Positions 1 through 27,391 of a stretch of 27,391 nucleotides of DNA are shown piece after piece. The stretch spans positions 1-27,391 of the forward strand of contig CAYUZM010000001.1 in assembly GCA_964449665.1 (NCBI GenBank), read 5' to 3'. The position numbers and the translations under genes are program-made. This DNA is from an uncultured Solibacteraceae bacterium (GTDB taxonomy: Bacteria; Acidobacteriota; Terriglobia; Bryobacterales; Bryobacteraceae). Position 1 is the stretch's first letter; each line of letters begins with the position of its first letter. Under the pieces are notes generated by a model. It had not been told where the DNA came from, made no database searches, and saw nothing but the letters and a program-made list of their open reading frames with translations.

Positions 1-1
1 A

Positions 2-3000
2 CCGACAGGCCCCCTCCAAACACGGCCCCCCACCCGCCGCTCCATTACGGCGCACGCGGGCGGCGGGGGCGCACAGCCTTACCTTCGGACCGTTGCGTTT
101 GGCCCCCTCCCCACGGCACCCTCGCTTTCGGCCAATGGTTCGATCTCCGGCACGGCCACCGTGAACGGCATATCGACCTTCGTGCTCAGCGTGAACGATT
201 CCACGCAGCAGACGGCGCTCCGGCAGTGCTCGTTGGCCACCGCTCCAGGCGGGGGCAATACGTTCACGCTTTCGTCTCTCAACCCGAATAGTGCATTGCA
301 GGGCGCCGCGCAATTGACGATCACACTCCTCGGCTCCGGCTTCAATTCGAACTCGGTCGTGCTCTGGAACTATGGCAGCGCGGATCAGCGCGCGCTCGAA
401 ACCACATTCGTGGATGCAGGCACTATCCGCGCGACTGTGCCCGCAGGATTGTTAACTGCATCGGGCAGTTTCCCGATTGCGGTGCGCCGCACCATCCTTA
501 CCTCGCCCGAATTCACCAACGCCGTGCCCTTTACAGTCGCGGGCGGACTGACGATTCGCACCGTGTGTCCGCTGCCGAGCGCCGCGCAACAGGTGGCTTA
601 CCGGGCTGTACTTTCCGCCGAGGGCGGCGTGGTTCCCTACAGTTGGTCGATTGCGGCCGGAAGTCTGCCCCAGGGAATCACGCTCAACAGCAATGGCGAA
701 GTGACCGGCTCCGCGAGCACCGCCGGGCAATCGACCTTCACGCTGCGCGTGACGGACTCCCAACAAAATTCCGCCACCGCGCCCTGTTCGCTGCGGGTAA
801 ATGGGCCGTTCGAAGTGAAGCCGAGTTTCCTGAGTTTCTCCTCGACTCAGGGCATATCACCCCTGGCGCAGGAATTGAATGTTACCAGCGGCTCTGGCGC
901 CTCTACCGTGAACGCGCAGGTGCCCAATACAAGTTGGCTTCGCGTGCAACTGAGCAATGCCACCACGCCTGCAAGGCTCCGCGTGGAAGTGGACAGCGCC
1001 GCGATGGCGCCCGGCACCTATAACGGACTGATCACGGTAAGCGCCGTGGGAGCGAGCAATGGACCAGTCGGCATTCCTGTGGTGCTGCAGGTCAACGCGC
1101 CGCTTCCCGCTCAGATGCAGGTGCGGCCGCGGGGACTGAGTTTTCGCGCGCCGCGCGGCGCCGCCCAGCCGCTTTACCGCCACCTCACCGTTTCCAACGC
1201 GGGAGCGGGCACGTTCAACTATCAGATTTCCGTGACGCCCCTCAGCGGTGGCACGTGGCTGACGGTGTTGGATCCGATCGGCACCGTGTCGGCGAATCAA
1301 CCGTCCTATTCGATGATGCAGGCGAATCCCGCCGACCTGGCTTCGGGAACCTATCTGTCGCGGGTAACGGTTTCCGGCCCTCCCGGTTCCGCGCCCACGG
1401 TGCTGCTCGCGTCGTTGAGTATCAGCGCCGGGCCGGATCAGTTGGGAACATCCACAAGCTCACTTTCGTTCCGTGGCGTTGCCGGCGGTGCACTCCCGCC
1501 GCCTCGGGATTTGGACATTCTGTCGCAAGGCGAAAATTCCCTATTCTGGCAGAGCACCAGCGGAGGCGCGGCCGGTATTGGCAACTTCCTCAGGCTTTCG
1601 CCGGCCAGCGATTCGGCAAGGCCCGATCTGCCCTCGCGCGTCGAGGTGTCGGCCGACACCACGGGGCTTGCGGCGGGACTCTACAGCGGAATTCTGCGCA
1701 TCGGCACGGGTTCGGACAACTCGCCGCGACTTGTCTCGGCGCACTTGCGCATATTGGGGCCGGGCCAGCAGCCGGGCTTGCACGCCGCACCGGGAGGACT
1801 CTTGTTTACCGCGCAACAAGGAGCGGGAGATCCGCCCACGCAGACCATCACGCTCGTGAACCCCGGTACCGCGGCGGCCACGCTCGACTTCGCTCTCAGC
1901 GGCGATAGCCGGCCGTTCCGTCTACCCGCGGAAACTCCCTCATCGCTGGCGCCGGGCGAGCCGCAACAGATCGCCATCAGCATCGTCACGTCGGGACTCA
2001 CGCCCGGCGTGTATGAAGGTGGCGTGGCGATTGCCCTGGGCGGCGACGCACAGGTTGTCATCGTTCCGTTGCGCTTAGTGTTGACCCCGGGCAACTGCGT
2101 GCGCACCTCGCTCGCCCTCGCGCCCGTGCAACCGGTGACGGGCTTCCTGGCCATGACCGGTTCCGGGCTCCCGGTACGCCTTCGTGTGGTGGACAATTGC
2201 GGCGCCGCGATGACGGCCGGCGCGGTGACGGCGCGATTCGCGGCGCCCGACGCCACGCAGAGTTCGCTTACGCATACGGGCAACGGCGTGTGGGCGGGTG
2301 ACCTGCAGGTTCCGAATGGACTCGCGAATAATCAACTGCGCCTCGACTTGCAGGCCACATCTGCCGGCACGGCGCTGCGCGCGTCGGCGGCAATTTTTGG
2401 CGCCGCCGACGACACGATCACGATTCCCGAACTTGCCGAAGACGCCGTTCTCAGTACCTCGACGTTCCTGCCGGGCCAGCCCGTGGCGCCGGGGGGCTTG
2501 GTCGCGGCCTTCGGCGTCAATCTTGCCGACCGCTCGGCAAGCGCGTTCCCGCCGGTGCCGTCGCTGGCTGGAGCGCTTGCGTTCTTCGCCAGCCCGAACA
2601 CGGGGCTTTCGGCGCTCCCGCTTTTCTTTGCCAGCCCGAATCAATTGAACGCCGAAACACCGCGCGAACTGCTTCCCGGCGTATCGCGGCAGGTGGTTGT
2701 ACAGCGCGGCGGTCAGATTTCGCGCCCGGTGGATGTAGTGCTGGCTGGAACCCAGCCCGGAATCTTCACCATCAATCAACAGGGAACGGGGCAGGGCGCG
2801 ATCCTCGACGCATCGACCACGGCCGAACTAGGGCGGGCCGTGCTTGCCGCTCCAGGCACGCCGGTGTTGCGGGGCCGCATTGTGAGCATCTATTGCGAAG
2901 GCTTGGGGCGCGTGAATCCCGAGGTCCCCAGCGGCACCCTCGCGCCGTCGTCCGAACCGCTCGCGCGCACGGTTACTCCAGTGACGGCGATCATCGGCGG

Positions 3001-3163
3001 CCAGTCCGCGCAGATTCTCTACGCGGGGCTGGCGCCCGGGTTCGTAGGTCTCTACCAGGTGAACGCCATCGTACCGTCCGAGGCGCAAACCGGCGACGCC
3101 GTTCCGCTCACCGTGTCCGTGGGGGGAGCCGTCAGCAATACCGCCACAATCGCCATACGGTAA
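2..3163 (+). CDS. Large secreted surface protein, 5'-truncated: putative-Ig (He_PIG-like) modules, IPT/TIG-like module, BACON-like repeats and Solibacter-type (TIGR03437-like) C-terminal domain
   Basis: The frame of ORF 161..3163 is open back to position 2. Ig-repeat motif 'GGVVPYSWSIAAGSLPQGITLNSNGEVTG'; BACON-like 'SWLRVQLSNATTPARLRVEVDSAAMAPGTYNGLITV'; C-terminal 'PVAPGGLVAAFG...SPNQLNA...QPGIFT...SIYCEGLG...YAGLAPGFVGLYQVNAIVP'. Confidence 0.8.
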   Translation, partial: PTGPLQTRPPTRRSITAHAGGGGAQPYLRTVAFGPLPTAPSLSANGSISGTATVNGISTFVLSVNDSTQQTALRQCSLATAPGGGNTFTLSSLNPNSALQGAAQLTITLLGSGFNSNSVVLWNYGSADQRALETTFVDAGTIRATVPAGLLTASGSFPIAVRRTILTSPEFTNAVPFTVAGGLTIRTVCPLPSAAQQVAYRAVLSAEGGVVPYSWSIAAGSLPQGITLNSNGEVTGSASTAGQSTFTLRVTDSQQNSATAPCSLRVNGPFEVKPSFLSFSSTQGISPLAQELNVTSGSGASTVNAQVPNTSWLRVQLSNATTPARLRVEVDSAAMAPGTYNGLITVSAVGASNGPVGIPVVLQVNAPLPAQMQVRPRGLSFRAPRGAAQPLYRHLTVSNAGAGTFNYQISVTPLSGGTWLTVLDPIGTVSANQPSYSMMQANPADLASGTYLSRVTVSGPPGSAPTVLLASLSISAGPDQLGTSTSSLSFRGVAGGALPPPRDLDILSQGENSLFWQSTSGGAAGIGNFLRLSPASDSARPDLPSRVEVSADTTGLAAGLYSGILRIGTGSDNSPRLVSAHLRILGPGQQPGLHAAPGGLLFTAQQGAGDPPTQTITLVNPGTAAATLDFALSGDSRPFRLPAETPSSLAPGEPQQIAISIVTSGLTPGVYEGGVAIALGGDAQVVIVPLRLVLTPGNCVRTSLALAPVQPVTGFLAMTGSGLPVRLRVVDNCGAAMTAGAVTARFAAPDATQSSLTHTGNGVWAGDLQVPNGLANNQLRLDLQATSAGTALRASAAIFGAADDTITIPELAEDAVLSTSTFLPGQPVAPGGLVAAFGVNLADRSASAFPPVPSLAGALAFFASPNTGLSALPLFFASPNQLNAETPRELLPGVSRQVVVQRGGQISRPVDVVLAGTQPGIFTINQQGTGQGAILDASTTAELGRAVLAAPGTPVLRGRIVSIYCEGLGRVNPEVPSGTLAPSSEPLARTVTPVTAIIGGQSAQILYAGLAPGFVGLYQVNAIVPSEAQTGDAVPLTVSVGGAVSNTATIAIR

Positions 3164-3225
3164 GCGGCCTTACAACACGAATCCCCTATTTTGTTTGTAG
3201 GCAATCTGAAGCATAATGGGGCATC

Positions 3226-6200
3226 ATGCGAGGACTGTCTACAATCGCCCGAATTTGGGGTGCGTCCGTTTTTTGCCTGTTTTTGCTGGCCCCCCATGCC
3301 GCGGCGCAATCCTTCAGTTGCGCGACTCAGGTAACCGACCAGGTGGGGTTGCGGGCTCGCGCATCTTCGGAGTTGGTGGCTCCGGTCGTGGTTCGCTGCA
3401 GCGGCACGAAGCCCGCCGGCGGCATCGTGGGTGCCATCCACATCAATCTGAATGTCCCGCTGGCAAGCCGCACGCTGGATTCGGCCATCAATGCGAATGA
3501 GGCGCTGCTGCTGATCGACAACCCCGCGCCCGGCGCCCAGGTGGCTCGCGCGGTGGATATGATCGTGCCGAACGCCAATGTGATTCAGGGCTTCTATAAC
3601 TCCGGTTCCATCATCTGGCAGACGCTCGAAATTGCGCCCGCGGGCCCGGCCGGTCCCTTCGTTCGCGAGTTCCGCATCGTCAACGTACGCGCGAACGTTT
3701 CCCAGTTGGCCACGCCCGCCACGGTGACGATGTCCGTGAACTTGCTCACCAACCCGTTCGTGCCCTTTACCGGCAGCCAGGCCAATGTGGGCACCGTGAT
3801 CACGGCCGGCGGGGTGTCGGCGCGCACGATGGACGATTTCGGTGACTATACGCAGGTGATTGACGGCTGTGTCGGCAACCGTCCCGTTGTGGCCGCCGAT
3901 ACCTTCCGCGATTTCAATGTCCGCTTCGGTGAAGGGAACGCCAACGAGTTTCGCCGCCGGAACGTGGCGACGTCGGCCAACGCCTCCTCGGCGGTCGCCA
4001 ACCAGAACGATCCCTTAACGAACTACAACACGGAAACAGGCTTCTTCAACGGCGCGTTCCCGCCCGTCAACAGCATGAACCTCGCCGGGTTGGCAACCAA
4101 CGGCACGCGCCTGATGGCCCGCTTCACCGGCGTACCTTCCGGCGTGACCGTCTTCGTCACCACCGGCGCCGTGCCGGAGGGGACCATCTCGTCCAACATC
4201 GTCGCGCGGCTCACCACCACCGACGCCAACGGCAGCGGACCCTATTCGCCCATTCCCGCCTCCGTCGGCAACTATGCCCAGGTTCCCGTCGTAAACGGCG
4301 TGGCGACGGCAGTGTGGGAAATACTCGAGTCCAATTCAGACTCGCTTGAGCTGATCAGTTTCGGCGTCATCCTATCCGTCCCCGCCAATACGTCCACATT
4401 CGGAAAAATCAGTTTGCAGGGAGGCCTTGCGCCGCTGGCGTCCGGCACCAACGCCAGCACCGCACCACTATTCGCAACGCTTCCTCCGGGACGCGAGATC
4501 GCCGAAATTCGCACCTGCGCCACGTTGCTGACCGTGGCCACCTCGTGCCCGCTGAATTCGGCGAGCATTGGACAACCCTACAATCTGCTGGTGGCCGCCA
4601 ACGGTGGAACGCCGCCCTACGGATGGACCCTGGTGGGCGGCGCGCTCCCCGAAGGCATTCAGCTCAATACCAACGGGCTCATCTCCGGTTCGCCCCAGGT
4701 CACCGGTGCGTTCAACTTCATCTTCAAGGTCACCGATTTCTTCGGCGCCACCGCGTTTAAGGAGTGTAGTCTGCTCGTGAGCATTTCTCTCACGATCAAC
4801 ACTGCGTGTCCTTTGCCCGATGCCACCGTGGGAGTTGCCTATAGCCAGTTGCTCGCTGTCCAAGGCGGGCAGCCGGGATACCTGTGGACCATTTCACAGG
4901 GAAACCTCCCGCCCGGAGTCGCCCTTTCGCCCAACGGCGTGGTGAATGGAGTGCCGTCCGTGGCCGGAACCTACGACTTTACCCTGCGCGTCCAGGACGG
5001 GCTGCTATTTGCCACCGAGAAACCATGCCAGCTTCGCGCCGGTGGGCCGTTCCGCGTCTTCCCGTCGGAGCTGAGCTTCCGCGGGAATGCCGGAGGCGGA
5101 CTGCCGCCGCCACAAACCCTGAGCGTCTCCAGTTCAAACGCCGGGCAGTCGTTCTCTGTGCGCGTGAACACCGACGATGGTTCGCCGTGGCTGCGGGCCA
5201 CCCCTTCCACGGGAACGTTGCCCGCATCCGTGGAAGTAACCGCCGATCCCCGTTCCCTGGCGCCGGGCCAATATTCGGGAACCGTAATCGTGGCCGCGCT
5301 TAACCTTGCGCAACAATCCCTGAGCGCGCGCATCACGTTGCGTGTGGACCCCGCCGCGCCGCCGAGTATCTCGGTGGAGCCCTCGGGAATCAGCCTCGCC
5401 GTGCCGCGTTCGTCGGGCGCGGTGCGGCGAAGCATTCAAGTGCTCAAAGCGGGGGGAGGGCAGGCCTCCTACTCCGCCTCGGTAACGCCGCTCGATGGCA
5501 CGGGTTGGATCACGGCCGCCCCCGCGTCCGGTTCGGCCACGCCGGAAGCGCCCGGCGTCGTGCGGCTGGAGATGAATACCGGCGCACTGGAACCGGGTGT
5601 CCATCGCGCCCGGCTCACGCTGACGAGCGCCTCGACGGCGCAGACGTTGCAGGTGCCCGTCACGTTGGCGGTCAGCGCCGGCCGCGACCTGATGGAGGTC
5701 TCGCACTCGGGCTTGACGTTCACCGCCGTGAATGGCGGCCCCGCGCCTGCGACGCAGAATCTGACCATTCAATCCTCTGGCGCGGGAGGGTTCAGTTGGG
5801 ATGCCGCCACGATCATCGAAGGCGCCTCCACGTCTTGGCTCGCGCTCACGCAATCGGCGGGCAGCGTCACGGCGGGCAACCCGTCGACCATCGGCGTTCG
5901 CGCCAATGCCGGTGGACTCGCGCCCGGCCAATACTTCGGTGAGATCCGGCTGCGCGCCTCGGGAATTGAGAACTCGCCGCGCACCGTGCTGGTCGCTTTA
6001 CGCGTGCTTGCCTCGGGTACGAATCCCGGACTGACCATCGCGCCCGGCGGAATCACCTTTACGGCACGGCAAGGCGAATTGAATGTGCCGCCGCAAACCG
6101 TGCAGGTTTTCAACCCGCTCCCGCAGGCATCGGGCTTCGAATACTCTTTCCCGCCCGACAACCGTATCTTCACGGCAACGACACCCGACGGAAAGACCGC

Positions 6201-7446
6201 CACTTCCGGCTCGCCCGTGCGGATTCAAGTCGCGGCAAATGTCGCTGGTCTCGGCGCGGGCATCTACCGTTTCCCGCTCACCGTGTATGGATCGAATGAC
6301 CCGCGCGTGCAATCCATCGACGTCGCCGTGGTCGTGCTGCCGAGTTCGTCGGCCTCCGTGCAGGAGCCGCCGGCGGAGTTGCGCGGCAATTTCACATGCA
6401 CTACGGGCAGCGGACTCGCGATGGTCTCGCGCACGCTCGGCTCGGGATTCTCCACGCTCTCCGGTCTTGCCGTTCCGTTGGATCTTCAGATTACCGATCG
6501 CACCGGCCAGCCCCTACGCACCGGTTCGGTGAACATGGTGCCCTCGCTCGAAGAGAGTTCGACGGTTGCACTGCAACATCTGGGCAACGGGCGCTGGACG
6601 GCAACGTGGACGCCCAACGCGCTTTCGGGCGGTCCGGTGACGCTTAGCTATTTCGCCGAAGATGTCGACCGCGGCGTCAGCGGGTGCGTGCAGGCAAGTG
6701 GCGTGATTGAGGCCAACCCGGCTGGTCCCTATCTTCCGCCGAACGGCGTCGTGAGTACCGCCAGTTTCCAGGCCTACGAACCCGTTGCGCACGGTAGCCT
6801 GCTGGCAATCTTCGGATCGAAACTGGCCGCGGCGCCCGTTTCGGCGAGTTCGCTTCCGCTGCCCTTCCAATTGAGTGGCACGCGCGTCAGCCTGGGCGGC
6901 ATCGACATGCCCATGTTCTACGCGGGCGAAACGAATGGACTTTCGCAGGTGAACGCGCAGGCGCCGTACACACTGCCCGGCGGCGTGAGTCTGCCGCTCA
7001 TCGTCCGGACCGCGAATGGTTGGGCGATGTCGGAATTGATCGTTGCCGAAGCACAGCCGGGAATTTTCACCTCGAATCAATCCGGGCAGGGGCAGGGAAT
7101 CATTGTGCTGGGCTCGAATCCCACGGTGCTGGCCACTCCCGCCAATCCGGCCGCGCGCGGAGAAGTCGTGGTGATCTATTGCAGCGGACTCGGCCGCACG
7201 CAACCGGCTGTGAATGCCGGATCGGCCGCGCCCTCTTCACCGCCTGCCACAGCGGTAGCGCCGGTGAGCGTGACCATCGGGGGACGTCCCGCCACGGTGC
7301 AGTTCTCGGGCTTGACCCCGGGGCTGGCCGGACTGTATCAGATCAATGTGGTGGTGCCGCCGGACTCGGCGACCGGGAATGCAGTGCCCGTGGTAGTGTC
7401 CGCCGGCGGAGCGGTAAGCGCGAGCGTCACGATGGCGGTGAAATAA
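3226..7446 (+). CDS. Large secreted surface protein (1406 aa): signal peptide, unnamed N-terminal beta-rich domain, two putative-Ig modules, BACON-like repeats, TIGR03437-like C-terminal domain; paralogue of the upstream gene
   Basis: Signal peptide ending '...LLAPHAAAQ'; 'GGTPPYGWTLVGGALPEGIQL' and 'GGQPGYLWTISQGNLPPGVAL' Ig repeats; C-terminal 'QPGIFTSNQSGQGQG...VVIYCSGLG...FSGLTPGLAGLYQINVVVP'. Confidence 0.85.
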   Translation: MRGLSTIARIWGASVFCLFLLAPHAAAQSFSCATQVTDQVGLRARASSELVAPVVVRCSGTKPAGGIVGAIHINLNVPLASRTLDSAINANEALLLIDNPAPGAQVARAVDMIVPNANVIQGFYNSGSIIWQTLEIAPAGPAGPFVREFRIVNVRANVSQLATPATVTMSVNLLTNPFVPFTGSQANVGTVITAGGVSARTMDDFGDYTQVIDGCVGNRPVVAADTFRDFNVRFGEGNANEFRRRNVATSANASSAVANQNDPLTNYNTETGFFNGAFPPVNSMNLAGLATNGTRLMARFTGVPSGVTVFVTTGAVPEGTISSNIVARLTTTDANGSGPYSPIPASVGNYAQVPVVNGVATAVWEILESNSDSLELISFGVILSVPANTSTFGKISLQGGLAPLASGTNASTAPLFATLPPGREIAEIRTCATLLTVATSCPLNSASIGQPYNLLVAANGGTPPYGWTLVGGALPEGIQLNTNGLISGSPQVTGAFNFIFKVTDFFGATAFKECSLLVSISLTINTACPLPDATVGVAYSQLLAVQGGQPGYLWTISQGNLPPGVALSPNGVVNGVPSVAGTYDFTLRVQDGLLFATEKPCQLRAGGPFRVFPSELSFRGNAGGGLPPPQTLSVSSSNAGQSFSVRVNTDDGSPWLRATPSTGTLPASVEVTADPRSLAPGQYSGTVIVAALNLAQQSLSARITLRVDPAAPPSISVEPSGISLAVPRSSGAVRRSIQVLKAGGGQASYSASVTPLDGTGWITAAPASGSATPEAPGVVRLEMNTGALEPGVHRARLTLTSASTAQTLQVPVTLAVSAGRDLMEVSHSGLTFTAVNGGPAPATQNLTIQSSGAGGFSWDAATIIEGASTSWLALTQSAGSVTAGNPSTIGVRANAGGLAPGQYFGEIRLRASGIENSPRTVLVALRVLASGTNPGLTIAPGGITFTARQGELNVPPQTVQVFNPLPQASGFEYSFPPDNRIFTATTPDGKTATSGSPVRIQVAANVAGLGAGIYRFPLTVYGSNDPRVQSIDVAVVVLPSSSASVQEPPAELRGNFTCTTGSGLAMVSRTLGSGFSTLSGLAVPLDLQITDRTGQPLRTGSVNMVPSLEESSTVALQHLGNGRWTATWTPNALSGGPVTLSYFAEDVDRGVSGCVQASGVIEANPAGPYLPPNGVVSTASFQAYEPVAHGSLLAIFGSKLAAAPVSASSLPLPFQLSGTRVSLGGIDMPMFYAGETNGLSQVNAQAPYTLPGGVSLPLIVRTANGWAMSELIVAEAQPGIFTSNQSGQGQGIIVLGSNPTVLATPANPAARGEVVVIYCSGLGRTQPAVNAGSAAPSSPPATAVAPVSVTIGGRPATVQFSGLTPGLAGLYQINVVVPPDSATGNAVPVVVSAGGAVSASVTMAVK

Positions 7447-7457
7447 CCGCCCCGCCG

Positions 7458-8579
7458 CTATTGCACCAGAAAATCTTTGAGCTTGTCGAAAAGGCCCTTG
7501 TCGTCGGGCTCATTTTCAACCGGCAACGTTTCGAGCAACTGCTCGAAGAGTTTGCGCTGGTCGCGCGTGAGCTTCGTCGGAACCTTTACTTCGACGTGCA
7601 CGAGCAGGTCGCCCCGGCCATTGCCGTTCACCTTTGGAACTCCGAAGCCCTTCAAGCGAATCTGCTGGCCGCTTTGAACGCCCTCGGGGATCTTCACCGA
7701 TTGCAGACCATCGAAGGTCAGCAGGTCTACCTGCGCGCCAAGCGTGGCCTGCGCCACGTTAATGGGCAGCACGCAGTGCAAATCGTTCTCATTCCGTTCA
7801 AAGACGCTATGCGGCTTCACGCGGATGATCACGTAAAGATCGCCCGGCGGCCCCCCGTTCGCGCCCGGCTGTCCCTCTTCGGCCAACCGTAGACGCGTGC
7901 CCGTATCGACACCCGGAGGAATATTCACCCGGAGCTTGCGCTCGCTGCGCAGGTAGCCCTCGCCCTTGCACGACTGGCAGGCTTTCCGGATCGTCTGGCC
8001 CCGGCCCCCGCATTGCGCGCACGTGCGGCGAATCTGCAGGAAAGCCTGCTGGAAGAGCACCTCGCCGCGCCCGCGGCAGGTGGGACACGTCACCAGCCCG
8101 TCTGGTTCGGCGCCTTTGCCCTGGCACTTGCCACAGGCATCGAGGCGCGGCACCTGGATCTCGATCGCCGAGCCGCGCATGGCGTCGTCGAAATCGATCG
8201 TGAGATCGTAGCGAACGTCTTCTCCGCGCTGGGCCCGGTTCGGGTTTGAGCGCTTGCCGCCCCCCATGCCGAACAGGTCGCCAAAGCCGAAGAAGTCTCC
8301 GAAAATGTCGTTGAATTCCGTGAAGACGTCGGGGTTGACGTTGGCCCCGCCGGCCTGCAAGCCGTCGTGCCCGTAACGGTCGTAGGCGGCCCGGCGCTGC
8401 GGGTCGCTCAGAACGCTATACGCTTCCGCGAGTTCCTTGAATTTTTCCTCGGCCGCCTTGTCACCCGGATTGCGGTCCGGATGGTACTTCAGAGCGGCTT
8501 TCCGATATGCGCTCTTGAGCACCTGCTCGTCGGCAGTGCGTTCGACGCTGAGGACTTCGTAATAGTCGGCTTTGCTCAC
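7458..8579 (-). CDS. dnaJ: Molecular chaperone DnaJ
   Basis: J domain 'DYYEVL...YRKAALKYHPDRNPGD', G/F-rich linker, four CxxCxGxG repeats, C-terminal domain. Start placed at GTG 8579 (MSKADYY) after a GGAG-rich RBS; the ORF track starts at 8591. Confidence 0.97.
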   Translation of the reverse strand: MSKADYYEVLSVERTADEQVLKSAYRKAALKYHPDRNPGDKAAEEKFKELAEAYSVLSDPQRRAAYDRYGHDGLQAGGANVNPDVFTEFNDIFGDFFGFGDLFGMGGGKRSNPNRAQRGEDVRYDLTIDFDDAMRGSAIEIQVPRLDACGKCQGKGAEPDGLVTCPTCRGRGEVLFQQAFLQIRRTCAQCGGRGQTIRKACQSCKGEGYLRSERKLRVNIPPGVDTGTRLRLAEEGQPGANGGPPGDLYVIIRVKPHSVFERNENDLHCVLPINVAQATLGAQVDLLTFDGLQSVKIPEGVQSGQQIRLKGFGVPKVNGNGRGDLLVHVEVKVPTKLTRDQRKLFEQLLETLPVENEPDDKGLFDKLKDFLVQ

Positions 8580-8615
8580 CGGCTCTTCCACTCCCTGTCT
8601 TCGTGTCGATTTCCG

Positions 8616-9194
8616 CTACTCACGCACGGCCACCTTCACCATGGCCGGGCGCAGAAGTTTGCCTTTGTAGAGATACCCTTTTTGGTACTCTTCCAAAATT
8701 GTCTCATCGGCGTGTTCGCTCGATTCGACCTTCTGCACGGCATGGTGTAAGTTAGGATCGAACTTTTCGCCCTCGGACTTTACGGACGATACCCCCATAC
8801 GGGTGAATAAGTCCACCGTCCGCTGGTAAATCAGTTCGACTCCTTTGGCAAACTCCTTAGCCGGACCGTCCTCGGCGGGTACGGACTTCAGCCCACGTTC
8901 AAGGTCGTCCAGGACCTGCAGCATGTTCTTGAGCGCTTCCATCGTCGCGGTTTCGAATACATCTCCGCGTTCACGATCCGAACGCCGCTTGAAGTTCTCG
9001 AAATCGGCTTGGCGGCGCTGCAGCAACTCCTGCAACTCCAGCTTTTCGTTCACCAACCGCTCATAATCGGCCGCCAGCGCCGTCTCCGCGCCATCGGCGA
9101 GCGTCTGCGGCCCAGACTGGGAATCGCCTTCCCCGCCTCCGCCCGTGACAGGCTCGGAGGAGTCCATGGTTGCTTCCGGTTTCTCCGTGCTCAT
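8616..9194 (-). CDS. grpE: Nucleotide exchange factor GrpE
   Basis: 'RRQADFENFKRR', 'MLQVLDDLERG', 'FDPNLHHAV', 'YQKGYLYKGKLLRPAMVKV'. Start placed at ATG 9194 (MSTEK); the ORF track starts at 9212. Confidence 0.96.
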   Translation of the reverse strand: MSTEKPEATMDSSEPVTGGGGEGDSQSGPQTLADGAETALAADYERLVNEKLELQELLQRRQADFENFKRRSDRERGDVFETATMEALKNMLQVLDDLERGLKSVPAEDGPAKEFAKGVELIYQRTVDLFTRMGVSSVKSEGEKFDPNLHHAVQKVESSEHADETILEEYQKGYLYKGKLLRPAMVKVAVRE

Positions 9195-9322
9195 ATGCGA
9201 AAAAATGCCCAAATCTTAGTGTAGCGATTTACGGCGGGAAAGAACACTGACGGCTGGCGATGTGCCGCGATTTCCGCGATTTGCAAAAATTCGCCACGCT
9301 GTGAACGGCGCGTTTTGCGCCC

Positions 9323-10360
9323 TCAGCAGGGCAGGCTGAGGTAGGCTTGGCCCACGTGCCGGACGGCCGCAAGGGCGCGCTCATAGTCCATCCGCATTGG
9401 TCCAATGACGGCGAACTTGCCCGTCAACCCGCCGGGCATCCGCAGCGAGATGCCGATCAGCGACAGCGGACTGAGCGTCGGATCTTCGTCGGCCATGCCG
9501 ATCTGCACCACTACCTCGCCCAAAGGCGGTTCCAGAAACCGGTCGAGCAACTGCAGAATGCGTTTCTTCTCTTCCAGCGTGCGAAACATCTCGCGCAAGC
9601 GTTCGCGCGTCAGTTGGAAATCGAAACTCACCAGGTTGGCCGTGCCTTCCATGTGGAATTCCGGCGGATGCGCGCCTTCGAGCAGCCCCTTGTCGTAGAG
9701 CAGGATGAGCTTGCGCAGTAGCGCGTCGTAAGCGGCGCTGGTCTGGTCCAGCCGGTTTCGGAGTTCTCCTCGAATGTCGGCCAGGCGCCAGCCGGCGAAG
9801 TTGACGTTCAGGTAATTGCGGATCGTGGTGAGTTCTTCCTGCGTAATGGCCTCGTCCAAGGTCATCAACTGATCGCGGATCATCTTGTCCTGCGTGGCGA
9901 CGATCATGAGCACGCGCGTGCCGCCAATCAGGATCAGCTCCACCTGGTCCAAAATCTGGCTCGACGTGGGAATCGCGGCCGCAATGCCGAGACCGTTGGA
10001 AAGCCCGGTCAGCATCTGCGAGCTTCTTTCGACGCGCTCTTCCACGGTCTGCGAGTGGCTGAGTTCCTCGCGGATGCGGCCGACTTCATTCATCGCCGGG
10101 CGGCGGTTTGCCAGCGCGCGCGCATAGAGGGCGTAGGCTTTCGTTGTCGGCACGCGGCCGGCGGAGGTGTGCGGCTGATGCAAATAGCCCTGGTCGGCCA
10201 ACTCGGCCATCACGTTGCGCACCGACGCCGGGCTCAAGTGATGTCGGCGCAGCCGCGAGATGTCCTGGGAAGCGACCGGTTCGCCACCGTCGATGTAGGC
10301 GCGCACGACCGAGTGCAGAATCTGTTCAGCACGGGCGGAGAGTGCGGGTGCATCGCTCAT
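9323..10360 (-). CDS. hrcA: Heat-inducible transcription repressor HrcA
   Basis: 'ILHSVVRAYIDGGEPVAS', 'SPASVRNVMAELADQGYLHQPHTSAGRVPT', C-terminal 'FAVIGPMRMDY'. Start placed at ATG 10360 (MSDAP); the ORF track extends to 10450. Confidence 0.96.
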   Translation of the reverse strand: MSDAPALSARAEQILHSVVRAYIDGGEPVASQDISRLRRHHLSPASVRNVMAELADQGYLHQPHTSAGRVPTTKAYALYARALANRRPAMNEVGRIREELSHSQTVEERVERSSQMLTGLSNGLGIAAAIPTSSQILDQVELILIGGTRVLMIVATQDKMIRDQLMTLDEAITQEELTTIRNYLNVNFAGWRLADIRGELRNRLDQTSAAYDALLRKLILLYDKGLLEGAHPPEFHMEGTANLVSFDFQLTRERLREMFRTLEEKKRILQLLDRFLEPPLGEVVVQIGMADEDPTLSPLSLIGISLRMPGGLTGKFAVIGPMRMDYERALAAVRHVGQAYLSLPC

Positions 10361-10436
10361 GGTCGTGTGGCGGCGGTCCTTATTCAGCCATTGTAGGGGA
10401 GTGGAAGAGGGAGGGGCAAGGGGAAGGGGCTGGAAG

Positions 10437-10994
10437 TCATCGCGCCCCACATGGTCGAATCGGCCGGCCTCTGTAGCGCTCGGCTAGCGCGTTGATAGAC
10501 TCCGGCGTGGAATTGCGAATGAACTGCCTCCAAAGCTCGAAGCACTCCTGCGCAAGTTCAAGTGCATCGGTCGGCCCACGAACCGTCCTCAGCGTGAGCT
10601 TGATCGACGTGACCTTCATACCACGAGGTGGGTCTATCTTAACGCGCCGACTGTGACTGGCTGGGACCGAACCACTTCGGTAATGATCGAGGGTGAAGTG
10701 CTTGTTCCCGTTGCAAATGTCCGCGCAAATCCTCAAGGCCTCTGATTCGGCGACAAACTGCTCGATAGCTTTGCCCTTTACCTCCTTGTCCACTTGGTCC
10801 AACCATTCCGGGCCGCATCTCAGCCAGTCTTTAATGTGGTGGCAATTTAGGAAGAACGCGAGCACGTAATCCAGAGGGTCGTCCCAATCGCCCAATTCCT
10901 GAGACTCGCCTGAGTAGATTCGCCGTAGGCGGCCCAGCCACCGTTCGGTTCGGTAGAACTGGAAAGTTGCATTTGAGCCGAACTCAGGATCCAT
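10437..10994 (-). CDS. Hypothetical alpha-helical protein, possibly HEPN-like
   Basis: 185-aa ORF with conserved-looking blocks 'AFFLNCHHIKDWL' and 'ICADICNGNKH'; starts 2 nt after the hicA stop; somewhat AT-richer than the flanking genes. The family call is inference only. Confidence 0.6.
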   Translation of the reverse strand: MDPEFGSNATFQFYRTERWLGRLRRIYSGESQELGDWDDPLDYVLAFFLNCHHIKDWLRCGPEWLDQVDKEVKGKAIEQFVAESEALRICADICNGNKHFTLDHYRSGSVPASHSRRVKIDPPRGMKVTSIKLTLRTVRGPTDALELAQECFELWRQFIRNSTPESINALAERYRGRPIRPCGAR

Positions 10995-10996
10995 TG

Positions 10997-11218
10997 CTAG
11001 AGGAGCCCCTCAAACTCTTCCGACGTCATTCCCGCGGCGCGAAGAATTGCCCGCAGTATGCCACGGTCGAGCACTTTGTGGTCCGGCACCACAACTTGAG
11101 CATACGGATGATTGCGGCGGAGAATCATGTGGCTGCCCTCTTGCCTGCGGAATACGAAGCCCGCGCCTTCCAGCGCCCTTCTGCACTCCTTGCCGGAAAC
11201 AACGGGTAGGCGGCTCAC
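10997..11218 (-). CDS. hicA: Type II toxin-antitoxin HicA-family toxin (dsRBD-fold mRNase)
   Basis: 'LPVVSGKECRRALEGAGFVFRRQEGSHMIL...VVVPDHKVLDRGILRAILRAAG' with the catalytic GSH motif; start overlaps the hicB stop. Confidence 0.92.
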   Translation of the reverse strand: MSRLPVVSGKECRRALEGAGFVFRRQEGSHMILRRNHPYAQVVVPDHKVLDRGILRAILRAAGMTSEEFEGLL

Positions 11219-11433
11219 ACCGAGATCAGCAGCGCTTCGGAGCGTTCTTCCGGGATTGGAAGATGGTCCTCTTCAAGTGCCGCGATGTAGCCTCGAATCG
11301 CTTCTTTGGCGTTGGCGATGGCTTCATCTCGTGTGTCGCCTTGCGTGACGCAGCCGGGAAGGCTCAGGCACTCGGCAATCCAGTAGCCGTCCTCGCCAGG
11401 CCGGATCACGACCTGTCTGGGTGTGCTCTCCAT
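11215..11433 (-). CDS. hicB: HicB-family antitoxin, short form with no HTH/RHH domain
   Basis: 'EDGYWIAECLSLPGCVTQGDTRDEAIANAKEAIRGY...LPIPEE'; 72 aa. Confidence 0.92.
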   Translation of the reverse strand: MESTPRQVVIRPGEDGYWIAECLSLPGCVTQGDTRDEAIANAKEAIRGYIAALEEDHLPIPEERSEALLISV

Positions 11434-12051
11434 TCTCTCCCCATGATAATCCCGATGCTATTTTCAAAGCGTGGAGATCATCGGCACGCTCGACCGCAAT
11501 GTGCGCTCGCTCGCCCTGCTGCCCGCTGCGTTTCATCCACCTACCCGCGCGCATGAGGCGATGATGCAGGCGGCGCTGCGGCATTGCGACGCGGTGTTGG
11601 CGGTCTTGCCGCGAACGTTGCCGCACAAGGAGTACGACGCTGTGGGGCTGGAGCAACGGTTAGAGATCGTGCGGCCGATGCTGGGCGAGCGGATGGGGCT
11701 TGCTGTGAGCGCGGGCGGGTTGTTCTATGAGATCGCCCGCGAGGCGCGCGAGCATTTTCCTGGTGCAAACATGCACCTGGTGTGCGGCCGGGATGCGGCG
11801 GAACGGATTGTGGGCTGGCGGTATGAACGGCACCCCGCGATCGAAGAGCAATTGCGCGAGTACAGGTTGTTGGTAGCCGCGCGGGGCGGAGAATTCGCGG
11901 CGCCGGAAATGCTGCGCGACGGCGTGGCATCCCTAGAATTGGCGGGCGCATTTGACGACGTGAGTTCCACCGAAGTGCGCGCGCGCATGGTCGCCGGGGA
12001 ACCGTGGGAACACTTGGTGCCCGGCGCGAGCGCGGACCTGGTGCGCCGCTA

Positions 12052-13665
<1,614 letters not shown>

Positions 13666-13818
13666 CAGGTTTCCCTTAACGCGGCGTCCGCCGGATTATC
13701 CGGCCAGCACTTGCGGGTGCCTGCCCAACGCCGCTGCATTCCACCGTTCTCATCGCTACGCCCCTCAAACCTTCCTTCCTATTAAAGCAAAGGAACGGGC
13801 GGCGCATTTGCCCTACAG

Positions 13819-15555
13819 TCACGCCGAAGAACGCTTACTCCGGTTCAACTCCTGCATCAACTCCATCGCTTCGTCGAGACGCCCTTCGCGCTCGGCCTCG
13901 CGAATGCGAACCTTGAGCTGCGTCAACCGCGAGTCCCGCCCTGATGCTTCCATACGCGACAAACAGGCCTGCGCCTGGCTCAAACTAAACTCCTCATTCT
14001 CGATCTCATCGGCAAAAGTGAGCCGCGCCAGCAGGGCACGGTCGGAATCATTTAGCCGCGATTCAAGCGCCGCAAAGTCGAACGGCTCCCCGGTCGAGAG
14101 AATCGCGCGGAAAATCGACACGCCTTCCAGCGGCTGCTCGTCCACCAGAGCCGCCAGCCGTTCGGCGAGTTGATCGCGCGCTTCGGCGGAATGAATCAGA
14201 CAGCGTAGGAGCAGCCGCTCATTGGCCGGAACATTGGTGGCCGGGGCTGCGCCCGGACGCTCGGCCGTGCGCTGCACCGCCATCTTGCGGAACTGATCGA
14301 GCACCAGAGAGCGCTCCACGCCCAGGTATCCGGCGACATCCTCGGCAATCGCCGCGCGCTCCAGTTTGTCGGGAATGCGCTGTATCGCGGGCATCAAAAA
14401 CTGCAGCCCCGCCATGCGGCCTTCCGCCGAGCGCATGTCGAATTTCGAACGCGCGCGGTCGGCGAGCCAGTGGAAATAGCGCGGCGCGTTGCGGATCGCC
14501 TCGACGTAGCCCTCGGCCCCGTTCTCGTTGACGAACTCATCCGGGTCGAGCCCCCCCGCCAGTTCGAGAACCTTGATCCGCATGCTCTCGTCGAGCAACA
14601 GTTGGATCGCGCGCTCGGCGGCGGCGATGCCCGCCTTGTCGGGATCGAAGTTTACCACCACGTTCTCCGAATGGCGGTGCAGCATCCGCACCTGCCCCGA
14701 GGTGAACGCCGTGCCGCACGGCGCAATGGCATGCGGGAATCCGGCCGCGTGAAGACCGATCACGTCCATGTAGCCTTCCACCAGAATCGAGTAGCCCTTG
14801 TCGCGGATTGGCTTGCGCGCGCGATGCAGGTTATAGAGCACGGAGCTCTTGTGATAGATGGCCGTCTCCGGCGAGTTGATGTACTTGGCCTGCTCGTCGT
14901 CGCTCAGCGCGCGCCCCGCAAACGCGATGAGCTTGCCTGTCTCGTTGTGGAGCGGGAACATGAGGCGGTTGCGGAACCGGTCGTAGAATCCCGGTCCGTG
15001 CTGGCTCGGCGCCACCAGGCCGCTGTCCTCCATTTGCTGCGGGCTGAACCCGGCCTTCTCCAGCGCCCGGACAATTACTTGGCCGTCGCGCGGCGAATAG
15101 CCTATGCCGAATTCTTCCTGGTGCTCGCGGCTCACACCGCGCCGCGTCACATACTCGCGCGCCTGCGCGCCGGCCTGCGAATGGAACGCCGCGACGAACG
15201 CCTTCTGCGCGATTTCCTGCGCCTCGTAAATTCCCGCGCGCTTCTTCGTGTCGGCATCGGCCGGTTCGCTGCGCTTGGGCAGCGGAATGCCGTAACGCTC
15301 GGCCAACTGGACGCAGGCTTCCCAAAAGCTCAACGCCTCGATCTCCATCACGAAGTCGATCGAAGATCCCTTCTTGCCGCAGCCGAAACAGTGAAACCAC
15401 TGATGCGATGGACGTACGTGGAACGAGGGCGTCTTCTCCTGGTGGAAGGGGCACAGGCCCTTGTATGTATTCGGTCCGGCCTTCTGCAGCCGCACGTACT
15501 CGCCCACCACGCGGACGATGTCGATCGACGATTTGAGGTGGCTGGCGAAGTCCAT
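13819..15555 (-). CDS. dnaG: DNA primase
   Basis: Zn finger '[11 protein letters not shown]...HCFGC', '[11 protein letters not shown]', 'KYINSPET', TOPRIM 'VEGYMD...FDPDKAG...LDPDE'. Confidence 0.97.
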
Positions 15556-15992
15556 TATTCGAAGGTCTTGTCGATCGTAAAGGCGAGCGGCCGCGCTTTG
15601 TCCGCGTGGGCCGCAATGCGTACGCGCGCCGCGGCCGCCTTTGCCCGGGTAACCGGGTAACGTGTCCCGGTGCCCGGCAACACGAAGGTGTCCGCGCCGC
15701 CGTCGCGTTCAATCGCGCCCGTGGCTTCCACCTCGATGCGCTGAATCTTCTCTCCCCCCTGTTCGATAAAGTCGCGAATGAGTTCGAGCCGGACTCGGTT
15801 GTTCGCCGCCAGCCGCAACGTTACGACTCCGTTCGGATCGAACGCCAGATCCTCCACGCCGCGTGTTTTGCGAAGCCGCGCTTCGAGCGACTTGGCGCAA
15901 TCCAAGCACCCGCTCGGCGTGTAGCGAATGGTGATCGTGTGGAACTCGGCGAACAAGGGGGCGGCAAGCAGCATGAGCAGCAGCGGTTTCAT
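15555..15992 (-). CDS. Secreted heavy-metal-associated (HMA-like) domain protein
   Basis: Signal peptide '[15 protein letters not shown]', then '[21 protein letters not shown]' (CxxC HMA pattern). Start at ATG 15992 overlaps the epimerase stop; the TAA stop overlaps the dnaG ATG. Confidence 0.7.
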
Positions 15993-17083
15993 GCGGCGCT
16001 CCTTGTAGCCGGGGTGACCCCCAGCCCGGGCTTCGCCGGCAGTACCAGCCGTCCGTCCACGACTTTCACACCGGAATAAGGATCGTTCCTGAGCAGCAGG
16101 TTGCCGTCGAGGTCGGCGTAGTCGAGCAATGGCGCAAGCTGAGCCGCTGCCGTGATGGCCAGCGAACTCGACACCATGCAGCCCACCATCACCTTGAGCC
16201 CGAGTGAACGGGCGATCTGAATCATGCGGTAGGCTTCGAGCAAGCCGCCGCATTTATCGAGCTTGATGTTCACGCCATCGAAGTAGGGCGCGACCTTCGG
16301 AATGTCGGAGGCCTGCAGGCAGGCCTCGTCGGCGAGCACGGGAATGTGGACACGATTGCTAATCCAGTTCATCTCCTCCAGCCGCGCGGCGGGCAGGGGC
16401 TGTTCAATCAACTCGGCGCCCTGCTTTTCCAGCCAGTTGATCTTCTCCACCGCCTCTTCCTTCGTCTTCCAGCCCTCGTTGGCATCCACGCGGAGCGGCT
16501 TCTTCGTTTCCGCGCGGACGGCGGCTATGGTGGCTTCATCGGTATCCAGGCCCACCTTGATCTTCAGCACCGGGTACGGCGCCGCCTCGCGAACCTTTTC
16601 GCGTGTTTTCTCCGGCGTGTCGATGCCGATCGAAAACGTCGTGAGTGGACCTTCTTTGGGGTCGAGACCGAACAACCGGTAAACCGGAACACCCAGCCGC
16701 TTGCCGTTCCAATCCATCACCGCCGCGGCGACGGCGGCCTTGGCGGCCCACTCGCCTGGAATGCGCCGGTTCACCTCTCGTAGCGTCTTGTCGTATTGCT
16801 CCGGCGGGAACTCGCGAAAGAAGCCCGGACCCAGCTTTGAATTCAGAGCGGCGCATCCGGTTTCGGCCGACTCGTGATACCGCACAATCGGCGCGCCTTC
16901 GCCGAGGGCGGTGATGCCCGCGTGTTCCAGCGTGAACAGGATCGTGTCGCGGTGCTCGCTTGACGACATGGTCGTCGTCCAGGTGTGGCGCAGGTACAGC
17001 CGCATCGGTTTGGCGGCTGGGGAGGCGGAAGCGGCGAACGCAGCGGTGGCCGTGGCTGCGCCGAGGAAACGGCGGCGATCCAT
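15989..17083 (-). CDS. Dipeptide epimerase (L-Ala-D/L-Glu epimerase, enolase superfamily) with a Tat signal
   Basis: 'MDRRRFLGAA' twin-arginine leader; 'LKIKVG', 'LRVDANEGW', 'IEQPL', 'LADEA', 'VNIKLDKCGG', 'MVGCMVSS', 'ADLDG'. Confidence 0.88.
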   Translation of the reverse strand: MDRRRFLGAATATAAFAASASPAAKPMRLYLRHTWTTTMSSSEHRDTILFTLEHAGITALGEGAPIVRYHESAETGCAALNSKLGPGFFREFPPEQYDKTLREVNRRIPGEWAAKAAVAAAVMDWNGKRLGVPVYRLFGLDPKEGPLTTFSIGIDTPEKTREKVREAAPYPVLKIKVGLDTDEATIAAVRAETKKPLRVDANEGWKTKEEAVEKINWLEKQGAELIEQPLPAARLEEMNWISNRVHIPVLADEACLQASDIPKVAPYFDGVNIKLDKCGGLLEAYRMIQIARSLGLKVMVGCMVSSSLAITAAAQLAPLLDYADLDGNLLLRNDPYSGVKVVDGRLVLPAKPGLGVTPATRSAA

Positions 17084-17104
17084 AACAGCGATGGTAACGC
17101 GTGC

Positions 17105-19132
17105 TTACTGCACCAGCGCGACGGCCTTCTCCGCGACGGCTCGAAAATTGGCCAGCGCCGCGGCGAGTTCCACTACACCCGCTTGCGCATCGGCCTTGCG
17201 CTCCAACTGCAGCGACTCGTTCACGGCCGGTAACGTCACCGATCCATAGCCGGTGTAGAGCCCGGGCGCCGAAAGTTGGTGCTTATACCATTCCCGCTGT
17301 GGCAGTCCGCGCGGGCGCGTGAGCGACTGTTCGGCTCCAATCAACAGCACGTTCAGCTTACTCAGCTTGCCTCCATCGAGCGCCGGCGCCGCTGCGAGGG
17401 CCTTGTCGAACCTGGCGGCAACCGGTGCGAGCTTGTCCAATTCAGCCGTAACGGCGGATGTGTCGATGCCTTTGGCCTCGGCGATCCACTTCCGCACGTT
17501 GCGTTCCACCGCCGAAAATGCGATCGGTACGACGGGCGCTTCGCTTGCGCGTAGAATCGCCGTCGACGTCAATTGGCTGAGCTTTCGCGAATACACGAAG
17601 TCCTTGTCCATATGATTCACGAACCACGCGGTGGAATCGTAAATCGAATGGTAGGTGCCCGCGCCGCCCGCCGAGCCGAAGCCCACGTTGAGGCTCGCTA
17701 TTCCCGCGTGATGGACGAAGGCGACGTAATCCGAACCCGCTCCCAACGGATTGAGTTCGGTCTTCTCGGGATGGTCTTTTTCGTCCAATGCGTCCCGCAT
17801 CACTTCGGCGAAGAACGCTTCGAGCGTACCCGAGCCGCCAAACCCAAGCTTGCCGCCCGTGTTGGCGTCGGTGTTGATATAAAGCGCCGTCTTGCGTTTC
17901 AGCTCGTCGCGATGCTTTTCCACCCACTCCGTGGAACCGATCAGCCCGAACTCCTCGCCGTCCCACAATGCGAATTTGATCGTGCGCTTCGGGCGCCAGC
18001 CCGACTTCGTCAATTCAGCCAGCGAGCGCGCCGATTCGAGCAGCGCCGCCGCCCCGCTCACGGGGTCGGAGGCGCCGTTCACCCAGGCGTCGTGATGGTT
18101 GCCATAGATCACCCATTCATCGGGCCTCTCCGAGCCGGGAATCGTCGCAATGACGTTATAGAGCGGCTTCGTCGTCCAATCGAAGTCGACGGCAAGCCGC
18201 ACCTTCGCCGGGCCGGGACCAATGTGATACGTCAGAGGCAACGCCCCGCGCCATTCAACCGGAGCCACTGGTCCTTTGAGCGCCGCCAGCAGAGGCTGCG
18301 CGTCGGCGTAGCTGATGGGCATCACGGGAATCTTCATGATGCTCGTGGCCTCGGCGCGCGCCAGCTTCCGAGCGCCCTTCTCGCTGGCCCAGCCGGGGGA
18401 AAGGGGATCGCCCACATAGACGGGCATATCCATCACGCTGCCGCGCTGCACGCTCTCAGCGGGACGCCATGGACCTTCCGGGAACGCATCGCCGCGGTAG
18501 TAGCCGTCGTCGTGCGGATCGGAATAGATGAGGCAACCGATCGCCCCATTTTCCTGCGCCGTCTTGGCCTTGGTGCCGCGCCACGACCCGCCATAGCGCG
18601 CAATCACGATCTTGCCCTTTACATCGATGCCCAGCTTCTTGAGCTGCGCGTAGTCGGCGGGAATGCCGTAGTTCACATAGACGAGATCCGCCGTCACGTC
18701 GCCGGAGGCTGAGTACGCGTTGTAGGTCGGGAGTTGGTTCTGGTCGGTCGAATCTGGATCGGCCTTGAGAAAGGGCTCGTAAAGCTTGGGTGTGAAACCC
18801 GAGGGCGCGATCAGCTCAAGGGTGCGCGACTTCGGGTATGGCAGCAGCGCCTCAAACTCTTCCACCTCCACTTCCAGGCCCCAGGAACGCAGCAGTTCGG
18901 CTGCATATTCGGCCACCGCTTTCGAGGCCGGCGATCCGGCGTGGTGCGGTTCAGCCGCCATCTTTTCCAGGTACTGCCGCGCCCGGACGGGGTCTGGAAT
19001 CGCGCGGGCCTTGGCCTCCAGCGCGCGCTGCGCCTCGGCGCCCGGCGCGGAGAAACCACGCATCGTGGGCGTCTGCGAGAAAAGAGGAAGAGCGAGTGCC
19101 GCCAGCAGGGCGGCGCGTCGGAGATGTGTCAT
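17105..19132 (-). CDS. Secreted M28-family metallopeptidase (glutamate carboxypeptidase II / transferrin-receptor-like; PA + M28 + dimerisation domains)
   Basis: Signal peptide; PA domain 'YVNYGIPADY...GKIVIARYG'; 'GNHHDAW', 'GASDPVSG', 'WDGEEFGLIGSTEW', 'GSDY', 'YHSIYD'; C-terminal 'WYKHQLSAPG'. Confidence 0.9.
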   Translation of the reverse strand: MTHLRRAALLAALALPLFSQTPTMRGFSAPGAEAQRALEAKARAIPDPVRARQYLEKMAAEPHHAGSPASKAVAEYAAELLRSWGLEVEVEEFEALLPYPKSRTLELIAPSGFTPKLYEPFLKADPDSTDQNQLPTYNAYSASGDVTADLVYVNYGIPADYAQLKKLGIDVKGKIVIARYGGSWRGTKAKTAQENGAIGCLIYSDPHDDGYYRGDAFPEGPWRPAESVQRGSVMDMPVYVGDPLSPGWASEKGARKLARAEATSIMKIPVMPISYADAQPLLAALKGPVAPVEWRGALPLTYHIGPGPAKVRLAVDFDWTTKPLYNVIATIPGSERPDEWVIYGNHHDAWVNGASDPVSGAAALLESARSLAELTKSGWRPKRTIKFALWDGEEFGLIGSTEWVEKHRDELKRKTALYINTDANTGGKLGFGGSGTLEAFFAEVMRDALDEKDHPEKTELNPLGAGSDYVAFVHHAGIASLNVGFGSAGGAGTYHSIYDSTAWFVNHMDKDFVYSRKLSQLTSTAILRASEAPVVPIAFSAVERNVRKWIAEAKGIDTSAVTAELDKLAPVAARFDKALAAAPALDGGKLSKLNVLLIGAEQSLTRPRGLPQREWYKHQLSAPGLYTGYGSVTLPAVNESLQLERKADAQAGVVELAAALANFRAVAEKAVALVQ

Positions 19133-21096
19133 GAGCCGAGACCTTTGGTGAGAAATGCCTTGAATTCCTGTGTGTCTTTGGTCAGCCCAACATGGCTGGC
19201 GCGCACGGCCTCGGTGCCGTCAAGCACGACATAGTGCGGAATGGCGACGGTTTGAAAGCGGCCTTCCTGGAGGTTGCGGTTTACCTCGCTGGCGGCGTCG
19301 GTGCCGTCGGTATAAAGTTCCACGAGAACGAAGCCGCCAAGGGCCTCGGCAATCTCGGGCTTGGTGAACATGTTGGCCTTCATCCATTTGCAGTTCGTGC
19401 AGGCGTAGCCGGTGAAGTTTACAAAAAGCGGCTTGTTCTCCGCTTTGGCGCGGGCCAGCGCGCCCTGATAGTCGTCCTTGATCCACTCCAGTTTCGAGCC
19501 GCCGCCGGAGGAAGCAAAGGGCGACGACTTCGGCGACGGGATGTAGGCGTCCAGTTCCCCAAGCGGCGCGCCGAACATGCCCGGCAGCAGACTCACGCTC
19601 ACGATCAGAAACGCCGCGCCCACCAGCGCGCGCGCCACGCCCACCGTCTCGTCGCTCTTGATGCCTTCCATGCGCAGGAACCCGAGCAGATAGAGGCCGG
19701 GCAAAGCGAGAAGCACGATCCACGCGGCGAGGAAGCGCTCGCGCGAAAGCAGGTCCCAGTGCATCACGACGTCGACACTGGAGAAGTACTTCACGGCGGC
19801 GGCGAGCACCAGGAAGCCCATCACGACTTTTACGCGCATCAGCCACCCGCCGGAACGCGGCAGCCGTTTCAGATATCCGGGGAACAGCGCAAGGAAGAAG
19901 AAAGGCGTGGCGAGTCCGGTGGCGAAGCTCAACATGCCGAGCGCGGGTTGCAGCTTGTCACCCTGTACCGAGGCGGCGAGCAGTGTACCCATGAACGGAC
20001 CTACGCAGGCGAACGAGGTGAGCGCGAACGTGAGGCCCATCAGCAGCATCGGCAGCAGGCCCGATCCTTGCGAGGCGTTGTTCATCCGGTTCACCAGCCC
20101 CGACGGCAGCGTGATCTCAAACGCGCCCAGCAGGCTCAGTCCGAAGGCGACGAAGACGAGCGCGATGAAACTGTTCACCCAGGGATTCGAGCCGATCTGC
20201 ACAACGCCAAACGGGCCAAGTAGCGCTGTCGCGCCCAGGCCCAACGCCGTGAAGATCAGAATGATGCCGAGGCAGAAGGTGAGCGCTTTCGGTACGGGAC
20301 TCCCGGCGGGCGCGGACGCTTGGCCAGGAGCGGTCAGCGTGGCGCTGCCGCCGAGAAAGGCCGAGACCGTGAATGGAATCATCGGGAAGACGCACGGCGT
20401 GAAAATCGAAGCCAACCCGAAGCCAAAGGCGACCGCCAGGAACGCGAGCAGACTCTCCTTGGGCGCTGGCGCTGCGGCGGGCGCGGCATCCGGGTTGGCC
20501 GGAGCCGTGGCCGCGCTGCCGCCGCCCGCTGGAAGCGCCGTATATCCAGCCGGAATCGCGCGCGCCACCGCGCCTGCGCCCGGCGCCTTTGTGTTGAGCG
20601 AAACCGTCGCGCTCCTGCGCACGGGCCGCAGGCAGATCTTATCCGAACACACCTGGTAGCGCGACGACGCGGCAAGTTCCAAAACCTCGGGCACGCTCGC
20701 GCCCAGCTTCGCTTCGATCAGGAACACGACTTCGTGCTCAAAGCTCTGCGCCTCGTTATTGAAGTTCGGGTCGAATTTCTTCGCGGGCGCCGGCTGATAG
20801 ACCTGGAACGAGGCGACCGCCGGATTCTCGTCGAGCTTCAATTCTGTTGGGATCGGGCCGGGTGGTGTGGTGGGCGAGTAAAGGTGCCAGCCTTCATCGA
20901 TGGTGGCTTTGAATTGCAGAATCACCGTTCCATGGGCGGCAATCGGCTGGGATTCGGCGGTGAGCTCCCAGGCAACAGGATGCTTGGTGGGGGACTGGGC
21001 GAAAGTAGTAACGGCGAAAAAAAAGAGTAAGCTAGTCCGCCGAAGCAGCGGTTCCAGAGTTGGTCCAGCGGTGCAGTTCGTCCTCGATCTTTTCAT
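19129..21096 (-). CDS. dsbD: DsbD-family thiol:disulfide interchange protein (N-terminal Ig-like domain, TM domain, C-terminal thioredoxin); true start probably 20-60 nt downstream of 21096
   Basis: 'GWHLYS...[10 protein letters not shown]', TM '[10 protein letters not shown]' and 'FACVGPF', thioredoxin '[12 protein letters not shown]'. The ORF-track start overlaps the plsX 3' end. Confidence 0.88.
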
Positions 21097-22060
21097 TTAG
21101 CTTCTCCCGCGCGTACTCGGCGGCGACGCGGATGGCGTTCTTCATGGCGTTGACATTCGAAGAGCCATGACAAATGATACAGACGCCTTTAACACCCAGA
21201 AGGGGAGCACCACCGTACTCAGAATAGTCGATCCGTCGTTTGAACTTCCGGAATCCGCCTCTCGCCAAAAAAGCGCCGATTCTCCCCAACGCGGTCGAGG
21301 TGAGCGATTCGCGCAACGTATGCGTGACGAGGTCGGCAACGCCTTCGCTGATCTTTAGGGCGACATTGCCCGTGAATCCGTCACAGACAACCACATCCAC
21401 GCTTCCTTTATACAAATCGCGGCCTTCCACATTCCCGATAAAATTGATCGGGAGCGTTTTCAGCAGCGGCGTGGCCGCTTTGGTGAGTTCGTTGCCCTTG
21501 TGCTCCTCTTCGCCGATCGAGAGCAGACCCACGCGCGGATTCTCCAGGTGGAGAATGTTGCGTGCGTACACTTCGCCCATCACGGCGAACTGGGCCAGCA
21601 TGCGGGGCGTGCAGTCAACATTGGCGCCGACGTCGAGCAGCACGGCCGGGTTGCCGTTGCGCGTCGGAAGCGTTGTCGCCAGCGATGGGCGCTCCACGCC
21701 ATGCACAATGCCCTGCACCATCTTCGCCGTCGCCATGACCGCGCCGGTATTTCCCGCCGAAACGACGCCATCGGCGACACCGTCGCGAACCAGCCGGCTG
21801 GCGACACGAATCGAGGAGTCTTTCTTCGATCGCACGGCCTTGGCGGCCGAGTCGTCCATGGTGATCACCTCGGACGCATGGACGATCTCGATGGGAAGCT
21901 GCTTCCAGCCCGGATGCTTGTCCAGTTCCGGACGCACCACCTCCTCACGGCCCACCAGGAGAATCTTGACGCCATAGGCGTAAGACGCCGCAAGAGCCCC
22001 TTCGACTTCGATGTGCGGGGCGTTATCCCCACCCATGGCGTCGACGGCGATGGTGACCAT
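21032..22060 (-). CDS. plsX: Phosphate acyltransferase PlsX
   Basis: '[12 protein letters not shown]', 'VSAGNTGA', 'LLDVGANVD', '[11 protein letters not shown]', '[14 protein letters not shown]', 'GAPLLG', 'HGSS'. Confidence 0.96.
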
Positions 22061-22078
22061 GTGAGAGGCCGTGGCGGT

Positions 22079-22258
22079 CTACTCCTGGACTTCGATGACT
22101 TCGCGGGTCTTGTACTTGCCGCAGTGCGGGCAAGCGCGGTGCGGCACCATCGCCTGGTGGCACTCGGGGCACTCGGCAATGGCGGGCTTCTTCAGAAAAT
22201 CATGGGCGCGGCGGGTCGAGGTGCGGCGCTTGGAGTGGCGTCGTTTTGGATTCGGCAT
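22079..22258 (-). CDS. rpmF: 50S ribosomal protein L32
   Basis: Missing from the ORF track; translated by hand: MPNPKRRHSKRRTSTRRAHDFLKKPAIAECPECHQAMVPHRACPHCGKYKTREVIEVQE* (59 aa, two CxxC). Confidence 0.96.
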   Translation of the reverse strand: MPNPKRRHSKRRTSTRRAHDFLKKPAIAECPECHQAMVPHRACPHCGKYKTREVIEVQE

Positions 22259-22280
22259 GATGCTACCTGACTAATTCCTT

Positions 22281-22817
22281 TTATTTGTGGGCGCGGTTGG
22301 GATGGTAGTCCCGAAGCGCGGCCCAACGTTCTTCGGTGCGCGGCTGGCTGCAATGGCATTGCTGCTCATTACGGTTGATACCGCACTCCGGACAGATTCC
22401 CTGGCACGACTCGCGGCAGAGCCGCTGCATGGGGAGCAGCAGCAAAATCTGTTCACGAACCGCGTCGGCGAGCTCAAGCCCGCCATGATCGTAAAACGCA
22501 ACGTCGACGTCGTCGGCCGTGAGGCTGACTTCCGCCTTCTCCGGAGCGTGCTCCGGAGGCTCGTAGACAAGGTCGAACTGCGTGCTGACCGGAACGGTGA
22601 ATCGCTCCAGGCAACGGTCGCAGGCGCATTCGACTTCGCCCGACAACTGGCCCCGGAGGCGGATCTGAGCCGTCGAGGGGCGATATTCAGCCTCACCCGA
22701 GACATGCACCGGCTTGGGCTGCAGCAGCTCGCCCGGCCGGAGATCGAACGTCCCCGGCGCCAAATGGAGGTCGAACTGGATTTTGCCAAGCTCTAACTCC
22801 TTTACACTGAGGAACAT
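22281..22817 (-). CDS. yceD: DUF177/YceD family metal-binding protein
   Basis: 'ECACDRCLE', 'LADAVREQILLLLPMQRLCRESCQGICPECG', 'RWAAL'; canonical position upstream of rpmF-plsX. Start placed at ATG 22817. Confidence 0.9.
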   Translation of the reverse strand: MFLSVKELELGKIQFDLHLAPGTFDLRPGELLQPKPVHVSGEAEYRPSTAQIRLRGQLSGEVECACDRCLERFTVPVSTQFDLVYEPPEHAPEKAEVSLTADDVDVAFYDHGGLELADAVREQILLLLPMQRLCRESCQGICPECGINRNEQQCHCSQPRTEERWAALRDYHPNRAHK

Positions 22818-22880
22818 GCCGACTCCTAGCGGGGGCGCGCGCAGACACACGTCGGCGGCCGCCTATGGCAACAAATAGTC

Positions 22881-22909
22881 ATTATAGCGGATGGCGGGGG
22901 GGAAGGGAA
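22881..22909 (-). promoter_or_regulatory. Possible sigma-70 promoter for yceD-rpmF-plsX
   Basis: Perfect TATAAT on the minus strand (22886-22881) about 64 nt before the yceD start; only a weak -35 (TTCCCT) at 17 bp. Confidence 0.4.
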
Positions 22910-23015
22910 TTCGAAGGGTAGCGAAGAGTCGGCGTGACCCCAGCACGAGGGAAATTGGAGGCGATGAGATTGCGTTTCCGGCGCGGTGGGGGAGAGCCGT
23001 TGAGCCAATCATTCG

Positions 23016-24284
23016 TCAAGCTTGCTTAGGCCATTCAAAATGGTCGTCTCTATTAATCTGCGATTGCGCCTGGATGCCGATCAAGCGCCATGCCCCAGCT
23101 TCGTCTGACTTCCTCCTGGCGTCGCCGTAGATCGAAAGATAGCGTCTCAGTTCCGCGGCGATTTGTGAGTCGAGGTGCTCGAAACACTTCCCGTCGTTGC
23201 AGAATTTGTAATGCTTGCCCCAGCCCTGCATGATTCCATCCACACGCTTTAGTGTTTGGATCAGCGCGTTTTTCTTATCGACTTGTCCGCTGCGGTGGTG
23301 CGATCGAATCGCCATCTCGCTCTGCCTCAGCGTCGTCTTTATGCGAGCTAGCAGACGCCCCTGGGCCTGCCTGCTTGGACGGAGTAGCCCGCTAGCGAGT
23401 TCAATTCCAAGAAACTCGAACTTTTCAAATGTACTCCCTCTTTTTGTCTTCTCGTCAGAAACTGTCATCCCCAACTCACTGAGCATTCGCTTTGCTTTGG
23501 CAAAAGTATTCTCAGCAACTTCTTTGCTGGGGCCGAGAATGATGAAATCGTCGATGTATCGGATACAGCGAACATCAGAGCATTTATTGAGTTCTTGATC
23601 GAACTCATAGAGTGCCAAGTTGCCGATCAGGGGAGAGAGAGCGTTTCCCTGCGCGACACCAATATCCTCCAATGGGAACTTAGCCGCATCCTTTTTCAAT
23701 GCCGCCATATTGTGGAGCTCTACTGCAATTGCCTTCTCGAAAAGCGAACAGAATTCATCCTCGTTCGGCACGCTATCTACGACGACCTTAATGGCCGCCG
23801 ATTTCTTGAGACGCGTAAAGAACTCGGAGATGTCGGAACGGATTGCAAATTTTCCACCGTTGCCGATTGCATCGAGTACGGCCTTGATCGCCGCAGGTAC
23901 CGCAGTCGTAGCGGATTCACGCTTCTTTACACCGCCGAAACTATGTGGAGTGTCAACATACTTTGCGATAGCCGGGACGTCGACAAGAACATCATGGATC
24001 GCGCGCTGTACGATACGTGATTCGATCTTGGCCACTACGAGCGGGCGAAACCCAACCCTACCGCCTTTCGGGAGCTTTACGCCTCGGGCAGGTGGGAACT
24101 CAAATCGCCCCTTTTGAAGCCGCTCAATTAGCCTGCGGAGATTGGTGGTGAGATTCTTTTCAAACTCTTCAACCTCCTTGCGCGTGTCATCTGACTTTGA
24201 CACCCTCGCATTTCTGGAGATTGCGCGCCACGCGCTCTCAATAACCCTTCGGGATCGAACTTGTCGCGCTAGACTCTTCTTCAT
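23016..24284 (-). CDS. Stand-alone group II intron-like reverse transcriptase (G2L4-like), no endonuclease domain
   Basis: RT0-like N-terminus 'IESAWRAISRN', RT1/2 'GVKLPKGG...FRPLVVAKIESRIVQRAI', RT3 'SDISEFF', RT4 'GVAQGNALSPLIGNL', RT5 'RYIDDF', RT7 'FEFLG', thumb/X-like 'MQGWGKHY'; 422 aa; more AT-rich than the host genes. Confidence 0.9.
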   Translation of the reverse strand: MKKSLARQVRSRRVIESAWRAISRNARVSKSDDTRKEVEEFEKNLTTNLRRLIERLQKGRFEFPPARGVKLPKGGRVGFRPLVVAKIESRIVQRAIHDVLVDVPAIAKYVDTPHSFGGVKKRESATTAVPAAIKAVLDAIGNGGKFAIRSDISEFFTRLKKSAAIKVVVDSVPNEDEFCSLFEKAIAVELHNMAALKKDAAKFPLEDIGVAQGNALSPLIGNLALYEFDQELNKCSDVRCIRYIDDFIILGPSKEVAENTFAKAKRMLSELGMTVSDEKTKRGSTFEKFEFLGIELASGLLRPSRQAQGRLLARIKTTLRQSEMAIRSHHRSGQVDKKNALIQTLKRVDGIMQGWGKHYKFCNDGKCFEHLDSQIAAELRRYLSIYGDARRKSDEAGAWRLIGIQAQSQINRDDHFEWPKQA

Positions 24285-24327
24285 CTGTCCATTGGGTCTG
24301 TTGGTTCGCCTGACCCGTCCGACAGCA

Positions 24328-24455
24328 CACTCCTGAACCCAGCGACGTTACCGTGAGGCCCGGTTCGCTCAATCGAGACTTGCGCCTCGCCGCTGACTTG
24401 GGCCCGAAGCGCCCAGGTTGCCCTGATCGCCGAGACGCCCAATACAAGGGTCAGT
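24328..24455. repeat. 128-bp direct repeat, copy 1 (RT-proximal)
   Basis: cactcctgaaccc...aatacaagggtcagt is identical base for base to 24683..24810; it ends 43 bp before the RT start codon. Confidence 0.97.
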
Positions 24456-24682
24456 GCAACAGTCAGCTTGACGGCGCAAGCCCACTGTCGCCGCACCAAG
24501 CTGGCGCGTTTTTGCCGATAGCATACATCGCTCTAATCCCTCCTACTACTATTGTAGCTTTTTGGGTATGACCTGCAAGCGCTGCCGCCATCTCCCTTCG
24601 CCGCCCGGATTATTAAAGCTGCCAGCCGCCCAACAGTCACCATGAACGGTGCAGGTTGCGACTAGATTCATGCCGGACGCGT

Positions 24683-24810
24683 CACTCCTGAACCCAGCGA
24701 CGTTACCGTGAGGCCCGGTTCGCTCAATCGAGACTTGCGCCTCGCCGCTGACTTGGGCCCGAAGCGCCCAGGTTGCCCTGATCGCCGAGACGCCCAATAC
24801 AAGGGTCAGT
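24683..24810. repeat. 128-bp direct repeat, copy 2 (RT-distal)
   Basis: Identical to 24328..24455; offset 355 bp; 227-bp unique spacer at 24456..24682. Confidence 0.97.
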
Positions 24811-24900
24811 ACCACCAAATATACTACGGTTTGGATCTGAGGCGCAAGATATTGTACCGTCTATGCGGCCTAACAGACAGTGGCGCCTCAAGTGTGATGA

Positions 24901-25149
24901 TCATCGGTTGAAGTCAGGCGGTTCGCGCATCGGTCTTCGAGGGGGGATGTCGAGTTCGAGGCCGCCGAGAGGCTCAATTCGCCTCCTAATTGCTTCCGCG
25001 AGATTTTCGGTGACAGAAGGTTGGGTTGCGACCGCGATCGTCAAAATCTCACGTGCCTCTTCTTCCATCGAACGGCCATGGCGCGAAGCTTGTGCGCGCA
25101 GTCGCTCCTTGGTTCTCTCGTCGAGACGACGGATCGTGATGCTAGCCAT
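24901..25149 (-). CDS. FitA/StbC-like ribbon-helix-helix antitoxin (orphan)
   Basis: 'MASITIRRLDERTKERLRAQASRHGRSMEEEAREIL...LGGLELDIPPR...PPDF', typical of FitA-like antitoxins of PIN toxins. Confidence 0.85.
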   Translation of the reverse strand: MASITIRRLDERTKERLRAQASRHGRSMEEEAREILTIAVATQPSVTENLAEAIRRRIEPLGGLELDIPPRRPMREPPDFNR

Positions 25150-25164
25150 GCCTTCAACCTAGCA

Positions 25165-25185
25165 GATGCAATCAATGATTGCATC
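25165..25185. promoter_or_regulatory. Palindromic operator upstream of the antitoxin gene, likely for RHH autoregulation
   Basis: Perfect 10-bp inverted repeat GATGCAATCA-A-TGATTGCATC 15 bp upstream of the antitoxin start; the half-site resembles the TGCTATCA half-site bound by Neisseria FitA. Confidence 0.7.
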
Positions 25186-25214
25186 GCGCCGCTGCGATAG
25201 CATAAACGCCTGAC

Positions 25215-25565
25215 ATGCTCACCCTTCTCCGCTGGATACTCGGAATCGGCTGCGTCCTCGGCCTGCTCACTTTCGGCCTGATTCTCGTCGTTGGGCAGGG
25301 TTTCGATGTTTACCGAAGCGGGTCGGGCGCAGAAGACCTGTTGCGCACAGCGCTGACCGTCGGCATCCCTGCGCTACTCGTAGCCATGCTGGTAACCGTG
25401 GCCGGCGCCGGAGGACGGGTGCTCCTGCACGCCACCGCCGCCGGCGTCGCGGCGGCACTGGCCGGAGTGGTTTGGTCAGTTATGCGTACCAATCCCGGCG
25501 AAGGCAGTTTCTACGCCTGCTTTTTCCTGCTATGGCTCATCTATTACGGAATGAGCATCCGCTAG
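25215..25565 (+). CDS. Small integral membrane hypothetical protein (about 4 TM helices)
   Basis: 116-aa ORF with four hydrophobic stretches; divergent from the antitoxin gene. Confidence 0.7.
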   Translation: MLTLLRWILGIGCVLGLLTFGLILVVGQGFDVYRSGSGAEDLLRTALTVGIPALLVAMLVTVAGAGGRVLLHATAAGVAAALAGVVWSVMRTNPGEGSFYACFFLLWLIYYGMSIR

Positions 25566-25885
25566 AAATCCAAGAAAGCGTGAGGCAGGGTGAGCCGTTC
25601 GGAGGTACAGCCCACCCGACTCGATGGGCTGCCGGGAGTATGATGACGATTCCGGCAAGCGTATCGAGTTTTGCATCGGCCCCCGTAGGATGGGCGGCGG
25701 CCGAAAAATTGTGCCATGCGCCGGCCGCTCGCCGGGGCACACAACTCCCCTATTCCCCTGCGGCAGTAGTGCCGCGGGGCGCGGAGACATTAGAATAAAG
25801 AACTACGCTGGTTTCTCTTCCGCCCAAATACGCGTGGATGGGTAGAGGAACTGGCTCAATGAGGCTACGAGAAAAGAAAACGGCC

Positions 25886-26461
25886 ATGCAAATACCGGAT
25901 GTGACGATACTTCTGGACAACTGGAGCAAGGGCGATCAGAACGCGCTCGACCAGTTGACGCCGGTGGTGTATGACGAATTGCGGCGCCTGGCCGCCAGCT
26001 ATATGCGGCGCGAGCGGCAGGATCACACTCTGCAAAGTACGGCGCTGGTGAACGAAGCCTATCTGAAGCTGGTCGACCAAAAAAACGTCGTCTGGCAGAA
26101 CCGCGCCCACTTCTTCGGCATCGCCGCGCAAATGATCCGCCGCATCCTGGTGGACCATGCGCGTGCCCACAAGGCCGAAAAGCGCGGCGGCGGCGCGGGC
26201 GTATTGTCGCTCGACGAGGCCATCGGCGTCCCCGAGAAACGCGACATCGAAATCCTTTCGCTGAACGACGCGCTCACGCGCCTCTCCGAGCTTGACCCGC
26301 AACAAGGCCGCATCGTAGAACTTCGCTTCTTCACCGGGTTGTCGATCGAAGAGACCGCCGAGGTGGTTGGCGTCTCGCCCGCCACCGTGAAACGCGAGTG
26401 GGCCGCCGCGCGCGCATGGCTCTTCCGCGAGATTTCGCGCAAACCGGAGGGAGAGGAGTAG
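25886..26461 (+). CDS. ECF sigma factor, TIGR02999-like (kinase-associated)
   Basis: '[55 protein letters not shown]...[14 protein letters not shown]...[29 protein letters not shown]'. Start placed at ATG 25886; the ORF track starts at 25838. Confidence 0.9.
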
Positions 26462-26491
26462 CACGGCCGGGCGCCCCGTGCCACGGCAGCC

Positions 26492-27391
26492 ATGACGCCG
26501 GACCGTTGGCAACGAGTGAAATCGATTCTCGCTGGCGCGCTCGACGTGCCAGCATCGCAGCGCGAAGTGTATCTGCGCGATGCCTGCGGAACCGAACTCA
26601 GCCTGCGCCACGAAGTCGATTCGCTGCTCTCCTCTTATACCGAAGCAGGCACCTTCCTGAATACGCAGGAGATGAAGACGCTTCCGGACCCGCGCGTGGG
26701 CGAGGAAATCGGTCCCTACAAGCTGGAACGATTGCTCGGCCAGGGCGGCATGGGCGCCGTCTATCTGGCTTCGCGCGAAGTCGACGGCTTTCCCATGCGC
26801 GTGGCGTTGAAGCTGATTCGCGTCAGCGTGCTCAATGAGTACGTCCACCGCCGCTTCCGCATGGAGCGCCAGATTCTGGCGCGTTTGTCGCATCCCAACA
26901 TTACGCGCCTGATCGACGGCGGCATCGCGCGCGACGGCGTGCCGTTCCTGGTCACCGAATTCGTCGACGGCATCCCGCTCGACGAGTACGTCAAAACCAA
27001 GAAGCCGGGGCTCGCCGAAAAACTCCGCATCCTGGAAGCAATCGCATCGGCCGTCGCCTTCGCGCATCGCAACCTCATCGTCCACGGCGATCTCAAGCCG
27101 CACAACATCCTGGTGAACGCCGAAGGCCAGCCCAAACTGCTGGACTTCGGTATCGCGCGCCTCATCGATCCGGAATCGTCGAACGCCGGCGAGATGACGC
27201 TAGAAGCGTTGACGCCCGCCTGGGCCAGTCCCGAACAGTTACGTGGTGAACCGTTGTCGCCCTCAAGCGACGCCTATTCGCTCGGCCGCCTGATGTACTT
27301 CCTGCTTACCGGCCAGCAGCCGTTCGATCTCACCGGCCAGGCGCCCCCCCAGATTCTGACGTTGCTCTCCCTCAAAACCCCGCCCCTTCCG
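26492..27391 (+). CDS. Hanks-type Ser/Thr protein kinase, 3'-truncated by the window end
   Basis: Missing from the ORF track because it has no stop. ATG 26492 'MTPDRWQRVKSIL...'; 'LGQGGMGAVY', 'VALK', 'RFRMERQILARLSHPNI', 'HGDLKPHNIL', 'LLDFGIA', 'ASPEQ', 'DAYSLG'; open for 300 codons to the end. Confidence 0.93.
   Translation, partial: MTPDRWQRVKSILAGALDVPASQREVYLRDACGTELSLRHEVDSLLSSYTEAGTFLNTQEMKTLPDPRVGEEIGPYKLERLLGQGGMGAVYLASREVDGFPMRVALKLIRVSVLNEYVHRRFRMERQILARLSHPNITRLIDGGIARDGVPFLVTEFVDGIPLDEYVKTKKPGLAEKLRILEAIASAVAFAHRNLIVHGDLKPHNILVNAEGQPKLLDFGIARLIDPESSNAGEMTLEALTPAWASPEQLRGEPLSPSSDAYSLGRLMYFLLTGQQPFDLTGQAPPQILTLLSLKTPPLP

Follow-up and report, generated by a model that had tools for sequence, protein, structure and literature searches.

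The reverse transcriptase (RT) locus described here is a horizontally acquired cassette of the G2L4 family, and its leader, lying upstream of the RT gene, is one conserved, folded RNA module on the RT-sense strand rather than two repeats with a variable spacer between them. The window, by which is meant the whole 27,391-nt stretch of DNA that was analysed, comes from an acidobacterium in a rock metagenome, unlike the Pseudomonas loci with which it is compared below, and its enzyme is a new acidobacterial example of the G2L4 family. The kind of locus is already known and is not a new system, because the repeat–spacer–repeat layout was published in 2022: about 70% of G2L4 genes have two long direct repeats (LDRs) of ~140 bp, with a spacer of ~240 bp, within 1 kb upstream (Park et al. 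2022, bioRxiv 10.1101/2022.03.14.484287). An initial reading of the DNA letters (the sequence-only reading) had described these ~140-bp repeats correctly. The window shows the published layout with 133-nt repeats, a spacer of 222–227 nt and 43 nt between the second repeat and the ATG of the RT.

Among bacterial RTs, a role in the repair of chromosomal DNA has been shown for G2L4 alone, by wet-lab work on the P. aeruginosa enzyme only; the repeats upstream of G2L4 genes are conserved. The present locus extends the combination of G2L4 and LDRs to Acidobacteriota, and comparison with related loci turns the two repeats into a testable RNA anatomy. This consists of matched three-way junctions, a pseudoknot-like pairing on the start region of the RT, a candidate internal promoter, a frameshift-like start cassette and, family-wide, an open frame permuted around the repeats. 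The features of the locus are collected in Table 1.

Table 1. Features of the G2L4 locus in window coordinates
Feature	Position	Strand	Remarks
Whole G2L4 cassette (P1, LDR1, spacer, LDR2, RT, 115-nt tail)	22901..24895	-	Stands in place of the vapC/fitB toxin gene
G2L4-family RT	23016..24284	-	YIDD at active site; 422 aa; thumb/X region present, endonuclease tail absent
Near-palindrome GTACAATATCTTGCG overlapping P1	24857-24843	-	Conserved in related loci
Candidate promoter P1 before LDR1	24818..24857	-	TTGCGC (24846-24841), 17-nt gap, TATATT (24823-24818); predicted from sequence and module alignment
Open frame through LDR1 and ~45 further codons	24549..24818	-	89 aa when read from a TTG; lacks a conserved start codon
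LDR1 (distal), three-way-junction RNA element	24683..24815	-	Repeat search; covariance model R1 24682-24816, 124.8 bits
Box a GTGACGCGTCCGG, directly 3' of LDR1	24673..24685	-	Helix 1; pairs with a'
Hairpin H1	24622..24665	-	Arms 24665-24659 and 24628-24622; helices 2 and 3
Box b CTGTTGG inside H1	24636-24630	-	Pairs with b'
Conserved U-rich tract AGCUUUAAUAAU	directly after H1	-	Putative terminator
Candidate promoter P2 in spacer	24551..24578	-	TTGCAG (24578-24573), 16-nt gap, TACAAT (24556-24551)
Translation-start cassette	24492..24545	-	SD TAGGAGGG (24545-24538), ATG (24528-24526), CAAAAAC A-run (24514-24508), hairpin H2
LDR frame through LDR2	24281..24514	-	Reached from the ATG only via a putative -1 shift at CAAAAAC
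Hairpin H2	24508-24503 with 24497-24492	-	Helix 4
LDR2 (proximal), core identical to LDR1	24328..24460	-	3' end 43 nt before RT start codon; R1 match 24327-24461, 124 bits
Box a' TCGGACGGGTCAGG in RT 5'UTR	24322-24309	-	Pairs with box a
Box b' CCAACAGACC in RT 5'UTR	24304-24295	-	Pairs with box b

The enzyme and its genomic setting

The RT is a free-standing gene, from which intron RNA domains (Rfam) and an endonuclease domain (domain search) are both absent. The protein matches RVT_1 (E 6e-23), its second domain being a weak GIIM match only. The top PDB match is the G2L4 RT of P. aeruginosa AZPAE12409 (Park, Mohr, Yao, Russell, Lambowitz 2022; 9d5x/9d4s) in a full-length alignment (residues 5–403, E 6e-62), and the runner-up is a group II intron RT (E 2e-16). 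The active-site motif reads RYIDDF, and residues I244, D245 and D246 are invariant across 16 relatives. All 41 of 41 family loci have Y/F-[ILVM]-DD, and the outgroup (L045) has YADD; YIDD in place of YADD is the active-site mark of G2L4 (Toro & Nisa-Martinez 2014, PMC4244168). In the RT3a insertion of G2L4, a basic pair and an acidic partner plug the active site, and the RT0 loop is Ser-rich (PMC11761039). Pairwise alignment against the G2L4 structure places KK (197–198) of the window enzyme opposite R190/R191, and E189 in the region of D182, and it sets VSKSD in the RT0 loop against LSSSD in G2L4; all of these are conservative substitutions.

In a tree of the RTs of the family loci, those of Pseudomonas G2L4 are nested among the family RTs and group with the window RT. 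The view that the enzyme is G2L4-like is thus borne out by the YIDD motif, the structural match and this grouping. The sequence-only reading had proposed a phylogeny spanning several RT classes; the tree made here covers the family loci, and within it the grouping with Pseudomonas G2L4 was seen. Like the P. aeruginosa gene, that of the window stands alone in an island of lower GC (0.50–0.58 over 23001–25000 against ~0.61–0.66 in most other parts of the window), but the window RT shares only 33–35% aa identity with the Pseudomonas enzymes.

Other identities considered for the element were rejected. An Rfam scan of 21000–27391 at E<=1 gave no intron family, its sole match being weak and unrelated, so no group II intron RNA is present at the locus. 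A mobile group II intron was rejected on the missing Rfam match and on TIGR04416, which scores 163 bits, below the cutoff of 300. A retron was rejected on NF038233, whose 43 bits (E 3e-11) fall short of the cutoff of 235, and for want of any Rfam retron RNA. The leader resembles the retron msr-msd, with its a1/a2 inverted repeats, in having a structured RNA upstream of the RT that is closed in by a long-range helix (a:a') with covariation. It differs from it in being much larger, in holding a candidate promoter and a translated frame, in having two identical junction elements and in lacking msr/msd features.

The sequences on either side of the cassette (22002–22900 and 24896–25669) align to three genomes of the same genus in which fitA, vapC and yceD are adjacent. 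In the window, the ~2-kb cassette has replaced the vapC toxin gene beside an orphan fitA. A search for remains of a PIN domain, both downstream of the RT and within the stub of 26 codons that follows fitA, gave none, and no conserved cassette-end motif follows the RT stop codon.

Repeats and spacer as a folded RNA

The two LDRs are 98% identical over 133 nt, with an identical core of 128 nt; they start 355 nt apart and the gap between the cores is 227 nt. The initial observation of a 422-aa RT in an AT-richer island, preceded by two identical repeats, is confirmed by the ORF, a repeat search and the GC content. BLAST and the covariance model found no further copies of the LDRs in the 7.2-Mb genome bin. 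Of 44 related loci fetched, 27 have two repeats; with the window they form a two-repeat set of 28, in which both repeats stand at the same position relative to the RT start. The repeat–spacer–repeat arrangement, which the sequence-only reading had suggested comparing among homologs, is therefore kept in 27 other loci. The expectation that the spacers would vary is not supported: the spacer is conserved, and besides a candidate promoter and a start-codon cassette it has sequences that form helices with the RT 5'UTR.

Five further loci have one LDR and are without boxes a and b, so the family can dispense with a second copy. Four of the five could be placed in the tree (the RT of L041 is too short), where they are scattered; three have two-LDR loci as sisters. 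No three-copy array occurs among the 44 loci. In independent Logan contigs of two runs, the unique spacer is connected to a repeat at each of its ends. In contigs from two other runs, 24327 is joined to 24683, giving a one-repeat form in which exactly 355 nt are skipped; this may be either a genuine deletion variant or a product of graph collapse.

On the RT-sense strand, each LDR folds as a three-way-junction RNA, and covariation supports this across the 28 two-repeat loci. In this fold, 93% of the alignment cells are paired, compared with 35–47% when the partners are slid, and 16 pairs show compensatory changes, a number equalled in none of 500 shuffles. G-U accounts for 106 of 660 cells, and because G-U pairs work only on the sense strand, the structure reads on that strand. 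Matches to the covariance model likewise fall on the RT-sense strand only, directly upstream of RTs. The earlier proposal that the repeats are a structured RNA tied to the RT is upheld by the covariation, the conserved G-U pairs and these strand-specific matches.

The LDR copies evolve in concert. Inside a locus they are ~99% identical, against ~53% (median) across loci, and in 27 of the 28 loci a copy is closer to its own partner than to any other copy. Homogenisation, one of two explanations offered at first for the identity of the copies, is supported by these figures; the other, a recent duplication, is not supported, as the two-copy state spans the whole family tree. Differences between copies at other loci (TC 7, AT 5, CT 4 etc.) are not adenine-specific, and adenine mutagenesis of the DGR kind between the copies was rejected. 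A DGR also has two near-identical repeats of ~130 nt (TR/VR) beside an RT, but the copies in the window are identical, both are non-target leader sequence, Avd is lacking and the RT is of another family.

The module runs in the order LDR1, box a, H1 (with box b), U-rich tract, P2, SD/ATG/CAAAAAC/hairpin, LDR2, a', b' and RT start codon. Two long-range helices, both covarying, connect the stretch behind LDR1 to the RT 5'UTR after LDR2, where boxes a' and b' sit 10–38 nt before the RT ATG (24295..24322). Helix 1 (a:a') has 13 pairs, with 93% of cells paired and compensatory changes in 7 pairs; compensatory changes in b:b' are found in five loci (L010, L011, L016, L022 and L023). Taken together, a:a', b:b', H1 and H2 are 92% paired against at most 43% when slid, with 18 compensatory pairs against 4–7 in the slid controls.

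P1, P2 and the RNA ends are predictions from sequence. P2 keeps its TTG, its TA and its last T unchanged in 19/19 aligned loci. A consensus promoter/terminator scan of 24200–25250 returned no promoter (P1 and P2 were unflagged, P2 of the window falling below threshold) and no terminator on the RT-sense strand. The lone terminator-like site of the scan (24489–24506) belongs to the other strand, where H2 and the A-run appear as their reverse complement.

Much of this anatomy is shared with Pseudomonas. The P. aeruginosa G2L4 gene has two direct repeats of ~130–140 nt with a spacer of ~230 nt directly upstream, and loci from related species of the genus have P2, the hairpin of SD-ATG-TGCAAAAACGTGCCA and, in the spacer, H1 with AGCUUUAUUUU. 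The motif TGCAAAAACGTGCCA and its hairpin, with the SD/ATG cassette, are conserved from Acidobacteriota to Pseudomonas. In contrast, the Pseudomonas LDR cannot be aligned to that of the window and is missed by the covariance model of the window family, and the Pseudomonas spacer is ~350 nt because the promoter/ATG cassette is duplicated there.

An open frame through the repeats

The leader is predicted to be partly translated. In the window, the frame through LDR2 ends at a TGA that overlaps the RT start (ATGA), which implies translational coupling. In three loci (L016, L039 and L044), an ATG stands directly in the LDR frame. The SD/ATG cassette and an N-part that is basic and then hydrophobic lie just before LDR2, and in most loci the frame closes 0–8 nt past LDR2. 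At the other repeat, the frame is open through LDR1 and for 100–340 nt past it in all lineages, Pseudomonas included; shuffling gives P of 0.03–0.29 per locus in nearly all and 0.45 in L039. In L019, L020 and L021, a stop codon is kept in LDR2 only, and the LDR1 frame therefore stays open.

An endless ORF of the DRT2 type was rejected as a conserved feature, because the repeat period is not a fixed multiple of 3 (period mod 3 varies between loci) and a stop interrupts the unit in 17/19 loci, near P2 in most. The frame is uninterrupted over the whole unit in L003 and L011. Past alignment column ~370, the frame varies by locus, and the sequences beyond LDR1 are unalignable between deep clades.

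The product of the frame gave no sign of a conserved protein in the analyses made. Amino-acid-level selection on the LDR frame was not found: pN/pS (Nei-Gojobori) is about 1 whether taken in frame (0.96) or out of it (1.01 and 1.04), and codon-position entropy is flat, with no coding signature. AlphaFold2 predicted no fold for LDR1 and the C-part from a 19-sequence alignment (mean pLDDT 54, pTM 0.27). With the LDR1 frame as query, a search of 5.8 billion proteins found no relatives, the ESM Atlas gave a recognition value under the threshold with matches at chance level only, and Pfam gave nothing.

Proposed function of the leader

The module may be the cognate RNA of the RT, serving as an RT-linked regulatory or binding leader, and we put the chances of this at about even. 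As stable RNAs, the LDR junctions could bind the dimeric RT or gate it. Boxes a:a' and b:b' pair, directly on the translation-start region of the RT; this pairing would either form a pseudoknot inside one long transcript or link an LDR1 RNA to the RT mRNA. The amount of RT might then depend on the long-range helices and on translation of a short upstream frame across LDR2. Frequent conversion between the LDRs, which are direct repeats lying close together, would keep them identical, with selection favouring two matched copies. Published data show an LDR read depth that is 20-fold higher on the bottom strand and an RT that is functional without LDRs in E. coli (Park et al. 2022, bioRxiv 10.1101/2022.03.14.484287); LDR co-expression modulates survival and leaves the RT protein level unchanged (same source).

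The E. coli result and the five one-LDR loci speak against this reading, and two features go beyond what a purely regulatory leader explains. One is the frame that extends well past LDR1 in every lineage; the other is that the copies are nearly identical rather than both merely folded.

These features are accommodated if the RT copies the LDR1–spacer–LDR2 RNA and jumps between the identical LDRs, yielding head-to-tail cDNA in which the split, circularly permuted frame becomes one gene with P2. A homology-guided jump needs near-identical LDRs, as are seen, and the frame is laid out suitably: open through LDR1 and far beyond it, closed soon after LDR2 in most loci, preceded there by the SD/ATG cassette and N-part, continuous across the unit in two loci and, in the three loci with a stop, spared in LDR1. 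The neutral pN/pS and flat entropy argue against such a gene, as do the low pLDDT, the lack of database relatives, the variable period with its stop near P2 and the divergence of frames between loci past column ~370. In metagenome contigs, where depth is low, the unit shows no rise in depth, and G2L4 is documented as a DNA-repair polymerase. On this evidence, copying of the leader by the RT is rather doubtful. Its fuller version draws an analogy with retroviral R repeats: head-to-tail cDNA or a ~355-bp one-LDR circle would make whole a gene of P2, SD, ATG, N-part, LDR and C-part, expressed from the internal promoter, and the same cDNA would explain the homogenisation. This version we regard as unlikely. 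If reverse transcription does rebuild the permuted frame, G2L4 would join DRT2 as a gene-writing RT. DRT2 (UG2), which makes the neo gene by rolling-circle reverse transcription, also has its RT beside a structured RNA and a reading frame that becomes whole only when a repeat-bounded unit is copied head to tail. However, the window RT is of another family (PADLOC generic RT model 7.5e-39, best specific model RT_UG17 7.5e-34, Drt2 5e-11) and its unit is ~350 nt against ~120 nt. Furthermore, the frame of the window family is finite, with a stop in most loci, lacks amino-acid-level selection and is a prediction from sequence.

Recombination at the DNA level would need no part of the RT: a RecA-type exchange between LDRs could toggle two-repeat, one-repeat (with a 355-bp circle) and three-repeat states, changing the promoter/leader that drives the RT or transiently rebuilding the permuted frame. 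The five one-LDR loci are the exact P1-LDR-a'b'-RT deletion product and are scattered in the tree as far as placed, the contigs that skip one unit have the same form, and concerted evolution is expected for repeats so close together. Those contigs may, however, reflect de Bruijn graph collapse, the three-copy state is missing, and the covarying RNA structures, which indicate selection at the RNA level, are left unexplained; a switch of this kind is improbable. The cassette is clearly mobile, having replaced vapC here, and Park et al. note nearby integrases in Pseudomonas, both of which would suit a role of the repeats as DNA sites for mobility or integrase attachment, without any function at the RNA level. 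Yet both LDRs are on one side of the RT instead of flanking the cassette, the cassette ends outside the repeats, the window has no integrase, and covariation, G-U pairs and strand specificity point to RNA, making attachment sites very improbable. The fragmentation of the bin (1428 contigs) and the two Logan contigs in one-copy form might suggest an artefact of assembly, or else a recent chance duplication confined to this bin. The probability of this is close to negligible: the duplication is not an assembly artefact, because the same architecture and spacing recur in 27 other independent assemblies, isolate genomes among them, and the Logan contigs of two other runs link spacer to repeats.

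The proposed regulatory or binding leader has a counterpart in the group II intron RT LtrA, which regulates its own synthesis by binding intron domain IVa and so covering its own ribosome-binding site. The window differs in that intron domains are not detectable (Rfam), the element is duplicated and RT binding is putative. It is like the intron system in that the window RT descends from intron RTs and that a structured RNA with GNRA-capped hairpins lies on or beside the translation start of the RT.

A G2L4 cassette in place of vapC

The reverse transcriptase (RT) of the window is a member of the G2L4 family. The G2L4 RT structures 9d5x and 9d4s lead all PDB chains matched to it (E ~6e-62 across RT residues 5-403), and the next-best match is a group II intron RT at 2e-16. 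The NCBIfam intron RT/maturase model gives 163 bits against a cutoff of 300, and models for retrons and DRTs score much lower. YIDD was named as distinctive for G2L4 by Toro and Nisa-Martinez (PMC4244168), and a Y/F-[ILVM]-DD motif is present in 41 RTs of the family, taken from a scan with one genome per species that gave 44 related loci (numbered L0nn here). A maximum-likelihood tree places the Pseudomonas G2L4 clade among acidobacterial and alphaproteobacterial RTs, and two outgroup RTs are set apart by long branches. The window RT shares 56-62% identity with its counterparts in Acidobacteriaceae/Terriglobia bins, Acidiphilium, Falsiroseomonas and Methylosinus, and 33-35% with Pseudomonas G2L4. 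Two of the RT genes look broken: L043 meets a stop 123 codons past the match start, and L041 has just 218 aa in frame; their leaders are still recognisable.

The genes fitA, an intact vapC (fitB) and yceD lie in a row in three genomes of the same genus. The cassette flanks in the window align with these genomes up to 22900 and again from 24896; the G2L4 cassette was inserted here, replacing vapC. No integrase was found near the cassette in the window, nor any conserved motif marking its 3' end. The GC content is 0.50-0.58 over 23001-25000 versus ~0.61-0.66 in most of the remaining window; a lower-GC, horizontally acquired setting of the cassette has been reported (Park et al., bioRxiv 10.1101/2022.03.14.484287). 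No ORF matching a known family lies at 24285-24900, upstream of the RT, and an Rfam search of the RT and repeat region returned no intron, retron or other family.

Features of the G2L4 cassette and its surroundings in the window
Feature	Position	Strand	Evidence or remarks
G2L4 cassette	22901-24895		in place of vapC; flank alignment to three same-genus genomes
RT ORF, 422 aa	23016-24284	minus	RVT_1 domain E 6e-23; weak group II maturase match; motif RYIDDF
LDR2 (proximal long direct repeat)	24328-24460	minus	133 nt, 98% identity to LDR1, 128-nt identical core
Hairpin H2 + TTTTTG	24489-24506	plus	reads as intrinsic terminator; only terminator-like match of the scan
P2, promoter-like element	24578-24573 and 24556-24551	RT strand	invariant TTG, TA and final T
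G-rich tract	~24585-24610	minus	module alignment (A3) columns ~355-385; conserved, just upstream of P2
LDR1 (distal long direct repeat)	24683-24815	minus	as LDR2
Near-palindrome	24843-24857	minus	A3 columns ~101-116; consensus CACAATATnTTGTG; overlaps -35 of candidate promoter P1
26-codon stub after fitA, with vapC remnant	24824-24904	minus	of vapC, first three codons only, ATGATCATC
Orphan FitA-like RHH antitoxin	24901-25149	minus	intact; PF22513, E 1e-17
COG2908 RNA motif (RF02939), weak match, probably chance	25321-25358	plus	21.7 bits vs gathering score 58.7; E 0.03

Concerted evolution and fold of the repeats

An RT preceded by two long direct repeats (LDRs) is a published architecture, and the kind of locus is therefore known. 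Park et al. found TGIRT-seq depth over the LDRs to be ~20-fold higher on the bottom strand, and LDR co-expression modulated survival after H2O2 or phleomycin while the RT protein level was unchanged (bioRxiv 10.1101/2022.03.14.484287). The repeats go unmentioned in later G2L4 structural and AFM papers, and a full-text literature search found no paper on them besides Park et al. The value of the present finding lies in the anatomy of the leader, which makes the role of the LDRs testable.

The window repeats stand 355 nt apart, start to start, and are the sole copies in the 7.2-Mb genome bin of 1428 contigs by BLAST and covariance model. Two repeats of 88-140 nt were found in 27 of the 44 fetched loci, counted among those with enough upstream sequence (28 including the window). 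Most of these have a period of 336-362 nt; the Pseudomonas loci have 485-492 nt and a single locus has 267 nt. The proximal copy ends ~40-100 nt before the RT start. The copies show concerted evolution: mean identity inside one locus is 99% (minimum 95%) versus a median of 53% for proximal copies compared between loci, in 27 of 28 loci the distal copy is closer to its own proximal partner than to any other copy, and at each of the 28 sites that distinguish L022 from L023, both copies of a locus agree. The sequence-only reading, which described the RT ORF, the 128-nt identical repeats, the low GC and the lack of intron domains and retron motifs, was accurate; it had also proposed recent duplication or active homogenisation, of which the former conflicts with a two-copy state scattered over the whole RT tree, and the latter agrees with the identities within and between loci. 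A diversity-generating retroelement (DGR) was rejected because the few differences between copies have no adenine bias. One such difference is shared by L019, L020 and L021, where the invariant hairpin of the LDR has the loop GAAA in LDR1 but GUAA in LDR2 (alignment column 122), giving an in-frame TAA in LDR2 only; its survival of homogenisation suggests selection.

The LDR is a sense-strand RNA with a defined fold. Alignment of 20 proximal copies gave a three-way junction whose closing stem carries a long, variable hairpin, a nearly invariant GAGGC-GNRA-GUCUC hairpin and a GCG...CGC stem bearing a GGxCC hairpin. Pairing is found in 93% of cells versus 35-47% with partners slid, 16 of the 33 pairs show compensatory double changes, and none of 500 shuffles reached the observed values. 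G-U accounts for 106 of 660 paired cells, and for one pair in 19 of 20 loci; read on the other strand, these would be A-C mismatches. When the covariance model built from this alignment was run on both strands of all loci, every match was on the RT-sense strand and immediately upstream of an RT. The Pseudomonas-type LDRs, too diverged to be recognised, gave no match.

A conserved spacer and its long-range helices

The spacer is conserved and functional-looking in an alignment of the whole module from 19 loci. The varying spacers that the sequence-only reading had expected within a conserved repeat-spacer-repeat are thus not borne out. Read on the RT strand, the module begins with candidate promoter P1 (a near-palindrome and TTGnnn-17-TATAT) before LDR1. 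Box a follows LDR1 directly, then come hairpin H1, which encloses box b, a U-rich tract, AGCUUU(A/U)AU(A/U)UU, the G-rich tract and P2. After P2 there is a Shine-Dalgarno (SD) sequence and an ATG, five codons on CAAAAAC, and directly thereafter H2, a hairpin that covaries; the module closes with LDR2, boxes a' and b' and the RT start codon. Loci from acidobacteria and Acetobacteraceae keep the near-palindrome, a possible operator. The G-rich tract, with four G-runs, is G-quadruplex-like on the sense strand (e.g. GGGCGGGGAGGGGCCGGGG in L003 and L011) and is weaker in the window itself. On the opposite strand, the terminator-like form of H2 might stop antisense transcription leaving the RT gene.

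Long-range, covarying helices join the spacer to the RT start region. Boxes a and a' are complementary and covary over 13 bp, spanning ~360 nt in the window, as do b and b' over 8-11 bp. The box pair CCUGUUGG/CCAACAGG becomes CUGCAGG/CCUGCAG in L022, and in-step changes occur also in L010, L011, L016 and L023. The four helices together have 92% of cells paired and 18 compensatory pairs; sliding the partners leaves at most 43% and 4-7, respectively. The order a, b, a', b' implies either a pseudoknot in a long transcript or an LDR1-a-b RNA pairing in trans with an RT mRNA initiated at P2; in either arrangement, the paired region is 10-38 nt upstream of the RT ATG.

Loci of the Pseudomonas type and others that branch deeply share H1 plus AGCUUUAUUUU, complementarity resembling a:a' and b:b', the P2 element and the SD-ATG-TGCAAAAACGTGCCA-hairpin cassette. 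As the module logic is the same, the leader module is ancestral to the G2L4 family. The longer Pseudomonas spacer (485-nt period versus ~350 nt elsewhere) is due to duplication, the promoter/SD/ATG/TGCAAAAACGTGCCA/hairpin cassette occurring twice in tandem in L030, L035 and L038. Other direct repeats, unrelated to the LDR model, stand upstream of the module in L007 (234 nt at 97%, ~700-1400 nt upstream of the RT) and L026 (150 nt at 93%, ~325-770 nt upstream).

A permuted reading frame and the proposed role of the leader

All 19 aligned loci have one sense frame that is free of stops through LDR1 and ~45 more codons; each of the remaining two frames contains 3-7 stops. In Pseudomonas, Roseomonas and other clades, this frame stays open 100-340 nt past LDR1. 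Dinucleotide shuffles gave P values per locus of 0.03-0.29 in nearly all lineages and 0.45 in L039. The frame is also open from just after P2 through LDR2, with a stop 0-8 nt from the LDR2 end in most loci. The conserved ATG lies in another frame, so that a -1 shift would be needed to enter the LDR frame, and CAAAAAC, which is UAAAAAG in two loci, resembles a frameshift site with H2 directly after it. A further ATG or GTG in the LDR frame directly precedes CAAAAAC in ~40% of loci, all Pseudomonas ones included, and L016, L039 and L044 have no A-run and an ATG directly in the LDR frame. The N-terminal part, before LDR2, is predicted to be basic, then hydrophobic and signal-peptide-like. Since the chromosome carries 'LDR-C-part' and then 'start-N-part-LDR-stop', the two halves of the frame would be joined only where the unit is copied head to tail; in L003 and L011 the frame continues across the full unit.

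A conventional protein gene is disfavoured. Entropy by codon position is flat, with no coding signature, pN/pS is 0.96 in frame, the frame used past alignment column ~370 differs between loci, AlphaFold2 reached a pLDDT of 54, and searches of Pfam, Atlas and the protein collection gave no relatives. In our view the frame is real and is kept open by selection, its product being putative. In the window, the ORF runs to a TGA overlapping the RT ATG (ATGA), which suggests translational coupling to the RT.

The chances are about even that the LDR leader is a regulatory or binding RNA of the RT. Transcripts would start at sites predicted in the leader, the LDRs would bind the dimeric RT, and upstream translation together with the helices would adjust how much RT is made or how active it is. 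Retro-copying with a template jump would best account for the permuted open frame and for a need of identical repeats, but the LDR frame carries no signal of coding selection; we consider this model unlikely. A RecA-type switch in the DNA itself seems decidedly improbable. Five loci with a single LDR have the arrangement P1-LDR-a'b'-RT, the exact product expected from recombination between two LDR copies. The four that could be placed in the tree (the L041 RT is too short) are scattered, and three are sister to two-LDR loci. Logan contigs from rock metagenomes join the sequence in two ways: in runs X2 and X4, the spacer is linked to a repeat on either side, and in X1 and X3, 24327 is joined to 24683, skipping exactly one 355-nt repeat unit, which may reflect graph collapse or else a real one-LDR subpopulation.

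Follow-up and report, generated by a model that had tools for sequence, protein, structure and literature searches.

Two identical 128-nt repeats upstream of a G2L4 reverse transcriptase gene as predicted four-way junctions of a pseudoknotted leader RNA

The repeat pair and the adjacent reverse transcriptase gene

The window (the whole 27,391-nt stretch analysed here, from an uncultured Solibacteraceae bacterium; GCA_964449665.1 CAYUZM010000001.1:1-27391) carries on its minus strand a gene (23016..24284) for a 422-aa reverse transcriptase (RT) of the group II intron-like 4 (G2L4) type with a YIDD active site. Two exactly identical 128-nt direct repeats lie upstream of this gene on the same strand, at positions 24328-24455 and 24683-24810, with their starts 355 nt apart and a spacer of 227 nt. 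The proximal copy (24328..24455), which we designate LDR2, ends 43 nt before the RT ATG; the distal copy (24683..24810), designated LDR1, is 100% identical to LDR2 and is matched by our covariance model R1 of the repeat with 110.5 bits (E 3.7e-20). BLAST and covariance-model searches of the 7.2-Mb assembly revealed these two copies only. Neither a tandem-repeat nor a CRISPR-like array was found (TRF gave no match, and the copies number two only), and ARAGORN detected no tRNA- or tmRNA-like gene. The RT island has a GC content of 0.47–0.55 compared with 0.60–0.65 in its flanks. Across the homologous loci, no conserved gene neighbouring the RT, an effector included, was found.

Comparison of the RT with known proteins revealed that (i) its full length (residues 5–403) matched the PDB entries 9d5x/9d4s, “Group II intron-like 4 reverse transcriptase”, with an E value of 6e-62, and the best match to a group II intron RT was 7uim with 2e-16; (ii) Pfam assigned RVT_1 and a weak group II maturase domain; (iii) the best NCBIfam model, the group II intron RT/maturase TIGR04416, scored 163 bits, below its cut-off of 300; and (iv) the active site reads IRYIDDFIILG, of which I244, D245, and D246 are invariant in 34 homologues. 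YIDD, instead of YADD, is the hallmark of G2L4 RTs (PMC4244168). Judged by its sequence, the window RT is a G2L4 member and not the RT of a mobile group II intron.

According to the available text of Park et al. 2022, the 1 kb preceding the RT contains, in approximately 70% of G2L4 loci, two ~140-bp direct repeats with a ~240-bp spacer between them; the LDRs are described there as “palindromic” DNA repeats with no role assigned, and the loci are located near recombinases. The Pseudomonas LDRs and the window repeats share the RT family, two near-identical repeats of 128–140 nt, a spacer of 227–240 nt, a proximal copy adjoining the RT, and a location within a low-GC island. Because a G2L4 RT is accompanied here by a repeat pair matching the published LDRs, the window repeat is a member of a known, unexplained element. 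The host differs, being an acidobacterial MAG from rock or soil, whereas the available text of the 2022 survey names mainly proteobacteria and not this phylum. The LDRs are unmentioned in the later G2L4 papers that we searched, no further publication dealing with them turned up, and the junction fold, pseudoknot, promoters, and concerted evolution of LDRs described below were not found in the literature searched.

Fold and strand of the 128-nt unit

The original prediction described one repeat unit as packed with tetraloop hairpins on the minus strand. The sequences that it named are all present: CAGG-GCAA-CCUG at 24414-24425, GAGGC-GCAA-GUCUC at 24375-24388, ACG-GUAA-CGU at 24345-24354, and CUUCGG at 24404-24409. 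The sense strand of the unit contains three GNRA loops whose stems have 3 bp or more, compared with a mean of 0.26 in 2000 dinucleotide shuffles (P = 0.001), and the antisense strand contains none on such stems. The GNRA count thus exceeds chance; the single-sequence folding energy was not significant (z = -1.56 for the sense strand and -1.06 for the antisense strand). Therefore, comparison with homologues was needed to settle the question, and the comparative data alone carry the case for the fold.

We aligned 41 non-identical homologous units with MAFFT, folded the alignment by RNAalifold, and then completed the model. The predicted fold of the unit is a four-way junction composed of a closing stem and three arms, which are usually GNRA-capped. 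On the minus strand of LDR2, the closing stem P1 (CUGACCC/GGGUUCAG) pairs residues 24448-24454 with residues 24333-24340; the long arm P2 (24393-24447) has CAGG-GCAA-CCUG at its apex (24414-24425); P3 is the hairpin CGAGGC-GCAA-GUCUCG (24374-24389), which in Alphaproteobacteria is 12 nt longer and has tandem G-A; and the arm P4 (GAGCGA/UCGCUG, 24341-24369), with invariant GG..CC bases, ends in the apex CC-UCAC-GG (24351-24358). The P4 loop reads UCAC in the window, and 16 of the 41 units have GAAA there; the consensus of the apex is CC-GAAA-GG. Stems P1, P2, and P3 are supported by covariation.

In the MAFFT alignment of the 41 units, standard pairs occupy 83.5% of the cells, compared with 37–44% when the pairing partners are slid. 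The covariation score is 0.344 (0.10–0.12 with slid partners), 185 cells are changed on both sides (53–92 with slid partners), and none of 500 shuffles attained the observed pairing and covariation values. An alignment of 108 matches fitted to the covariance model agrees with the MAFFT alignment on the fold, and 37 of the 41 units, each folded alone, take the shape [[][][]]. The check by covariance model and covariation therefore supports the fold across 41 homologous loci. It also upholds the earlier claim that the ends of the repeat, CUGACCC and GGGUUCAG, close the unit, and it bears out two of the four proposed tetraloop hairpins, CAGG-GCAA-CCUG and GAGGC-GCAA-GUCUC. The other two are not conserved: CUUCGG has no flanking stem and is not a tetraloop, and ACG-GUAA-CGU does not belong to the conserved fold, since the conserved third arm at that place is GAGCGA...UCGCUG capped by CC-loop-GG.

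The predicted strand specificity was confirmed, with the RT-sense strand favoured by fold energies, by an excess of G-U over A-C pairs, and by covariance-model matches, all 108 of which are on the RT strand. The minimum free energy of the sense strand lies below that of the antisense strand in each of the 41 units (means of -58.4 and -43.8 kcal/mol, respectively), and the alignment-fold energy is -62.8 for the sense strand compared with -40.0 for the antisense strand. Over all predicted helices, 843 cells are G-U and 180 are A-C, a ratio of 4.7:1 that is somewhat favoured by the prediction of the helices on the sense strand.

The leader RNA and the evolution of its repeats

We fetched 69 loci with RT homologues from Acidobacteriota, Alphaproteobacteria, and other groups, of which 57, the window counted, had enough upstream sequence. 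The module is sporadic, occurring in 2 of 151 sampled genomes of the order. An exact or near-exact LDR pair of the locus's own is present in 45 of the 57 loci, and a single copy in ten; the repeats are 105–135 nt long with a spacing of 336–382 nt, and the proximal copy usually lies 39–100 nt before the RT start. The core identity of copies within a locus averages 99.2% and that between loci 54%, which argues for concerted evolution. In close locus pairs, nearly all differences are common to both copies (22 concerted and 0 single-copy differences between L017 and L018). The rare differences within a locus lie mostly in loops (GAAA versus GUAA in P3; GAAA versus GAUU in P4) and are of mixed type (T>C, G>A, and A>T in loops), not adenine-specific. 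The tufA/tufB genes, rRNA operons, and retroviral LTR/R repeats are similarly identical within a genome while their orthologues diverge; in contrast to such duplicates, the LDRs measure only 128 nt and lie 355 nt from each other, and their sharp edges coincide with the RNA module.

Besides the LDRs, the spacer and the RT leader are conserved. Box A (GACGCGUCCGGCA; 24671..24683, minus strand, as for all elements below) lies directly 3' of LDR1 and is predicted to pair with box A' (UGCUGUCGGACGGGUC; 24312..24327; pairing stretch GUCGGACGGGUC), which lies 3' of LDR2. The helix A-A' has 12 pairs, with 89% of cells paired (19–46% with slid partners), 27 double changes, and 74 G-U compared with 7 A-C cells. 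A hairpin in the spacer (CUAGUCGC...GCGGCUGG; 24622..24665) carries segment B (ACUGUUGG; 24630-24637), the complement of segment B' (CCAACAGA; 24297-24304); B' is held in a hairpin of the RT leader (GGGUC...GACCC; 24294..24316) and ends 12 nt before the start codon of the RT. The consensus sequences of B and B' are CCUGUUGG and CCAACAGG, respectively. The helix B-B' is 97% paired (22–52% with slid partners) and nearly all Watson-Crick, with 2 G-U in 328 cells; no fewer than 12 loci show compensatory changes, such as CGAUCUGG/CCAGAUCG (L029), CCUGCUGG/CCAGCAGG, and CCUAUCAG/CUGAUAGG. Because the elements follow one another in the order A, B, A', B', the two helices form a pseudoknot, and together they are predicted to make the two LDRs, the intervening spacer, and the RT leader parts of a single leader RNA of ~530 nt.

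The spacer contains further conserved parts. A U-rich tract (GCUUUAAUAAUC; 24608..24619; family consensus GcauUuaUuU), which follows the spacer hairpin and recurs as the same motif in P. aeruginosa, may be a terminator or a processing site of the LDR1 transcript. A conserved SD-like GGAGGG (24538-24543) precedes a uORF of 21 codons (24463-24528), which overlaps an almost invariant CAAAAACG and hairpin motif at 24492-24514. The start of the uORF peptide, MRxTCKNVPxRHG, is conserved, with no synonymous change in the K-N codons, and the hairpin of the CAAAAACG motif covaries, with 94% paired; a putative coding function and a putative RNA motif are thus indistinguishable in this region. On the plus strand, the CAAAAACG and hairpin motif reads as an intrinsic terminator. 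A variable hairpin just 5' of LDR2 (24460..24487) has 73% of its cells paired and 65 double changes.

The P. aeruginosa G2L4 locus on the megaplasmid NZ_CP131792.1 (L076), whose RT is 33.7% identical, carries LDRs of 137 nt at a distance of 376 nt. Its spacer has the motifs AGUAGCUUUAUUUU, CAAAAAGGUAGC (a promoter-like block), and CAUGCAAAAACGUGCCAA with its hairpin in common with the window family; the locus also has a 12-bp B-B' helix, and its LDR unit takes the shape [[][][]] as well. Since these spacer motifs are common to Pseudomonas, the window leader is homologous to the published LDR region. A recombinase adjoins this P. aeruginosa locus. Distant RTs of 23–26% identity (L067 and L069-L071 from Bacteroidota; L068 from a MAG labelled Janthinobacterium) have exact repeat pairs of 107–122 nt with the same spacing as in the window family and with unrelated sequence, and in L067-L069 the logic of A-A' and B-B' recurs, again with unrelated sequences. 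Model R1 did not match the Pseudomonas and Bacteroidota LDRs, even with filters off; their putative kinship is indicated by the architecture and, for Pseudomonas only, by the spacer motifs.

Two promoter-like sites were located, each by motif match only. Site P1 (24818..24847) has a -35 element TTGCGC (24842-24847), an 18-nt spacer, and a -10 element TATATT (24818-24823); because the -10 element ends 7 nt before the distal repeat, transcription is predicted to start at the first bases of LDR1. A match to TTGACn-N16-18-TAnnnT occurs 4–8 nt before the module in ~25 of 41 two-LDR loci and in 7 of the 9 single-LDR loci tested, and the mean score of the P1 site is 7.4–8.0 of 12, compared with 4.07 in random windows. 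Site P2 (CTTGCAGG ... CAAAAAGC TACAAT; 24551..24579) lies in the spacer, has the family consensus CTTGCC-N17-TAGGCT, and is conserved from Acidobacteriota to Pseudomonas, where it reads TTGACG-N17-TAGCAT. A stricter sigma-70 scan of 24200-24960 listed neither site, so that both rest on their conservation across loci. The single-LDR loci read P1-LDR-A'-B'-RT with an intact RT and contain neither an A nor a B partner within 3 kb, an arrangement that deletion by recombination between LDR1 and LDR2 would leave.

In a soil metatranscriptome (run X8; one run, strandless data), we found a 164-nt contig at 24304-24467 with a depth of 12.8 and 0 mismatches, consisting of LDR2 extended by 12 nt on its 5' side and by 24 nt on its 3' side, where the contig runs through A' and ends at the first base of B'. 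This run yielded no other contig on the 2.2-kb stretch and nothing over the RT gene or the spacer. The DNA runs cover the whole region evenly: at 6.7 in one bin and ~5 beside it, the metagenome depth shows no clear rise over the LDR, and no back-joints were seen. The contig fits the apparent accumulation of a stable, LDR2-centred small RNA of ~160 nt. According to the available text of Park et al. 2022 (10.1101/2022.03.14.484287), in TGIRT-seq of P. aeruginosa the LDRs were covered 20-fold more deeply on the RT-coding strand.

The covariation, the strand asymmetry, and an RNA-library contig confined to the proximal repeat, together with the published TGIRT-seq depth, give good support to the original prediction that the unit is a folded RNA on the RT strand rather than a DNA binding site. 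We are confident that the 128-nt repeat is one of the two LDRs of a G2L4 RT locus and an RT-sense RNA element, not a DNA site, that its copies form four-way junctions within a pseudoknotted leader of ~530 nt built through A-A' and B-B', and that concerted evolution keeps the copies identical.

Possible roles of the LDR RNA

The reading that we prefer, and to which we give about an even chance, is that the LDR RNA would be a dedicated RNA partner or regulator of the homodimeric RT. The antiparallel A-A' helix would place an identical LDR at the 5' end of each of its strands in a pseudo-two-fold arrangement, so that the two LDR modules would be related by the helix dyad. The G2L4 RT forms a symmetric homodimer whose interface is conserved (10.1101/2025.01.14.632616), so that one protomer would be bound by each LDR module. 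In this way the enzyme would be held or tuned, and B-B', beside the ribosome-binding region, would couple RT translation to the RNA and to RT occupancy. Group II intron RTs autoregulate by binding DIVa, a stretch of structured intron RNA that lies shortly before their start codon and overlaps the ribosome-binding site of the RT itself. Such an RNP and the window have in common a related RT lineage and a structured RNA immediately 5' of the RT start codon, which makes autoregulation plausible here. One module per protomer would explain both the presence of two copies and the effect of the LDRs on survival without a change in protein level: according to the available text of Park et al. 2022, LDR co-expression modulates RT-dependent survival after H2O2 or phleomycin, and the protein level is unchanged.

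The partner model is favoured by the lack of any other conserved neighbouring gene and by the invariant bases of P4 (GG...CC GAAA GG..CC), whose conservation suggests a contact surface. Against it stands that the contact between RT and RNA is one that we purely infer. The G2L4 biochemistry on DNA substrates (MMEJ and snap-back synthesis) needs no RNA, according to the available text of Park et al. 2022 and of 10.1101/2025.01.14.632616. The model also leaves the exact identity of the copies unexplained, since two binding sites do not need identical sequences, and the ten single-LDR loci, which have an intact RT and no A or B partners, indicate that a locus can do without the second module, for some time at least. 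The copy identity could possibly be due to ordinary gene conversion, with selection keeping A and A' different, or to an RT-dependent process. More tentatively, and in our view possible but not probable, G2L4 RTs would be RNPs in which a ~530-nt leader with two identical junction RNAs docks the homodimer and gates DNA repair or serves as a template, the RT copying one module onto the other.

That the LDR RNA is instead a template or primer for cDNA synthesis, in the manner of retrons and DRT systems, we regard as rather unlikely. A-A' would then position the RT on the spacer and LDR2, and the identical LDRs would allow a copy switch of the cDNA, for which the strand transfer at the retroviral R region offers an analogy; re-copying one LDR onto the other through cDNA would explain the copy identity, which is exact and maintained across phyla. 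Consistent with this reading are the position of the RNA immediately before an active-type RT in loci that lack any other conserved gene, the long-range inverted repeat enclosing a structured RNA, the almost purely Watson-Crick B-B' helix (2 G-U in 328 cells), and the use of upstream ncRNAs as templates by the RTs of DRT2, 9, and 10. The retron msr-msd is likewise an ncRNA upstream of an RT in the same orientation and closed by a long-range inverted repeat, a1/a2, to which A-A' bears a resemblance only. In contrast to retrons, no msDNA is known here, the module is duplicated, and the enclosed RNA, at ~350 nt, is much larger; the RT is not of the retron type, the St85 model scoring 43 bits against a cut-off of 235, and there was no match to an Rfam retron or msr family. 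The RTs of DRT2, DRT9, and DRT10 (UG2, UG28, and UG17) resemble that of the window in having a dedicated structured ncRNA of 130–300 nt encoded adjacent to them; DRT10 combines a UG17 RT with a SLATT effector that is preceded by an ncRNA of ~137 nt (PMC12632851). The window differs from these systems in that the best family of its RT is G2L4, not UG, with no SLATT or other effector, short template loop, or Neo-type endless frame, and in that the known G2L4 phenotype is DNA repair; with PADLOC, RT_UG17 was a secondary match of the RT (115 bits), below the generic RT model (132 bits). The retron and DRT family models as a whole fell far below their cut-offs. Further arguments against a template are that G2L4 cDNA is unreported in the literature, where DNA repair acting on DNA substrates is the activity described, that the DNA metagenome depth of 6.7 over the LDR compared with ~5 is not clearly raised and no joints were seen, that an [LDR + spacer] circle would have a never-ending frame in just 11 of 42 loci, the window not among them, and that single-LDR loci persist with an intact RT.

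A purely cis-acting leader is unlikely in our judgement. Such a riboregulator would control RT expression, by attenuation or at translation through B-B' and the uORF, in response to something besides the RT, and its repeats would be homogenised by RecA conversion. B' does lie 12 nt upstream of the start codon with its partner B in a hairpin followed by the U-rich tract, the SD and uORF are conserved, two promoter-like sites stand in tandem, and deletion derivatives show that LDR-LDR recombination occurs. Against this reading stand the size of the RNA, ~530 nt with two four-way junctions being very large for a leader; its apparent abundance far above that of the mRNA, as expected of a stable RNA with its own role; and the P. 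aeruginosa LDRs, which altered RT-dependent survival while the RT protein level was unchanged (Park et al. 2022, available text).

The original prediction further suggested that the RNA may be a domesticated fragment of a group II intron. This is a claim on origin, compatible with the functional readings above, and we consider it quite improbable. It draws on the binding of structured intron RNA upstream of their own start codon (DIVa) by group II RTs and on the frequency of GNRA loops in introns. GNRA loops are too common in structured RNAs to indicate any origin. Unlike a group II intron RNP, the window shows no ribozyme, DV/DVI element, Rfam intron match, or splicing context, and it has two identical modules, not one stem-loop. 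In the Rfam 15 search, no family matched the leader at gathering score or with E <= 10 in the window, or with E <= 1 in nine homologues, and this held for Intron_gpII and group-II-D1D4 (window range 22900-24950). The suggestion is thus unsupported, as no Rfam family, the group II intron models included, matches the leader; since the LDRs diverge so fast that R1 misses even those of Pseudomonas and Bacteroidota, homology to an intron would be irrecoverable by sequence.

Highly improbable, finally, is an element acting at the DNA level, whether as recombination or attachment sites of an island, as a DGR TR/VR pair, or as protein-binding iterons. The lower GC of the RT island and the patchy spread (2 of 151 genomes of the order) would fit such an element, as would the recombinases near the published loci (Park et al. 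2022, available text) and adjoining L076. The compensatory pair changes and the 4.7:1 excess of G-U over A-C are strand-specific RNA signatures, and the repeats do not flank the RT island, since both lie on one side of the RT. The few differences between copies are not A-specific, no target gene carries a repeat, and the RT motif, QGNALSP, is not of the DGR type.

Several specific candidates were also tried and rejected. A DGR TR/VR pair was discarded on the grounds of no A-specific variation, copies that are identical here, no ORF ending in either copy, and the non-DGR motif of the RT. A self-cleaving ribozyme in each repeat, giving a retrozyme-like circular RNA, was rejected, as the leader matched no ribozyme family and no back-joints were seen; the single Hammerhead_II match, inside the RT gene with an E value of 5.2, is noise. 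A DRT2-like endless ORF on a rolling-circle [LDR + spacer] was likewise dismissed, since only 11 of 42 loci have the frame open and the window does not.

G2L4 is the best-studied bacterial RT domesticated for a cellular job, double-strand-break repair, and has been treated as a protein working alone. The repeats preceding its gene were described in 2022 and not taken up again in the later G2L4 papers searched. The LDR repeats themselves are thus already known; the RNA architecture, the leader, and the concerted evolution were not found in the literature searched. The predicted LDR RNA architecture is conserved from Acidobacteriota and Alphaproteobacteria to Pseudomonas, and a form unrelated in sequence stands beside distant Bacteroidota-type relatives of the RT. 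The LDR RNA is a candidate new Rfam family. In place of repeats of unassigned function there is now an explicit RNA model whose helices (P1-P4, A-A', and B-B') can be mutated, which makes the binding of the LDR RNA by the RT, regulation of the RT by this RNA, or its copying directly testable.

Repeat layout within and beyond the family

The repeat period, counted as the long direct repeat (LDR) plus the spacer, was divisible by 3 in 24 of the 42 two-LDR loci, compared with an expected one-third. Because these 42 loci are related to each other, the excess may reflect inheritance rather than constraint. Nine loci (L012, L014, L023, L027, L041, L042, L045, L053, and L055) possess a sole LDR at approximately positions 2800–2957, with the order promoter-like site, LDR, A' box, B' segment, and reverse transcriptase (RT) gene; they have neither the spacer nor the A and B pairing partners. 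This layout is that expected from recombination between the distal repeat LDR1 and the RT-proximal repeat LDR2. A further single-LDR locus, L061, retains the spacer and has lost LDR1 through 5' truncation. The RT ORFs are intact in the nine loci and in L061.

Five RT relatives with 23–26% identity (L067–L071; four from Bacteroidota genomes, and L068 from a metagenome-assembled genome labelled Janthinobacterium) each have their own exact repeat pair of 107–122 nt, located at approximately 2450–2930 except in L068 (883–1311). The spacing of these pairs is the same as in the window's family and the boxes following the repeats are complementary, whereas the repeat sequences are unrelated to the window LDR.

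Genes and repeats beside the LDR regions

The minus strand of the window encodes a FitA-like ribbon-helix-helix antitoxin at 24901–25149 (Pfam PF22513, E = 1.2e-17). The end of this gene lies 54 nt before the −35 hexamer of the promoter-like site of LDR1. It is not followed by a PIN toxin gene; thus, the RT module may have taken the place of the toxin or disrupted it. In L076, the G2L4 RT locus of a P. aeruginosa plasmid (NZ_CP131792.1), a recombinase gene and a TIR-domain gene lie directly downstream of the RT. The RefSeq annotation of this plasmid includes a 64-residue "hypothetical protein" (WP_124169534.1, L076 2232–2426), the ORF of which spans the end of the spacer and most of the proximal LDR, and which is probably a miscall over structured RNA. 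The acidobacterial locus L007 has a second and unrelated direct-repeat pair upstream of its LDR region (1831–2300; 85 and 51 nt, 292 nt apart).

Spacer motif and B-B' helix

An SD-like GGAGG with a short ORF (window 24463–24543, minus strand) occupies the same position in 41 loci and L076. The AUG or GUG start lies 6–10 nt past the conserved GGAGG, and the ORF, 9–40 codons in length, begins with 13 conserved residues (MRxTCKNVPxRHG) and overlaps the nearly invariant GCAAAAACGUGCC and hairpin motif. At the K and N codons, no synonymous change occurs; therefore, a motif at the RNA or DNA level may account for the conservation just as well as a micropeptide would. On the plus strand, this invariant motif (A5 and hairpin) takes the textbook form of an intrinsic terminator (a hairpin, then UUUUUGCC; window 24489–24514) and was flagged by the scan tool. 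This predicted terminator could block antisense transcription entering the leader.

The helix between the spacer segment B (window 24630–24637) and B' in the RT leader (24297–24304) is nearly all Watson-Crick, with 2 G-U pairs in 328 cells across 41 two-LDR loci, compared with approximately 15% G-U in the other helices. Such near-pure composition might indicate a pairing that must also function with DNA.
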